Of a stretch of DNA of 64,000 nt, positions 1 through 64,000 are shown in pieces. The stretch comes from Bacteroidaceae bacterium (GTDB taxonomy: Bacteria > Bacteroidota > Bacteroidia > Bacteroidales > Bacteroidaceae): positions 1,369 to 65,368 of the forward strand of contig JAFYPU010000003.1 of the NCBI GenBank assembly GCA_017547385.1, given 5' to 3'. The notes beneath the pieces were generated by a model, which ran no database searches, was not told the origin of the DNA, and saw only the letters and a program-made list of their open reading frames with translations. The translations under genes were made by a program, and so were the position numbers. The first letter of the stretch is position 1. The number at the start of each line of letters is the position of its first letter.

Positions 1-547
1 ATCCCAACACAAAAATCGTTGTGTTTTGGCTGAAATGGTGAATGAAAAAACTGATAGGTGTGTCGGGGATGGCCGATTGCAGAAGGTGTTTTTCGCGTAT
101 CCATCCCTGCGTGAATTGGTCGCGTGCCACTTTCACCCAAATGCTGTCGGTGCTGTCGGAGGGTACTTTTGCAATGTCGGCCACCACCAGACGGTCATCG
201 CCATCAATGCGCACCGAGTCGCGCGAAGTGCTCCAACTGTCATCACCGGGACGGCGTGAGAGCAGGGTAAGCGAATCGGCCACCACGCAGAAGTTGAAGT
301 TGCGCCAATAATGGTGTGTGGTACGGAAATTCACAGAGTCCGGCTTCTCGGTGTTGGGCACATTCCATCCGTCATAGTGTTCGGGGGTGGGGTAATAGCA
401 AGCCGAGAACCACAATGTGAGCAACAACACCCACCATCCTGATGAGTGCCATGAGTGGATGCGCTTTCCCGTGGTGTGCTTCGGCTTTCGTGCTTTGTTT
501 TGCACCAATGCTTTCTCTTTCGTGGTATATCGTTTTCTCAAAATCAT
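1..547 (-). CDS. Conserved Bacteroidales membrane/lipoprotein-like protein, 5' part only (runs off the window edge)
   Basis: Not in the ORF track. Manual translation from ATG at 547 is open to base 1: MILRKRY...WWVLLLTLWFSACYYP...HHYWRNFNF...DSIWVKVARDQFTQGWIRE...IPDTPISFFIHHFS. It lies 17 bp downstream of the U32 gene on the same strand. Confidence 0.75.
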   Translation of the reverse strand, partial: MILRKRYTTKEKALVQNKARKPKHTTGKRIHSWHSSGWWVLLLTLWFSACYYPTPEHYDGWNVPNTEKPDSVNFRTTHHYWRNFNFCVVADSLTLLSRRPGDDSWSTSRDSVRIDGDDRLVVADIAKVPSDSTDSIWVKVARDQFTQGWIREKHLLQSAIPDTPISFFIHHFSQNTTIFVLG

Positions 548-564
548 TCTTTGTGGTTTGTCAT

Positions 565-2442
565 TCAGTGCCGGTGGGCTGTGTCGGAGCTGTGCACTTC
601 CATGCGGCAGTTCTTGCAGTCGAAGCGTAGCGGGAAACTTCTGCCGTCGGGCAAGCGCAGTGCCAAAGGCTCGCGCCAGGGAGCAGGTTGCCGGTGGTGC
701 TTGGGGCAGTGTCCCAAGGCAAAGCGCAGACAATGGCGACACACCATCAGTGTGGTGCTCTCCGCAGGTGTTTGCACTTCAAAGGCTGGTGCAATGTCTG
801 TGGCTCCATGAGCTGTATAGAAATCTCGGGCACGGGTGTTTGCCACGTTGTCCATGTAAGTGAGACGTGTTTCCGGACACCGGGCTTCGGCTTGTTCGTT
901 TCCGCGCATTTCACGCCGGAGGTTGATGCGGTGCACAGCCAGGAGCTTGTCGGCACACAGCCGACGCCATTCACCCAGCAGAGAGGCCGGAATGAAATGC
1001 TCCCTGCTGCCATCGGCCAATGGACGTAGCTGCATCTCAATTTCTGCAGCATCAACGGCAAAGGGGGTATCACCCATGCGTGTCAACTGTTTGCAGATGT
1101 TTTCCCGTTGCGGTGTGCGTGCTGCTTGTTTTTCACATGCAAAGCCCAACGTAACATGCAAGCCGCTTTCATCTTTCAGCCGAAGTGCATAACCCCATGG
1201 CGTATCGGTGAGCAAAAACGATGCACGCAGTTTGCGAGTGGCAGATGGGCGAGCCAATGTTTTTTCAAAGAGGTGATCAGTGTTTCGATAGAGGCGAACA
1301 CCGTGTGTGAGCCGAGGCATTTCCGATGGATAGAGGGTCCGGCCTTGTGCACGGTTAAGGCGAAAACCTTGCAACTTTCCGTCCATGTCGAAATAGCACA
1401 ATCCATCACCTCCGGCAAAGGTGGTGTGGCTCTCAGTAATCTCAAAATGGTTTCGCCCCATTCGGCTCACGCGTCCCACGTATTCGCCAATGGCTTTGGG
1501 AGTGTCGAAACAATGGATGTTGGGGGTACGACCGTGGAGAAAGTAGTCAGTGAAACCTCGGTTGAAACTCTTTTCCGGTCGCGGAACGAATGAAAGTTCG
1601 CTGCGCCCATGTGAGGAGCGCACATAGCGATCGGGATGGCGTTGCAGCACTTCGTCAATGCGTTGCCGGTAATAGGCTGTAACGTTTTTCACATATGAAA
1701 CATCCTTGAGGCGTCCTTCAATCTTGAAAGAGCTGATACCGGCTTCCATCATCTCCTCCAATGATTGCGAACGGTTCATGTCGCGCAGTGAGAGCAGATG
1801 CTTGTCGCGCACCAGGGTTTGGCCGTCAGCATCAACCAGGTCGAAAGCCAGGCGGCAGAATTGAGCACACTCGCCTCGGTTAGCTGAACGTTGAAAGCAG
1901 AATTGTGAAGCATAGCAGTGGCCGCTGTAGCTCACGCAAAGCGCACCATGCACAAAGGCTTCCAGAGGCACAGTGGTGTTTTGGCGGATGCATTTTATCT
2001 CGTCAAGGCTTAATTCGCGTGCCAGCACCAACTGTGTGAAGCCCACCTGTTCCAAGAAACGGGCTTTCTCGGGCGAACTCAGTTCTGTCTGTGTGGAGGC
2101 ATGCAGCGCGATGGGCGGAAGGTTGAGACGCAACACACCCATGTCCTGAACGATGAGAGCATCCACACCGGCGGCATATAGGTCGTGAATGATGCGTTCG
2201 GCGCGGTTCAACTCGTCATCGGTGAGCAGTGTGTTGAGGGTTACGTAGACCTTTGCACCATAAGGGTGTGCAAAGTCGCACAGCCGGGCAATGTCGTCGA
2301 TGTTGTTACCGGCAGCCGCGCGTGCTCCGAAAGCCGGGCCGCCGATGTAGACAGCATCAGCTCCATGGCGGATGGCCTCAATGCCGCATTCGGCATTGCG
2401 TGCCGGTGATAACAGCTCTATGCGTGTTCGTTTGTCTTTCAT
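565..2442 (-). CDS. Peptidase U32 family protein, long RlhA/YdcP-like form (probable RNA hydroxylase)
   Basis: ELLSPA, GADAVYIG, HASTQ, EAFVHGALCVSYSGHC, RSANRGECAQFCR and KIEGR motifs; C-terminal Cys-containing extension. Confidence 0.9.
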   Translation of the reverse strand: MKDKRTRIELLSPARNAECGIEAIRHGADAVYIGGPAFGARAAAGNNIDDIARLCDFAHPYGAKVYVTLNTLLTDDELNRAERIIHDLYAAGVDALIVQDMGVLRLNLPPIALHASTQTELSSPEKARFLEQVGFTQLVLARELSLDEIKCIRQNTTVPLEAFVHGALCVSYSGHCYASQFCFQRSANRGECAQFCRLAFDLVDADGQTLVRDKHLLSLRDMNRSQSLEEMMEAGISSFKIEGRLKDVSYVKNVTAYYRQRIDEVLQRHPDRYVRSSHGRSELSFVPRPEKSFNRGFTDYFLHGRTPNIHCFDTPKAIGEYVGRVSRMGRNHFEITESHTTFAGGDGLCYFDMDGKLQGFRLNRAQGRTLYPSEMPRLTHGVRLYRNTDHLFEKTLARPSATRKLRASFLLTDTPWGYALRLKDESGLHVTLGFACEKQAARTPQRENICKQLTRMGDTPFAVDAAEIEMQLRPLADGSREHFIPASLLGEWRRLCADKLLAVHRINLRREMRGNEQAEARCPETRLTYMDNVANTRARDFYTAHGATDIAPAFEVQTPAESTTLMVCRHCLRFALGHCPKHHRQPAPWREPLALRLPDGRSFPLRFDCKNCRMEVHSSDTAHRH

Positions 2443-2466
2443 CGTTGGTGCGATGTTTTTCTGAAA

Positions 2467-4488
2467 CTATTTTTGTTTTCCTCGTGCTTGTTTCAGCAAG
2501 TTGTAGGCGCGGTGCAGTCCGGCCTCTCCGGCTCGGCTGAGGTCGGGAATGGCTTTGTCGTTTTCGCCTTGCAGCAGGTGAATGACAGCACGGTTGTAAT
2601 AGGCTTCGGCCAATTGCGGATCAAGCCGGATAGCATGGGTGAAATCTTCCATGGCAGCCTTGCGATTGTTCCGCTGCAAGTGTGCACATCCTCGGTTATA
2701 GTAGGTGTATGCATTTTCGGGCTGCAAGCGCACGGCTGCTTCGGCTTGGCGCAAGGCTTCGGCTGAGAGGGCAGCCATGGCGAGATTGTCTGACATTTCC
2801 TCTTTTTGTGTGGCACATTGGCGAAGCAGCATGGCTGTGCACTGCAGGTGTGCCGGCACGAGGGTGCTGTCTGCTTGCACAGCGGCACGCGCATCTTGCA
2901 AGGCATCCTCATAGTTATAGACTGCGGCATGCAGGGCAGAGCGTTGCAGCAGCAGGGTGGGAGTGCTTGCAGTCTCGATACGTGCATTGAGTCGGTTGAG
3001 CGATGCCTGGAGATGCTGCAATGACAGGTCTTCAGCCGTTTCCTGTCCGGTGGAAAGCACAATGCGTTCATGGGTGAGCCGGTCAGCATTGAGTTGTTCC
3101 ACTTCGGGCATGAAAGCCGTGGTGTGTTTGTTGTCGGTGCGTGCCGGCTCCAATGTCAAAGCCAAAGAGGCAATGGGCAGACGCTCCACTTTGCGGTTTT
3201 GCACCTTACCGAGCAATTCGCGCACATAAGTGCCGGTGGTGTCGGTATCTTCGGCAATGAGTTGTTCGTATTGTTCAAGACTGCGGTCACTGCGCAGCCG
3301 CACCTTCTTGATGTTTTGTTTTTTTCTTCCTCCTTCAAACATCAGGTCGAGTTCGGCGCGATAAACGCGTGTCTCGTCGCTGACTGCCCCTCGTGTGTCG
3401 CCATATTTTCTTCGACAACGGGCTCGGGCGGCATATCCATAGATGAAATTCGGGAAGTCTTTGATGATGCGTGTGTAGTCGTCTGCGGCTCCTCGATAGT
3501 TGCCGGTCTTTTCGCGCAGCAGGGCGCGGTTGTAGAGGGCCAACGTGTTGTCGGGTTCCACTTCGAGGATGAAATCAAAATCCTCAATGGCACGATTGTT
3601 GTCTCCCACTCGGGCACGCAGCAGCCCGCGGTTGTAGTGTGCCACAAAGTGTTGGGGAATGATTTCAATCACTTTGTCATAATCCGCCAGTGCTCCGCTG
3701 AAACGGTTCATGCCGTTGCGGGCTATGGCGCGTGCCAAGTAGTTCTCAAAGAGTTCGGGTTGGAGCTTGATGGCACGGGTCAGGAATGAATCGGCTTGCG
3801 CATAGTTGTCTTTCTGCACGGCGTATCTGCCCTTGAAAGCCCAGGCCGAAGCCTCGTTGGGGTTGAGCGTGAGCAGTGTGTCCACCCAGCGCAAACCTTC
3901 GAGCGTGTCCTTCTTTTCGAAACACACTTGTGCTTTCACCATGTAGGCCTTGTAGTGCCGCGGAGAGCGTTTCAGAATTTCTGTGAGGTCATTGTCGGCA
4001 TCATCAAACTGTTTCAGTTCCAGCAGACAGAGGGCACGGTTGTAGCGTGCTCCTTGGTCCGAAGGCTCATCGCTCAACACGCGGCTGTAGTCGTCGATGG
4101 CTCCTTGGTAATTGGAATTGTGAATGCGGCAAAGGCCTCGCAGACCATAGATTTCCGTGATGTAAGGATGCAAGTCGATGGCGCGTGTGCAGTCTTCCTC
4201 TGCTCCGGGATAGTCCTCGAGGGTGAATTTTGCGTAAGCGCGATAATAATAAGGTTTGTATTGATGCGGCTTGGCTTCGATGGCTTGGTTGAAGAAGCGG
4301 ATGGCTGCCAGATAATCATCAAAGTAAATCGCATTGCGCCCCATGCGGATGATGTTCTCGGTGTTCACCTGTGCAGCCACCGGCAGTGTGGTGAGCCAGA
4401 GGAGTAGGCACACAAGAAACTCCCACACCGCCTTGGGACGAGGCGACGTTGTTGGTGGCCTGCTTGGGGTTGTGTGGGAGTGTTTCAT
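2467..4488 (-). CDS. Tetratricopeptide repeat protein
   Basis: Many YYNRG/A and AIxDY/F TPR motifs; N-terminal signal-like segment. Confidence 0.9.
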   Translation of the reverse strand: MKHSHTTPSRPPTTSPRPKAVWEFLVCLLLWLTTLPVAAQVNTENIIRMGRNAIYFDDYLAAIRFFNQAIEAKPHQYKPYYYRAYAKFTLEDYPGAEEDCTRAIDLHPYITEIYGLRGLCRIHNSNYQGAIDDYSRVLSDEPSDQGARYNRALCLLELKQFDDADNDLTEILKRSPRHYKAYMVKAQVCFEKKDTLEGLRWVDTLLTLNPNEASAWAFKGRYAVQKDNYAQADSFLTRAIKLQPELFENYLARAIARNGMNRFSGALADYDKVIEIIPQHFVAHYNRGLLRARVGDNNRAIEDFDFILEVEPDNTLALYNRALLREKTGNYRGAADDYTRIIKDFPNFIYGYAARARCRRKYGDTRGAVSDETRVYRAELDLMFEGGRKKQNIKKVRLRSDRSLEQYEQLIAEDTDTTGTYVRELLGKVQNRKVERLPIASLALTLEPARTDNKHTTAFMPEVEQLNADRLTHERIVLSTGQETAEDLSLQHLQASLNRLNARIETASTPTLLLQRSALHAAVYNYEDALQDARAAVQADSTLVPAHLQCTAMLLRQCATQKEEMSDNLAMAALSAEALRQAEAAVRLQPENAYTYYNRGCAHLQRNNRKAAMEDFTHAIRLDPQLAEAYYNRAVIHLLQGENDKAIPDLSRAGEAGLHRAYNLLKQARGKQK

Positions 4489-4565
4489 AAGGGGGAGATA
4501 AGTTTAAGCTTCGTGCCATCAGTCCTGGCTGTAAGGCTGTGGCAAGAAGCCGTAGAGGGCAAAGA

Positions 4566-5120
4566 TTATTTGGCAACCTTCACCTTGTATCCGCATTGCA
4601 CCTTGCCTTTGGTCATGGCGGTCAGTTTGCCTTTCACCATCTGTCGGCGGAGGGGAGAGATGCGGTCGGTAAACACGTGGCCGTCCAGATGGTCGAACTC
4701 GTGTTGCATCACGCGGGCCAAGAAGCCGTCCACCCACTCGTCGTGTTCAACGAAGTTTTCGTCCATATACTTCACATGAATGCGCTTGGCACGGCGCACG
4801 GGTTCGTGAATACCGGGCAAACTCAGGCATCCCTCATCCATCACGTCGGTCTCGTCGCCGGTTTCCAGGATGTGCGGATTGATGTAAACGCGGTTGAAGT
4901 CCTTGTATTCGGGACAGTCTTCCGAGAGAGGGTCGAGCGTAATCACGGCCACGCGGATGGCTTTACCGATTTGCGGAGCTGCCAGTCCCACACCTTCGGC
5001 GCGGTTCATGGTTTCGAACATGTCGGCCAGGAGTTCTTGCAGTCCGGGATAGTCGGGGGTGATGTCCTCGGCTTCTTTTCGGAGCACGGGTTGGCCGTAT
5101 GTATAGATGGGAAGAATCAT
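4566..5120 (-). CDS. def: Peptide deformylase
   Basis: GVGLAAPQIG, EGCLS and QHEFDHLDG motifs. Confidence 0.97.
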   Translation of the reverse strand: MILPIYTYGQPVLRKEAEDITPDYPGLQELLADMFETMNRAEGVGLAAPQIGKAIRVAVITLDPLSEDCPEYKDFNRVYINPHILETGDETDVMDEGCLSLPGIHEPVRRAKRIHVKYMDENFVEHDEWVDGFLARVMQHEFDHLDGHVFTDRISPLRRQMVKGKLTAMTKGKVQCGYKVKVAK

Positions 5121-5169
5121 GGTTGTGTTGTTTTTATGTGTCGTAGGTTTGTATGTTCGTTTTTCGGGA

Positions 5170-5592
5170 TTAGAACCCGCTGCGTCGGCTCTCCATGTAG
5201 GATTGCAGGATGATGGTGGCTGAAATCTCGTCCACCAGTGCCTTGTCTTGTCGCCGCTTACGGCCGATACCGCTGTCCATCATCGTTTGGTGAGCCAGCA
5301 CGGAGGTAAATCGCTCGTCGTGATAGGCGATGGGGATGTGTGGCAGGGCTTTGGTCAGTTGGGCGGCAAATTGTCGGACGCGCTGCTGGTTTTCCGAGGC
5401 TTGTCCGTTGGTTTGCACCGGCAACCCGAGCACAAACTGTTCCACGGGTTCGCGTTGGCAATAGTCGCGCAAGAAGTTCAGCAACTCGTGTGTGGGCACG
5501 GTGGTCAGGCCGTTGGCGATGATTTGCAGTGTGTCGCTGACGGCCAGTCCGGTGCGTTTGCGTCCGTAGTCGATGGCGAGGATGCGGCCCAT
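5170..5592 (-). CDS. ruvX: Holliday junction resolvase-like protein RuvX/YqgF
   Basis: ILAIDYGRKRTGLAVSD, DERFTS and VDEISATIILQ motifs. Confidence 0.95.
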   Translation of the reverse strand: MGRILAIDYGRKRTGLAVSDTLQIIANGLTTVPTHELLNFLRDYCQREPVEQFVLGLPVQTNGQASENQQRVRQFAAQLTKALPHIPIAYHDERFTSVLAHQTMMDSGIGRKRRQDKALVDEISATIILQSYMESRRSGF

Positions 5593-5595
5593 GGC

Positions 5596-6873
5596 TTAGC
5601 GAATGATGTCGCATCCCATGTAGGGTTGCAGGGCTTTGGGGATGCGGATGCCTTCGGGTGTCTGATGGTTTTCGAGCAGGGCTGCCAGGATGCGGGGCAG
5701 GGCAAGGGCTGAGCCGTTGAGCGTGTGGCAGAGGCTGATCTTCTTGTCCTCATCGCGGCGGTAGCGGCACTGCAAACGGTTGGCCTGATAGCTGTCGAAA
5801 TTTGACACGGACGAAACTTCCAACCAGCGTTGTTGTGCTTCGCTATACACTTCGAAGTCGTAGCAAAGGGCTGCGGTGAAACTCATGTCGCCTCCGCACA
5901 GACGCAGGATGCGATAGGGGAGTTCGAGCTTCACAAGCAGATTTTCGACGTGTGCCAACATCTCTTGGTGAGATTGGTCGGAGTGTTCGGGGGTGTCGAT
6001 GCGCACGATTTCGATTTTGGAGAATTCGTGCAAACGGTTGAGTCCGCGCACGTCCTTGCCGTAGCTACCGGCTTCGCGACGGAAGCACTGCGTGTAGGCG
6101 CAGTTCTTGATGGGCAGCTCCTTCTCGTTGAGAATCACGTCGCGGTAGATGTTGGTTACGGGCACTTCGGCCGTGGGGATGAGATAGAGGTCGTCGGCCG
6201 TGCAGTGATACATCTGACCTTCCTTGTCGGGCAGCTGACCTGTGCCATAGCCGGAGGCAGCGTTCACAACGGTGGGCGGCATGATTTCGGTGTAGCCGGC
6301 AGCGCGTGCTTCGTCCAAGAAGAAGTTGATGAGCGCACGTTGCAGACGCGCACCTTGTCCGATGTAAACGGGGAAACCGGCACCGGAGATTTTCACGCCG
6401 AGGTCAAAATCGATGAGGTTGTATTTCTTAGCCAATTCCCAGTGGGGCAGGGCGTCGCTGGGGAGTGCGGTGTCTTGTCCGCCGGTTTTCACCACCACGT
6501 TGTCCTCTGCCGAAATGCCTTCGGGTACAATGTCGTAGGGCACGTTGGGGATGGTGTAGAGCACTTGCTTGCGCTCTTCTTCGGCCTGCTTCATGGCTTC
6601 TTCCAATCCCTTGGTTTGTTCCTTGATGGCAGCCACTTGCGCTTTGGCCTGCTCGGCCTCGTCGCGGCGGCCTTCTTTCATCAGTCCTCCGATGCTTTTC
6701 GAGAGGTTTTTCACTTGTGCCAGCAGGTTGTCCAGCTCGGCTTGTGTGCTTTTGCGCTTATTGTCGATGGCGAGCACCTGCTCCACGGCTTCGCGTGCTC
6801 CCTTGAAGTTCTTTTTCTCAAGACCGGCAATGACGGCTTCTTTGTTTTCGGTGAGTTGTTTAATGGTCAGCAT
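5596..6873 (-). CDS. serS: Serine--tRNA ligase
   Basis: N-terminal coiled coil; YLIPTAEVP, FRREAGSYG, GLNRLHEFSK, EVSSVSN and HTLNGSALA motifs. Confidence 0.98.
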   Translation of the reverse strand: MLTIKQLTENKEAVIAGLEKKNFKGAREAVEQVLAIDNKRKSTQAELDNLLAQVKNLSKSIGGLMKEGRRDEAEQAKAQVAAIKEQTKGLEEAMKQAEEERKQVLYTIPNVPYDIVPEGISAEDNVVVKTGGQDTALPSDALPHWELAKKYNLIDFDLGVKISGAGFPVYIGQGARLQRALINFFLDEARAAGYTEIMPPTVVNAASGYGTGQLPDKEGQMYHCTADDLYLIPTAEVPVTNIYRDVILNEKELPIKNCAYTQCFRREAGSYGKDVRGLNRLHEFSKIEIVRIDTPEHSDQSHQEMLAHVENLLVKLELPYRILRLCGGDMSFTAALCYDFEVYSEAQQRWLEVSSVSNFDSYQANRLQCRYRRDEDKKISLCHTLNGSALALPRILAALLENHQTPEGIRIPKALQPYMGCDIIR

Positions 6874-6982
6874 AATGTTGTGATTGCTTGTTTATTTCTT
6901 GCAAAAGTACGCATTTATTTCCGAACCGCACGCGTACATATTATATAGTTGATGTTAAAAAATCCCCCTCCTTTGCAGATTT

Positions 6983-7043
6983 AGTGGCAAGGCCTGCCAC
7001 AAAAGTGGCAAGCACTGCCAAAAAAGTGGCAGGCCTTGCCACT
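6983..7043. repeat. Family A 21-bp-phased palindrome array (GTGGCA-n5-TGCCAC variant), 3 units
   Basis: Units start at 6983, 7004 and 7025; unit 3 is the reverse complement of unit 1; the central unit has GCAAGCACTGC. Confidence 0.9.
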
Positions 7044-7241
7044 TTTTGCACAACGGCATGTGGAAAGATGCGAAAAGCACGTGCCTTTCCCGACCAAGCA
7101 TGGCAAGAAAAGTGCAAGGCGGGGCGGTGATTGGTTAAAGCAGAACCGTAATCGGACGCGCTTTCGGATAAATGCCCGTGAGTGTCTTGCTTTATCCGCG
7201 GGCTTGCCTTAATTTTGCTGCTCCAAATCAAGAATTTCTTT

Positions 7242-8474
7242 ATGCAACATAATCAACACATCGTCAACGATCCGGTTTACGGCTTCATCAGTATTCCGCG
7301 CGGCCTCTTGCTCGAAATCATTGCGCACCCATACTTTCAACGGCTCGACCGTGTGCGGCAGCTCGGGCTTTCGTCGGTGGTTTATCCCGGTGCACAGCAC
7401 ACGCGCAAGCAGCACTCGCTCGGGGCTTATCACCTCATGACAGAGGCTTTGCAAACGCTGGCGGCAAAAGGGGAGTTCATCTTCGACTCGGAGGCAGAGG
7501 CGGCACAAGCGGCCATACTGATGCACGACTTGGGTCACGCGCCCTTTTCGCACGTCCTGGAAGACACGCTGACGCGTGGCATGGGGCATGAGGAAATTTC
7601 GTTGCTGATGATGGAACGCATCAATCAGGACTTGCGCGGCGAACTGGCACTGGCCATCAACATCTTCCGCGACAAGCATCCCAAGAAGTTTCTGCACGAA
7701 CTCATTTGTAGCCAGCTCGATATGGATCGTTTGGATTATCTGTGTCGCGACAGCTTCTACACCGGTGTGCGCGAAGGTAATATCGGGGCTGCCCGCATCA
7801 TCAAAATGCTCAACGTGGCAGACGGACATCTGGTGGTCGATGCCAAGGGCATTTACTCGGTGGAGAACTATCTGCTGGCGCGACGCTTGATGTACTGGCA
7901 GGTGTATCTGCACAAGACGGCCGTAGCGGCCGAATGCATGCTGCGCCACGCGCTGCTTCGCGCCAAGCATTTGGCCATGACGGGCACCGAGTTGTTTGCC
8001 TCGCCGGCTTTGCGCTATTTCTTGTATAATGATGTTTCGGCAGCGCATTTCCATGCTGAAACGGAGGAGTGCCTCAAGCATTATGCTGCCCTTGATGATA
8101 GCGACATTCTCAGTGCGCTCAAGGTGTGGAGCGAGGGTTCGGACAAGGTGTTGTCGCGTCTCTGTTCCGACTTTATCGGTCGCCGTTTGTTCCGCGCCGA
8201 AATGTTCGAAGGCGAAGTGCCGGAGGAGGAAGTGGAGCAACGTCGCCGACAGGTGGCACATGCCATGGGCATCAGTGCGGACGAGGCACGCAGTTTTGTG
8301 GAAGTGAAGCGTGTGGCGAAGGAGATGTATTCGGCCACGACGGAAGGCATCCGCTTGCTCTATCCCGACGGAACGGTGCACGACGTGGCTGCGGCTTCTC
8401 ACATTGTCAATGCCGACACACCGGTGGCCACGGATTGCAAATACTATTTGCTTTCTCTGCGCATTGATGATTGA
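7242..8474 (+). CDS. HD-domain phosphohydrolase (dNTPase-like)
   Basis: DPVYGFI, FQRLDRVRQLG, HSLGAYH, HDLGHAPFSH, DMDRLDYLCRDS and MYWQVYLHK motifs; ATG at 7242 preferred to the upstream GTG. Confidence 0.92.
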   Translation: MQHNQHIVNDPVYGFISIPRGLLLEIIAHPYFQRLDRVRQLGLSSVVYPGAQHTRKQHSLGAYHLMTEALQTLAAKGEFIFDSEAEAAQAAILMHDLGHAPFSHVLEDTLTRGMGHEEISLLMMERINQDLRGELALAINIFRDKHPKKFLHELICSQLDMDRLDYLCRDSFYTGVREGNIGAARIIKMLNVADGHLVVDAKGIYSVENYLLARRLMYWQVYLHKTAVAAECMLRHALLRAKHLAMTGTELFASPALRYFLYNDVSAAHFHAETEECLKHYAALDDSDILSALKVWSEGSDKVLSRLCSDFIGRRLFRAEMFEGEVPEEEVEQRRRQVAHAMGISADEARSFVEVKRVAKEMYSATTEGIRLLYPDGTVHDVAAASHIVNADTPVATDCKYYLLSLRIDD

Positions 8475-8505
8475 GCCGGAGGGAATTTTCCTTCACGCAC
8501 AAGCA

Positions 8506-8553
8506 TAAAAACAAAACGTGCTCACACGAATGTGTGGGCACGTTTTGTTTTTA
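8506..8553. terminator. Bidirectional intrinsic terminator
   Basis: TAAAAACAAAACGTGCTCACAC-gaat-GTGTGGGCACGTTTTGTTTTTA between convergent genes. Confidence 0.85.
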
Positions 8554-8575
8554 TTAAGTCGGTGTGAACCAGTGA

Positions 8576-10669
8576 TTAGAGCACCACTTTCTTCACAACT
8601 ACGTCATTGCCGTTTTCAACACGCACGATGTATGCTCCCTTCGCTACGGCGATGGTGGCAGCACCGTTTACCTGAGCTTTGGCAACGAGCTTACCGTCGG
8701 TGGTGTAGACTGTGGCAGTGCCTTGAGCGGCTACCACGTTGATGGCACCTGCGGCAGCCGAAATTTCAGTAGCGAGTGTGCCGTTGGCCACTGTGTTGAG
8801 GCCGGTGGTAGCTTCGTTCAGCTTAGCCTTGGCGGCGTTCACAATTTCGCCGGAGTAGTTGTCGATGAGCAGAGCCACAACTGAGCAGTTGGCAGTCTTG
8901 CTGATGGCAGCGGGCATGGCCACTGTGATTTTGTGTGTATAAGTCTGGCCATTGGCAATGTTGTTGGGCAAGCTGCCTTCGATGCCCCAGCAGTTGTAGA
9001 TGCCGCGAGCAATGGCGTCGAAAGTTGTGCGGTAGGGTGAGCCCAAAGAGGCAAGTTCTTGCAGTTCTTTCGGCTGTCCGCTCATGTTTTGTCCGCTGTA
9101 GTAGTTCTGTTGCGCACCGCTGATGCCGTCTTCCAGAATGACGTAGGCCACGCTGTAGCTTCCGTTGTTGTCGCTCAGGCTGAAGGTGGTGTGCGAACCG
9201 AGTTCCACAGAAGCTCCATCGGCGCTCACAGTGCTGCACACACCGATTTTAGCTTCGGCGGGGATGGCGTTGATGGCCTGGACATAATTTTCAGCATCGA
9301 AGCCTTCGCCGCTCTCTCCGAAGAAGGGGTCGCCGCTGTAGAAACGGTTGAACAGTGCATAGGGAGCAGCACCAATCATGTTGTAGATGTCCGAATAGGT
9401 GTCAGTCTGGAAATTGTCTTGCCAGTGCACGGTGATTCCGATGAAGTCGTTAGGATATTTTTCCTTGAGCAATTCCATTGCTACATGGCCACGCGGACAC
9501 CATCCACACCATGTGCCGGTGATTTGTTCCATCACGGCTTTGCGGGCATAGGGAGTGTCGAGACTGATGATGAGGTTGCCTATTTTGTTATCGGCTTCCC
9601 AAGTGTCGGTGCCGGCATTCAGCGCTTTGGGAGTGATGACAATGGGATAGCGGCCGGGAGTCGCGGGAGCCACGTCCTGAACGATGAAAGAGGCGGCTTC
9701 GAGATAAGTGAGGCAGCTCTCATCGCCGTTTTCGTCCGTTACGGGGATGCTGACCTCTCTTGTTTCTCCGTTAAGCTCATATTGGAGCGTGATGTTGGAG
9801 AGGGGATACGCACCCATGTTGGTGAACTGCACGGGGAAGCTGACGCCTTCGCCGGACTTTCCGCGTGTAGGCTCGGCATAGTTCATGGCAATGTCCAATT
9901 GCTGCAAGCCGTTGTTGCCTTCGGTGTAGCATTCTATGGTAACCGCTCCGAAGTATTGGGTGAAATCCCACCAACCAGCATAATCGCTGCCTTGGGGTGC
10001 AAAGTTAACCAATACACCATAGTTGGTCATGGGGTAGGTGAAGAAGAAGTTGTTGGTGCTTGTCAACCAACTGCATTCCACTGTGTAACCTACGAAGAGG
10101 TCTTTGTCGCCGGTGATGACGTAGTCGCAGTCAACTGTGTAGTTTGCACCAACTTCGGTGCCGTCTTGCAACTTCATGTCGCTCGGAAGGTCAACATCGG
10201 CTTCGGTTTCCCAAAGACTGGTGGAGGACTCCAAGTTGTCTTTAATCCAAACCTTAACATAAACAGCTCCATCGGGCACAATCAAGCTGATTTTTTTGAT
10301 GGCGTTGCCTGCGAAGCGTGCTGTCAGGTCTTGGGAGTAGTGAGTGGCATAAGACACTTGTTCTGCTACATCATTGATTTGGTTCATGCTCAAGAACGAC
10401 ATCAAATCGTAGTAATACATTCCGTAGAACGGATTGTTCACTGTCAGCACTTTGGGATCCATTGCGTAATCATCCCATTGGCCGTTGCGAGCGGCTTTGT
10501 CGCCGGCAGAAATCTGGATGGGGCTTACTTTGGTTGCCTCAAATTGACGCACCCCTTCCACTTTGGTTTGTCTCTCAGCGTTGAAACCGCGCTGGATTTT
10601 GGCCACTTGGGCATCAACGGTGCACATCAAGCCCATGAAAGCCATGCAAAGAAGTAGAATTTTCTTCAT
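8576..10669 (-). CDS. Omp28-related outer-membrane protein with CxxC motif and T9SS C-terminal domain
   Basis: Signal peptide; RKAVMEQITGTWCGWCPRG; VAYVILEDG; C-terminus VYTTDGKLV...KGAYIVRV...KKVVL. Confidence 0.85.
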   Translation of the reverse strand: MKKILLLCMAFMGLMCTVDAQVAKIQRGFNAERQTKVEGVRQFEATKVSPIQISAGDKAARNGQWDDYAMDPKVLTVNNPFYGMYYYDLMSFLSMNQINDVAEQVSYATHYSQDLTARFAGNAIKKISLIVPDGAVYVKVWIKDNLESSTSLWETEADVDLPSDMKLQDGTEVGANYTVDCDYVITGDKDLFVGYTVECSWLTSTNNFFFTYPMTNYGVLVNFAPQGSDYAGWWDFTQYFGAVTIECYTEGNNGLQQLDIAMNYAEPTRGKSGEGVSFPVQFTNMGAYPLSNITLQYELNGETREVSIPVTDENGDESCLTYLEAASFIVQDVAPATPGRYPIVITPKALNAGTDTWEADNKIGNLIISLDTPYARKAVMEQITGTWCGWCPRGHVAMELLKEKYPNDFIGITVHWQDNFQTDTYSDIYNMIGAAPYALFNRFYSGDPFFGESGEGFDAENYVQAINAIPAEAKIGVCSTVSADGASVELGSHTTFSLSDNNGSYSVAYVILEDGISGAQQNYYSGQNMSGQPKELQELASLGSPYRTTFDAIARGIYNCWGIEGSLPNNIANGQTYTHKITVAMPAAISKTANCSVVALLIDNYSGEIVNAAKAKLNEATTGLNTVANGTLATEISAAAGAINVVAAQGTATVYTTDGKLVAKAQVNGAATIAVAKGAYIVRVENGNDVVVKKVVL

Positions 10670-10830
10670 GCTGTGTTATTGTTTAGTTAGTTAATAATGA
10701 GTTTTCGGAAATAATATCCGGCAAATGTATAGTCTTCTTGCGTAATATGCAAGCAAAATGTAGAAAATGAGACCTTGAAGATTGATGATGCAGTCTTGTT
10801 TTGCGGATTTCTGCTTATTTTTTGAGATTT

Positions 10831-10911
10831 TGTGCAAGGCTTTGTGATGAAATCTGCAAGCACTGTAGAAAAATCTGCAAGCACTGCAGATATTTCTAAA
10901 CGCTGTGTAAA
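10831..10911. repeat. Family A 21-bp-phased palindrome array, about 4 units
   Basis: TCTGCAAGCACTGTAGA at 10853 and TCTGCAAGCACTGCAGA at 10874; degenerate outer units at about 10831 and at 10895. Confidence 0.85.
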
Positions 10912-11050
10912 TTTTTGTATAGTGCAAGGTCGTTTTTGTAACAAAGTGTCAGAGGAGTCTGTACGGCCGATGTAAAAATGTAAGGGGGATATAGATTTTT
11001 TTTCGATGGGATTTCGCGCTTTCGTTCCAAAGTGGGAAACTCCTAAAAAC

Positions 11051-11114
11051 AAAAAAATTGATTGTCTCACGACAACCAATCTTCACTAACCTTAAATCTA
11101 ATACCATGAAAAAC
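11051..11114 (-). ncRNA. Candidate small RNA (~64 nt) with its own promoter and terminator
   Basis: Minus-strand TACTTTTG (-7 box, 11126-11119), then GTTTTTCATGGTATTAGATTTAAGGTTAGTGAAG, then hairpin ATTGGTTGTC-GTGA-GACAATCAAT and a T-run; no ORF inside. Confidence 0.7.
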
Positions 11115-11465
11115 GATGCAAAAGTATGGCTTTCGGGGTAATTGTGCAAGCGGTGGGAAAAGAAAAAACGAAAAAGGCGCGTTTTGGACTGTTTTTTAAC
11201 ACTTGAAATCTGAGAATGCCAAGTGGAGTTGTCAGAAGTGCTGATAAAGAATTTGATAGACGCTGCGAATTGGCGTTTTCCAATCTCACCTAAAGTATTC
11301 GTTGAAGGTGTAAAGACGGATCTGAGGGTATATATACTTATATAATTATACACGTGCGCGAGGAATGCGGCTTGGTTTTTCATATATGTGAAAATAAATC
11401 GTTATTTTTGCTTCGTAAAAGCACGCTCCCGGGGTTGTTGGTCTTTATCGCCTTGACGACGCGGG

Positions 11466-14400
11466 GTGAGGCTTTTTCATAAACCTGAAACGGACTTCGG
11501 CTTTATCAGATGTCTTAAACACATAGTGCGCGTAGTGGTGGGACTCCTCTTGGGGCTCTACCTGCTTTTGTTGTTCGGACTAAACATGCCGCCCGTGCAA
11601 CGATGGTTGGGGCGGACGGCAGCTTCGGCACTGCAGGAGCAACTGCATACTTCGGTCAATGTGGAACGGATGGAGGTGGGGCTTTTCAATCGTGTTACGC
11701 TGCGAGATGTGGAAATCGACGACCGTAGCGGAAAAGCCTTGCTTGATGCCCGTCTGCTCTCCGCCAAGATTGAAATTTTGCCGCTGCTTCATGGCGAAGT
11801 GTCGTTGCGCATGGTGTCCGTGTTGGATGGAAAGATAAATCTCTATAAAACTTCTCCGGAGGCGGCTCCCAATTTCCAATTTATCATTGATGCTTTCAAG
11901 AAAGAAGACGATGAGAAACCCTCGTCGCTCAATCTGCGCATCAATTCTGTGGTGCTGCGCCGATGTGATGTGGCCTACAACGAGCATTTTCGGCCGGCCA
12001 CTCCCGGTGCCCTCAATTTGAGTCATCTGCATGTGCAAGGGTTGGATGTTAACGTGAGTCTGAAACGGTTGACTTCTGACAGTCTCAATCTGCGTGTGCG
12101 AAGTTTCAAGATGGCGGAGCAGAGCGGTTTGGCCATCGACCGAATGGCACTGCGTTTGGCCGGTAACCGCAAGGGATTTTCGGTGAGCGGTTTCGAATTG
12201 TCGATGCCGCACGGAACTCATCTTGAGCAGGAAGCCCTGCAAGCCACATACGACATGGATGCCCCGGGCGGACTTTGGCAAACGCTGCGACTCACCGGTA
12301 GGTTGAGGCAGGCCAAAGTGGCCACCGATGATGTGGCTTTTGTTTTTCCGAAACTCCGTTCGCTCAATCGTATTGTGGAGATGGCTTCTTCTTTCTCCAT
12401 TCGGCCGCAGGACATCTCGCTGAAGGATATTCGCCTGAGCGATGCCGATAATGATTTGATGCTCTCGGGCAATGTGTTGATGCAACGTGAAGCCGGCAAA
12501 GTGGTGGCCATGAAAGCACAGGTGGGCGATTTGCATCTGGAAAACGACTTATTGCAATCTGTGGTTGGGATGTTCGCATCCCAGGTGCCGACGGTGGTGG
12601 CCAAAGTGGGCGATATAGATTTTAGCGGTGATGTTGATTATCACCAACAAGGGCAGAGCAAAGCCGAAGGCACACTCTCGATGGCTGCCGGCACACTAAA
12701 TGCACGTGTGGGCTGGAAGGGAACACAGCTGGAAGCACAAGTGAAATCAGACAGTCTCAATCCGGCGGTGTTGTTTCAAGCCAAGGGCGTTCCGCACCGA
12801 CTCTCTTTCAACGTGGAAGGCGAAGGAGATGTGTCGCAACAACATCCGCAATTGCGCTTCACCGGTCGGATCAACCAAGTGGCTTTGCCCGAATATACTT
12901 ACAAGGATGTTGACATATCGGGCAACTGGCGCAATCATCAATTTATCGCTGACGTGAAATCGGACGACCCGAATGCAAAACTCAGAACCAATGTGTCCGG
13001 ACGTTTCGATGGAAAACGTTTTTCTGCCCTTGCCTTGTCGGCAGATGTCGAAAGTTTCAACCCTCATGCGTTGGGCTTGATAAAAAAATATAGCGGTGTG
13101 CAGTTTGCTTCGCACCTCGAAGCAGAAATGGCTGACACCGACTTCGGAAATCCCAACCTCTCTTTGCGTGTTTCCGATTTTGCAATGCTTTCTCCTGAAA
13201 AGCCTTATTATCTTGATCATCTCAACTTGAATATACACCCGGTGCCTGAAGGCTCGCACTTGAGCCTGAAGAGTGATTTCGCTGTGGCCGAAGTGCGCGG
13301 TCCGTTCTCGTTGGAAAATGTCAAAGCCTGTGCCCGGGAACTTCTCTTGCAGAGTATGCCATCGTTGGCTGATATGCTAAAAGCGGGAAAACCTTCCGGC
13401 AATTTGCGCATGTCGGCCCGCATTTTCAATACCGACTTCCTGCCGGCCTTGCTCGATGTGCCACTCACATTGCATGGCACTGCAACATTGGAAGGTGCGC
13501 TCAATGCTGACAGCACGCGCTCCACACTTTCGCTGTATGCTCCCGGAATTACGTACGCAGAGAACCGAATAGACGACATTCGTTTCTACATGCGCGGCGA
13601 AGACGGAAGATTGGCCTTGTTGGCACAAGCAGAAACGCAAATCAAGGGTTCAAACATGGAGTTGGTGCTTGATGCATCGGCCACGGAGGATCAATTGTTG
13701 GCCTCGCTTGATTGGGACGACAGCGGTCTCCATCGTTATCGCGGAGCACTCAGTGCCGTTACGGAGTTTGGGGGGCAAGGTTCCGAAAAAGAAATCCGAA
13801 CCACGCTCATCCCGACCACGATTTCCATCAACGACACTGTGTGGAATGTGGCTTCGGGAAAATTTTCTTGGAACGGCAATGCCATGAGTATCGATCGCTT
13901 CAGCCTGAACCATGAAGCTTCGGCTTTAACCATAGACGGGCAGTTGGCCAAAGACACCGGCGACTCCATTATTGCAGACTTGAAGAACATTGATGTGTCA
14001 TACATCCTGAATTTGGTTAACTTCCATGCCGTGGAATTCGGTGGCCATGCCACGGGACGTGCAACGCTTTCATCTTCATTGAAAAATCCGATGGTGGATG
14101 CCCGTCTGCGAGTGCCGGATTTCCATTTCAATGGGGCATATTTGGGCGATGCCGATATACGTGGCGGATGGAACAACCGAGAAAAGCAAATCGAGTTTGA
14201 CGCAAAGATGACTGAAGAGGGAATTGGTTGGACCACCGTGAAAGGATATGTGTCTCCCCCCCGAAAATGTCTGGATTTGCGCATCGGCAGCGAGAACACC
14301 AATCTGGCTTTCTTGAACCGCTATGTGACGGGCATCTTCGGCGATTTGGAAGGTCGCGCTACAGGCTTCACTCGTCTGCATGGACCTTTCAAGGAGCTGG

Positions 14401-15911
14401 ACTTTGAGGGCAAAGAGCAGGCCCGCGTCAGTGCAAAGATTTTAGCCACCGGCGTAACTTATTATTTGAGCGGCGGAAGTGTGGACTTGTCGGCCGGCCG
14501 TTTTTCCTTCAACAATATGGATGTGGAAGATGGTTTGGGAGGTCGCGGTCGCATCTCCGGTTTTCTGGGCCATAAGCATCTGAAAGATATTACTTATGAT
14601 TTTCATTTGGATGCCGACAACATGCTTGTGTACGACAAGCCGAAATCTGTGGATATGCCGTTCTTTGCCACGGTGTATGGAACGGGAAAAGTAAACTTGA
14701 AGGGCGAACCCGGATATTTCACAGCCGATATCGATATGAGCCCGGAGGAAAACACCACCTTCACCTATACCATTGACACTCCCGAGGCCTTGGGCGATGT
14801 CGGCTTCTTGAGTTTTGGTAATCGGGCTGTTGATGCTGACAGTGCCTCTCATGAAAGCGAAACGGACGAGACGGTGGCTACATCCGGCACGGACATTCGT
14901 CTGAACTTCTTGCTTGACATGAATGAAAACGCTGCCATGAAAATCATTATGGACGAGAAAGCCGGCGACAACATTTCCGTAACGGGCAATGGCATCATGC
15001 GTGCTTCGTTTCACAACAAAGGCGATTTTCAGATGTATGGCACCTATACGGTGAAGGAAGGAAAATATCGATTGAGCATTCAGGATTTCATCAGAAAGGA
15101 TTTGGAAATGGCGGAAGGCAGTAAACTTGTTTTTGCCGGCAATCCGCAACGTGGTACGCTTGATCTGAAAGCCGTTTATGTGGTTAATTCGGCTTCGCTC
15201 AGCGATTTGAATATCGGCAGCAGCCTAAGCGAAAGTTCCACTCGCGTGAATTGCATACTCAACATTCGTGGAGAAGTGCAGAATCCCGAGGTGAGCTTTG
15301 ATTTGGAATTGCCATCGGTCAGCGCGGATGAAATGCAGATGGTGCGAAACCTTATCAGCACGGAGGAAGACATGAATATGCAAATTCTCTATTTGTTGGG
15401 CGTGGGGCGCTTCTATACCTACGATTTCAGCACCACGGAGACTGCAGCTCGCCAATCGCAATCATCGGTGGCTATGAAGTCGTTCTTGACGAGCACATTG
15501 AGTTCGCAACTCAACGAAATCATCGGCAACGCTATCGGCAGCTCCAACTGGACTTTCGGAACAAATCTGAGTACCGGTGAAGTGGGGTGGAGCGACATGG
15601 AGGTGGAAGGCATTCTCACCGGAAGGCTGCTCAACAATCGTTTGTTGTTCAACGGAAATTTCGGATACCGTGAGCGTCCTGTTTATAACAACTCCAATTT
15701 TGTGGGAGACTTTGACATACGCTATCTGCTCACTCCCGGAGGCGGTGTGAGCCTGAAAGCTTACAGCGAAACCAATGACCGGTATTTCACCAAGTCTTCG
15801 CTCACCACGCAGGGCATTGGCGTGATGCTGAAGCGCGATTTCCATAATTTCAAAGACCTGTTTACACCTGGCAAACGCAAGAAGAAGCAAAAGACCAAAG
15901 CACAGCCGTGA
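11466..15911 (+). CDS. tamB: Translocation/assembly module TamB-domain protein
   Basis: 1481 aa; N-terminal membrane anchor; beta-rich body; C-terminus LLNNRLLFNGNFGYR...FVGDFDIRYLL...TQGIG. Exact start is uncertain. Confidence 0.88.
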   Translation: MRLFHKPETDFGFIRCLKHIVRVVVGLLLGLYLLLLFGLNMPPVQRWLGRTAASALQEQLHTSVNVERMEVGLFNRVTLRDVEIDDRSGKALLDARLLSAKIEILPLLHGEVSLRMVSVLDGKINLYKTSPEAAPNFQFIIDAFKKEDDEKPSSLNLRINSVVLRRCDVAYNEHFRPATPGALNLSHLHVQGLDVNVSLKRLTSDSLNLRVRSFKMAEQSGLAIDRMALRLAGNRKGFSVSGFELSMPHGTHLEQEALQATYDMDAPGGLWQTLRLTGRLRQAKVATDDVAFVFPKLRSLNRIVEMASSFSIRPQDISLKDIRLSDADNDLMLSGNVLMQREAGKVVAMKAQVGDLHLENDLLQSVVGMFASQVPTVVAKVGDIDFSGDVDYHQQGQSKAEGTLSMAAGTLNARVGWKGTQLEAQVKSDSLNPAVLFQAKGVPHRLSFNVEGEGDVSQQHPQLRFTGRINQVALPEYTYKDVDISGNWRNHQFIADVKSDDPNAKLRTNVSGRFDGKRFSALALSADVESFNPHALGLIKKYSGVQFASHLEAEMADTDFGNPNLSLRVSDFAMLSPEKPYYLDHLNLNIHPVPEGSHLSLKSDFAVAEVRGPFSLENVKACARELLLQSMPSLADMLKAGKPSGNLRMSARIFNTDFLPALLDVPLTLHGTATLEGALNADSTRSTLSLYAPGITYAENRIDDIRFYMRGEDGRLALLAQAETQIKGSNMELVLDASATEDQLLASLDWDDSGLHRYRGALSAVTEFGGQGSEKEIRTTLIPTTISINDTVWNVASGKFSWNGNAMSIDRFSLNHEASALTIDGQLAKDTGDSIIADLKNIDVSYILNLVNFHAVEFGGHATGRATLSSSLKNPMVDARLRVPDFHFNGAYLGDADIRGGWNNREKQIEFDAKMTEEGIGWTTVKGYVSPPRKCLDLRIGSENTNLAFLNRYVTGIFGDLEGRATGFTRLHGPFKELDFEGKEQARVSAKILATGVTYYLSGGSVDLSAGRFSFNNMDVEDGLGGRGRISGFLGHKHLKDITYDFHLDADNMLVYDKPKSVDMPFFATVYGTGKVNLKGEPGYFTADIDMSPEENTTFTYTIDTPEALGDVGFLSFGNRAVDADSASHESETDETVATSGTDIRLNFLLDMNENAAMKIIMDEKAGDNISVTGNGIMRASFHNKGDFQMYGTYTVKEGKYRLSIQDFIRKDLEMAEGSKLVFAGNPQRGTLDLKAVYVVNSASLSDLNIGSSLSESSTRVNCILNIRGEVQNPEVSFDLELPSVSADEMQMVRNLISTEEDMNMQILYLLGVGRFYTYDFSTTETAARQSQSSVAMKSFLTSTLSSQLNEIIGNAIGSSNWTFGTNLSTGEVGWSDMEVEGILTGRLLNNRLLFNGNFGYRERPVYNNSNFVGDFDIRYLLTPGGGVSLKAYSETNDRYFTKSSLTTQGIGVMLKRDFHNFKDLFTPGKRKKKQKTKAQP

Positions 15912-16190
15912 TTTTGCGCTGCGAGTGAGGATGCTTGCTGTTTGTTATCTAAGTGTTTGATAGCCTTTTGCGTGTGCGTTGTGCTATTTCTTGTTGTTTT
16001 CTCATCGTTAGCGTGTGATTTTGTAACCTTGACTTGTCTTTTTGTGTGCGAAAGTCAATAAAAAAAGTCGTTTGTTGCGCAAAATGAGGGAGTTTGTGTG
16101 AAATTTGTTTCCATTGCTTTATCTTTGCACTCGAATTCAGAGCAGTAGAAACAGCCTGGTAAACACTTTAAACTATAAATATATAAATCT

Positions 16191-16394
16191 ATGTTACAAG
16201 CAAAGGCCGGTGAATTTGCCGGAAAAATCTGGAGCGCATTGAGCGAAAACGGTGAAATGGTAGGCAAGGACCTGAAAAAGGCTGCCAAACTGAAGAGCGA
16301 CAAGGAACTCTATCTTGGCCTCGGATGGTTGCTCCGCGAAGACAAGGTTGAAACTGCAGAAGTTGAGAAGGATATCAAGGTTGTCTTGAAGTAA
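16191..16394 (+). CDS. Small winged helix-turn-helix protein (DUF2582-like)
   Basis: AGKIWSAL...LYLGLGWLLREDK; promoter TATCTTTG at about 16120 and a downstream terminator. Confidence 0.85.
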   Translation: MLQAKAGEFAGKIWSALSENGEMVGKDLKKAAKLKSDKELYLGLGWLLREDKVETAEVEKDIKVVLK

Positions 16395-16425
16395 GATCCC
16401 GACCAATCGTCTAAAAAAGTACAGC

Positions 16426-16468
16426 AGAGAGGGTACGTCGTTTTATTCACGATGTGCCCTCTCTCTTT
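16426..16468 (+). terminator. Intrinsic terminator
   Basis: AGAGAGGGTACGTCG...CGATGTGCCCTCTCT followed by CTTT. Confidence 0.7.
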
Positions 16469-16567
16469 GTGTGTGCGGTAAGTCGGGGAATAGCTTTGTT
16501 GTGAAGTGGCAAGTGTTCCAGATAGCTCGATTTGAGCATAAAATTACTGCACTGCTTCGGGCGAAAA

Positions 16568-16626
16568 TCTGCAAGGCGTTTAGAATTTTCTACAAGCACT
16601 GCAGAATTTTCTAAACGCCTTGCGGA
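16568..16626. repeat. Family A 21-bp-phased palindrome array, 3 units
   Basis: TCTGCAAGGCGTTTAGA / TCTACAAGCACTGCAGA / TCTAAACGCCTTGCGGA at 16568, 16589 and 16610; near-identical to 61618-61676. Confidence 0.92.
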
Positions 16627-16728
16627 TTTCTGTTTTTCCTGTGTCGTTTTTTTTATGGCTCAATAAAGATGAAAGTGAAGGCTGCATTCGCTTATTTTTC
16701 ATACATTTGTAAAAATTAATTCTTCCGT

Positions 16729-17892
16729 ATGAAAAAGTTATCATTCAATGTATGTTTATGGCTCGTCCCGATGTTGTTTTCGGGACAGCTTTGGGCGCAG
16801 CCCCAAAATGGGTCGGGCAGAACACTGCCCGTTGTGTTAAAAACATTGCAGCAGAAAATGGTGTTTATGGGTGGCGGAACATTTGTGATGGGAGCCGTCG
16901 GTGATGAAGAGGCCGTCGCGCAGCAAGATGAGAAGCCGGCGCATGAGGTTGAACTGTCATCGTTTTCAATTTCAAAATATGAAGTTACGCAAGCCGAATG
17001 GGTGGCTGTGATGGGCGAAAACCCTTCGCATTTCAAAGGAGATGATTTGCCTGTGGAGAATGTGAGCTGGGAGGATTGTCAGGAGTTTATCCAAAGGTTG
17101 AACCAAATGACCGGCCAAAACTTCAGGCTGCCCACAGAAGCCGAGTGGGAGTATGCTGCCCGTGGCGGAGTCTTTGCCCGAAACACTATTCCTCGTAACA
17201 AACAAATCCGCAGCACCATGGCATGGGGTGCGAACAACAGTCGGAACACCACCCACAAGGTAGGAAGCAAAATGCCTAATGAACTGGGATTTTTTGATAT
17301 GGTTGGCAATGTGGCTGAATGGTGTTCGGATTGGTATGCTGCCGATTATTATTCGCTTTCACCCAAGAAAGATCCGCTGGGACCGTCCGTCGGAAGCTTG
17401 AAAGTGGTCAGAGGAGGTTCGTTCTGTTTTGGCAGATGTGATGAGGCAGAGCGTGGTTATTTCTCACCGCAAGGACGATACCGGAATGTGGGGTTTCGCT
17501 TGGCACTTGAGAGCTTGACCGTGGCTACGGTTAGGGAAGATAAAAGAGGGGAAGGTACCATCATAGACCCATTGGAGAGCCGTGTTTTCTCGGTTGTTGA
17601 GGAGCAACCTCGTTTTCCGGGAGGAGACGCAGCCTTGATGACGTATCTTCGCAACAACCTGCGCTATCCCTCTTCGGCAAGGCAGAACAACATTCAAGGC
17701 ATGGTGTTAGCTCAGTTTGTGGTGCTTGCAGATGGTAGCGTCGGTGATGTGGAAATTCTGAAAAGCCTGAGTCCGGATTGTGATGCGGAGGTGCGACGAC
17801 TGATAAAGACGCTCCCAAAGTTTGAACCGGGAAAGCAAAATGGACAACCGGTGAAAGTGAAATATCGCTTGCCGGTGAGGTTTTCGTTGTGA
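16729..17892 (+). CDS. FGE-sulfatase (SUMF1-like) domain fused to a TonB C-terminal domain
   Basis: F-x-MG, ISKYEVTQ, PVENVSW, RLPTEAEWEYAARGG, DMVGNVAEWC and RGGS...GFRL; then VEEQPRFPGG...YPSSARQNNIQG...PGKQNGQPVKVKYRLPVRF. Confidence 0.88.
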   Translation: MKKLSFNVCLWLVPMLFSGQLWAQPQNGSGRTLPVVLKTLQQKMVFMGGGTFVMGAVGDEEAVAQQDEKPAHEVELSSFSISKYEVTQAEWVAVMGENPSHFKGDDLPVENVSWEDCQEFIQRLNQMTGQNFRLPTEAEWEYAARGGVFARNTIPRNKQIRSTMAWGANNSRNTTHKVGSKMPNELGFFDMVGNVAEWCSDWYAADYYSLSPKKDPLGPSVGSLKVVRGGSFCFGRCDEAERGYFSPQGRYRNVGFRLALESLTVATVREDKRGEGTIIDPLESRVFSVVEEQPRFPGGDAALMTYLRNNLRYPSSARQNNIQGMVLAQFVVLADGSVGDVEILKSLSPDCDAEVRRLIKTLPKFEPGKQNGQPVKVKYRLPVRFSL

Positions 17893-17896
17893 TAAG

Positions 17897-17933
17897 AAAA
17901 GGCTGCGCTCCCATGCCGGGGCGCAGCCTTTTT
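17897..17933. terminator. Bidirectional intrinsic terminator
   Basis: AAAAGGCTGCGCTCC-catgcc-GGGGCGCAGCCTTTTT between convergent genes. Confidence 0.85.
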
Positions 17934-17980
17934 GTGAGTCGGGATGTTTCCGTAGTCTTTATCTAACGGAAAACAATGCT

Positions 17981-18520
17981 TTAATAGTTCTCAGCGTGCA
18001 GTTGGAAGTAGCTCTGTCCGTGGTCGCAAACGGGGCAAATCTCGGGAGCAGCTTTTCCGATGACGATGTGTCCGCAGTTGGAGCACTGCCAAACGCAGTC
18101 GCCGTCGCGTGAGAAGACCACCTTGTCGTCGATGTTCTTCAGGAGCTTGCGGTAGCGTTCTTCGTGATGCTTTTCGATGGCTCCAACCATCTCGAATTTG
18201 GCTGCAATTTCGTCGAATCCTTCTTCGCGAGCCTCTTTTGCCATGCGAGCGTACATGTCGGTCCATTCATAGTTCTCTCCGGCAGCTGCGTCGGCCAGGT
18301 TCACAGTGGTGGGTTGGATGCCGCCATGCAGATATTTGAACCAAATCTTGGCGTGTTCCTTTTCGTTGTTGGCAGTTTCTTCGAAGATGGCTGCCATCTG
18401 CACATATCCGTCTTTCTTGGCCTTTGATGCATAGTAAGAATACTTGTTGCGAGCCATTGATTCGCCTGCGAAAGCTTCTTGCAGGTTCTTTTCGGTCTTT
18501 GTTCCTTTGAGTTCTTTCAT
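17981..18520 (-). CDS. rbr: Rubrerythrin
   Basis: [32 protein letters not shown] and C-terminal CSNC...CPVC; start at MKELKG. Confidence 0.95.
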
Positions 18521-18690
18521 AGTTGTTGTGTGTTTAGAATGAAAAATACGGCTCAAAGGTATGCGAAACTTTTATGAAACCAAACATGAACCCTGCTTTT
18601 TTTTCTTAAAAGTTTCGGAGAGGACAAAAAAGGCGACAAACGTTTGTGCGGTTACGGCTTTCTTTTTACTTTTACACCGATAAACCGTTT

Positions 18691-18742
18691 GGGAAGGGCA
18701 AGTGAAGAGCCTTTTAAGGCTTGAGAAAAACTTACCTTTCCC
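18691..18742 (+). promoter_or_regulatory. Structured 5' leader of pyrBI (candidate cis-regulatory RNA)
   Basis: GGGAAGGGCAAGT pairs with ACTTACCTTTCCC and encloses the inner hairpin AGCCTTTTAAGGCT. Confidence 0.5.
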
Positions 18743-18771
18743 CATTGCTAACGCTAAACAAGGAATATAAT

Positions 18772-19716
18772 ATGGCGGAAAGCTTAGTTACCATTGCCAA
18801 TTTGACGCGTGAAAAGATTGACTATTTGCTGGAAATGGCGCAAGAGTTTGAGAAACATCCCAACCGGAAGTTGCTTGACGGTAGGGTGGTGGCCACACTT
18901 TTTTTTGAGCCTTCCACACGAACGCGTCTTTCGTTTGAAACCGCAGCCAGCCGATTGGGAGCACGTGTCATTGGATTTACCGACCCTAAGGTTACAAGTT
19001 CCACAAAGGGAGAAACCTTGAAAGATACTATCATGATGGTAGGAAATTATGCCGACATCATTGTGATGCGTCATTATTTGGAGGGAGCCGCCCGTTATGC
19101 CGCAGAGGTGTCGCCGGTGCCGGTGGTCAATGCCGGTGATGGTGCCAATCAGCATCCCACACAGACGATGCTCGACCTCTATTCCATCAAAAAAACGCAA
19201 GGAACGCTTGAGAACCTTAATATATATATGGTGGGCGATTTGAAGTACGGACGAACTGTGCATTCATTGCTGCAAGCCATGCGTCATTACAATCCCACGT
19301 TTCATTTCATCGCTCCGCGAGAATTGGCCATGCCCGAAGAATACAAGCTCTACTGCGACGCTCGCGGCATAAAGTATGTGGAGCACGAAGACTTCAACGA
19401 AGACGTTATCAGCGGTGCAGACATTCTCTATATGACACGTGTGCAGAGAGAACGCTTCACCGATTTGATGGAGTACGAACGGGTGAAGGACGTTTACATT
19501 CTGCGTGAGAACATGCTTGCGAAAGCTAAGGAGAATATGCGCATCCTCCATCCGCTTCCGCGCGTCAATGAAATAGCTTACGACGTCGATGCTTCGCCTC
19601 ACGCTTACTACTTTGAGCAGGCTCGCAACGGCCTCTATGCTCGTGAAGCCATACTTTGCAATGCGTTGGGCATTACGCTCGATGAGGTGCGTGCCGACCA
19701 AACAATTATTCTTTAA
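18772..19716 (+). CDS. pyrB: Aspartate carbamoyltransferase catalytic subunit
   Basis: [35 protein letters not shown] and HPLPR motifs. Confidence 0.98.
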
Positions 19717-19732
19717 CTCAAAAGATTTCCAC

Positions 19733-20191
19733 ATGAAGCGTGAAGAACTTATGGTGGCTGCCATCAAAAACGGCACCGTCATCGACCATATTCCCAGTGG
19801 CAAGCTCTTTGAGGTGGTGAGCCTCCTGCGTCTTGCCGAAGTGCAGACCGGTTCCATCATGATAGGTTGCAATCTTGCCAGCGGTAAGATGGGAACCAAG
19901 AGTATCATCAAGATTGCCGACAAATTCTTTTCAGATGCCGAACTGAACCAGTTGTCGGTGGTTGCGCCCAACGTAACACTCTGCATCATCCGCGACTACG
20001 AAGTGGCGGAGAAGCGTCGCGTTTCGTTGCCCCAAGAGCTGAAAGGCATCGTGCGTTGCGGCAATCCCAAGTGCATCACCAACAATGAGCCTATGGATAC
20101 GCATTTCCATGTAGTCAGTGCCGAAAAGGGAACCATCAGTTGTCATTATTGCAACAAGGAGCAGTCGCTCGACAGCGTTAAGTTGGTGTGA
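19733..20191 (+). CDS. pyrI: Aspartate carbamoyltransferase regulatory subunit
   Basis: [26 protein letters not shown] and CHYC zinc site; start at MKREEL. Confidence 0.96.
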
Positions 20192-20206
20192 TGAGATGAT
20201 GCTATT

Positions 20207-20788
20207 ATGGAAAAACCAAAGCCTACAAAAATAAGTTGGAAGCCCGGCACGATGATTTATCCGTTGCCGGCCTTGCTCATCTCCTGTGGTAGCACGCCTG
20301 AAGAGTATAACCTCTTCACCGCCTCTTGGGCCGGCACCATCTGTTCCGACCCTGCCATGTGCTACGTCTCCATTCGCCCCGAGCGTCATTCCTATGAGAT
20401 AATTCGTCGCAACATGGAGTTTGTTATCAACCTCACCACGGAAGAATTGGCACGCGCCACCGATTGGTGCGGTGTGCGTTCCGGTCGCGACTACAACAAG
20501 TTTGAAGAAATGCAGCTCACACCCGGACCATCCGAGAAGGTGAGTGCACCTATCGTGATGGAAGCCCCGCTCAGCATTGAATGCCGTGTGAAAGAAATCG
20601 TTCCGTTGGGCACGCACGATATGTTCATTGCCGAAGTGCTCAATGTGCAGGCCGACAGTCGCTATCTCAACGAAGAGACCGGCAAATGGAATCTTGACGA
20701 GAGTCTGCCGTTGGTATATGTTCACGGAGGCTACTATAAGTTGGGCGAAAAGCTCGGCCATTTTGGCTGGAGCGTCAAGAAGAAATGA
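20207..20788 (+). CDS. Flavin reductase family protein
   Basis: YPLPALLISCG, CGVRSGRDYNKF, IECRV and LGTHDMFIAEV motifs. Confidence 0.92.
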   Translation: MEKPKPTKISWKPGTMIYPLPALLISCGSTPEEYNLFTASWAGTICSDPAMCYVSIRPERHSYEIIRRNMEFVINLTTEELARATDWCGVRSGRDYNKFEEMQLTPGPSEKVSAPIVMEAPLSIECRVKEIVPLGTHDMFIAEVLNVQADSRYLNEETGKWNLDESLPLVYVHGGYYKLGEKLGHFGWSVKKK

Positions 20789-20833
20789 AATGCTTTACGA
20801 AATAATTCAAAAAACCTAAAACACAATACAACA

Positions 20834-22114
20834 ATGGAACAAGACAAACAGATCTTCCAACTCATTGAAGCTGAACACCAACGCCAATTGCGTGGCATTG
20901 AACTCATTGCTTCCGAAAACTTTGTAAGCGATGACGTGATGCGTGCCATGGGCTCTTGCCTCACCAATAAATATGCTGAAGGCTATCCCAGCAAACGCTA
21001 CTATGGCGGTTGCGGTGTGGTGGACCAAGTGGAGAATATCGCCATCGAGCGCATCTGCCGCCTCTTTGGTGCCGAATATGCCAACGTGCAGCCTCACAGT
21101 GGTGCACAAGCCAATGCGGCTGTGTTCTTCGCTGTGCTGCAACCCGGCGACACTTTCATGGGCTTGAACCTTGATCATGGCGGCCACCTTTCGCATGGTT
21201 CGAAAGTGAACACTTCGGGCATCCTCTACAACCCCGTGGGTTATAATCTCGACCAAGCCACCGGTCGTGTTGATTATGACGAGATGGAACGTTTGGCATT
21301 GGAACATAAGCCCAAGCTCCTCATCGGCGGTGGTTCTGCCTACAGCCGCGAATGGGATTATGCTCGTATGCGTGAAATCGCTGACAAGGTGGGAGCCATC
21401 TTCATGGTGGACATGGCACACCCTGCCGGACTCATCGCTGCCGGAGAACTTGACAACCCCGTGAAATATGCTCACATCGTAACTTCAACGACGCACAAAA
21501 CTTTGCGCGGTCCTCGTGGAGGTATCATCCTGATGGGTAAGGATTTTGAAAACCCGTGGGGACTCACCACACCCAAGGGGGCAGTGAAGATGATGAGCCA
21601 ATTGCTCAACTCGGCTGTGTTCCCCGGCACCCAGGGTGGTCCGCTCGAACACGTCATTGCTGCCAAGGCCGTTGCCTTTGGTGAGGCTTTGCAGCCGGAG
21701 TTCAAGGAATATGCCAAGCAAGTGAAGAAGAACGCCGCTGCCTTGGCCGCCGAACTCACCAAGCGCGGTTTCACCATTGTGAGTGGTGGAACAGACAATC
21801 ACAGCATGCTGGTGGATCTTCGCAGCAAGTATCCCGATCTCACCGGTAAGGTGGCTGAGAATGCACTTGTGGCAGCTGACATCACTGTCAACAAGAACAT
21901 GGTTCCCTTCGACAGCCGCTCGGCTTTCCAGACTTCGGGCATCCGTCTTGGCACACCGGCTATTACCACACGCGGTGCCAAGGAAGACCTCATGGTTGAG
22001 ATTGCCGAAATGATTGAAACCGTGCTCAACAATCCCGAGGACGAGGCTGTGATTGCCAAGATGCGTGAGCGTGTTAACAAAACCATGGAGAAATATCCGC
22101 TCTTCGCTTATTGA
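20834..22114 (+). CDS. glyA: Serine hydroxymethyltransferase
   Basis: [22 protein letters not shown] and [12 protein letters not shown] motifs. Confidence 0.98.
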
Positions 22115-22144
22115 TATTCCACATAGTATCAACAACTATTCTCA

Positions 22145-22179
22145 ACGAGCATCCCATCACCCGGGATGCTCGTTTTTTT
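22145..22179 (+). terminator. Terminator of the pyrBI-glyA unit
   Basis: ACGAGCATCCC...GGGATGCTCGT followed by a T-run. Confidence 0.85.
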
Positions 22180-22291
22180 GTTATTCTTCGCATTTGCACA
22201 TACTTTGTGGCTTTTCTCTATGGCTGAATACGCCTTTTGCAAACTTCGGAAAGGCTTTTTAGTGATCTCAAAATGCCTTGCCATTTAATTA

Positions 22292-22369
22292 TCATGCTGA
22301 TGATACGTTCTTCTCATGCGCATGAGAAGAAATTATCATGCGCATGATAAGAACGTCTCATGCGCATGA
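22292..22369. repeat. Family B 22-bp-phased TCATGCGCATGA array, 4 units
   Basis: Cores at 22292, 22314, 22336 and 22358. Confidence 0.92.
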
Positions 22370-22465
22370 TAATATATCGAAAAGCCTTTTTGCGACATCA
22401 TGAGGTGCTTCCGAGCGGCATACGGAGCACTTTTGCAGAGATTTGCGATGCTTTTTCATGAAAAT

Positions 22466-22504
22466 AAAAACCGCCCACCCGAATGCACTTTCGGGTGGGC
22501 GGCT
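22466..22504 (-). terminator. Terminator of the ZIP transporter gene
   Basis: AAAA-CCGCCCACCCGAA-tgcact-TTCGGGTGGGCGG. Confidence 0.8.
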
Positions 22505-22602
22505 GTTATGCAGAGGATGAAAAGAGCAGGGAATGGAGGCTCAGGCGAATGGAAGCCCTTAGGCTTTGGGGAGTGGAGCTGTGCGAAATGCAAGCTTGGG
22601 GT

Positions 22603-23361
22603 TCAGGCCTCAAACCATTGCTCCACAAAGAGCAAACAAAGGAAGCCGATGAGCAGGGCATAGGTGGCTTGTTTCTGATAGCCGTGAGCATGGGTTTCTG
22701 GAATCATTTCGTCGCTCACCACATAGAGCATGGCACCACCGGCAAAGGCCAGCATGGCCGGTAGGAATATGGCAGAAACACTTCCCAAAGCATAGCCCAG
22801 CCACACGCCGACGATTTCCAACAAAGCAATGGTCAGCGAAATCAGCAAGGTGCGCCACCGGCTCACACCGGCCAGTAGGAGAGGAGCGATGATTACCATG
22901 CCCTCGGGGATGTTTTGCAACGAGATACCCACCGTTACAGTCCAAGCATCAGCCGTATCGGCAGCATTAAATCCCACTCCGGCAGCAATGCCTTCGGGAA
23001 GCTTGTGCAGGGCGATGGCCATGACGAAAAGCAGAATGCGATTGAGTGTGGCATTGTTGGCATGTTCTTCCGGTTCGAGTCCGGTGAGGCGGTGAAGGTG
23101 AGGAGTGATATGGTCGAGCATGTTCAGCAGTAGGGCACCGGCCAATACGCCGATTGTCACCACCCACCAACCGTTGGCACCGGCTTGCTCGGAGGCCGGA
23201 ACAATCAGTCCCAGCACTGCGGCCGCCAGCATCACACCGGCACAAAATCCCATCACCGTGTCGTTCCATCTGTGCGGCAGTTGCTTGATAACAAAGCCTA
23301 TACCTGTTCCGATGAGTGTTGCACCGCACAATCCGGCGGCGCTAAGCCATACTTGTGTCAT
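22603..23361 (-). CDS. ZIP family metal transporter (ZupT/GufA-like)
   Basis: GFCAGVMLAA, AIALHKLPEG, ISLQNIPEG and GGAMLYVVSDEMIPETH motifs. Confidence 0.93.
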   Translation of the reverse strand: MTQVWLSAAGLCGATLIGTGIGFVIKQLPHRWNDTVMGFCAGVMLAAAVLGLIVPASEQAGANGWWVVTIGVLAGALLLNMLDHITPHLHRLTGLEPEEHANNATLNRILLFVMAIALHKLPEGIAAGVGFNAADTADAWTVTVGISLQNIPEGMVIIAPLLLAGVSRWRTLLISLTIALLEIVGVWLGYALGSVSAIFLPAMLAFAGGAMLYVVSDEMIPETHAHGYQKQATYALLIGFLCLLFVEQWFEA

Positions 23362-23566
23362 GAGTCCTCTTTGTTATAAATAGGATGAAGCATTTTGCGC
23401 AAAGATAAGTGATTTTGGAATAGGGGCAAACAAGTTTTTGCTTTCAGTAATCATAAATCCGGAATGCCGTTCGGCAATGTTTTTGCGAAATTGCCATCTT
23501 CTCTCCCCACTTTCCAAACGTCTTTCGTTATATTTGCAATCATAAAACCTTAAAATGTAACAAGCT

Positions 23567-24310
23567 ATGGCAAAAGTGAGAATAATTACAAGCATGGGCG
23601 AAGTCGTGGTGCGCCTTTACGACGAAACACCTCAGCATCGTGACAATTTCCTGAAACTTGCTTCCGAGGGATATTATGATGGTACGTTGTTCCATCGTGT
23701 CATTAAGGATTTTATGATACAAGGCGGTGATCCCGAAAGCAAGGGCGCACCCGGTGGCAAGATGCTGGGAAGCGGTGGTCCGGGTTACACATTGCCGGCC
23801 GAAATAGATGCCGCTCGCTTCATACACAAACGCGGAGCCTTGAGTGCTGCTCGACTGGGCGACGAGGTTAATCCGCAGAAAGAGAGCAGTGGCAGTCAGT
23901 TCTACATTGTATGGGGCAAAACCTACCGTCCGGCAGAATTGCGGCAGATAGAGAAACAAAGAGAAATGCAGCAAGTGCAGCAATGCTTTCAAACACTGGC
24001 TGCTGAGCGACGTGCAGACATCATGAACTTGCGTCGCAACCGCGACCAAGCCGGATTGATGGAACTTCAAGAACAATTGGCCGACATGGCTCGCCGGCAA
24101 TGCAAGGAGAATGGCGGATGCCGCTTCACGGAAGAACAAGCAGAGATTTATATCACCCTCGGCGGAACACCTTTCCTGGATGGCGACTACACAGTTTTCG
24201 GAGAAGTGGAGATGGGGCTTGATGTAGTGGAGCAAATTCAGAACACCCCGACCCAGCGCGGCGACCGTCCCAAAGAAGATGTGCGTATCATCAAGACTAT
24301 TGTTGAATAA
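23567..24310 (+). CDS. Cyclophilin-type peptidyl-prolyl isomerase
   Basis: LYDETPQHRDNFLKL, FHRVIKDFMIQGGDP, SSGSQFYIV and GGTPFLDGDYTVFGEV motifs. Confidence 0.95.
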   Translation: MAKVRIITSMGEVVVRLYDETPQHRDNFLKLASEGYYDGTLFHRVIKDFMIQGGDPESKGAPGGKMLGSGGPGYTLPAEIDAARFIHKRGALSAARLGDEVNPQKESSGSQFYIVWGKTYRPAELRQIEKQREMQQVQQCFQTLAAERRADIMNLRRNRDQAGLMELQEQLADMARRQCKENGGCRFTEEQAEIYITLGGTPFLDGDYTVFGEVEMGLDVVEQIQNTPTQRGDRPKEDVRIIKTIVE

Positions 24311-24352
24311 GGTCAGATGAAAGAATAAGTGCCTGAGTAAAGAATAAACACC

Positions 24353-24925
24353 ATGATAAGCATCACTCCTCTCACACCGCTAAACGAGCCCTGCCATTCC
24401 TGCGGAGATATATCGCATCCGGACGCAGCTCAAAAGAGAGTTTATTATATTCCCACCAATGACCCATATAAGCACATTTGTGCCGAAGTGGAATATCCTA
24501 CATGCCGGAGATGCCGGCAGAAATACTACGATAAGAAGCTATACCGTTCCATAGCTCTCTGTGCTTCGGTCATGCTGCTGTTGTTCTTGGTGGTGGCTCT
24601 CTTATTGCATCCCACCATGGACGCAACGTGGTGGAGTTTCCTGAGTGGCGGTTTGCTTTTCTCCTTAATGCTGTATTTCATATTGAATTCGGCCATTCCT
24701 GCATTTCGCGACCGAGTCATAAGAACGCGTCTTCATCTCACGCTCACCTTGCCACCTTTGGGTTGGAAAACGGAAACAGTGGGAGAGGGCGTAGCCGACG
24801 CTGCTTATTCGGAGGAAGGCATTAAAACAAATCTGGCAGTGCTGGCTCAATACTTCAGAATCAAGGTGGAATATCCTGCCAACGCTTTCAGCAAATATGA
24901 GAACGAAGATAAATCCGAAAGCTGA
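24353..24925 (+). CDS. Hypothetical membrane protein with two CxxC pairs and two TM helices
   Basis: 190 aa ORF; CHSC...CRRC followed by two hydrophobic segments. Confidence 0.65.
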   Translation: MISITPLTPLNEPCHSCGDISHPDAAQKRVYYIPTNDPYKHICAEVEYPTCRRCRQKYYDKKLYRSIALCASVMLLLFLVVALLLHPTMDATWWSFLSGGLLFSLMLYFILNSAIPAFRDRVIRTRLHLTLTLPPLGWKTETVGEGVADAAYSEEGIKTNLAVLAQYFRIKVEYPANAFSKYENEDKSES

Positions 24926-25070
24926 GTCTCTCGCAATTCACCCTGCTTTTGCATTTCATGCTTCTATGTATTCGGCGTGAGATGAATGCTTGATGCGAGT
25001 GTGTCTGTCGTATCTGTGATTGCTCAAAGTTCGGATACAAAAAAGGGAGAACCGTTTCCGATTCTCCCTG

Positions 25071-25153
25071 TGGGCAAAGATGGATTCGAACCACCGAAGG
25101 CGTAAGCCAGCAGATTTACAGTCTGCCCCATTTGGCCACTCTGGTATTTGCCC
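25071..25153 (-). tRNA. tRNA-Tyr (GTA)
   Basis: GGGCAAATACCAGAGTGGCCAAATGGGGCAGACTGTAAATCTGCTGGCTTACGCCTTCGGTGGTTCGAATCCATCTTTGCCCA; long variable arm; own TACCTTTG promoter and a downstream hairpin. Confidence 0.97.
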
Positions 25154-25180
25154 TCCTTAATTGTGATGCAAAGGTATGCC

Positions 25181-25675
25181 TTATTTTTGTAACTGCCAAG
25201 CAAAATCAACCATTTTTATTGCAGTGGCAGCAAATTCCTCGCCTTTGTTGCCCACAGCACCGCCGCTACGTTCTTCAGCTTGTGCTTCTGTGTTGACGGT
25301 GAGCAAGCCGTTGATGACGGGAATGTTGCCGGCTTGATTGAGCATGGCAAGTCCGTTTGTAGTGCCTTGACAGATGTAATCGAAGTGTGGGGTGTCGCCT
25401 TTGATAACGCATCCGATAGCTATCACGGCATCAACGAAACCATGTTGAGTCAGTTGTGAGCATCCATAGATAAGCTCGAAACTACCGGGAACATGCATCA
25501 CGGTGATGCTATGTTCGCCAACTCCGTTTTTGCGAAGCGTTTCGACGGCTCCTTGAAGCAATTTGTCGGTAATGTGGCTGTTCCATTCGGCCACCACAAT
25601 GCCAAAGCGCATTTCTGAAGCATCGGGGAGATTGTTCTCTCCCTTAGCCATAAAAGAGTATTGTTGTGCTGACAT
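25181..25675 (-). CDS. ribH: 6,7-dimethyl-8-ribityllumazine synthase
   Basis: [29 protein letters not shown] and GNKGEE motifs. Confidence 0.96.
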
Positions 25676-25690
25676 TTTCGGCTCTACTCT

Positions 25691-26398
25691 TTATTGAGAT
25701 ACGCGTTCGATGTATTTTTCGATTTCGGGCGCGATGATCATACCATTTTGCTGTACGGGCGAAGCCTGAGTGCAAGTGGGATAATCATTCTTCACTTTGT
25801 TATAGAGTTCGAGTGCTTCTTCGTTTTTCTTTTGGCTTTCAAGCAACTTACCGGCTTCGATGAGGAAAGCGGGACTGAGGCTCACGTTGTTGGCCATGTC
25901 GGCAGCTTTTTTGAATGTGGCAATGGCTTTGTCCACTTGTCCGTCGGTGGCATAGCAGTTGGCCAAAGCACCGAGCGCTGCAGGCGAAACGGTTTCGTCG
26001 CCTTGTGTGCTGAAGCTTTCGAAGCTCTTGATGGCTTCCTTGGTCTTGCCGAGGTTGGCATAGCAGATACCGGCATAAATGTTAGCCAAGTTTCCAGCGT
26101 CTGTGATGGAGTATTCAGAAGCTATCTTGGCGTAACCGGGATATGTTTTCTTGTCTCCGTTGAGAGCTGTCTCAAAGTCTCCGCTTGTGAGATACTTCAG
26201 ACCTTGTGCGCTGAGGGCGCTGGCCTTTTCCTCACGGGGTTGGAGATAACCGTATTTGAATGCAAAGAAACCGCCTACCACAACGAGGATGGCTACTGCG
26301 GCAATGATGATGGTTTTCTTGTACTTGATAACGAATGCTTCAGAGTTTGAGATGGCTTCGTTTACGTTCAGGGTTTGCTTGTTGTTTTCGGGTTTCAT
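25691..26398 (-). CDS. Membrane-anchored TPR protein (YfgM-like)
   Basis: N-terminal TM segment, AGNLANIYAG and TPR-like helices; position between ribH and recF is typical of Bacteroidales. Confidence 0.85.
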   Translation of the reverse strand: MKPENNKQTLNVNEAISNSEAFVIKYKKTIIIAAVAILVVVGGFFAFKYGYLQPREEKASALSAQGLKYLTSGDFETALNGDKKTYPGYAKIASEYSITDAGNLANIYAGICYANLGKTKEAIKSFESFSTQGDETVSPAALGALANCYATDGQVDKAIATFKKAADMANNVSLSPAFLIEAGKLLESQKKNEEALELYNKVKNDYPTCTQASPVQQNGMIIAPEIEKYIERVSQ

Positions 26399-26666
26399 TT
26401 TATTGTTGTTTTTTGTTTTCTGAATGAGTGTGATAGATTGCTTTGTGCTCCGCAAGATTTGGGGCACTGATTTTGCAGCGCAAAAGTAGCACTTTCCGAT
26501 TATTTATTAAAAGAAAACGTGCTTTTTTTTGAGTTTGAGCAAATTTAGGTTTGCTTTTGCTGTTTTTCCATTGTCTGTTTGCTGTTTTCAATTCCCTGAG
26601 CATGGGGAGAAACTTAGCATGAAAAAGAAAAGCAAAGCATACCTTTATCTTGCTTACGTATTGTAG

Positions 26667-26843
26667 TACCTTTTAATAAGGTAGGATGCGGTTCGGGAAA
26701 TCGATTTCAAAAATCGTTCCGCTTTTTAATCGCTTTCCACTCACCTTTCACTACCTTTCAATAAGGTAGGATGCGGTTCGGGAAATCGTTTTCAAAAATC
26801 GTTCCGATTTTTAATCGCTTTCCACTCACCTTTCACTACCTTT
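26667..26843. repeat. 85-bp tandem duplication overlapping the recF promoter
   Basis: Copies start at 26667 and 26752 with about 3 substitutions; a third TACCTTT starts at 26837. Confidence 0.95.
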
Positions 26844-26868
26844 GCCAACAGATATCAAACGATTAGGA

Positions 26869-28014
26869 ATGATTTTAGAAAATCTCAACATAATTAATTA
26901 TAGAAACATCGCACAAGCTGAGCTTTCGTTCTCGCCGAAAGTGAATTGCTTTGTGGGCGCCAACGGAATGGGAAAGACCAATGTGCTTGATGCCATATAT
27001 TATCTGTCGTTTTGCAAGAGTGCTTTGAGTGCGCAGGATGCTCCCAACATTCGCCACGGTGAAGAGTTCTTTATGCTGCAGGGCGACTATAAGGATGATG
27101 AGGGTGTTTGTCTGAAAGTGCATTGTGGCGTGAAAGCCGGTCAACGAAAGCGTATTAAGCGTGATGACAAGGAGGTGAAGCGTGTAACCGAGCACATCGG
27201 ACAAATCCCCCTGGTCTTAATTTCGCCGGCCGATTCGATGCTTATCACAGGGGGCAGCGAGGAACGCAGACGCTTTATGGATATGGTGATTTCGCAAAAC
27301 GACATTCCGTATCTTGAGGCCGTGATGCGCTACAACAAGGCTTTGCAGCAACGCAATGCTTTGTTGAAGCAGGAGGCTGAGCCGGACGCAAGCGTGATGG
27401 ATGTGCTGGAGGAGATGATGTCGCTCGATGCCGAGTTGATTTACAATCGTCGCAAGGCCTTTGTGGAAGAATTTGTGCCCATCTTCAGTGAAATATATTC
27501 GGAACTGTGTAACAATTCGTGCGAGCAGCCCGGTGTGGAGTATGTTTCGCATGGTGCTCGTGGTCCTTTGGCTCCCCAACTTCGTGAGTGGAGAGTGAAG
27601 GAACGCATTGTGGGATATTCGTTGCATGGAGTGCACAAAGACGATTTGAACCTGACTTTCAATGGTTATGCCTTGAAACGAGAAGGCTCGCAAGGACAGA
27701 GCAAAACTTATTTCATTGCGATGAAGTTGGCACAATATGTGTTCTTGCGTCGCAAAGGTCATCAGCGCACTCCCTTGTTGCTGTTGGATGATATTTTCGA
27801 CAAACTTGATGCAGGCCGGGTGGAGCGCATCGTGAGCTATGTTTCGGGAACTGAGTTCGGACAGTTGTTTATCACCGATACCAACCGCGAGCACACTTCA
27901 CGCATCTTGGCAGAGGCCGGCCACGACTATCGGCTGTTCACTTTGCAGTCGGGTGAAATCCTTTTGTCTGCGAAGCCCAATCAGATAAGTGGGCACGAAA
28001 AGGAGAGTGTTTAG
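26869..28014 (+). CDS. recF: DNA replication/repair protein RecF
   Basis: GANGMGKTNVLDAIYYLS, GSEERRRFMD, GSQGQ and LLLDDIFDKLD motifs. Confidence 0.97.
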   Translation: MILENLNIINYRNIAQAELSFSPKVNCFVGANGMGKTNVLDAIYYLSFCKSALSAQDAPNIRHGEEFFMLQGDYKDDEGVCLKVHCGVKAGQRKRIKRDDKEVKRVTEHIGQIPLVLISPADSMLITGGSEERRRFMDMVISQNDIPYLEAVMRYNKALQQRNALLKQEAEPDASVMDVLEEMMSLDAELIYNRRKAFVEEFVPIFSEIYSELCNNSCEQPGVEYVSHGARGPLAPQLREWRVKERIVGYSLHGVHKDDLNLTFNGYALKREGSQGQSKTYFIAMKLAQYVFLRRKGHQRTPLLLLDDIFDKLDAGRVERIVSYVSGTEFGQLFITDTNREHTSRILAEAGHDYRLFTLQSGEILLSAKPNQISGHEKESV

Positions 28015-28047
28015 TTTTGCAACATCCTATCATCACTAAAGAAGCAC

Positions 28048-28338
28048 ATGAAACGCCGCGAAGCACAAACCATCACCCAACTCATCCATCATTATTTGCG
28101 TGAGGAAGGACTCGAAACGCCGCTCAATCAGCATCGGCTCATTGCGGCATGGCCCGAAGTGGCAGGAAAAGTGGTGGCTAAGTATACGCGTGATTTGTCC
28201 ATTCGTAATCAAGTTTTGGTGGTGCATCTGAGTTCTGCAGCTTTGCGTGCAGAATTGCAGATGCGGCGAGCCGAACTGATGAAACAACTGAATGAGAAGG
28301 TGGGCAGTGTCGTTATTTACGACATAAAGTTCGTGTGA
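28048..28338 (+). CDS. DUF721/DciA family protein
   Basis: GLETPL...WPEVAG...LSSAALRAELQM; follows recF. Confidence 0.9.
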   Translation: MKRREAQTITQLIHHYLREEGLETPLNQHRLIAAWPEVAGKVVAKYTRDLSIRNQVLVVHLSSAALRAELQMRRAELMKQLNEKVGSVVIYDIKFV

Positions 28339-28364
28339 GGGAATGGAGTAGGGAAGAAGCATTT

Positions 28365-28423
28365 TCTGCAAGCACTGCAGATTTTTCTACAAGCACTGCA
28401 AAAAATTCTACAAGCACTGCAGA
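28365..28423. repeat. Family A 21-bp-phased palindrome array, 3 direct units
   Basis: TCT(G/A)CAAGCACTGCA(G/A)A at 28365, 28386 and 28407. Confidence 0.92.
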
Positions 28424-28550
28424 AATACCGCTGTGCGGATTACCGTTTGGCATATCTCAATGCTCTTTCTTGAAATTTGTTTTATGAAAAATGTGTAAGG
28501 CTCAACGCATTCAGTTTGTTTCTTGTTTGTTATTGGAGAATGAGTGATAA

Positions 28551-28637
28551 GAACCTCTCACCCTAATCAAAAAAACGGTATCAGCCTTTTTGTTACAAGG
28601 CAATCATCATTGATCTTTTGTTTCGGGAGAGAGGTTC
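28551..28637. repeat. 87-bp element with 22-bp imperfect terminal inverted repeats (MITE/REP-like)
   Basis: GAACCTCTCACCCTAATCAAAA ... TTTTGTTTCGGGAGAGAGGTTC (19/22 complementary). Confidence 0.55.
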
Positions 28638-28667
28638 AATCTGTCTTCGCTTTAGCAACGTTTGTTC

Positions 28668-29431
28668 TTACTTCTCCGCAGCCTTTTCCGGTTTTTCTGT
28701 TGTCTGTTCCGACTCTTGTGCTGCATCAATATCTTCCTTTATGGCTTCACTTTCTTTGTGAGGAAGGCCGGGAGCAGCGGTGATAAACATAATGACACAG
28801 AGCACCGTGAAGAGAAGAAGTGTGCCCGTCAGCAGTGCGTAACTATACATTAGCAACATGATATAGGTATACGTATAAATCAAAGTCAGCAGCGCACCGA
28901 GCAAGTAGGCAATCCGATTTCTCAAAATGGCACGTGAATAACATGTAAGGGTAATTACATTCATGGCTGCAGCCAAGAGATATGCCAGCCAGAAAATCAT
29001 TAGATGGTGGAATGCAAGCAACAAAGCATAGAACATAACAATCGAAGCGCAGATGACGCAGTATTGTAAGTTCGAAAAGTTTTTCTTCGTAAGGAATTCC
29101 ACCAAAAGGAAAGCGGCAAACACAACCAAAATGATGACGAGAGAATAGCTGACGGCACGATGGTATTGTCGATATGGGTCCACCGGATTGACAAACGAAG
29201 CTCCCATTGTGTAATCTGAATAGTTCTTGTTCATGGCTATTACCTTCCACGATGCTTCAAAACCATCCGGATTTTCCACAAGCTGATTGGGGAGGAAGCT
29301 TCCTTCGAAACTGGGATGTTGGTGAGAGGAAGTGAGTGTTAATGAGGTCTCTTCGGCAAAGGGTTGAAACATCAGGTCTTCAGTCCCCTTCAGGTTCAGA
29401 TGATATGAAAAATGCTATCTCCCACTTTCAC
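28668..29431 (-). pseudogene. creD: 5'-truncated and frameshifted CreD-like inner-membrane protein gene
   Basis: HPSFEGSFLP...GFEASW...PVDPYRQYHRAVSYS plus 5-6 TM helices match the CreD C-terminal half. The frame continues upstream of ATG 29372 (FSYHLNLKGTEDL) to an in-frame TAG near 29415; no N-terminal half is present. Confidence 0.75.
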
Positions 29432-29457
29432 GGCAGTGTCCAAATTTGGACACTGCC
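29432..29457. repeat. Perfect 26-bp palindrome
   Basis: GGCAGTGTCCAAA|TTTGGACACTGCC. Confidence 0.95.
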
Positions 29458-29606
29458 TATCTGTTTTTCTTTTACTCCCCAACACCTATCTCGCTTTCAC
29501 CTCATTTGTTTCTTTTTAGTCATTCGGAGTGCTTATGTTCGGGGGGGGCTTTCGCACATGTGCAGATGGCTTTCAGGGAGCGGAAAAAGGGTGTTTCATT
29601 GAATTA

Positions 29607-29684
29607 TCATGCGCATGAGAAGAAATTATCATCCGCATGATAAGAACGTTTCATGCGCATGAGAAGAACGTGTCATGCGCATGA
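29607..29684. repeat. Family B 22-bp-phased TCATGCGCATGA array, 4 units
   Basis: Cores at 29607, 29629, 29651 and 29673, bracketed by AATTA...TAATT. Confidence 0.92.
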
Positions 29685-29901
29685 TAATTCACCGAGAGTG
29701 CTTATCGATGGATGTCGGAGTGCTTTCCGACAGGCATTCCGGGCACTAAAGACTGCCGGCGGCTGCGGTGGGGGAACTGAAAGTATGGATGCTTGTTGTG
29801 GCTTTTCAAGGTGATGTTTTGATGAAAACCCAACGGATGTTTCCATCAGCACTGCCCATGTCTGTTTACTTTCTGATGAAGCTGCCTTTGTGGGTCTGAA
29901 G

Positions 29902-29945
29902 AAAAAAACGAGGAAGTCGGTCGGGCAGCGACCGGCTTCCTCGTT
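29902..29945 (-). terminator. Terminator of the M6 protease/adhesin operon
   Basis: AAAAAAACGAGGAAGTCGGTCG-ggcag-CGACCGGCTTCCTCGTT. Confidence 0.85.
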
Positions 29946-29973
29946 GGGAGAGATAGTAAATGTTTCTTTCGGC

Positions 29974-32900
29974 TTATCGGCTGATCAGCACCTTGCACGT
30001 GGCTGTGCCGGCACGCAGAATGTATGCACCTTCGGGCAGGTGGCTTGTGTCAATGGTGTGGCGTTTGCCGCCGGCAGCCTGTGTGGCATAGACCATGCGT
30101 CCTGCTGCGCTGTGCAGTGTGATGGCGGTAGGCTTCGTGATGCCGTTGATGTGCAGTTTGTTACCGTCTTGTGCAAAGGTGATACCTTCAGCCAAGGTGC
30201 CGGTGATGTCGGTGAGCGAAAGCATGCGCACGGTGTTGCTCTTCACTTCGCCGGTGAGGGCATAGATAGCAGCCACGTGATATTCGATGTAACGGCCGGT
30301 GTGAGTGGCTTCGTCGTGATATTCGGTGGTCTGCAAGGGATTTGCGTTGAGGAGCGTGTTGTTGCAATAAACGTTGTAGCCCTTGAAAGCATCGATACCC
30401 GTTGAGGCTGCTGAAGCAGTGGAGGCGGTGTTCTTGTCGGCATAAGCACTGAGCATGAGCGTGATGTTCCAGTTGCCGTCGATGTCGTTATCGGTGAGTG
30501 TTTCCCACGTAAAGCCGTCGCGCGAATAGAGGTCGCCGCGACCTGTGCGAGCCGGTCCTTCGTCATATCCCAAGGGCACACTGATCTCGTTGTGTTCGAC
30601 GTATGCCACAACGCGCAACGTTTTCTCGGCATTGATGGCCAAAGGTTCTTTCAGTGTGATGGTGTTGTAGCTATACTGCTTGAGGCTGGGCACATATTGC
30701 ATGTGTTTGAGTGTGTTGCCCTCGTAGACAAGCAGGTAGAGCGCATCGGGAATTTGGTTGATGTAGAGCGATACGTCAGAGAGTGAGAGGGCTGCATAAG
30801 GCTTCAGTTCGTCTGCAGACCACTGCACTCCGGCATAGAAAGCACCACCGCTGGGCATACCGGCAGCATCGTGCGGCGTTCCGCTGTGCCATTGCAGTTG
30901 CGTGGCTTCACCCAGTGCGGGTTCGCTCCATCGCAGCATGTTGCCGGTGGCAGTACGCTCCACGCTGAGCTGTCCGGGCTTCTGCGCACCGTTGGTATAG
31001 TCAACGACGACGCTGACGGGTTGGCTCAATTCACTAATGCACGAGCTGAGATAGTAGGCACGCACTTGATAATTGTAAGTGCCGGGGCGCAAGTTGGTGT
31101 CGGTGTAGCTCACTGTGCTGACAGGTTGATCGTTCAGCTTAGTGCCATCGCGATAGATGTCGTAAGCGTATGCATGTCCGGTGTTGGCTGCATCGGCGCA
31201 GATGGCATCGAGATAAGCGGCCGCTGTTTCGCGACTGTGTTCGATTACCACATAGCGAGTGCCAACGGGCAGGGTACAGGTGAATTTCTCCCAGTTTTCG
31301 CTACAGCTGACTTGCTTCAAGGGGATGAGGTCGCTCTGTTCGTAGCTATCGGTTCCTGTGAGGACGCGCAGTTGTGCCTTGCCCTTGCTATCGTCTGCAC
31401 ATCGTGCCACAAATGAGAACTTCGTGGGCGAAGCCTCAGAGCTTTCGACCAGTGTTTCGTCGAGTGTCAGCACGAGCGAAGCCTCGCTTTCGTGGTTGGC
31501 TTTGAGCGAGAGTTCTCCGTCGAAGGCTTCGTCATCGGTGGTCGTCCAATCATAGCTTCTCGAAATGTGTTCGGAAGTGGGGGCTTGGCCAAGGGTGCTG
31601 TTTTCGAAGCTTTCGAAGTGTGTGGCCAGGGTGTAAGTGGGGTCGGAATAGGACACTTGCACGTTGTAGGGTGCAAACACGCCGGGGCGTGCTTTGACCG
31701 AAGCGGGGGTGTCGCAGCTACCGGCATCGAGAATGTCGATGGTGGCACTCATGGAGCGTTCGGAAATAGTTCCGTCTATGAGTTGTGTTTCCACTTCGTA
31801 AGTGTAGGTGCCGGGTGTGGATATTTGCTCGGTAAAGTAGCGGTGCTTCAAGGGAGTGGTGTTTACCTTTTCGCCATTGCGGTATACGTTGTATCCTTCA
31901 AGACCGAGAACGCTTCCCAAGTCGAGGAAGATGAAACGCGTGCCGGCACCTTCTTGCAGGGCAAGTGCCAGGAGGTTGATACCGCCCGGAAGGTTGAACA
32001 CCGAAAGACCGGCAGAAGCAGCTTCGGCGGAGGGGTTGATTTCAACGTAATCGCCCAGGCTGATGGTGCGCAGGTGTTTACCACTTGCAACATCATAGCA
32101 AGAGAGGCTGTAGGCATCTTCGTGTCTTTGCTCGAAGGCATAGAGAATTCCGTCGTAGATGGCTGTGCCCGAAGCTCCCTTCAAAGCAGGTCCATCACCG
32201 ATTTTGGCTCCGGCTTTGTCGGTGTAGATACTTGTGGTCCAGTCGCCCATCACGAAGCCTCCCTTGCCGTGATTCAGCTCAGGGCTATAGTTGATGTGGC
32301 GCACATATTCGGAAATGGTGATGGTGTCGAGCACTTGCTGATTTTCCATGTCGAGACGGTAAATCCAGTTTTGGGTGTCGGCGGCATAGAAGTGTGTGCC
32401 ATCGAATGCCAAGTTGCGGATGGCATTGTTTGTACAACCCTTTATGATGAAACTCTTCACGAATGTTCCGTCGAGGGTGTATTGGTTGATGGCACCGGGC
32501 GACTTGTAGAGCGAAGTGTAGAGGTGCTGACCGTCGGTAACCACGGCGAGTTCGCCGGCAATGGTACCACGGAAGGCATTGACGTATTCGGGATGTCCCT
32601 CGCTGGTTGTGCGCTGGCTTTGTGTAAGGTCGATGGGGAAGGTGGTTGCTTTCGGGAAGTTCCATTGCAAAGCAACGTTGTTGCCCAATTGCACTTCAGC
32701 ACGCACCAGCGAAGGTGCTTCGGCTGCGTCGAGTTGAAGGATTTGGGCATTCAGAACTTCTGACAAGGCCGATTCACCGCCGTTGGCATAAACCGAGCTT
32801 ACTTGATAAGCGTATGTGCCGGCTGCTCCGGGCATATCTTGATAAGACAATTCGCTGATAGGTTCGGGCGTAATCTTTTCAGCGTTGCGCCATACGTTGT

Positions 32901-35900
32901 AACCAACAGGGAGTTGCTCCTCCGTGTTCGAGGGATTGACGTGAAGCGTAATGTTGAAGTTGCCATTGTTGAAACCGAGGAATGAGGCCGGTGCCCATTC
33001 GCGTCCGTCGGTTGACATCACGTTGGCCTTGCCAAGCGTTTGCTGGCTGGCGTCTATACCCATGGGCAGAATGCCGGCGTCGTGGGCCACGAAGAAGGAT
33101 ACGCGGTATTCGCTACCGGCTTCCAGGCTGATGGGTTCGTTCAGCTTGATGGTGTTGAATGCGCCGTAGGTGAGTGCCTGGGTGATGTTCTGATTGATGA
33201 TGCGCTTTCCATCCTTATAGATTTGCAAACGGAGCTGTAAGCATTTCGCGTTGAGGAATACGCTCACCGAGTCGAGCATCATGCCACGATAGTCGATGAG
33301 TTCGTTGTAGCCCCATTCGCATCCTGCCCAGAAGTAACCTCCTTCGCTCAGACCAATGCCTTGAGCGTTGAATCCGTTGTGGTATGCCAAGGTGGTTGGC
33401 TGGTGCAACAAGTGGCCAGGTGCTTGCCATGTGAGTTGCACCTCTTGGTTGCGCACCACATCGAGTGTCAGGTTGTCGGGGGCATAATGAGGTGCACCGA
33501 CGGGCACGACAACAAAGGCCGTGTCCGAAAGCACTGATTCGGTTTCGCCATAGATGGCTGAGACGGTGTAAGTGTATTCTCCATGCAACACGTGCATGTC
33601 GGCATATTGTGTCGGCTGGATGGGAGCCGCATTGAGCTTCGTTCCGTTGCGATAGATGTTATAACCGCTCGGTGTGATGTTCTCGTTGGCTTGTTTCCAC
33701 GTTAGCATCACTTCGTCGTTGCCCTGCAGTTTTGCAGAAACCTCAATGGGGCGCGGTGTGGACGATGCTTGACTCACGGTGTAGCTCACGGGAATGTTGA
33801 TGTCGCCCTTTTCGGGATTGCTATGCAGGGTGTAGGCGGTGTTGTAAGTTTCACCCACCTTTCCTTCGCGTGCATTAAGGGTGAAGGTGATTTCCTGGCT
33901 TTCGCCCGGTGCAAGTGTTCCGCTCTTGGGTGAGATTTGGCTCCAAGTGTCAGCATCGCAAAGCTTATAGGCAAAGATGCGTGAAGGCGATTGTTGCAGG
34001 ATGCCCAAGAGTGAGAGGCTTCCATCTTCCAGAAGGGTGGTTGTTTCGATACCGCAAATGTAGTTCGGACCTGACGAGAGACTTCCCACCTTGTATCCGG
34101 GAAGATCGTGTGCATAGTGCACCTCTTCGGTGATTGTTCCGGTGCTGAGGTTGTATTGCAAAATCTGCACCTTGTCGATTTGGTTGCTACCATCGATGGC
34201 TTCGTTGGCCAGCCAGAGGTAAGGACCACCCGGCGTTACGTCGTCATAGGCCGATCCGTATGCTGCCATGTCTCTGCTGGTGTCGATGTAGCGGAAGTCG
34301 TAAGTAATTTTACCCTCGAGGTTGATGCGGCCGAGTGTGGTGAAGGTGCCCAACCAGAGTTCGCCCAAATTCTTGTCGTAAGCGCAATGCGTGATTTTGA
34401 GTTCGGGGTCTTCGTTCACGACGATTTCTTTCACCAGGCGGCGATTGCGAAGGTCGAGTTGGTAAACCACGTTGGTCAGGTCGCTACCATAGAAGTAGGT
34501 GCCATCGAAGGCCAAGTCGTAGAGCTTGTAGTACATGCCGGGGATGGAGAACTCTTCGATGAAGTTTCCTTCCTTATCGTATTGGAAGAACTTGCCGAGA
34601 TAATACCACGAGGCTGTGTAATAGTATTCGCCATCGAAGGCTACGGCCGATTGCAAGTCGCCGGAGGCATCAAAGTCTCTTTGAATTTTCCAACGGTCTG
34701 CCGTGTTTCCGCTTCCTACCGAGGGTGTTGCTTCGATGGTCCAAATGGCCGGTCCGTCGCCGTTGTTGGTGAGCAGCAACTTTTGTGTGTTGATGCTTTC
34801 GGCTTCGATGTCGGCATGAATGCTCTGTGCGTTGAGTGTGATTTGGGGGAATGTGATGAGGGCTGTGCGCTGGTTGTTGGCATCGTTCACGATTTCCCAT
34901 TCTTCGCAATAGGGGTTGGCTCCCTCGACATTGATGCTAACGGTGTAAGTGCCGGCTTCGATTTCGGGGAATGTTATGCTTCCGTTTTCGTCGGTGGTGG
35001 TTTGGATTTTAGCTCCATGATTTGCCACGAGCGACACGGGGCAATGGCTCAAAGGCTGTCCGCCGCTCACCACTTTGAGTTCGGCCGAAGCGAAAATGGG
35101 ATTCCACACCTTGACGTTATCTACGTGCCAATAGTCAATGTAGAAGGCCTCTTTTCCGTGTGCTCTGAAGCGCAGATTGAAGAGGTTGTTGGTGAGCAGT
35201 CCGTTGAGGCTGTAAGTCTTTTGTTTTGGCGCATACGTTCCTTCGCTGTTGAGGAGATGATCCACCACCACCCAGGTTCTGCCGTTGTCGGAACTAACCT
35301 CCACACTCAGCGTATCGCCATCGTAGGACTTGTAGTTGATGTGGCGCACATCGAAGCGCAGGTAAGTGTTGTTGATTTGTGGCGTGTTCAACTCGCGCGA
35401 CACGAGGGATTGGGAGTAGTTGTCCAGGTTCGAATACATGTAGGTGGCACTCGGGTCTACCAAACCATATGTGTAGTAGTCAACGCGCCATTTGTTTTCG
35501 TTGCCATCTGCGTCGATAGGTGTCGACCACTTTTCGGTGTCGAGCACCCAGGTGTTGAAGTCGTCGAAGAAGGGCAGGAGGCGAATGTCGGGGAATTCGA
35601 TTTCGAGCGTATTGCTGCTCTCCGATTCGTTGCCATCGGTGTAGACAGCCTTCACAGCATAGTTATATGTGCCATATTCGGGTACGATGTCCGTATAGGT
35701 TACTTCGGTGCAGAGTTGTTGGTTAATTTTCTCGCCATTGCGATAGATGTTGAAGCCTTGCACCTTCAGCTTGCTCTGACTGCGCGGTCTGACGATGTTG
35801 GTGCCGATGTAGATGTCGTCAATCATCAGCATGAAAGCTTCGTATGAGACGCAGTTGATGGTTACATATTTTGCTTCCTTGGGGATGCTGTACTTGTAGA

Positions 35901-36600
35901 GCGTCCAAGCGGCGGGCACTTCCTCGTAATTGCCGGCAGAGACCCATGTGAAGTCCGATGGGCGTTTGCCAGTAGTCGAATATCCCACGCGAATGCGTTC
36001 TTTGCCGTATTGCTCGGTGTAACTACGAGCACGGAAACTGATTTGGAAGTCCTCCTCGAAGTTGAGCATGGGCGAGATGATGAAGTCGTTGTTGCCTCCA
36101 TCGACGGTAAAGCCTACAAGCATTTTCTTGCCTGATACGGGCTGATATTCGGGCCATTCTTCCACCGAGGGCGAAGTTTGCGAGGGGTTCATGATGACAA
36201 ATGCCATGCGTTGTCCTTGGTTGGGGAAGGAAGTGGCTGCCCAGGTGTAAGTGTCCTGATTGTCGCCGTCGAGATAATCCCAACCGATGCTGCCCGGTGA
36301 GTTTATCACGAAGTCGGAGTGTCCTTCAAAGTCTTCGAAGTATCCGTTGGTTGCTTCGGGGGTGTTCCATCTCAATGACACCGTTTTGTTGTTCAAGTTC
36401 ACCTGCTCCAGCCCGTAGGGTGCACCATTGCTGGCTCCTTGCAAGTTGAACGGTGTGGCATGGTTGCTGCGTTGTTCCGCGGGAGGCGGAGCCGCATGCT
36501 GGGGCTTCACTTTCATGCTTTCCTGGGCCATGGTCACGTTAAGTGTTAGCACCATGCCCATGCCGAAAGCTGCCCATTTGTTGATGATATATTGTTTCAT
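29974..36600 (-). CDS. Giant T9SS-secreted adhesin-like protein (cleaved-adhesin, fibronectin-III-like, carboxypeptidase-regulatory-like and propeller-like repeats)
   Basis: 2208 aa; signal peptide; EDFE...W..LDGD...FIISP...LMIDDI cleaved-adhesin pattern; six G(Y/F)N(I/V)YRNG-type motifs; C-terminus IDTSHLPEGAYILR. Confidence 0.85.
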   Translation of the reverse strand: MKQYIINKWAAFGMGMVLTLNVTMAQESMKVKPQHAAPPPAEQRSNHATPFNLQGASNGAPYGLEQVNLNNKTVSLRWNTPEATNGYFEDFEGHSDFVINSPGSIGWDYLDGDNQDTYTWAATSFPNQGQRMAFVIMNPSQTSPSVEEWPEYQPVSGKKMLVGFTVDGGNNDFIISPMLNFEEDFQISFRARSYTEQYGKERIRVGYSTTGKRPSDFTWVSAGNYEEVPAAWTLYKYSIPKEAKYVTINCVSYEAFMLMIDDIYIGTNIVRPRSQSKLKVQGFNIYRNGEKINQQLCTEVTYTDIVPEYGTYNYAVKAVYTDGNESESSNTLEIEFPDIRLLPFFDDFNTWVLDTEKWSTPIDADGNENKWRVDYYTYGLVDPSATYMYSNLDNYSQSLVSRELNTPQINNTYLRFDVRHINYKSYDGDTLSVEVSSDNGRTWVVVDHLLNSEGTYAPKQKTYSLNGLLTNNLFNLRFRAHGKEAFYIDYWHVDNVKVWNPIFASAELKVVSGGQPLSHCPVSLVANHGAKIQTTTDENGSITFPEIEAGTYTVSINVEGANPYCEEWEIVNDANNQRTALITFPQITLNAQSIHADIEAESINTQKLLLTNNGDGPAIWTIEATPSVGSGNTADRWKIQRDFDASGDLQSAVAFDGEYYYTASWYYLGKFFQYDKEGNFIEEFSIPGMYYKLYDLAFDGTYFYGSDLTNVVYQLDLRNRRLVKEIVVNEDPELKITHCAYDKNLGELWLGTFTTLGRINLEGKITYDFRYIDTSRDMAAYGSAYDDVTPGGPYLWLANEAIDGSNQIDKVQILQYNLSTGTITEEVHYAHDLPGYKVGSLSSGPNYICGIETTTLLEDGSLSLLGILQQSPSRIFAYKLCDADTWSQISPKSGTLAPGESQEITFTLNAREGKVGETYNTAYTLHSNPEKGDINIPVSYTVSQASSTPRPIEVSAKLQGNDEVMLTWKQANENITPSGYNIYRNGTKLNAAPIQPTQYADMHVLHGEYTYTVSAIYGETESVLSDTAFVVVPVGAPHYAPDNLTLDVVRNQEVQLTWQAPGHLLHQPTTLAYHNGFNAQGIGLSEGGYFWAGCEWGYNELIDYRGMMLDSVSVFLNAKCLQLRLQIYKDGKRIINQNITQALTYGAFNTIKLNEPISLEAGSEYRVSFFVAHDAGILPMGIDASQQTLGKANVMSTDGREWAPASFLGFNNGNFNITLHVNPSNTEEQLPVGYNVWRNAEKITPEPISELSYQDMPGAAGTYAYQVSSVYANGGESALSEVLNAQILQLDAAEAPSLVRAEVQLGNNVALQWNFPKATTFPIDLTQSQRTTSEGHPEYVNAFRGTIAGELAVVTDGQHLYTSLYKSPGAINQYTLDGTFVKSFIIKGCTNNAIRNLAFDGTHFYAADTQNWIYRLDMENQQVLDTITISEYVRHINYSPELNHGKGGFVMGDWTTSIYTDKAGAKIGDGPALKGASGTAIYDGILYAFEQRHEDAYSLSCYDVASGKHLRTISLGDYVEINPSAEAASAGLSVFNLPGGINLLALALQEGAGTRFIFLDLGSVLGLEGYNVYRNGEKVNTTPLKHRYFTEQISTPGTYTYEVETQLIDGTISERSMSATIDILDAGSCDTPASVKARPGVFAPYNVQVSYSDPTYTLATHFESFENSTLGQAPTSEHISRSYDWTTTDDEAFDGELSLKANHESEASLVLTLDETLVESSEASPTKFSFVARCADDSKGKAQLRVLTGTDSYEQSDLIPLKQVSCSENWEKFTCTLPVGTRYVVIEHSRETAAAYLDAICADAANTGHAYAYDIYRDGTKLNDQPVSTVSYTDTNLRPGTYNYQVRAYYLSSCISELSQPVSVVVDYTNGAQKPGQLSVERTATGNMLRWSEPALGEATQLQWHSGTPHDAAGMPSGGAFYAGVQWSADELKPYAALSLSDVSLYINQIPDALYLLVYEGNTLKHMQYVPSLKQYSYNTITLKEPLAINAEKTLRVVAYVEHNEISVPLGYDEGPARTGRGDLYSRDGFTWETLTDNDIDGNWNITLMLSAYADKNTASTASAASTGIDAFKGYNVYCNNTLLNANPLQTTEYHDEATHTGRYIEYHVAAIYALTGEVKSNTVRMLSLTDITGTLAEGITFAQDGNKLHINGITKPTAITLHSAAGRMVYATQAAGGKRHTIDTSHLPEGAYILRAGTATCKVLISR

Positions 36601-36642
36601 AATGGTCTGTATTGATAAATTGTGTGCTGAAAGGGGGGAGGG

Positions 36643-39600
36643 TTATTTCACGACACACTTAAATGTTTCGTCCTTTTCTTCGCTTCTGACGTTAACAATC
36701 ACCACACCATTGTATCCCGGTGTGCGGAAGGTGCAAGCGTTGCCTTCTGTAATTGTGCGATAGAGGAGCGTTCCGGTGGGCGAATGGCAGGTGATGTGTG
36801 TTGTGCCTTTCAAGCCATGCAAGGTGATGTTCCCCTCGTTGGTGGTTATGCCGAGTGTGCCGTTCTGCATGACGTTTTTCAGGCTTGTAGCTGTTGTTGC
36901 AAGGACGGCAGGGGCTGATGCGTCATAGAAGAGGTAGCCATCGCCGGCATAAACGCGTGCCACGTAGGTTTTTCCTTGTTCGAATTCAGCCTGCGATGTG
37001 GGCTGAATGTTGATGCTTGTTCCGTTCACCGTTCCGGCGGCCAAGAGGTTTTCCACGAGTCCGTCGTTGTAGGAAAGAGTGAAATAGCGCACGCGGATGT
37101 TGCGTCCGCCGTGTTGGCAGGTCAGTCGCAAACGCTTGTAGCATTTGTCGTTGAGATAGGCGGTGAGATAGTGCTCTGTGCCTTCGGAGTTGTATTCTGA
37201 CACCTTCGTGATAGGGCCTACGGTTTCCCAGTTCACACCATCCTCTGTACCTTCGATGGTGAGCACGCTTGTGCCTAACGGTCCCGAGCTTGTGAGGATG
37301 AACATACAGTTGGTGATGCCATCGGGATAGCTGCGTGTCTCCACGTAGCCGTTGCCCCAGAAATCCACAATGCCCGTGCTTGCTTTGGCGTCGCCGTCCA
37401 CCACCACGAAGTCGCTTTCGGGAATGAATACGGTGTTGTTGAATACTTCGTCGGTGCGTTCGGAGAATTCGAGATAGTATTTCAATGCATTCTTCACGGG
37501 TGTCCATTCCAAATGCAGGTTGTCGCCTTGTTTCTCAAAGGTGGTGATGGTGGGTGTGGGCAGTTTCTCGGTGAGGAACACTTGCCACAACCAAAGATTG
37601 GTTTGCAACTTTTCGGAGGAGCAAACGAAGGCCACATAGATTTCCTGTCCGGCATAATCCTTGAGGTCCACTTCTTCGGCCACTTGTTGTCCGAAGTTGT
37701 CGGCAAAGGAGAATCGCTTCACAAGGTGGAAGTCCTGGATGTCGCGTGATTTTGTTGAGACATACACGTCGAGGTTTTCCACGGTTGTTTCGTCCACTAC
37801 GCCGCGCACGAAATAGAGCGCACCGTTTTCGGGCACCTTCATTCGGCAAGAAATGAGCCAGTCGTCGGCGTTGTTCCAATAGTCGAACTGGTAGAGCATG
37901 GCGCCGGCATTGTCGTCGAACACCCATGTTGTTCCGTCGCAATTATTGTCGATGATTTTCCAACAATCAGGCTGGCCATTTGTCCACGAAGTGAAGTCGC
38001 CGATATAGGGTGCTTCGGCCATTGCGCATTCGGTGTTCACGGGAAGGGCTGCGCCATAGACGATGCTGCCGTCTTCCATCTTCATGTAAGAGCGCACGTT
38101 GTAGAGGCTTCCGGGGCGCAAGTTGTTGAGCGCATATCTCAACGTGTCGGCCATTGCCACGGTTGCATGTTCGCTCTCGATTGTGGGCTCGGTGTTGAGT
38201 GCCCAGCAGAAGCCGGCTTCGGCCACGCCCTGCGTGGTGCTCTCGACGATAGCTGCCAACTCCATGGATGTGTCGCGCAAGTTTGTGGGGAGCAATGTGC
38301 GCACCACCGAGAGACGTTCCACGCCGCCACATGCTTGGAAGAGGATGAGTCCGCCCTCTTCGCGAATGTTGGTGATGGGCGTATTGGTGGGATAGCCGGC
38401 CCAGTTCAGTGCACCCGGTGTTGTGTTGTCGGTAAAGGCCGTGTTGCCCGTACGTCCGGGATAAGTGTCTGCCCAGCGCGAGTTGGTGTCGTCAATGTTG
38501 TCGGCCGGAACGATGTACATGCAGCGATGGCGTGCATTGTTGTTGGGGCCGTTGACGCTCCAGTATTTCTCCACCATTTCGTCCGTATAGTCATAGTGAT
38601 AAATCAGCAATCCGTGTGCCGGGATATATTTGTCCCAACCCGTTTGTTGACGGTTTTCCAAGACAAACCATTCGTGTCCCGTTCCCGGTGCGCGGTGCGG
38701 TTGTGCGTTGATATATCGTGCTTCGTTTTCAGCGATGTTCTTCAACACCACGTCCTCTGCACCGTTGAGTGGAGTGGGGTTGAGCCAACCCATCTGCATG
38801 CGCTCGAAGGCCATGAGATAAGGCGGTGTGCGGCTATCGTTGTTGTAGCTTCCCGAGGCATATAAGCTATAAGCACCGGGGTCCAAGCCGTAGCCGTCGA
38901 TGTATTCGTCGGTATCATACGTGTCTTTCAGTCCGAGCACGTGTCCGAATTCGTGTGTGAAAGTTCCGATGCCGTCCATCTGCTTCCCGCTGGCCCCCAC
39001 CAACTCGGCAGAGCAGGCATAGTTGTTCAGTGTGATGCCGTCGAGCTTGAAGGAAGCATTTCCCAAATACCAGCTGTGCGGCCACATGTCGTTTTCGTTG
39101 CCAGTGCTGGCTTCGCTATATCCGGCGTAGATGATGTAGATGTTGTCCATGAATCCATCGCCATCGTTGTCGAACTGTGCGAAGTTGAGGTCGGGGTTGT
39201 CGGCCTTCGCCATCAAGCAGGCTTCCATCACCATCGAACGTGGGTCGATGTCCTCGCCCGTTTCCTCATCGTTGGCTGCATAATAATCCTGATTGTGCAT
39301 CAGCGTGTAGGGGCCCACCACCTTGAAGTTGGGCACGAACTGCCCCATCGAGTTGTCGCGATAATAGTCCTTCACGCTTCCCGTGCCACCATTGTCGGCA
39401 AATCCCTCTTGGTTGAGCCAACGGTCAAAGTTGTCGTTTTTGAAGGTGAACGCCTTGTCTTTGAAGTTCACCAGAATCACGAGATATTGGCTTTCCTCCG
39501 CCGTTGCCCCTCTCTCGAGTTTGGGCGACACCACCGAGCGACTCAATATCTGTGCCGGTTGGCGTTTTGGTTTCACCGTGTGAAACTTCGTGAGGTCTGA

Positions 39601-39933
39601 TTTTCTGATGGGCGAAAGCGTTGCCAAGAGTGCACGTTCGTCGGCCGTACGTTGGTCGGCATTGTTCACGCGTTGCTTGGTGAGTTGTTGCTTTCCGCTC
39701 ACGGCGTCATACTTCACATACTTGAAGAAACCATCCTTAGCCTTACGGATGAGGTAGCCATCAAGCGTTGTGGTGTAGTGAAAGTTCTCATCGCCATGCA
39801 ATCGCACCACGAGGGTGGTTCCGTCGGGTTGCTTCAGAACGACAGAGCCGGGTTTTGCTTTGATGGCGTGGCCGGCCACAGGGCATAGCAATGCGCACAT
39901 CAAGAGCAAGAGAGCTTGTTTTAATTTTACCAT
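36643..39933 (-). CDS. M6 family (immune inhibitor A-like) metalloprotease with accessory domains and probable T9SS CTD
   Basis: QPDGT...LHGDENFHY prodomain; GSVKDYYRDNSMGQF; HEFGHVLGLKDTYD zinc motif; ENRQQTGWD; later DNNCDG...DDWLIS adhesin-like module. Confidence 0.92.
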   Translation of the reverse strand: MVKLKQALLLLMCALLCPVAGHAIKAKPGSVVLKQPDGTTLVVRLHGDENFHYTTTLDGYLIRKAKDGFFKYVKYDAVSGKQQLTKQRVNNADQRTADERALLATLSPIRKSDLTKFHTVKPKRQPAQILSRSVVSPKLERGATAEESQYLVILVNFKDKAFTFKNDNFDRWLNQEGFADNGGTGSVKDYYRDNSMGQFVPNFKVVGPYTLMHNQDYYAANDEETGEDIDPRSMVMEACLMAKADNPDLNFAQFDNDGDGFMDNIYIIYAGYSEASTGNENDMWPHSWYLGNASFKLDGITLNNYACSAELVGASGKQMDGIGTFTHEFGHVLGLKDTYDTDEYIDGYGLDPGAYSLYASGSYNNDSRTPPYLMAFERMQMGWLNPTPLNGAEDVVLKNIAENEARYINAQPHRAPGTGHEWFVLENRQQTGWDKYIPAHGLLIYHYDYTDEMVEKYWSVNGPNNNARHRCMYIVPADNIDDTNSRWADTYPGRTGNTAFTDNTTPGALNWAGYPTNTPITNIREEGGLILFQACGGVERLSVVRTLLPTNLRDTSMELAAIVESTTQGVAEAGFCWALNTEPTIESEHATVAMADTLRYALNNLRPGSLYNVRSYMKMEDGSIVYGAALPVNTECAMAEAPYIGDFTSWTNGQPDCWKIIDNNCDGTTWVFDDNAGAMLYQFDYWNNADDWLISCRMKVPENGALYFVRGVVDETTVENLDVYVSTKSRDIQDFHLVKRFSFADNFGQQVAEEVDLKDYAGQEIYVAFVCSSEKLQTNLWLWQVFLTEKLPTPTITTFEKQGDNLHLEWTPVKNALKYYLEFSERTDEVFNNTVFIPESDFVVVDGDAKASTGIVDFWGNGYVETRSYPDGITNCMFILTSSGPLGTSVLTIEGTEDGVNWETVGPITKVSEYNSEGTEHYLTAYLNDKCYKRLRLTCQHGGRNIRVRYFTLSYNDGLVENLLAAGTVNGTSINIQPTSQAEFEQGKTYVARVYAGDGYLFYDASAPAVLATTATSLKNVMQNGTLGITTNEGNITLHGLKGTTHITCHSPTGTLLYRTITEGNACTFRTPGYNGVVIVNVRSEEKDETFKCVVK

Positions 39934-40249
39934 TGATTTATGAATTTATTTAGTTTGTTGTCTACAAAAATGGAGCTATGGAGCGTTAGTTAATTTGCTT
40001 CATAGTTTATAACCAAAGTTTTGAGCGTGCAAATTTACGGTTTTACGCCCTATTATACAAGTATTCGCGTGTACGTATAAGCAGTGTGGTGAGATAAAAA
40101 AGACGTGTTTTGATGAATGTGCTATTTATCTCTGTGAAATGGCGATGTCCGCATATAAAAGATATATCCGACACCAATATTTTCAAACTCCGTTTGGGTG
40201 GTTTCTTTCCGCCTTTTGGGTGCTCTTGGTAGGCACTATAATTAAATTA

Positions 40250-40349
40250 TCATCCGCATGATAAGTTTGTGTCATGCGGATGATAAGTTTGTGTCATGCG
40301 GATGATAAGAATATATCATGCAGATGAAATGTTTGTTACATCTGCATGA
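40250..40349. repeat. Family B 22-bp-phased array, 5 units (degenerate cores TCATSCGSATGA)
   Basis: Cores at 40250, 40272, 40294, 40316 and 40338. Confidence 0.9.
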
Positions 40350-40503
40350 TAAATATATGAAACGCCCTTTCGTTTCCTCTTGAAGGCCGTCTTGTTGGCT
40401 TTTGGATGCTTGCTTGTTAATGTCGAAATGCTTACATCTGCCGACAAACCCAATAAAAACATCATGCCATGAAGTTTTATGGGGCTTCGCATGGGTCTAA
40501 TTT

Positions 40504-41271
40504 TTACCCCATCTTTCCCGTCAAATAGGCCTTGGTGCGTTCGTCCTGTGGATTAGCAAACATCTCTTGAGTGTCTCCGTGTTCCACCAATTCGCCCAGG
40601 TACATAAACATGGATCGAGAGGAGATGCGCTGTGCTTGACCCATGTTGTGCGTTACGATGAGGATGGTTACTTCGCGTTGCAACTCGACGAGCAACTCCT
40701 CGATGTGTTTGGTGGCGATGGGGTCGAGCGCCGAGGTGGGTTCGTCCATCAGGAGTACATCGGGCTGCATGGCCAAGGCGCGAGCGATGCAGAGACGCTG
40801 CTGCTGACCGCCTGACAGAAAAGTGCCCTTCTTGTTCAACACATCCTTGACCTCGTCCCACAATGCTACACTTCGCAGACAACGCTCCACGGTGGCATCG
40901 CGTTCGGTCTTGGACAGGCGAATGCCATTGAGGGCAAATCCCGACAGAACGTTGTCGTAGATGCTCATCGTAGGGAAGGGCGCGGGACGCTGAAACACCA
41001 TGCCCACGCGGCGACGTACGTCGATAGGTTCCATCGAAAGGATGTTTTCGCCATTCAACAGGATTTCGCCATCCACTCGGATATTGGGATACAAATTGTG
41101 CATCAAGTTGACCGCACGCAGCAGGGTAGACTTGCCACACCCCGAGGGGCCCATAATAGCCGTGATAGTGTTTCGCTCGATCGCTGCCGAGACGTACTTC
41201 ACCGCCATGGTCTGCTTAGTGTACGACACACAGGTTTTATTAAACTCGAGTATAGGTGTTACTGATTCCAT
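40504..41271 (-). CDS. pstB: Phosphate ABC transporter ATP-binding protein
   Basis: GPSGCGKST, LSGGQQQRLCIARAL and DEPTSALDPIAT; start MESVTP overlaps the pstA end. Confidence 0.96.
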   Translation of the reverse strand: MESVTPILEFNKTCVSYTKQTMAVKYVSAAIERNTITAIMGPSGCGKSTLLRAVNLMHNLYPNIRVDGEILLNGENILSMEPIDVRRRVGMVFQRPAPFPTMSIYDNVLSGFALNGIRLSKTERDATVERCLRSVALWDEVKDVLNKKGTFLSGGQQQRLCIARALAMQPDVLLMDEPTSALDPIATKHIEELLVELQREVTILIVTHNMGQAQRISSRSMFMYLGELVEHGDTQEMFANPQDERTKAYLTGKMG

Positions 41272-42125
41272 TTGTTTGCTAAATACTTTGCTAATAGGTT
41301 TAATGAAAGGACGAATAATAGCAGGAAGAGCGAGGCTCCCCAAATCAGGTCTTGCAGGTTGGGGTCGTTGAAGAACTCCCAAATCAAGAGGGGAACGGCC
41401 GAGATAGGCTTGTCTACCGCAAAGCGAATGAGCGAGCATCCCAGTGCGGTGAACATCAAGGGCGCTGTCTCGCCGATGACACGAGAGATAGCCAAAAGCA
41501 CACCAGTGAAGATACCGCCAAAGGCCGCGGGCAACTGTACACGTAGCATCACTCGCGCCTTGTTGCCACCGAGCGCAAGACCGGCTTCCTTGAGCGAAGC
41601 GGGCAGGATTTTGAGTGTCTCCTCGGTCGAACGAATGATGAGCGGTAGCATCATGATGCACAGTGCCACGCTACCGGCAATGGCGGAGTAACCTTGCATC
41701 GGAACTACCACCCAAATGTAGGTGATGATACCAATGATGACCGACGGGGTGCCCTGGAGCAGGTCTGTCAGATAACTAACGCCCTGAGCAAAGCGCTGCT
41801 TTTGATGTTCCGCTAAATAGACGCCACAAAGGATTCCGGTCGGTACGGCCACCACAACAGCCATACCGAGCATGATCATTGTTCCGATGATACCATTTGC
41901 TATGCCGCCGGGGATAGGCAGACCTGCCTCAATGGCCTTCATCGCCTTGTAGGCAGTAGGGGTAGGTTCGGTGAAGAAAGACCAAGTCAGTTGGTCATAA
42001 CCGCGTAGGAAAACTTCCCCCAGGATAGCCAGTAGAGGCACAGCCGTGAGTGCCGCCAGCGCACAGATGCCCCAGAGCATCAGGCGATTCTTGGCTAAAC
42101 GACTTTTTGTTTTTACTTTCATCAT
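41259..42125 (-). CDS. pstA: Phosphate ABC transporter permease
   Basis: GGIANGIIGT, GTPSVIIG, EAGLALG and RVIGETAPL motifs. Confidence 0.95.
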   Translation of the reverse strand: MMKVKTKSRLAKNRLMLWGICALAALTAVPLLAILGEVFLRGYDQLTWSFFTEPTPTAYKAMKAIEAGLPIPGGIANGIIGTMIMLGMAVVVAVPTGILCGVYLAEHQKQRFAQGVSYLTDLLQGTPSVIIGIITYIWVVVPMQGYSAIAGSVALCIMMLPLIIRSTEETLKILPASLKEAGLALGGNKARVMLRVQLPAAFGGIFTGVLLAISRVIGETAPLMFTALGCSLIRFAVDKPISAVPLLIWEFFNDPNLQDLIWGASLFLLLFVLSLNLLAKYLANKWNQ

Positions 42126-42127
42126 AG

Positions 42128-42985
42128 TTAAGCAATTCTTGCACGTTTAATCATCATCTTACCCATCATATTTATCACTGCCGTAATCAGGAACAAGATC
42201 AAACCAATCGCAATCAATGATGAGAGGCGCAGGTCGTCGGCTTCGCCAAACTGATTAGCTATGATAGACGCCATACTATTGCCCGTCGAGGTGATAGAGT
42301 TGGGGATATTGTTCGTATTGCCGATGAGCATCGTCACCGTCATCGTCTCGCCCAAAGCACGCCCTATGGCTAGTACATAAGCAGAGAAGATACCCGAACC
42401 CGCTACGGGGAAGACTACGCGACGAATGACTTCAGCCCTTGTTGCCCCCAAGCTGTAGGCACCTTCTTTCAGGTCGCCCGGCACCATCTTAATAAACTCG
42501 GCGCTCAGCGAAGCGGCGTAGGGAATAATCATTATCGCCAAGACCAGCGAGGCAGTCAAAATGCCCGAACCCTGCTCCGAAATGTTGAGCGACATGATGA
42601 TGGGGCGAAGAGTATAGAATCCCCACAAACCATAGATGATGGAGGGAATACCTGCCAAGAGATCTGTCACGGTGCTCAGCACTGATGCAATCTTCGTTCC
42701 CTTGAAATATTCACCCACAAAGAGTGCTACGGGCAGGGAAAAAGGAATGCAAAAAATCAATGCCAAGATGGTGGTCATCAATGTACCCGTGATAAAAGGC
42801 AAGGCACCGTATTGCTCTGCGCCCTCGGTGTAGCTCCAATCAGACGAGGTGAGGAAACGGAAGAAGCCAAAATGCTCGAAAGCCTCGTATGCGTCAGTGA
42901 CGAGGGCGTAAACTACGCCCCCGCACACTATCGGCATAATCAATGCCGCCGCAAATAATAGTACTCGATATAACTTATCGTTCAT
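42128..42985 (-). CDS. pstC: Phosphate ABC transporter permease
   Basis: YGALPFITGT, LLAGIPSIIYGLWG and GRALGETMTV motifs. Confidence 0.95.
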   Translation of the reverse strand: MNDKLYRVLLFAAALIMPIVCGGVVYALVTDAYEAFEHFGFFRFLTSSDWSYTEGAEQYGALPFITGTLMTTILALIFCIPFSLPVALFVGEYFKGTKIASVLSTVTDLLAGIPSIIYGLWGFYTLRPIIMSLNISEQGSGILTASLVLAIMIIPYAASLSAEFIKMVPGDLKEGAYSLGATRAEVIRRVVFPVAGSGIFSAYVLAIGRALGETMTVTMLIGNTNNIPNSITSTGNSMASIIANQFGEADDLRLSSLIAIGLILFLITAVINMMGKMMIKRARIA

Positions 42986-43051
42986 AAATTGAAGTTGCGA
43001 TGTTCTGAAGTACTGAGGTAATGAGGCTCAGATATTCAGGGATATGGAAGT

Positions 43052-44110
43052 TTACTTCAAAATTGTTGCTCCGTCGTAAGTTACGGTTTTCAAGTTCTCA
43101 ATGCTCAATTCCTTGGCCTTGGCAGGGAGTGGTGCATAGTGCACTTCGGCCGTAATCTTTTGCGCTTCGTCCGACAGAATGTATTGCAAGAGGTCGAGCG
43201 TCGCTACTGCTTGCTCATGGCTACGGTCAGCATAGTGTTGCTCCTTGTAGATAATCATCCATGTGAAGGTAGAGATAGGGTAGGCTCCAGGAGCATCAGC
43301 ATTGGTGATAGAGCAGCGTGTGTCGGCAGGGATTTCGCCTGAAGCCGCCGCAGAAATACTTTCGGCAGTAGGCAATACGAATTCGCCCTTTGCATTCTGA
43401 ATGCTTGCGTATGAAATCTTTTGTGCAAAGGCATATTCCGAACCTACATAGCCGATCGTATTCTTGGTTTGCTTAATCACACCTGCTACACCGGGATTAC
43501 CCTTGGCTGCTTGACCTGTGGGGAAGTTGACAGATTTGCCGGCACCGAATTTGTTAGCCCAATTTTGGCTCACCTTAGTCAAATAGTCGGTGAAGACGAA
43601 GGTGGTGCCCGAACCATCCGAGCGGAATACAGGGATGATGGCTTCTGCAGGAAGTGCAACGCCCGGGTTGAGTTCCGCCAAGCGTGCATCGTTCCACATC
43701 TTGATTTCTCCTGCAAAAATGTCGGCAATCACTTCGCCTGAGAGTTTCAAATCTTTCACACCATCCAAATTGTAAGCCAGTACTACGGCCCCCATACAGG
43801 TAGGCACGTGCACCACGGCATCCATTTCGCTCATTTCCTTGTCCGAGAGGAAAGCATCGCTACCTGCGAAGTCTACAATTTTGTCGCGAAGGTTGCGTAC
43901 ACCACCGCCAGAACCGATTCCGCCGTAAGCTATGGCATCGCCATTCACCTGGCCGAATTGTTCGAACACAACGTTGTAGAAGGGTTGGGGGAATGTAGCA
44001 CCGGCACCCGAAAGTTCTTGTGCTTCACGACTAGTTTCTGTTGCGCCACCGCAAGCGGTCATCACAAGGCCCATTGCCATTGTGAGAAAGGGGAGAAAAA
44101 TCTTTTTCAT
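43052..44110 (-). CDS. pstS: Phosphate ABC transporter substrate-binding lipoprotein
   Basis: Lipobox MTAC; GAGATFP, GSGGG, RSDGSGTT and YPISTFTW motifs. Confidence 0.96.
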   Translation of the reverse strand: MKKIFLPFLTMAMGLVMTACGGATETSREAQELSGAGATFPQPFYNVVFEQFGQVNGDAIAYGGIGSGGGVRNLRDKIVDFAGSDAFLSDKEMSEMDAVVHVPTCMGAVVLAYNLDGVKDLKLSGEVIADIFAGEIKMWNDARLAELNPGVALPAEAIIPVFRSDGSGTTFVFTDYLTKVSQNWANKFGAGKSVNFPTGQAAKGNPGVAGVIKQTKNTIGYVGSEYAFAQKISYASIQNAKGEFVLPTAESISAAASGEIPADTRCSITNADAPGAYPISTFTWMIIYKEQHYADRSHEQAVATLDLLQYILSDEAQKITAEVHYAPLPAKAKELSIENLKTVTYDGATILK

Positions 44111-44154
44111 AATTCAAGTAATTATATATATGAATAGTTTTTGTTGTTTTGAGG

Positions 44155-45135
44155 TTAAAGTCCGAAATAGCAGTTGATATAAGCCGAGCAATTAGCTTTG
44201 GTGCCCTCAGCCTTGGGGATTTCTACGCGTACGTTGGGTGCTACCTTGACATATTTGCCCAATTTGACTTGTGCACCGAGGATAGCAGCCTGTTCATCCT
44301 TTGCCACGTTCCACTGGTTGCGTGAATAAATATCGTCGAAGCGTGCGTAGAGATCGGTGATTTTACCGAGCTTAACGGAACCAAATACCGAGTAGCCGTA
44401 TTGATCGGCATCTGCCTTGCCCGAAGCATTGAGCATGTGGTTGTATTCTGCACCCAGGGTGAAGCGTTCGTGCTTGTAACCCGCAAATGCTGCCACATTC
44501 ACAACATCCTTCTTCGCTGGATCGTCGTTCTCGTTGATTCCACCATACAAGCGCACTTGGAAACCTTTCACCGGTGTGAGCGTTACACCGAGGCCGTAGT
44601 TTAATCCGTCGCTCTTTTGCACTTTCTTATAACCTTCGCCATTCACCACGATAGCGTCGGCAGATACCCAGTCGGCAAATCGGTATGCCACAGACAAACC
44701 GAGGTCGGCGCTGCTACCAAATTTGTATTGATCCTGGAATGATTTCATCACATAGCGGTAGCCCCAGAACTTTTCCTGGAAGTTGAATTGTGTGGTAGAA
44801 ATCAAACCACCATTGAGGGTCAAGCCGCCTTTCTTCCACGATACCATTGCATTTTTGATGTAAGCGATGCGGTGGTAGTCGTCCACATTGTTGGATTTGC
44901 CAATGTCCATCACACCTTTGACCGAAAGACCCCCAGCCAAATTGTACTCGTAGCCCAAGTAACTGCGCTCCAATTCGAATCCGCGGTCATCACCCTGTGC
45001 ACCGAAACCAGAGTGGAAGTTGCCGAACACTTGTACGATGGCTTTGCCCTTAGGTTCTGCCGTCTTTGCATCTTGTGCCTGTGTGGCGATGCTGGTGCAA
45101 GCCAAGAGGCCTGCGAAAATTACTTTTTTGTCCAT
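44155..45135 (-). CDS. Outer-membrane beta-barrel, probable phosphate-selective porin
   Basis: Signal peptide; FELERSYLGY; amphipathic beta strands; first gene of the pst operon. Confidence 0.75.
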   Translation of the reverse strand: MDKKVIFAGLLACTSIATQAQDAKTAEPKGKAIVQVFGNFHSGFGAQGDDRGFELERSYLGYEYNLAGGLSVKGVMDIGKSNNVDDYHRIAYIKNAMVSWKKGGLTLNGGLISTTQFNFQEKFWGYRYVMKSFQDQYKFGSSADLGLSVAYRFADWVSADAIVVNGEGYKKVQKSDGLNYGLGVTLTPVKGFQVRLYGGINENDDPAKKDVVNVAAFAGYKHERFTLGAEYNHMLNASGKADADQYGYSVFGSVKLGKITDLYARFDDIYSRNQWNVAKDEQAAILGAQVKLGKYVKVAPNVRVEIPKAEGTKANCSAYINCYFGL

Positions 45136-45151
45136 ATTTTGTTTGACGGTG

Positions 45152-45206
45152 CAAAAGTACGGGCACGATGTTATGAGAGTGTTACAAACAAATTAAGCTT
45201 TGGTTA
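45152..45206 (-). promoter_or_regulatory. pst promoter (-7 TACTTTTG) with four 11-bp-phased repeats (Pho-box-like)
   Basis: Minus strand: TTAACCAAAGC TTAATTTGTTT GTAACACTCTC ATAACATCGTG cccg TACTTTTG. Confidence 0.65.
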
Positions 45207-45278
45207 AGGCCGAAATTACCTTTGTTTAATTTACTAAAAAGTATTCTTCTCAATCTGTTTGCAAACCGGAAGGCACAG

Positions 45279-45312
45279 AAAAAGCCCCTGCCGAGCGTTC
45301 GACAGGGGCTTT
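45279..45312 (-). terminator. Intrinsic terminator
   Basis: AAAAAGCCCCTGCCGA-gcgt-TCGACAGGGGCTTT. Confidence 0.85.
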
Positions 45313-45349
45313 TCAGAATGTTTATTTAAGTTCGTTCAGAACTTGGGGA

Positions 45350-48300
45350 TTATTTCACCAACACTTTCTTGCCGTTGATGATGTAGAGACCCTTCTTGAG
45401 GTTCTTGACTGAGTTGCTAACGAGGCGACCCTTGATGTCGTAAACCTTAACTGAAGTGGCGTTGCCGATGATGCCGGCGATGCCTTCGGGAACAACTACG
45501 GTGAAGGTAGCGGTGAACTCGGGGTTGTAGAGTGCGCCCCAAGCGATGCCGAAGTCTTCAGCTTCAGGATCGAAGTTGGCGTTGAATACGGTTGCTTCGG
45601 GAACTACGAGTGTGTAAGTGCCCACTTCGCTGATGGCCTTGTCGAGAGTGATGACAACGTCCATGCCGTATTCTTCAGAGTTAACCTTGGCGGTACCGTT
45701 GGCCACGATGTTGCCTTCAGCGTCCTTGAGAACGATGGCCTTCTTGGTGTCAACACCGCCTACGAAGTCGTATCCACTTGTGGGGTTCTCGAAGGTGAGT
45801 GTGAATTCCTTGAGTTCGGCCACTTCGCTACCATCTTCAGGAGTGATGGCTACGCAAGAGAAGATGTCGGCGCGTACGGGTGCGGTGTATTCGAGAGAGA
45901 TGTATTCTTCTCTTTCACCGTAAGTTACGTAGTTGCCGTTAATGTCCTTCACTTGGAGCATAATCATGGCTTGTGCCTGGTACTTGATGTAGTCGGCGGG
46001 GATGTTGAGGGTGAGCACGTTTTCAGCGATGGTGTAGTCTTCTTCAGAGAAGGTGTAACCACGCATACCGGTCATGTTGGTACGGAGCACACCGAATTCG
46101 AGAGCTTCGATGTTGGCGCTGAAGGTCATGGTGATCTGAGCGGGGAGTTCGTCATAATGACCGGGAGTGGGGCTCACCTCAACGGTGGTAACCACGGGAG
46201 CGGGGTTTTCGAAGGCTTCGATAGCTGCGAGGGCTTCGGTTGCATCGAGTTCACCTGCTTCGATGAATTCCACGGTGTTGCCGGCATCGCCGAGGTCGTT
46301 CCAGAAGGTGATGAGACCACCCACGTTGGTGTAGTTGTTGGAGATACCGATGTGGTTTTCGCCGAGAGCTACAACCCAAGCGTATTGACCGCCGTTCTTG
46401 CTATTGAGGATGTTGGCCACGGTGGTGGGAGTGTCAACCAAACCTACACCTTGACCGTTCACAACGGCAAACTTCTTGGCAGCTACGCTATAGAGGTAGT
46501 AGTTGCCCTTCTTAGACTTCAAGAAAGCGAATTGCTTGTTGGCATCGGCCAAGTCGGCGGCAACACCAGCGCAAGTTGAAGATACGAGGATGTCGGTACC
46601 AATAACAGCACCTTCAACGGTGTAAGCAGGATCGTATGCCCACATACCGCGAGTGTTCTGTACGTAGTAAGCCTTGTCGTTGCTCAATTCGTCGAGTGAA
46701 GTAACACCATATACCTTATCCTTCTCAACTTCCTTGATGAGGGCGAGAGCAGCTGTTGCGTCGAAGTCAACAACGGGGAGGATGTAGTTAGAGTTACCTG
46801 CGTCGGGAGTTCCCCACCAGTCGATAGAGGTTTGCTTAGAACCACCGGCGTTGAAGTGGTTGTCGCCGTCGATGTAGAGCACGAAGGTGCTATCCTTCTC
46901 ACCGGCCTTGAAGTAGATGGGGTCAGTGGGAGTTTCGCTCAACACACCCTTCTTACCAACGAACTTGCTCTGACCTACGCTATAAAGGTAGTAAGACTTA
47001 CCGTTGTTGCTGGTGAGGATGGCGAACTGCTGGTTGGCATCAGTTGCATCGTTGGTGAGACCGAGGTCGTTGGTGGTCTTCATGTTGGTGGCATCAACGC
47101 CCCAACCGGTGCGTGCGTTGGTGAGGGTGTAAGCCTTGGCGTTGCTCAATTCAGAGAGGGCAGCGATGGGCTTAACAACTTCGGGAGCAGCAGCCTGGAG
47201 AGCTGTACCGCTGATAGCAGCATAGAATTCACCATAGTCGTAGCTCAAGCAGAGGAGGTATTCACCGGCTTCTTCTACGTCGTAAGTGAGCTCGTAGCAA
47301 ATGGGGTCGGCTTCCCAGTTAGAGTATGCGTTAGCCAATACATTTTCAGTGTCGCCGCTCTTGTAGAGGTCCATGCTGAAGTAGTTCTGAGTGGTAGAAA
47401 TACTGAATGAACCTTCGCTGAGCTGGATGCTGTACCACTTAGCATTGAGGCGGTTGCGAACTTCGGGGAAGAGGTATTCGAGGCTTTCGCCGTTGTGTTC
47501 GATGACGATGGGCTTGCTGCTGCTTTCGCCGGGGAGCAAGTCGCGAACAGAGAGCTTCACGGTCTTGCCTTCCTGAGCGCTGGCCAAGGTAACCATAACG
47601 ATTACTTCGCTGCCTTCCTTAACGGGGTAAACGCCTTCGTAAGTACCTTCGTTGTTGGTGCTAACGTTGTTGCGTGAACCGTCGATGGTAACAACAACTT
47701 GAGTGTAAGAACCGTTGAGGTATTCATTCATAGCGTCAACATTCACCTGCAACATACCTTCACGAGTAGCTACATACTTGTGGTAAGAGTTACCGGAAGC
47801 TGCGGGGATGTTGCTCACACCTGTTTCGTCAACGATGAAGGGATTGTCGGCAGATTCACCCTGCTTGTAATCTTCTTGAGAGAGTTCGAATTCTGTGTCT
47901 TCAACTACGTTGCCGAACTTGATGATGTATTCCATATCGGCTTCCACTTCCACCTTGGTGATGGTGCCGATGTGGTGAGCAGTGTAAACACCGTCCCACT
48001 GACCGGGGCCACGGGGGAAGCTAACTTCGATGGTGGGGTCGCCGGCATCGATTACCAACCAACCGTCTTGAGTGGCGGTGTAGCTGTAGTAAACTTCGTT
48101 AGTAGCCTTCAGGGTGTTAGCACCTTCCTTAGCTTCGATAGGATCGCTGTAAACCTGACCCTTCTCGATCTTAGTGATGTTAACGTTGAAGGGGATTTCG
48201 TTTACACCTTCTTGGCAATACCATTCGAGGATGTACTTGGTGTCAGCTTCAGCCACGAGGTGAATCTGAACATCTTCCTGACCACCATCCCAAACGCTCA

Positions 48301-49501
48301 TGGTTGTTTCGGGGTAGATAGCCATGTGAGTTTCATAGCTGTTGAAATCCTTGCCCGGAGTTACGTCGATGAAGTAGCTTCCTTCTTCGGCAGGAGTGGT
48401 GATGGTATAGTAGTAGTTACCATTTGACTTCGGAGTAACGTAATCGCCGTTGGTCAAAGCTTCGGCAGTTTCGATGGCATCGTAAGCCTGAAGTTCTTCC
48501 AAACTGATGGTGAATGTTTCGTCAGCATCGGTGCTGTTGGCCTTTTCGATGCAGATGTAGTAAGTACCGGCATCAGTAACTACACGGCGAGCGTGCAGAT
48601 AACCCATGGTGGTAGAGGGATAGTAGTCGCCGCATTCTTCGTAGATGCGAGTGCTACCACCGGTGAGGTCAGCTACAGAGTTAACAACGATGGCACCGGC
48701 CTTTTCAGATGTGAATTCGTACCAGTAGCGACCGGCAGCAGCGGGAAGGGTGTTTTCACCCACCTTGCCTTCGAGCGGCATAGCGCAAGAATAGCCGGCT
48801 TCGGGAACGATGAAGCGATAAGAAGCGATGAACGAAGAGTAACCCGTGGTCTTGATGATGTAAGTCTTACCGGGTTGCACAAGGGCTGAAGTGCGGTAGC
48901 TGTAATCATCCATGTCGGTGATTTCGAGCTGAACACCTTCAGTGTCATCACAGCTTTCCATCAAAGTGATGCTGTTGGGATAACCATAGAAGGTCAACTC
49001 AAGAATACCTTCCTCATCACCTTCGGGCACAGTGAACTGGCTGTAGCCGGGGAGAGCAACATACTCGTTGTAGTCGAAGGGAGAAGGAATGTAGAAAGTT
49101 CCTTCGCCTGCAACAACAGCGTCGTCGCAAGTGAGACCGCTACCGATGCTTGTGTTTTCGATAACAGCAGTCTGGAAGGTTCCTGAACCCATCCAACTGC
49201 TGGCGAAGACAATCACCGTTTCGCCCTTGCTGACGGGATAGAGCTCAGAACCCATGTACTGAGCGTAGTCAAGCATGGTGTCGTCTGAACCATCCTTGCT
49301 CACAGTTACACTGGGATTCCAGCCAGTGCAAGTAATCTGCAAGAACACATCTTGCTCTTCCGGAGCTGTGTACTTGAAGTACGTAGCTTCGGTGTCCACT
49401 GTAACTTCACCGATGGGAAGTTCCAGAGGACTTTCAAGCGTCTGGGCAAACATGCTGAAAGCAAACAATTGCATCAGACAGAAAAGTAATGATCTTTTCA
49501 T
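45350..49501 (-). CDS. Large acidic repetitive T9SS-type surface protein
   Basis: 1383 aa; signal peptide; about 6 repeats starting G-x-S-x-x-x-P; two ELSN-x-KAY...QFA-x-L...YYLYSV repeats; two Ig-like modules; C-terminus VYDIKGRLV...KGLYIINGKKVLVK. Confidence 0.85.
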   Translation of the reverse strand: MKRSLLFCLMQLFAFSMFAQTLESPLELPIGEVTVDTEATYFKYTAPEEQDVFLQITCTGWNPSVTVSKDGSDDTMLDYAQYMGSELYPVSKGETVIVFASSWMGSGTFQTAVIENTSIGSGLTCDDAVVAGEGTFYIPSPFDYNEYVALPGYSQFTVPEGDEEGILELTFYGYPNSITLMESCDDTEGVQLEITDMDDYSYRTSALVQPGKTYIIKTTGYSSFIASYRFIVPEAGYSCAMPLEGKVGENTLPAAAGRYWYEFTSEKAGAIVVNSVADLTGGSTRIYEECGDYYPSTTMGYLHARRVVTDAGTYYICIEKANSTDADETFTISLEELQAYDAIETAEALTNGDYVTPKSNGNYYYTITTPAEEGSYFIDVTPGKDFNSYETHMAIYPETTMSVWDGGQEDVQIHLVAEADTKYILEWYCQEGVNEIPFNVNITKIEKGQVYSDPIEAKEGANTLKATNEVYYSYTATQDGWLVIDAGDPTIEVSFPRGPGQWDGVYTAHHIGTITKVEVEADMEYIIKFGNVVEDTEFELSQEDYKQGESADNPFIVDETGVSNIPAASGNSYHKYVATREGMLQVNVDAMNEYLNGSYTQVVVTIDGSRNNVSTNNEGTYEGVYPVKEGSEVIVMVTLASAQEGKTVKLSVRDLLPGESSSKPIVIEHNGESLEYLFPEVRNRLNAKWYSIQLSEGSFSISTTQNYFSMDLYKSGDTENVLANAYSNWEADPICYELTYDVEEAGEYLLCLSYDYGEFYAAISGTALQAAAPEVVKPIAALSELSNAKAYTLTNARTGWGVDATNMKTTNDLGLTNDATDANQQFAILTSNNGKSYYLYSVGQSKFVGKKGVLSETPTDPIYFKAGEKDSTFVLYIDGDNHFNAGGSKQTSIDWWGTPDAGNSNYILPVVDFDATAALALIKEVEKDKVYGVTSLDELSNDKAYYVQNTRGMWAYDPAYTVEGAVIGTDILVSSTCAGVAADLADANKQFAFLKSKKGNYYLYSVAAKKFAVVNGQGVGLVDTPTTVANILNSKNGGQYAWVVALGENHIGISNNYTNVGGLITFWNDLGDAGNTVEFIEAGELDATEALAAIEAFENPAPVVTTVEVSPTPGHYDELPAQITMTFSANIEALEFGVLRTNMTGMRGYTFSEEDYTIAENVLTLNIPADYIKYQAQAMIMLQVKDINGNYVTYGEREEYISLEYTAPVRADIFSCVAITPEDGSEVAELKEFTLTFENPTSGYDFVGGVDTKKAIVLKDAEGNIVANGTAKVNSEEYGMDVVITLDKAISEVGTYTLVVPEATVFNANFDPEAEDFGIAWGALYNPEFTATFTVVVPEGIAGIIGNATSVKVYDIKGRLVSNSVKNLKKGLYIINGKKVLVK

Positions 49502-49729
49502 AAAGCTTTTTGTTGATTAGTTAATAAATAAAGGAAAATTGAAATTAAGTGTTGTCTCAGTTTTTGTTGAACCTACTTGTTTGAAATAGGTTAAGATGAG
49601 GGGGCAAAGTTATAAAAAAATGTTTTACGAGCTATCAAAATGATAAGAAAGTGTAAAAATAAGTAAACAAATCTTGTGGGCGAAAATAAGAAAATGCCTT
49701 TGTGAAAAGGGGAGAGGGGAGGAGGATTT

Positions 49730-49790
49730 TTCGCAAGGCGTGCAGAAATTTCTACAAGCACTGCAGAAAATTCTGCAAGGCGAGTGCAAA
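49730..49790. repeat. Family A 21-bp-phased palindrome array, 3 units (a further degenerate unit near 49856)
   Basis: Units at 49730, 49751 (TCTACAAGCACTGCAGA) and 49772. Confidence 0.88.
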
Positions 49791-50119
49791 ATCGGGAAAA
49801 GCCGTAAGGGTTTTCACGTTTGGCCGAGCCGCAGCTGAATTTCGTAAAACAGAATTCTGCAAGGCGTGCGTAAAATCAAGGAAAGCCGCAAGGATTTTTA
49901 TGTGCGCCGAACCACGATAGCGAGGTGAGAGTGAGTGAGCCGGCATGGGTTTTTCGCAAATCTTGGCAGTCAGAACGCGTTTGTGGCATTCTTTTTCGTA
50001 ATTTTGCAACGAATTTGCGGTAATGCGCACTCAAATGGTGGGGCTGTGGTCTTGCGGCATACTTTTTGCTGAGGCAGGGCTTGAACACACCCACAAATAT
50101 CAACTAACGCAACAGATAA

Positions 50120-52591
50120 ATGAAAAATAACGACGAGATGCCTCACAATCCCTTTTCGCTCATAGCCGATTTCGATGGAGATATATCCTCTTTGTTCAGT
50201 CAGGAAGTGGAACCGGTGCTGCCGGTGCTGCCCTTGCGCAACATGATGCTGTTTCCCGGCGTGGTGGCACCCGTGTCGGTGGGGCGACCGGCTTCGTTGA
50301 AACTCATTTCGCAAGCAGCCAAAAACGGCGGTCTGATGGCTGTCGTTTGTCAGAAAGAAGCCGAAGTGGAATTTCCCGGCTTGGACGACCTTTATCCCAT
50401 TGGCGTGGTGGCAAAGGCCGTGCGCGTGCTCGAACTGCCCGATGGCAACACCACTGTGATTCTGCAAAGTTATGGTCGCGTGGAGCTGAACAGTATCACA
50501 CGCGCGAAACCTTATCTTCGCGCGCAAGTAACACCGCTCGATGATGTTCTCCCCGAAGAGGGTGACAAGGAATATGAAGCAGTGTCCGAGGCCTGCAAGG
50601 ACCTCACCTTGCGTTGGCTCAAACTGAATGAGCAGTTCCGCGACGAAGCCTCGTTTGCCATACGCAACATCACACATCCCATTTTCCTCACCAGTTTCAT
50701 CTGCACCAACATGCCTTTCGCTATTCACGAGAAAGCGGAAATCATGGCAGAACCCGACCACAAGCAGCGGGCCTTCAAGTTGCTGACCATCCTCAATCGC
50801 GAGTGTCAATATGCACACCTGAAAGCTACCATCCAAAACCGCACACGTGAGGAACTCGACCAACAGCAGAAGGAGTATTTCCTGCAACAGCAAATCAAGA
50901 ACATTCAAGACGAGCTTGGCGATAACGGCAACGAGGATGTGAAGCAGTTGCGCGAAAAGATGGAAAAGCTTAGCCTGCCCGAAGCTATCAAGAAGCAGAT
51001 GCAGAAGGAGTTGAGCAAGCTTGAGCGTATCAATCCTCAAAGCCCCGACTACAATGTGCAGCTGGTGTATCTCCAAACAGTAACTTCGTTGCCTTGGGGG
51101 GTACAGACCGATGATGACATGCGGCTCGAAGCGGCCGAGAAGGTGCTAAATCGCGACCACTACGGTATGGAAAAGGTGAAAGAGCGCGTGCTCGAATATC
51201 TGGCCGTTTTGCCCCGTCGTCGCAATCGCAAAGCGCCCATTCTCTGTCTTTACGGTCCTCCGGGCGTTGGTAAAACATCGCTCGGCAAGAGCGTGGCAGA
51301 GGCTCTGGGACGTAAGTATGTGCGAATCTCATTGGGCGGCGTGCATGACGAAGCCGAAATCCGCGGACACCGAAAGACCTATGTCGGTGCCATGCCCGGA
51401 CGCATCATTAAGAGTTTGATCAAAGCCGGTACGGACAATCCCGTGTTTATCCTCGACGAAATCGACAAGGTGTCGCAAAACAATTACCACGGCGATCCGC
51501 AATCGGCATTGCTCGAAGTGCTCGACCCGGAACAGAATGCGGCTTTTCATGACAACTACCTTGACATCGACTATGACCTGTCGAATGTCTTGTTCATTGC
51601 CACAGCCAATACCCTGAACACCATCCCGGGACCGCTGCTCGACCGCATGGAACTGATTGAAGTGGAAGGCTATCTCACCGAAGAGAAACGTGAAATTGCC
51701 AAGCGCCACCTTGTGCCCAAGGAGAACAATGATATCGATTTCGGCAAAGGCAAGAAGGTGCGCTTCACTCCTAAGGCTCTCGATTTCCTCATCGACAATT
51801 ACACGCGCGAAAGCGGTGTGCGACAATTGGAAAAGCAAATCGGAAAAATCTTCCGCAAGGTGGCCTATCGTGCCGGCATCGAAGCCGAATGTCCTTTGCT
51901 AGGAACCGCACTCAAGCCCGAGAACATCAGCGAATTGCTGGGTAAACCAATTTACAACCGCGATAAGTATCAAGGCAACAAATACGCCGGTGTGGTTACA
52001 GGATTGGCTTGGACAGCCGTGGGTGGCGAAATACTTTTCATCGAAACCAGCGTCAGTCGTAGCAAAGCACCGCGACTCACCATTACGGGTAATTTGGGAG
52101 ATGTAATGAAAGAGTCGGCAGCTTTGGCTTTGGAGTACGTGAAAGCCCATGCCGAGCAACTGAACATCGATTACCGCATCTTCGAACAATGGAGTTTGCA
52201 CCTGCATGTTCCCGAAGGGGCAACACCGAAAGATGGTCCCTCGGCCGGTATCACCATGGCAACGTCCATCGCTTCGGCTTTGACACAAAGAAAAGTGCAT
52301 GAGAACATCGCCATGACGGGTGAGATGACATTGCGTGGCAAAGTGCTTCCTGTGGGAGGCATCAAGGAGAAAATCCTTGCCGCCAAGCGTGCCGGCATCA
52401 CCGATATCGTGATGAGTGTGGACAACCGCAAGGACATTGAAGAAATCAACGAGAAGTATATCGAAGGACTCACTTTTCATTTCGTGGAAAATGCGCAACA
52501 AGTGTTCGACATTGCTTTGCTGGATGAGAAAGTAGAGAACGCCATCACACTCACGGTGGAGACAGAAAACAAGGAGGCTGATAAAAAATGA
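50120..52591 (+). CDS. lon: ATP-dependent protease La
   Basis: [20 protein letters not shown] and PKDGPSAG motifs. Confidence 0.98.
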
Positions 52592-53718
52592 AATTCGAAC
52601 TTCAACATACCGATGCCAACTCTTCGGCGCGTGCCGGTATCATCACAACCGATCACGGCAACATCGAAACGCCCATCTTTATGCCGGTGGGAACCTTGGG
52701 AAGTGTGAAAGGTGTGCATCTGCACGAAATTAAGGATGAGGTGAAAGCACAAATCATTTTGGGCAACACTTACCACCTTTATCTGCGTCCGGGTTTGGAT
52801 GTGTTGGAAAAGGCCGGCGGTTTGCATAAGTTCAATGGCTTTGATCGCCCGATGCTCACCGACAGTGGCGGCTTCCAGGTGTTTTCATTGACAGGCATTC
52901 GCAAACTCAGTGCTGAGGGATGCGAATTTCGCTCACACATCGACGGAAGCAAGCACTTCTTCACGCCCGAAGGTGTGATGGACATTGAGCGAACCATCGG
53001 TGCCGACATTATGATGGCCTTCGATGAGTGTCCTCCCGGTACAGCCGATTATCAATATGCCAAAAAGAGTTTGGCACTGACACACGATTGGCTGAAGCGA
53101 TGTGAAAAGCGTTTCAACGAAACCGAACCCAAATACGGATACAATCAGTCGCTCTTCCCTATTGTGCAAGGATGCGTCTACAAGGATTTGCGTCGCGAGA
53201 GCGCAGAGTTTGTAACCCAGTTTGATGCCGACGGTTACGCCATTGGTGGTCTAGCAGTGGGCGAACCGGCTCCCGTGATGTATGAGATGATTGAAGTGGT
53301 CAACGAGATTTTACCTCAAAATCGCCCACGCTATCTTATGGGTGTGGGAACGCCGGTCAATATCCTTGAAGCCATCGAACGTGGTGTGGATATGTTCGAC
53401 TGCGTGATGCCGACGCGCAATGGTCGCAATGCTATGCTCTTCACCGCCGAAGGTGTGATGAATATGCGCAATGCGAAATGGGCTACCGACTTCTCACCGG
53501 TGGATGTCGCCGGTTATTGCCAAGCCGATTTGCAGTACTCCAAGGCATACCTGCACCATTTGTTCAAAGCCAAGGAGTTGTTGGCGATGCAGATTGCCAG
53601 CATCCACAACCTCGCGTTCTATCTGTGGTTGGTCGGCGAAGCACGTCGCCAAATTCAGAACGACACCTTCGCATCGTGGAAAGCAGAGATGGTGGAGCGC
53701 CTGATGCGCAGACTTTAA
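52588..53718 (+). CDS. tgt: tRNA-guanine transglycosylase
   Basis: TPIFMPVGT, TDSGGFQVFSL, GGLAVGE and DMFDCVMPTRNGRN; ATGA overlap with lon. Confidence 0.98.
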   Translation: MKFELQHTDANSSARAGIITTDHGNIETPIFMPVGTLGSVKGVHLHEIKDEVKAQIILGNTYHLYLRPGLDVLEKAGGLHKFNGFDRPMLTDSGGFQVFSLTGIRKLSAEGCEFRSHIDGSKHFFTPEGVMDIERTIGADIMMAFDECPPGTADYQYAKKSLALTHDWLKRCEKRFNETEPKYGYNQSLFPIVQGCVYKDLRRESAEFVTQFDADGYAIGGLAVGEPAPVMYEMIEVVNEILPQNRPRYLMGVGTPVNILEAIERGVDMFDCVMPTRNGRNAMLFTAEGVMNMRNAKWATDFSPVDVAGYCQADLQYSKAYLHHLFKAKELLAMQIASIHNLAFYLWLVGEARRQIQNDTFASWKAEMVERLMRRL

Positions 53719-53739
53719 AATAAAGAGATAGTAGAGGAT

Positions 53740-54951
53740 ATGGGTGTTAAGATGCAAAGAATGAAGAGAGTATTCCAACTTGTTGCAACTGCATGCAAGA
53801 AGTTGGGAAAGGGATTGGCACGTGTGCTGATGCTTTGTTTCCTGCCTGTGATGCGATTGCTGAATATCAATCGTATCGACAGATACATCATCAAGAAGTT
53901 CCTCACCACATACATCTTTTTGATAGCTATCATCATCACCATTTCCATTATTTTCGACTTCAACGAGAAAATCGATAAGCTCACGCAGAGTCATGTGCCG
54001 ATGCAGCGTGTCTTGACAGATTACTATCTGAATTTCATTCCATACTACTCCAATCTTTTCAGCCCGCTTTTCGTTTTCATCGCGGTGATTTTCTTCACTT
54101 GCAAATTGGCTGACAATTCTGAAATCATTGCCATGAAATCTGCCGGAATGAGTTTCCGCCGGTTGCTCAAACCTTATATGATTTCGGCAGCGCTCATTGC
54201 CATCACCTCCTTCCTTTTGGGTGCTTACGTCATACCGCACGGAAATGTGGCGAAAGTGAATTTTGAGAACGCCTATATCAAGAAGAAGAGTTCGAACACC
54301 TTGGAAAACATACAGATGCAGGTGGACACGGGTGTGGTGGCTTATATCACCCATTTCGACAACCGCACGAAGTCCGGCTACGGCTTTTCGTTGGATAAGT
54401 TTGCCAACAAAAAGCTCATTTCGCACATGACGGCGCAAACCATTCAGTATGACACGCTTTCCGAACGCCGCCACTCGTGGACGCTGCGCAATTACCGCAT
54501 CCGAACGCTCAAAGGAATGCGTGAGAAAATCACTTCCGGCGAACGCATCGACACTGTAATTTTGATGGAACCCAGTGATTTCTTCTATACACGCGGTCAG
54601 CAGGAAACCATGACGCTGCCGGAATTGTCTGAATTCATTGAGCGACAAAAGATGCGCGGTGCGTCGGGCATCAGTGTCTTTGAGGTGGAATATCACAAGC
54701 GATTTGCCATGCCGTTTGCCGCTTTCATTCTGACACTCATCGGAGTTTCGCTTTCGTGTGAGAAGCGCAAAGGCGGCATGGGTGCTTCCATCGGCCTGGG
54801 CTTGGCACTCAGCTTCTCTTACATCTTTTTCCAAACCATATCGGCCTCATTCGCCACCAATGCAGGATGGCCGGCCATGATTGCCGTGTGGATACCCAAC
54901 ATTTTGTTTGCCATCATCGCATTCTTCCTCTACAAGCGCACTCCGCAGTAG
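53740..54951 (+). CDS. LptF/LptG family LPS export permease
   Basis: IDRYIIKKFL, SEIIAMKSAGMSFRRLLKP, KRFAMPF and AVWIPN; start may be 53851. Confidence 0.92.
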   Translation: MGVKMQRMKRVFQLVATACKKLGKGLARVLMLCFLPVMRLLNINRIDRYIIKKFLTTYIFLIAIIITISIIFDFNEKIDKLTQSHVPMQRVLTDYYLNFIPYYSNLFSPLFVFIAVIFFTCKLADNSEIIAMKSAGMSFRRLLKPYMISAALIAITSFLLGAYVIPHGNVAKVNFENAYIKKKSSNTLENIQMQVDTGVVAYITHFDNRTKSGYGFSLDKFANKKLISHMTAQTIQYDTLSERRHSWTLRNYRIRTLKGMREKITSGERIDTVILMEPSDFFYTRGQQETMTLPELSEFIERQKMRGASGISVFEVEYHKRFAMPFAAFILTLIGVSLSCEKRKGGMGASIGLGLALSFSYIFFQTISASFATNAGWPAMIAVWIPNILFAIIAFFLYKRTPQ

Positions 54952-55025
54952 GGGGATTCTCATCGGGCGAAGTCCTTTAGCGTAAAGGTACGCCCTTTTT
55001 CTTATATATAATAAACCCATTGTAA

Positions 55026-56501
<1,476 letters not shown>

Positions 56502-56595
56502 TTAACGCTCCGTCAACAAGCTATTAAAATTTTGTTACCCCGGCCGATGTAGCCCATAGTGCTTGCATCGGCTTTTTTGTGCCTTGGCGGATTTT

Positions 56596-56633
56596 CCCCA
56601 AGGCTTTGCAGAATTAGTGGCACGCCTTGCCAC
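56596..56633. repeat. Family A remnant (2 units)
   Basis: GTGGCACGCCTTGCCAC at 56617 (compare 7026) preceded 21 bp earlier by a degenerate unit. Confidence 0.65.
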
Positions 56634-56770
56634 TTTTTCAAGAAAGGCATCGGAAAAATCAAGATGTCATCAGGCAGGAACAAAAACGGAGAGCCGATTT
56701 GCACAAACGCCGCATGGGCATTGGGCAAATCGGCTCTCGCGTATCTGAAAACCTTGAAAATATCTGAGCT

Positions 56771-57364
56771 CTACTCCGGGTTGCTTCCCATCACCCAGCG
56801 ATAAGCATTGCAACCCACAAAGTTGCCGATGACAATGCTTACGTAGAAAATGAGAATTTCGCCGAGATGTGCGCTCCAGAATGAAAGCGGAGCAGTCATG
56901 TAGAAGAAAGCATCGGCTGCGCAGTGCGGAAAACCGCACGTGATAAAGAGAGGCACACCGAAGAGCAGCGGGAGGTTGTTGCCCTTACGCGCAAAGGTTA
57001 CGGCCGTGGTCATGATAAATCCGCAACCGATGGCCAGCAGTCCGCCGCGCAGGGGACCCACCGCCAAGCGACCTTCGAGCAGGTTTTGTGCCGAGGCTTG
57101 CAATTCGAGCGGCGAGCAGCGTGTCAGCATTGCCATGATGAAGCATCCCACCAGGTTACCGGCCAGCACGTAGAGCAGATAGGGCACTTCATTGCGCTTG
57201 ATAAATCCGGCCGTTCCGGTGTAGAGTTTCAGTTTATAGCTCACCACAGTGATAAGTGCGAAGGCGAAAAGCACGCTTCCCACAATGTCGCGTGTGGCAA
57301 GGAAACCGATGCCGGCAGTGCCGATGGCAATGCCCGACATGATGGATGATTTCAGTGTATTCAT
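56771..57364 (-). CDS. Formate/nitrite transporter family protein (short form)
   Basis: LYTG, GFPHCAAD and IGNFVG FNT-like motifs; hydrophobic. Confidence 0.85.
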   Translation of the reverse strand: MNTLKSSIMSGIAIGTAGIGFLATRDIVGSVLFAFALITVVSYKLKLYTGTAGFIKRNEVPYLLYVLAGNLVGCFIMAMLTRCSPLELQASAQNLLEGRLAVGPLRGGLLAIGCGFIMTTAVTFARKGNNLPLLFGVPLFITCGFPHCAADAFFYMTAPLSFWSAHLGEILIFYVSIVIGNFVGCNAYRWVMGSNPE

Positions 57365-57375
57365 GGGTGCAAAAT

Positions 57376-59277
57376 TTATTTCAGAGCGTCGAGGTTCTGA
57401 CTGTTGAGCAACTGCTTTCCTTCAGCCGTATAGAGGAACTCCAAACGTTCGGCATAGGCTTTCTCAATTTTGCCGCGAACCATTTTCATGGTGGAGTTAA
57501 TCATTTGGTTCTGCTCGGTGAAAGGCTCGGCCAGTACGGCGAAGTTGCTGGGCAGCCAACGCTCGGGGAACATTCCCTCGAATTCGCCGCCGCGCTTAAA
57601 CTTGTTCACTTCGCTTTCCAGTTTCTGCAACGCTGCTTTGCGACCTTCTTCCGTGTCGAGCGTCAATCCTTTCTGCGAAACCTTGCGGCGCAATTGCTCC
57701 TTGTTGGGCACGATGAGCGCAGTGGTGAAGGGAGATTGGTTGTTGTAGAGCATCACCTGATCGATGTAGCGTGATTTTTCCACCAATGCTTCCTCAATGC
57801 CTTCGGGGCTGTATTTTTCACCGTCGCTTGAGATGAGCAGACTCTTGAAACGACCTTTCACATAGAGCAAGCCCTCTTCCGACATATAGCCGAGGTCGCC
57901 GGTGTAGAGGCGGCCGTCGCGCACGGTTTCGGCAGTCGATTCCGGATTTTTCCAGTAGCCGGCCATCACGTTCTCGCCCTTTACCACGATTTCGCCCATC
58001 TCGCCGGTGGGGAGTTCACGTCCCTCGGGGTCGCAGATGGTCAGTTCGATGGGCTTCACCAACTTGCCGCTCGAACCGAAACGATAGAGTTCGGGACCGT
58101 TGCTGGAGATAACGGGAGTGGCTTCAGAGAGTCCGTAACCTTGGTACATGGGTATGCCGATGCCTACGTAGAACTTCTGCAAATCCTTGTCGAGCAAAGC
58201 ACCGCCACCGATGAAGAAGCGGAGCTCGCCACCGAAGTTCTGACGCACTTTCGAGAAGATGAGTTTGTCGAAAAACGATACCAGAGGTTTCAGCAGGGCA
58301 CGCACTCCCTTGGAATCGAGGTTGCTGTCGCCGTAATAGATTTGCGTGAGGCGCATACCGATGTTGAACAAACGCACAGTGGTTTTGCCCTTGGCACGGA
58401 TGCCCTGTTCGATGTTCTTCTTGAAGGTTTTGGCCAAAGCCGGTACGCTCAAGATGAAGTGAGGCTTCACTTCGCGGATATTTCCGGGGATGTTTTTGAG
58501 TGTTTCGAGCGGAGTGCGGCCCACCTGCACGGTAGCAGCCGTTGCACCCACCGACATCATAATGTAAAAACCCACCACGTGTGCAAAGCAGTGGTCGAGG
58601 GGCAGGATGATGAGCGTGCGCCAGTGTTCGTTGATGTCCACGAGCGTGAGCGCTTGCTCCACGTTGGCTGTGTAGTTGCGGTGTGTGAGCACCACGCCCT
58701 TGGGGTCGGCAGTGGTTCCGCTGGTGTAGGTGATGGTGGCGTAGTCGTCGTTCTGAATGGAGTTGGCCACTTTCAGGAATTCTTCTTCGGTGTGTGAAGC
58801 CAGGAATTCGTCGCCCATCTTCATCACTTCCTCCAGCGAGATTTCGCCGGCTTCGTAGCTCTTCTGTGCGTCGAACACGATTATTTTTTGCACCTCGGGC
58901 AGTTGGTTCTTGATGAGGCGTATCTTTTTGAGTTGTTGGCCGCTCACCATCACAAACTTCACATCGCCGTGCACGAGGCGGAACAACAAATCGTTGCTCT
59001 CCTCGAGCTTGATGCTCAGAGGCACGTTCACTGCTCCGGCATAGAACATGGCCAATTCGCCAACAATCCACATGTTGCGGCCTTCGCTCAGCAAAGCCAT
59101 GGTGTCGCCTTTCTTCACGCCCAGTGCCTGCAATCCGGCACCGAGACGGTATACCTGCTCTTTCACTTGCTTGTAAGTGGTCGGCTCAAAGGCTTTTCCG
59201 GTTTTTTCAAGTAGGAATGTGTTGTTCGGATATTGGCGTACAGAGGCCTCGAACAAGTCTACGATGGTTTTCTTCAT
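57376..59277 (-). CDS. Long-chain fatty acid--CoA ligase (AMP-binding)
   Basis: YTSGTTADPKG, GYGLSE and TGDLG motifs. Confidence 0.93.
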   Translation of the reverse strand: MKKTIVDLFEASVRQYPNNTFLLEKTGKAFEPTTYKQVKEQVYRLGAGLQALGVKKGDTMALLSEGRNMWIVGELAMFYAGAVNVPLSIKLEESNDLLFRLVHGDVKFVMVSGQQLKKIRLIKNQLPEVQKIIVFDAQKSYEAGEISLEEVMKMGDEFLASHTEEEFLKVANSIQNDDYATITYTSGTTADPKGVVLTHRNYTANVEQALTLVDINEHWRTLIILPLDHCFAHVVGFYIMMSVGATAATVQVGRTPLETLKNIPGNIREVKPHFILSVPALAKTFKKNIEQGIRAKGKTTVRLFNIGMRLTQIYYGDSNLDSKGVRALLKPLVSFFDKLIFSKVRQNFGGELRFFIGGGALLDKDLQKFYVGIGIPMYQGYGLSEATPVISSNGPELYRFGSSGKLVKPIELTICDPEGRELPTGEMGEIVVKGENVMAGYWKNPESTAETVRDGRLYTGDLGYMSEEGLLYVKGRFKSLLISSDGEKYSPEGIEEALVEKSRYIDQVMLYNNQSPFTTALIVPNKEQLRRKVSQKGLTLDTEEGRKAALQKLESEVNKFKRGGEFEGMFPERWLPSNFAVLAEPFTEQNQMINSTMKMVRGKIEKAYAERLEFLYTAEGKQLLNSQNLDALK

Positions 59278-59426
59278 AAGTGTATATATTATTATTGTAT
59301 TCCGATAATTGTGAAAGCGGGTGCAAAGTTAGCAAAAATTAACGGAATAACCCTCGGTTGCGGTGCTCAAACATGCAGTAATGAGCAAGATAGATGCAAA
59401 AATGATTACGCAAATGTTGAAAAACA

Positions 59427-59470
59427 AGGCTGAGGCAGACTTCATGCTGTTTGAAATCTGCCTCAGCCTT
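59427..59470 (-). terminator. Terminator-like hairpin
   Basis: AAGGCTGAGGCAGA...TCTGCCTCAGCCTT. Confidence 0.75.
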
Positions 59471-59486
59471 TTGTGAAAATCTATGC

Positions 59487-61406
59487 TCAATGGGGCGGCT
59501 GCCAAAAGTATTTGTCGTCTGTCGTGGTCAGTCCTCCGTATACGAAGCCTTGCGGAATGAGTGTTATCATCGGTGTTCGCGGATTCTCGCCCGGCCCTTC
59601 AGCCTGGCTCTGACTGGTGGCGAATGAACTGATGATGTAGAGGTTCTTGGCCATATAGTTCTCCAGATATTCCTCTGTGCTTGTCCGGTTCTTGTGGTTC
59701 CAGTTGGCATTTTCATTGACCACCAGCGGCAGTCCCTTCTGCAACCTCTCACGCACCTCGCCGGGGTGTAGCAATGTGCCGTGCTCATCGGTTACGTAGG
59801 CCTCCCAAGTGGGGTCCACCCATATCCATTTGCCAAGGCTCTCGCTCCAGGCGATGCATATCACGTGGCTGTCCGAATCGGTGGCGTAGTGCTTGGACTG
59901 ACAGCCGATGTAGCGTGCCGGAATTCCCACCGAGAGCAGCATTTCGTTGAGCATGATGGCCATAAAACGGCAGTTGAGTGGGCGATTTTCTCTTTGACAG
60001 GTTTCATACAGGTCAACGGCATTGATATGGCAATTGGGCCACTTGGAACTGCCATCGTGCCGTATGTTGTTGTGCACCCACGCAAGCAGATTTTTGATGC
60101 GGCTGACGTCGTCTCCGCTACCGGCTATGCTGTCGGTGTTGAAGTATCGGCGCGTGCGTTGCAGCAGGCTGTCGGACACGTCGGCATACTTGAACGCCGG
60201 CAAATCGGTGCGCTCGTTTTCAGCAACGTATGGTGCAGACCCGCGGAGTATTTCCAAATAAGTTTTTCCTCCATCCGTGTTCAGGTGGCTGCGCTTTTCG
60301 CTAATTCGGTCCGCCATTTCCGTTAATCCTTGTTCGCGAGCTGCCTTCAGGATGGCTTCGCTGCTGTTCCAGGCCACACGTATCATGAAGATGTTGTTGC
60401 TTTGCAGACAACGTTCCACCCACTCCCAAGATTGCTTGATGGACGTTTCCCAGTCCTTGTAGGCAGCGCGTTGAGCAGCTGTGGAAGAGGGGAGTTCGGC
60501 CTCCACTCCGCTATTCAGCACAACGCCGCTCACGGTGTATGCCTTGAATTGCGGTGTGTTTATCCCTGCTCCGAAATATGTATTGAATACCACACCGCAA
60601 AACTCCACGCTTGTCAGCGATGGGCAGTCGGCCACAAACTGCGTGCCGCCGGTGTTGATTACATTCCCGAGAAAGCGGATGGCTTTCAGTCGTGGGTTGC
60701 CGGAAAAGACGTAGCCATCGATATGTCCCACCGTGCCACGAAAGTCAACAGTCTCCAAGTGAGGCATATTGCAGAATGAGCCTCCGCCAACGTAGTCGAT
60801 GTCGTGAAGGCGTACCCTGCGGATGGCGTTGCATTGGGCAAAGGCATCTGAAAACATAAAGTCGGTGTGTGGCATACGGCCAAGCTCTATCTGCGTGAGT
60901 TGCCGGCAATTGTAAAAAGCGTGAATGCGCACCATGCAATTGTCCGGCACACGCACTTCGCGCAGGGCGGTGTGGGCAAAACTATAGATTCCGATGGTGT
61001 CGGTGCGTTCGGGCAGTACAACACTCTCAAGGTTGTTGCATTTATCGAAAAGGCAGTCGGGCAAAGAGTGAGCCGAGCGGACGGAATAATTGCGGTCGGC
61101 ATAGAAATACGGACGTCCGCCGGGAACGAACGAGACTTCACGCAGATCCACATGACTGATGCGTCCGGGAGTTTCATTTCCCAAAGTGTCGCGGCCGCAA
61201 AGGAATCTCAGGGTGCGGATGTCCTCTGCATTGAGCGTTCCGCTGATTTTGAGAGAAGTGATGGCGTCTTTGCTTTTTGCCTTGATGCGTTCGGCCAGTG
61301 TGCCGGGTGTTTTCACTTTTACTCTCACGCTTTGGGCAACCATGGGCAGTGCTTGGCACAAAGACAAGCCTGCGGTGAGGAGAATGACAGAAAGAGTTTT
61401 TCTCAT
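59487..61406 (-). CDS. BspA-type leucine-rich-repeat protein fused to a transglutaminase-like domain
   Basis: Signal peptide; PGTL...LKISGTLNAED cap; LESVVLP and AFYNC LRR_5-like repeats; NCR...SHV...WVDPT Cys-His-Asp triad. Alternative start 61433. Confidence 0.85.
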   Translation of the reverse strand: MRKTLSVILLTAGLSLCQALPMVAQSVRVKVKTPGTLAERIKAKSKDAITSLKISGTLNAEDIRTLRFLCGRDTLGNETPGRISHVDLREVSFVPGGRPYFYADRNYSVRSAHSLPDCLFDKCNNLESVVLPERTDTIGIYSFAHTALREVRVPDNCMVRIHAFYNCRQLTQIELGRMPHTDFMFSDAFAQCNAIRRVRLHDIDYVGGGSFCNMPHLETVDFRGTVGHIDGYVFSGNPRLKAIRFLGNVINTGGTQFVADCPSLTSVEFCGVVFNTYFGAGINTPQFKAYTVSGVVLNSGVEAELPSSTAAQRAAYKDWETSIKQSWEWVERCLQSNNIFMIRVAWNSSEAILKAAREQGLTEMADRISEKRSHLNTDGGKTYLEILRGSAPYVAENERTDLPAFKYADVSDSLLQRTRRYFNTDSIAGSGDDVSRIKNLLAWVHNNIRHDGSSKWPNCHINAVDLYETCQRENRPLNCRFMAIMLNEMLLSVGIPARYIGCQSKHYATDSDSHVICIAWSESLGKWIWVDPTWEAYVTDEHGTLLHPGEVRERLQKGLPLVVNENANWNHKNRTSTEEYLENYMAKNLYIISSFATSQSQAEGPGENPRTPMITLIPQGFVYGGLTTTDDKYFWQPPH

Positions 61407-61617
61407 GATGTGTGGTATTTGAATTTTTATCAATGGCTGAAATGAAACGAGCCTCTAATAATATAACACACGAGAAGGCTTTTTGTTACAAGATTTCCGC
61501 AAACTAATACACGCGTCATCGTGTATTAGTTTTGTAAGTGTGTAGTAGCCAGTTGATAAATGTGCTTTGTTGATTTTAATTATAAGTAAAAATTTTTCAA
61601 CCGGGGAAGCACGAAAA

Positions 61618-61676
61618 TCTGCAAGGCGTTTAGAATTTTCTACAAGCACTGCAGAAAATTCTAAACGCCTTGCAGA
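61618..61676. repeat. Family A 21-bp-phased palindrome array, 3 units
   Basis: TCTGCAAGGCGTTTAGA / TCTACAAGCACTGCAGA / TCTAAACGCCTTGCAGA; the outer units are exact reverse complements. Confidence 0.92.
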
Positions 61677-61712
61677 TTTATCCCCATTGGGCGAGGAGAT
61701 AGATGCAAGCAC

Positions 61713-61756
61713 AAAAAAGCAGCGGACAGGGGTGTCGGTTCACTCCTGTCCGCTGC
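61713..61756 (-). terminator. nagA terminator
   Basis: AAAAAAGCAGCGGACAGGGGTG-tcggtt-CACTCCTGTCCGCTGC. Confidence 0.85.
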
Positions 61757-61789
61757 GGTATGTTGTTCTCGGCCGAGGCCGAATTTGCG

Positions 61790-62953
61790 TTAAGCCACTT
61801 CGTTTTTCACCACGCGACCCATTTGCATCACGAAGGTGAGGTCAAGGTTTTCATTGGGCGAGAACATGATGATGTCAGCATCTTTCCCCACTTCGAGTGT
61901 GCCCTTGCGGTCGAGCACTCCCATGATGCGAGCCGGTGTCTCGCTGATCATGCGGCAAGCATCGGCCAAAGGAATTCCGGCTTGCTGCACGCTGGTGCGC
62001 ACCAAGCGGTCCATCGTGGCAATGCTGCCTGCCAAGGCTGAGCGGTCGGCAAGTTTGCAAACGCCATCCTCATAGATAACGCGCGGATCGAAGGCTGTGG
62101 TTTCGTTGCTCGCAGCACCGGCCAGGGCATCCGTAACGAGGGCCGTCTTCTCCACACCCTTGATTTGATAGACCATGCGGAGCATCACGGGAGGCACGTG
62201 TATGCCGTCGGCAATCAGCTCTACGGTCATGTTCTGTTCGGCCAAGATGCTTTCCACCGTACCGGCTTCTTTGAACTCGCGGTTCTTGTAGACCACAGGC
62301 ATGGCGTTGTAGAAGTGGGTGGCGTGTGTCATTCCTGCCTCATTGGCGGCTTTCACTTCGCCATACTTGGCACGAGTGTGTGCTATGGAGGGCAGACATC
62401 CGTGTGCCACGCAGCATTTGATAAAGGGGATGGAGCCGTCCAGTTCGGGGGCATTGTCCCAACGCTTGATGCAGGGATATTTGTCGAGCAGGGGTTCGTA
62501 TTCTTCAGCCACGGGTGCCTTGATCCATTCGGGGATTTGCGCACCGGCTTGTGCCATGTTGAAATACGGGCCTTCGAGGTGCAAACCCAAGATGGGGCTG
62601 TTGGGCTCGTCCATGAGCTTTTGGCAAGTTTCGCATGCGGCTTCAATCATGGGAACGGTGCTTGACGAGAGGGTGGGATAGATGGCAGTGGTGCCATACT
62701 GCATGTGGGCATCGACTGCTACGCGGAAAGCCTCTTCCGTGCCCTCCATGAAGTCGCGTCCACCGCCACCGTGAACGTGCATCTCGATGCCGCCCGGCAC
62801 CACGTGTGCTCCCTTGGCATCGATAATCTCAGCTCCGTCGCGCGGGGTGCTGTCGGCTGCAATTTCCACTATTTTTCCATTTTCCACCACAAGGCTGCCG
62901 CCTTCCAGCCAGCCGTTGGGGGTAAGAATGTGTCCGTTGATGATTTGTTTCAT
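61790..62953 (-). CDS. nagA: N-acetylglucosamine-6-phosphate deacetylase
   Basis: HVHGGGG, GLHLEGPY, HATHFYNAM, IADGIHVP, LAGSIATMD and GKDADI motifs. Confidence 0.95.
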   Translation of the reverse strand: MKQIINGHILTPNGWLEGGSLVVENGKIVEIAADSTPRDGAEIIDAKGAHVVPGGIEMHVHGGGGRDFMEGTEEAFRVAVDAHMQYGTTAIYPTLSSSTVPMIEAACETCQKLMDEPNSPILGLHLEGPYFNMAQAGAQIPEWIKAPVAEEYEPLLDKYPCIKRWDNAPELDGSIPFIKCCVAHGCLPSIAHTRAKYGEVKAANEAGMTHATHFYNAMPVVYKNREFKEAGTVESILAEQNMTVELIADGIHVPPVMLRMVYQIKGVEKTALVTDALAGAASNETTAFDPRVIYEDGVCKLADRSALAGSIATMDRLVRTSVQQAGIPLADACRMISETPARIMGVLDRKGTLEVGKDADIIMFSPNENLDLTFVMQMGRVVKNEVA

Positions 62954-63157
62954 ATTGATTTGGGTTAGTTAGAATTTGTTGTTTGGTTCTTTGCATGCGC
63001 TCTGCGAGAGCTTGTGTACCACTTATAAGCCTTTCCGGGAGCATTGCAAGGCAAATGTAGGCTTTTTTCTTTTGTTAAACCACAATGTTATGTTTTTTAT
63101 TGATATTTTCGTTTTTTCAAACAATAAAAAGGGATTTCCGTGGTTATATATAGGAAT

Positions 63158-64000
63158 ATGAAGAAGCATAAATCAAATATCATAGAGCGGTCGGCTCGTT
63201 GGTGCATGGTGGTGGCTGTTGTGGCTACGCTTGTGGCGTGTGGCAGTGTGGAGAGAAGCGTGAAGCGCGGCGATGCCGCCTTGGCTTTGGGTGAGTATCA
63301 CGAAGCGGCCACGCACTATAAGAAAGCCTACGGACGTGTGCCGGCCTCTGAGAAAACAAAGCGCGGAGCTCTGGCCTATAAAATGGCGGAATGTTATCGC
63401 GCTTATGGAAATGTGGCCCGCGCTCTGGGTGCGTATCGCACGGCGGAGCGTTACAAGTATACCGACACGCTCACTTATTATTACATCGGCGAAATGCAAC
63501 GCTCAATGGGTGATTACAAGTCAGCGGAGAAATACTATTCGCTCTACCTTGAGCAGCATCCCGGAGATGCGAATGCCCGGCGCGGTGTGGCTTCGTGCCA
63601 ACTTGCACCTCAGATGAAGGAACGCGGTTCGGCCTATACGGTGAAGCTCGACCGACAGTTCAACAGTTCGCGAGCCGATTTCTGTCCCGCTCTCTTGGGT
63701 GAGGATGCCGGCATGCAGATTTATTTCACCACCACTCGCAACACGGTAACCGGTTCGGAGCTGAGCGGAATTACCGGTGGCCGCAACGGAGATGTGTTCT
63801 TTGCCAAGAAAGATGACAAAGGGCGTTGGAAAGCTCCCGAGATGGTGGAGGGAGGTCTCAACACTGATTTTGACGAAGGAGCATGTTCTTTCAGTCCCGA
63901 TGGGAAAACAATGTATCTCACTGTGTGTCGCACCGACCCACAATATCCTCGCATGGCCGAAATCTGGACATCGCAACGCAGCGAAGCAGCCTGGGGAAAA
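63158..64000 (+). CDS. porE: PorE-like T9SS lipoprotein (TPR + PD40 propeller), 5' part only
   Basis: Not in the ORF track. Manual translation MKKHKSN...VATLVAC(lipobox)GSVERSVKRGDAALALGEYHEAATHYKKAY...FNSSRADFCP...GLNTDFDEGACSFSPDGKTMYLTVC is open to the window end. Confidence 0.82.
   Translation, partial: MKKHKSNIIERSARWCMVVAVVATLVACGSVERSVKRGDAALALGEYHEAATHYKKAYGRVPASEKTKRGALAYKMAECYRAYGNVARALGAYRTAERYKYTDTLTYYYIGEMQRSMGDYKSAEKYYSLYLEQHPGDANARRGVASCQLAPQMKERGSAYTVKLDRQFNSSRADFCPALLGEDAGMQIYFTTTRNTVTGSELSGITGGRNGDVFFAKKDDKGRWKAPEMVEGGLNTDFDEGACSFSPDGKTMYLTVCRTDPQYPRMAEIWTSQRSEAAWGK

Follow-up and report, generated by a model that had tools for sequence, protein, structure and literature searches.

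RNAs of the FopS family have been described in Bacteroides thetaiotaomicron, where about 14 paralogues (12–15) of 65–70 nt possess canonical promoters, a free 5' seed designated R1' and a terminator (Ruttiger et al., Nat Commun 2025; PMC11697453). The promoters upstream of the fopS genes are of the canonical sigma-ABfr type, and the paralogues are induced by bile salts (PMC11697453). FopS-10 binds the start regions of PUL leader genes, among them susC BT_3983, as was revealed by in-line probing, EMSA and compensatory mutations. In vitro it abolishes translation, a repression that is relieved by the RRM-1 protein RbpB (PMC11697453). The related RNA GibS measures ~145 nt, is transcribed from a non-canonical promoter and possesses, besides R1, a second seed termed R2 (Ryan et al., 2020, as cited in PMC11697453). 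The GH13 glucan-branching enzyme BT_0771 has been validated as a target of the GibS R1 seed in B. thetaiotaomicron (PMC11697453).

The window analysed here, i.e., a whole stretch of 64 kb, belongs to the genome of an uncultured member of Bacteroidaceae (2.35 Mb in 34 contigs, 86.5% complete), which was searched together with it. The locus of interest is very probably a stand-alone sRNA gene of the FopS family (RF04319), one of four paralogues, with its own promoter, an intrinsic terminator and an RNA of ~65 nt. Its minus strand matches RF04319 (BTncRNA_FopS) with 67.8 bits, the gathering score being 56, over model positions 1–71 of 71 and with E = 8.9e-08 for the whole 64-kb window (Table 1). 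A scan with all Rfam models found FopS as the sole non-tRNA family above threshold in the window, besides one tRNA, and the 2.35-Mb genome contains four FopS genes above the cut-off (67–76 bits). Features that mark membership in the family are present, namely a full-length model score, a free 5' seed followed by a single terminator and multiple paralogues, and a putative promoter of the canonical TAnnTTTG form was read from the sequence. It had been suspected from the letters alone that an sRNA already catalogued in B. thetaiotaomicron might be concerned, and the Rfam check identified that sRNA as FopS. Two other families were considered and rejected. GibS (RF04182) scored 31.4 bits at the locus and at best 38.7 bits in the genome, both at FopS copies, against a gathering score of 115, and the scan with its Rfam model found no GibS anywhere in the genome. 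BTnc231 (RF04180), for which 80.4 bits would be required, reached 29.9 bits, its model being ~154 nt long and many of its pairs broken here. Both sub-threshold matches stem from the shared 5' end.

Table 1. Positions of the sRNA gene, its parts and its neighbours in the window
Feature	Position	Strand	Basis or remark
FopS sRNA gene (Rfam-delimited)	11048–11116	-	RF04319 match; RNA ~62–67 nt depending on exact ends
Putative -7 promoter box TACTTTTG (TAnnTTTG, Bacteroides primary-sigma type)	11119–11126	-	Read directly and pattern search
Possible -33 element (TTG within CTTGC)	11147–11149	-	Suggested by the two-part Bacteroides promoter
Single-stranded 5' seed (R1/R1' equivalent), ~28 nt, U-rich	11087–11114	-	Rfam alignment and folding
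CAU in seed, complementary to AUG	11108–11106	-	Sequence
Rho-independent terminator	11045–11084	-	Terminator scan and folding; matches Rfam consensus hairpin
10-bp core stem	11080–11071 / 11066–11057	-	Terminator scan and folding
GUGA loop	11070–11067	-	Folding
U7-G-U5 tail	11057–11045	-	3' of stem
Omp28-domain gene	8576–10669	-	379 nt downstream of sRNA, same strand
TamB-like gene	from 11466	+	Other flank of gap
-7 box (TAnnTTTG) of Omp28-like gene	10729–10722	-	Pattern search
-7 box of tamB-like gene	11403–11410	+	Pattern search

The first-pass annotation had described a -7 box, an unstructured 5' part, a 10-bp stem with a GUGA loop and a U-tail, and all of these were found on the minus strand, correct to the base. 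The sRNA folds with -15.4 kcal/mol (z = -3.4), and only 1 of 200 dinucleotide shuffles folded equally well. Its first 32 nt are unpaired in both the MFE and the centroid folds and are followed by a hairpin of 10–14 bp and a U tract; the stem can be extended to 14 pairs via the first U's of the tail. The -7 pattern alone is weak evidence, since the window holds 45 matches to it while ~30 are expected. A TAnnTTTG-type box followed by a C nevertheless lies upstream of the seed in all 35 distinct copies inspected in the genus and one other family, and the box counts as evidence because its spacing to the seed is near-fixed within each subtype of these copies. As this spacing is 2 nt shorter in the subtype of the window copy than in the other subtype, the putative 5' end (G 11114) is placed with a precision of ~2 nt. 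A CTTGC-like word ~35 nt upstream of it is partly conserved in the alignment of the four paralogues. We infer that the gene is transcribed in this organism, where its own TAnnTTTG promoter would give rise to a minus-strand RNA of ~65 nt ending at the intrinsic terminator, with the first ~28 nt staying unpaired as the conserved seed.

The seed aligns with near-identity to positions 3–30 of the Rfam FopS model. On the plus strand its complement reads ...ACC-ATG-AAA-AAC, with the ATG at 11106–11108, so that the ATG-AAA-AAC reported earlier for the complement of the 5' part is indeed there. This start could also open a plus-strand frame of 11 codons (11106–11141), which might then be the functional product. 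The corresponding antisense frames at the four paralogues comprise 11, 7, 34 and 18 codons and share only MKN(D/T), the mirror image of the seed itself; moreover, conservation ends at the sRNA borders, and sORFs in fopS loci were excluded in B. thetaiotaomicron (PMC11697453). The probability of a peptide-coding role is therefore practically negligible. A minus-strand ORF of 144 aa running across the sRNA (10949–11383) was likewise judged spurious, as it belongs to no Pfam family and is unconserved outside the sRNA.

Alignment of the paralogues showed that the promoter box is common to all four and that the seed is almost identical, while the terminator stem of the window copy differs from that of the other three (GGGAUAC/GUAUCCC) at the same place. 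Two different stem sequences at one place indicate that the hairpin itself has been kept, not its sequence. Two subtypes coexist in the genus, which can be told apart by their terminator stems and by position 10 of the seed. Type A begins with GUGUUUUUCAUAG and has the GGGAUAC/GUAUCCC terminator hairpin, whereas type B, to which the window copy belongs, begins with GUUUUUCAUGG and has a AUUGGUUGUC/GACAAUCAAU hairpin resembling the Bacteroides consensus. The genome carries three copies of type A and one of type B. Across paralogues and genus the seed is nearly invariant, which upholds the conservation expected for the 5' segment.

The Rfam model detected FopS in 23 of 24 genomes of the genus, with 1–5 matches per genome; of 150 high-quality genomes sampled from the taxonomic family, 140 had matches, and these cover 26 of 27 genera. 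A 1.2-kb DNA query matched 58 of 60 genus genomes, and save for an unrelated dispersed repeat and the nearest relative these matches were confined to 11043–11133, i.e., to the promoter box and the sRNA, where the better ones are mostly 85–99% identical. The flanks of the sRNA are kept in one genus genome, that of the nearest relative; the tamB-like neighbour is found at 3 of 19 genus loci and the Omp28-like neighbour in the nearest relative alone. The sRNA is thus rarely accompanied by its present neighbours and is not tied to them. Conserved synteny of the FopS locus was accordingly rejected, both flanks being retained solely by the nearest relative. Such a multicopy unit with flanks that vary between genomes, of which one copy has been noted in a phage (PMC11697453), might be taken for the remnant of a mobile element or for a dispersed repeat, in either case lacking an RNA function of its own. 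This is extremely unlikely, considering that promoter, seed and terminator are all retained, that the seed is near-invariant while two different stems preserve the hairpin, that neither inverted ends nor a transposase context is present, and that the family is expressed and functional in B. thetaiotaomicron (PMC11697453).

Contigs from four gut or bovine metatranscriptome runs, compared with positions 9800–12300, match 11051–11114 with high contig depth, one of them being 66 nt long. Since the element is multicopy and the contigs were assembled from mixed organisms, they demonstrate neither transcription nor the strand or ends of an RNA. They diverge on both sides of this segment and thereby mark the borders of the conserved unit.

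The sRNA sits on the minus strand in an 800-nt gap between two divergent genes. Both neighbours have -7 boxes of their own, hence the sRNA is counted as an independent unit. Since the Omp28-domain gene lies on the same strand at a short distance, the RNA might alternatively be a cis-acting leader or attenuator, with read-through into this gene 379 nt downstream, and two of its Omp28-domain paralogues rank among the better predicted targets. However, a long U tract follows the hairpin, as is usual for efficient terminators, a separate TAnnTTTG box precedes the Omp28-like gene, and the same subtype adjoins unrelated DNA in most genus genomes. Pairing of the seed with the start of the adjacent gene is also poor (-10.2 kcal/mol). 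A role in cis is consequently very unlikely, and a stand-alone, trans-acting sRNA gene is preferred. The three paralogous proteins of 600–700 aa with a C-terminal Omp28 domain are encoded at 8576–10669(-) of the window and at G000:C26:138928–140811 and G000:C22:11333–13156 elsewhere in the genome; the one adjoining the sRNA is not among the better predicted targets.

The same gap also contains copies of a 17-nt palindromic unit (TCTGCAGTGCTTGCAGA-like), which occurs at 350 sites of the genome at <=2 mismatches. In the window it was located at 10853–10891 (units at 10853 and 10874), 16589, 28365–28423, 49751 and 61639. Neighbouring units are exactly 21 nt apart in 129 pairs, and 67% of the sites fall within the intergenic 12% of the genome. 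A composite element of ~100 nt around the unit (window 10838–10952) exists in many copies of ~80% identity. Contigs from RNA runs match 10853–10891 with unrelated flanks, and no Rfam match was found for the unit in the all-Rfam scan of the region. It looks like a REP-like family or a family of regulator-site repeats.

By homology with B. thetaiotaomicron, the window RNA most likely represses translation, its seed pairing with the start-codon regions of mRNAs. That it would be a stand-alone, trans-acting sRNA of ~64 nt antisense to start codons had been proposed from the sequence, and this proposal is supported by the full-length RF04319 match and by the pairing and translational repression proven for the family in B. 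thetaiotaomicron (PMC11697453). Candidate targets were sought by scoring the start region of each of 1788 crude gene calls for a duplex with the seed, and genome-wide sites by a scan seeded with 8-mer complements of the seed. Among the best 8-mer-seeded duplexes, 21–27% fall on called start codons, compared with 0–7% when six shuffled seeds were used, so the seed does appear suited to start regions. In energy, however, the duplexes of the best candidates do not surpass those formed by shuffled seeds, and individual target calls are therefore weak. According to their Pfam domains, the top start-region candidates comprise an H+-pyrophosphatase (hppA), a GH13 protein that carries CBM48 (glucan-branching type) and an NAD-epimerase. 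The candidates also include two SusD-like genes directly behind SusC genes (ranks 18 and 32 of 1788), two Omp28-domain genes, host-glycan hydrolases, GH125, GH109 and an M60-like peptidase. The hppA start region lies at C27:10101 and that of a susD-like gene at C11:47799. SusC-family genes number only three in the genome, and susC starts were rejected as targets here in silico, as they rank 490, 707 and 871 of the 1788 start regions; pairing with susC starts is a functional trait, by which the sequence family is not defined.

Targets named in the first-pass annotation fared poorly in the same scan. The start of the nagA-like gene (Amidohydro_1) ranks 292 of 1788, with -10.5 kcal/mol for the 28-nt seed, and lon, the FGE-TonB gene (1383 aa, 45350–49501) and the PstS-like gene rank 722, 847 and 1264, respectively. 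The ATGAAAAA start that had been pointed out for pstS, lon and the FGE-TonB gene is unspecific, for 65 of the 1788 crude gene calls begin in this way.

A AACCUUAAA-like sequence complementary to the FopS seed is present in the leader of the GH13 glucan-branching gene (G000:C4:133542), both in this genome and in about a third of relatives. In the orthologous leaders of 29 relatives, which have otherwise diverged, a seed-complement 8-mer occurs in 9 of 29 against a background of 2.6%, and a 7-mer in 13 of 29 against 7.3%. Because the relatives are not independent, this enrichment is regarded as a lead and not as a result. Possibly, the R1 seed has long had the leader of the glucan-branching enzyme as a common target.

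The genome was also searched with Pfam for a partner of the RbpB type, the RRM-1 proteins being the class to which RbpA, RbpB and RbpC belong. No protein with an RRM_1 domain (PF00076) was found in this 86.5% complete genome, nor was an RRM-1 protein found in two single-contig genomes of the genus that are 99% complete. Such proteins were detected in 1 of 41 genus genomes, and the control genome, that of B. thetaiotaomicron, was detected as well. Where the RRM-1 protein is missing, regulation must differ from the published circuit in this respect at least. In the taxonomic family, RRM-1 proteins occur in 38 of 150 genomes while FopS is present in 140 of the same 150; the FopS-RbpB circuit thus cannot be the general mode of control, and in the majority of these lineages FopS must function independently of RbpB. 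Apart from one clear exception, RRM-1 proteins are mostly present in those genera whose genomes contain many FopS matches.

As RbpB-type proteins are missing and the published circuit cannot operate unchanged, it is conceivable that the RNA is made and acts mainly by another route, e.g., by titrating an RNA-binding protein or by pairing inside coding regions, where several strong seed-complementary sites do fall. Against this, the seed holds the complement of AUG together with an A-run, the best sites are enriched at start codons, and pairing with start regions has been directly shown for the family (PMC11697453). There is little likelihood that such a route predominates, and repression through start-region pairing is favored. 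A more specific scheme can be put forward only tentatively and is rather doubtful: FopS of the genus would act without an RRM-1 partner, its regulon would have shifted from susC to the starts of glgB (the GH13 branching enzyme), hppA, susD-like and Omp28-like genes, and the CAUAG (GibS-like) and CAUGG subtypes would divide the roles of GibS and FopS between them.

Judging from its sequence, the host belongs to the Prevotella/Alloprevotella branch of Bacteroidaceae; it is uncultured and has a small genome. The Lon protease encoded in the window shares 94% identity with its counterpart in a MAG from roe-deer colon, labelled Bacteroidaceae, and ~70–74% with Alloprevotella, Prevotellamassilia and Prevotella entries. 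DNA runs containing the stretch are gut and bovine gut metagenomes, and the host apparently originates from the ruminant gut. In the S. copri transcriptome preprint, no prior report of such an RNA in Prevotella/Segatella was found.

As a canonical member of a family that has been published and is listed in Rfam, the gene is already known; any Rfam-based annotation pipeline would label it, and family and mechanism were published in 2025. The value of the analysis is confirmatory, in that a true start-codon-masking sRNA was recognised from sequence alone. What it adds is the distribution of FopS, far wider than that of RRM-1 proteins in the taxonomic family, the lack of an RbpB-type partner among the proteins found here, the possible conserved glgB target and the two seed subtypes. 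These leads are relevant to RNA regulation in gut and rumen Bacteroidales.

Compared with the known systems, the likeness to BTnc231 is weak and consists of a U-rich 5' end and a hairpin with a GUGA loop. GibS shares the R1 seed at its 5' end, and the type A copies of this genome have the GibS-like CAUAG version of it; in addition, a GH13 glucan-branching enzyme of the BT_0771 class is among the best targets predicted here. Nevertheless, GibS with its ~145 nt, its R2 seed and its non-canonical promoter differs from the short, single-seed RNA of the window. Closest is FopS of B. thetaiotaomicron, although 12–15 copies exist there and four here, susC starts are targeted there and are not among the predicted targets here, RbpB is the partner there while no RRM-1/RbpB gene was found here, and the present genus retains both type A and type B, with their different stems and seed position 10. 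With FopS of B. thetaiotaomicron the window RNA has in common the full-length model match, the TAnnTTTG promoter, the length, a nearly identical R1' seed, the single terminator hairpin and the presence of several paralogues.
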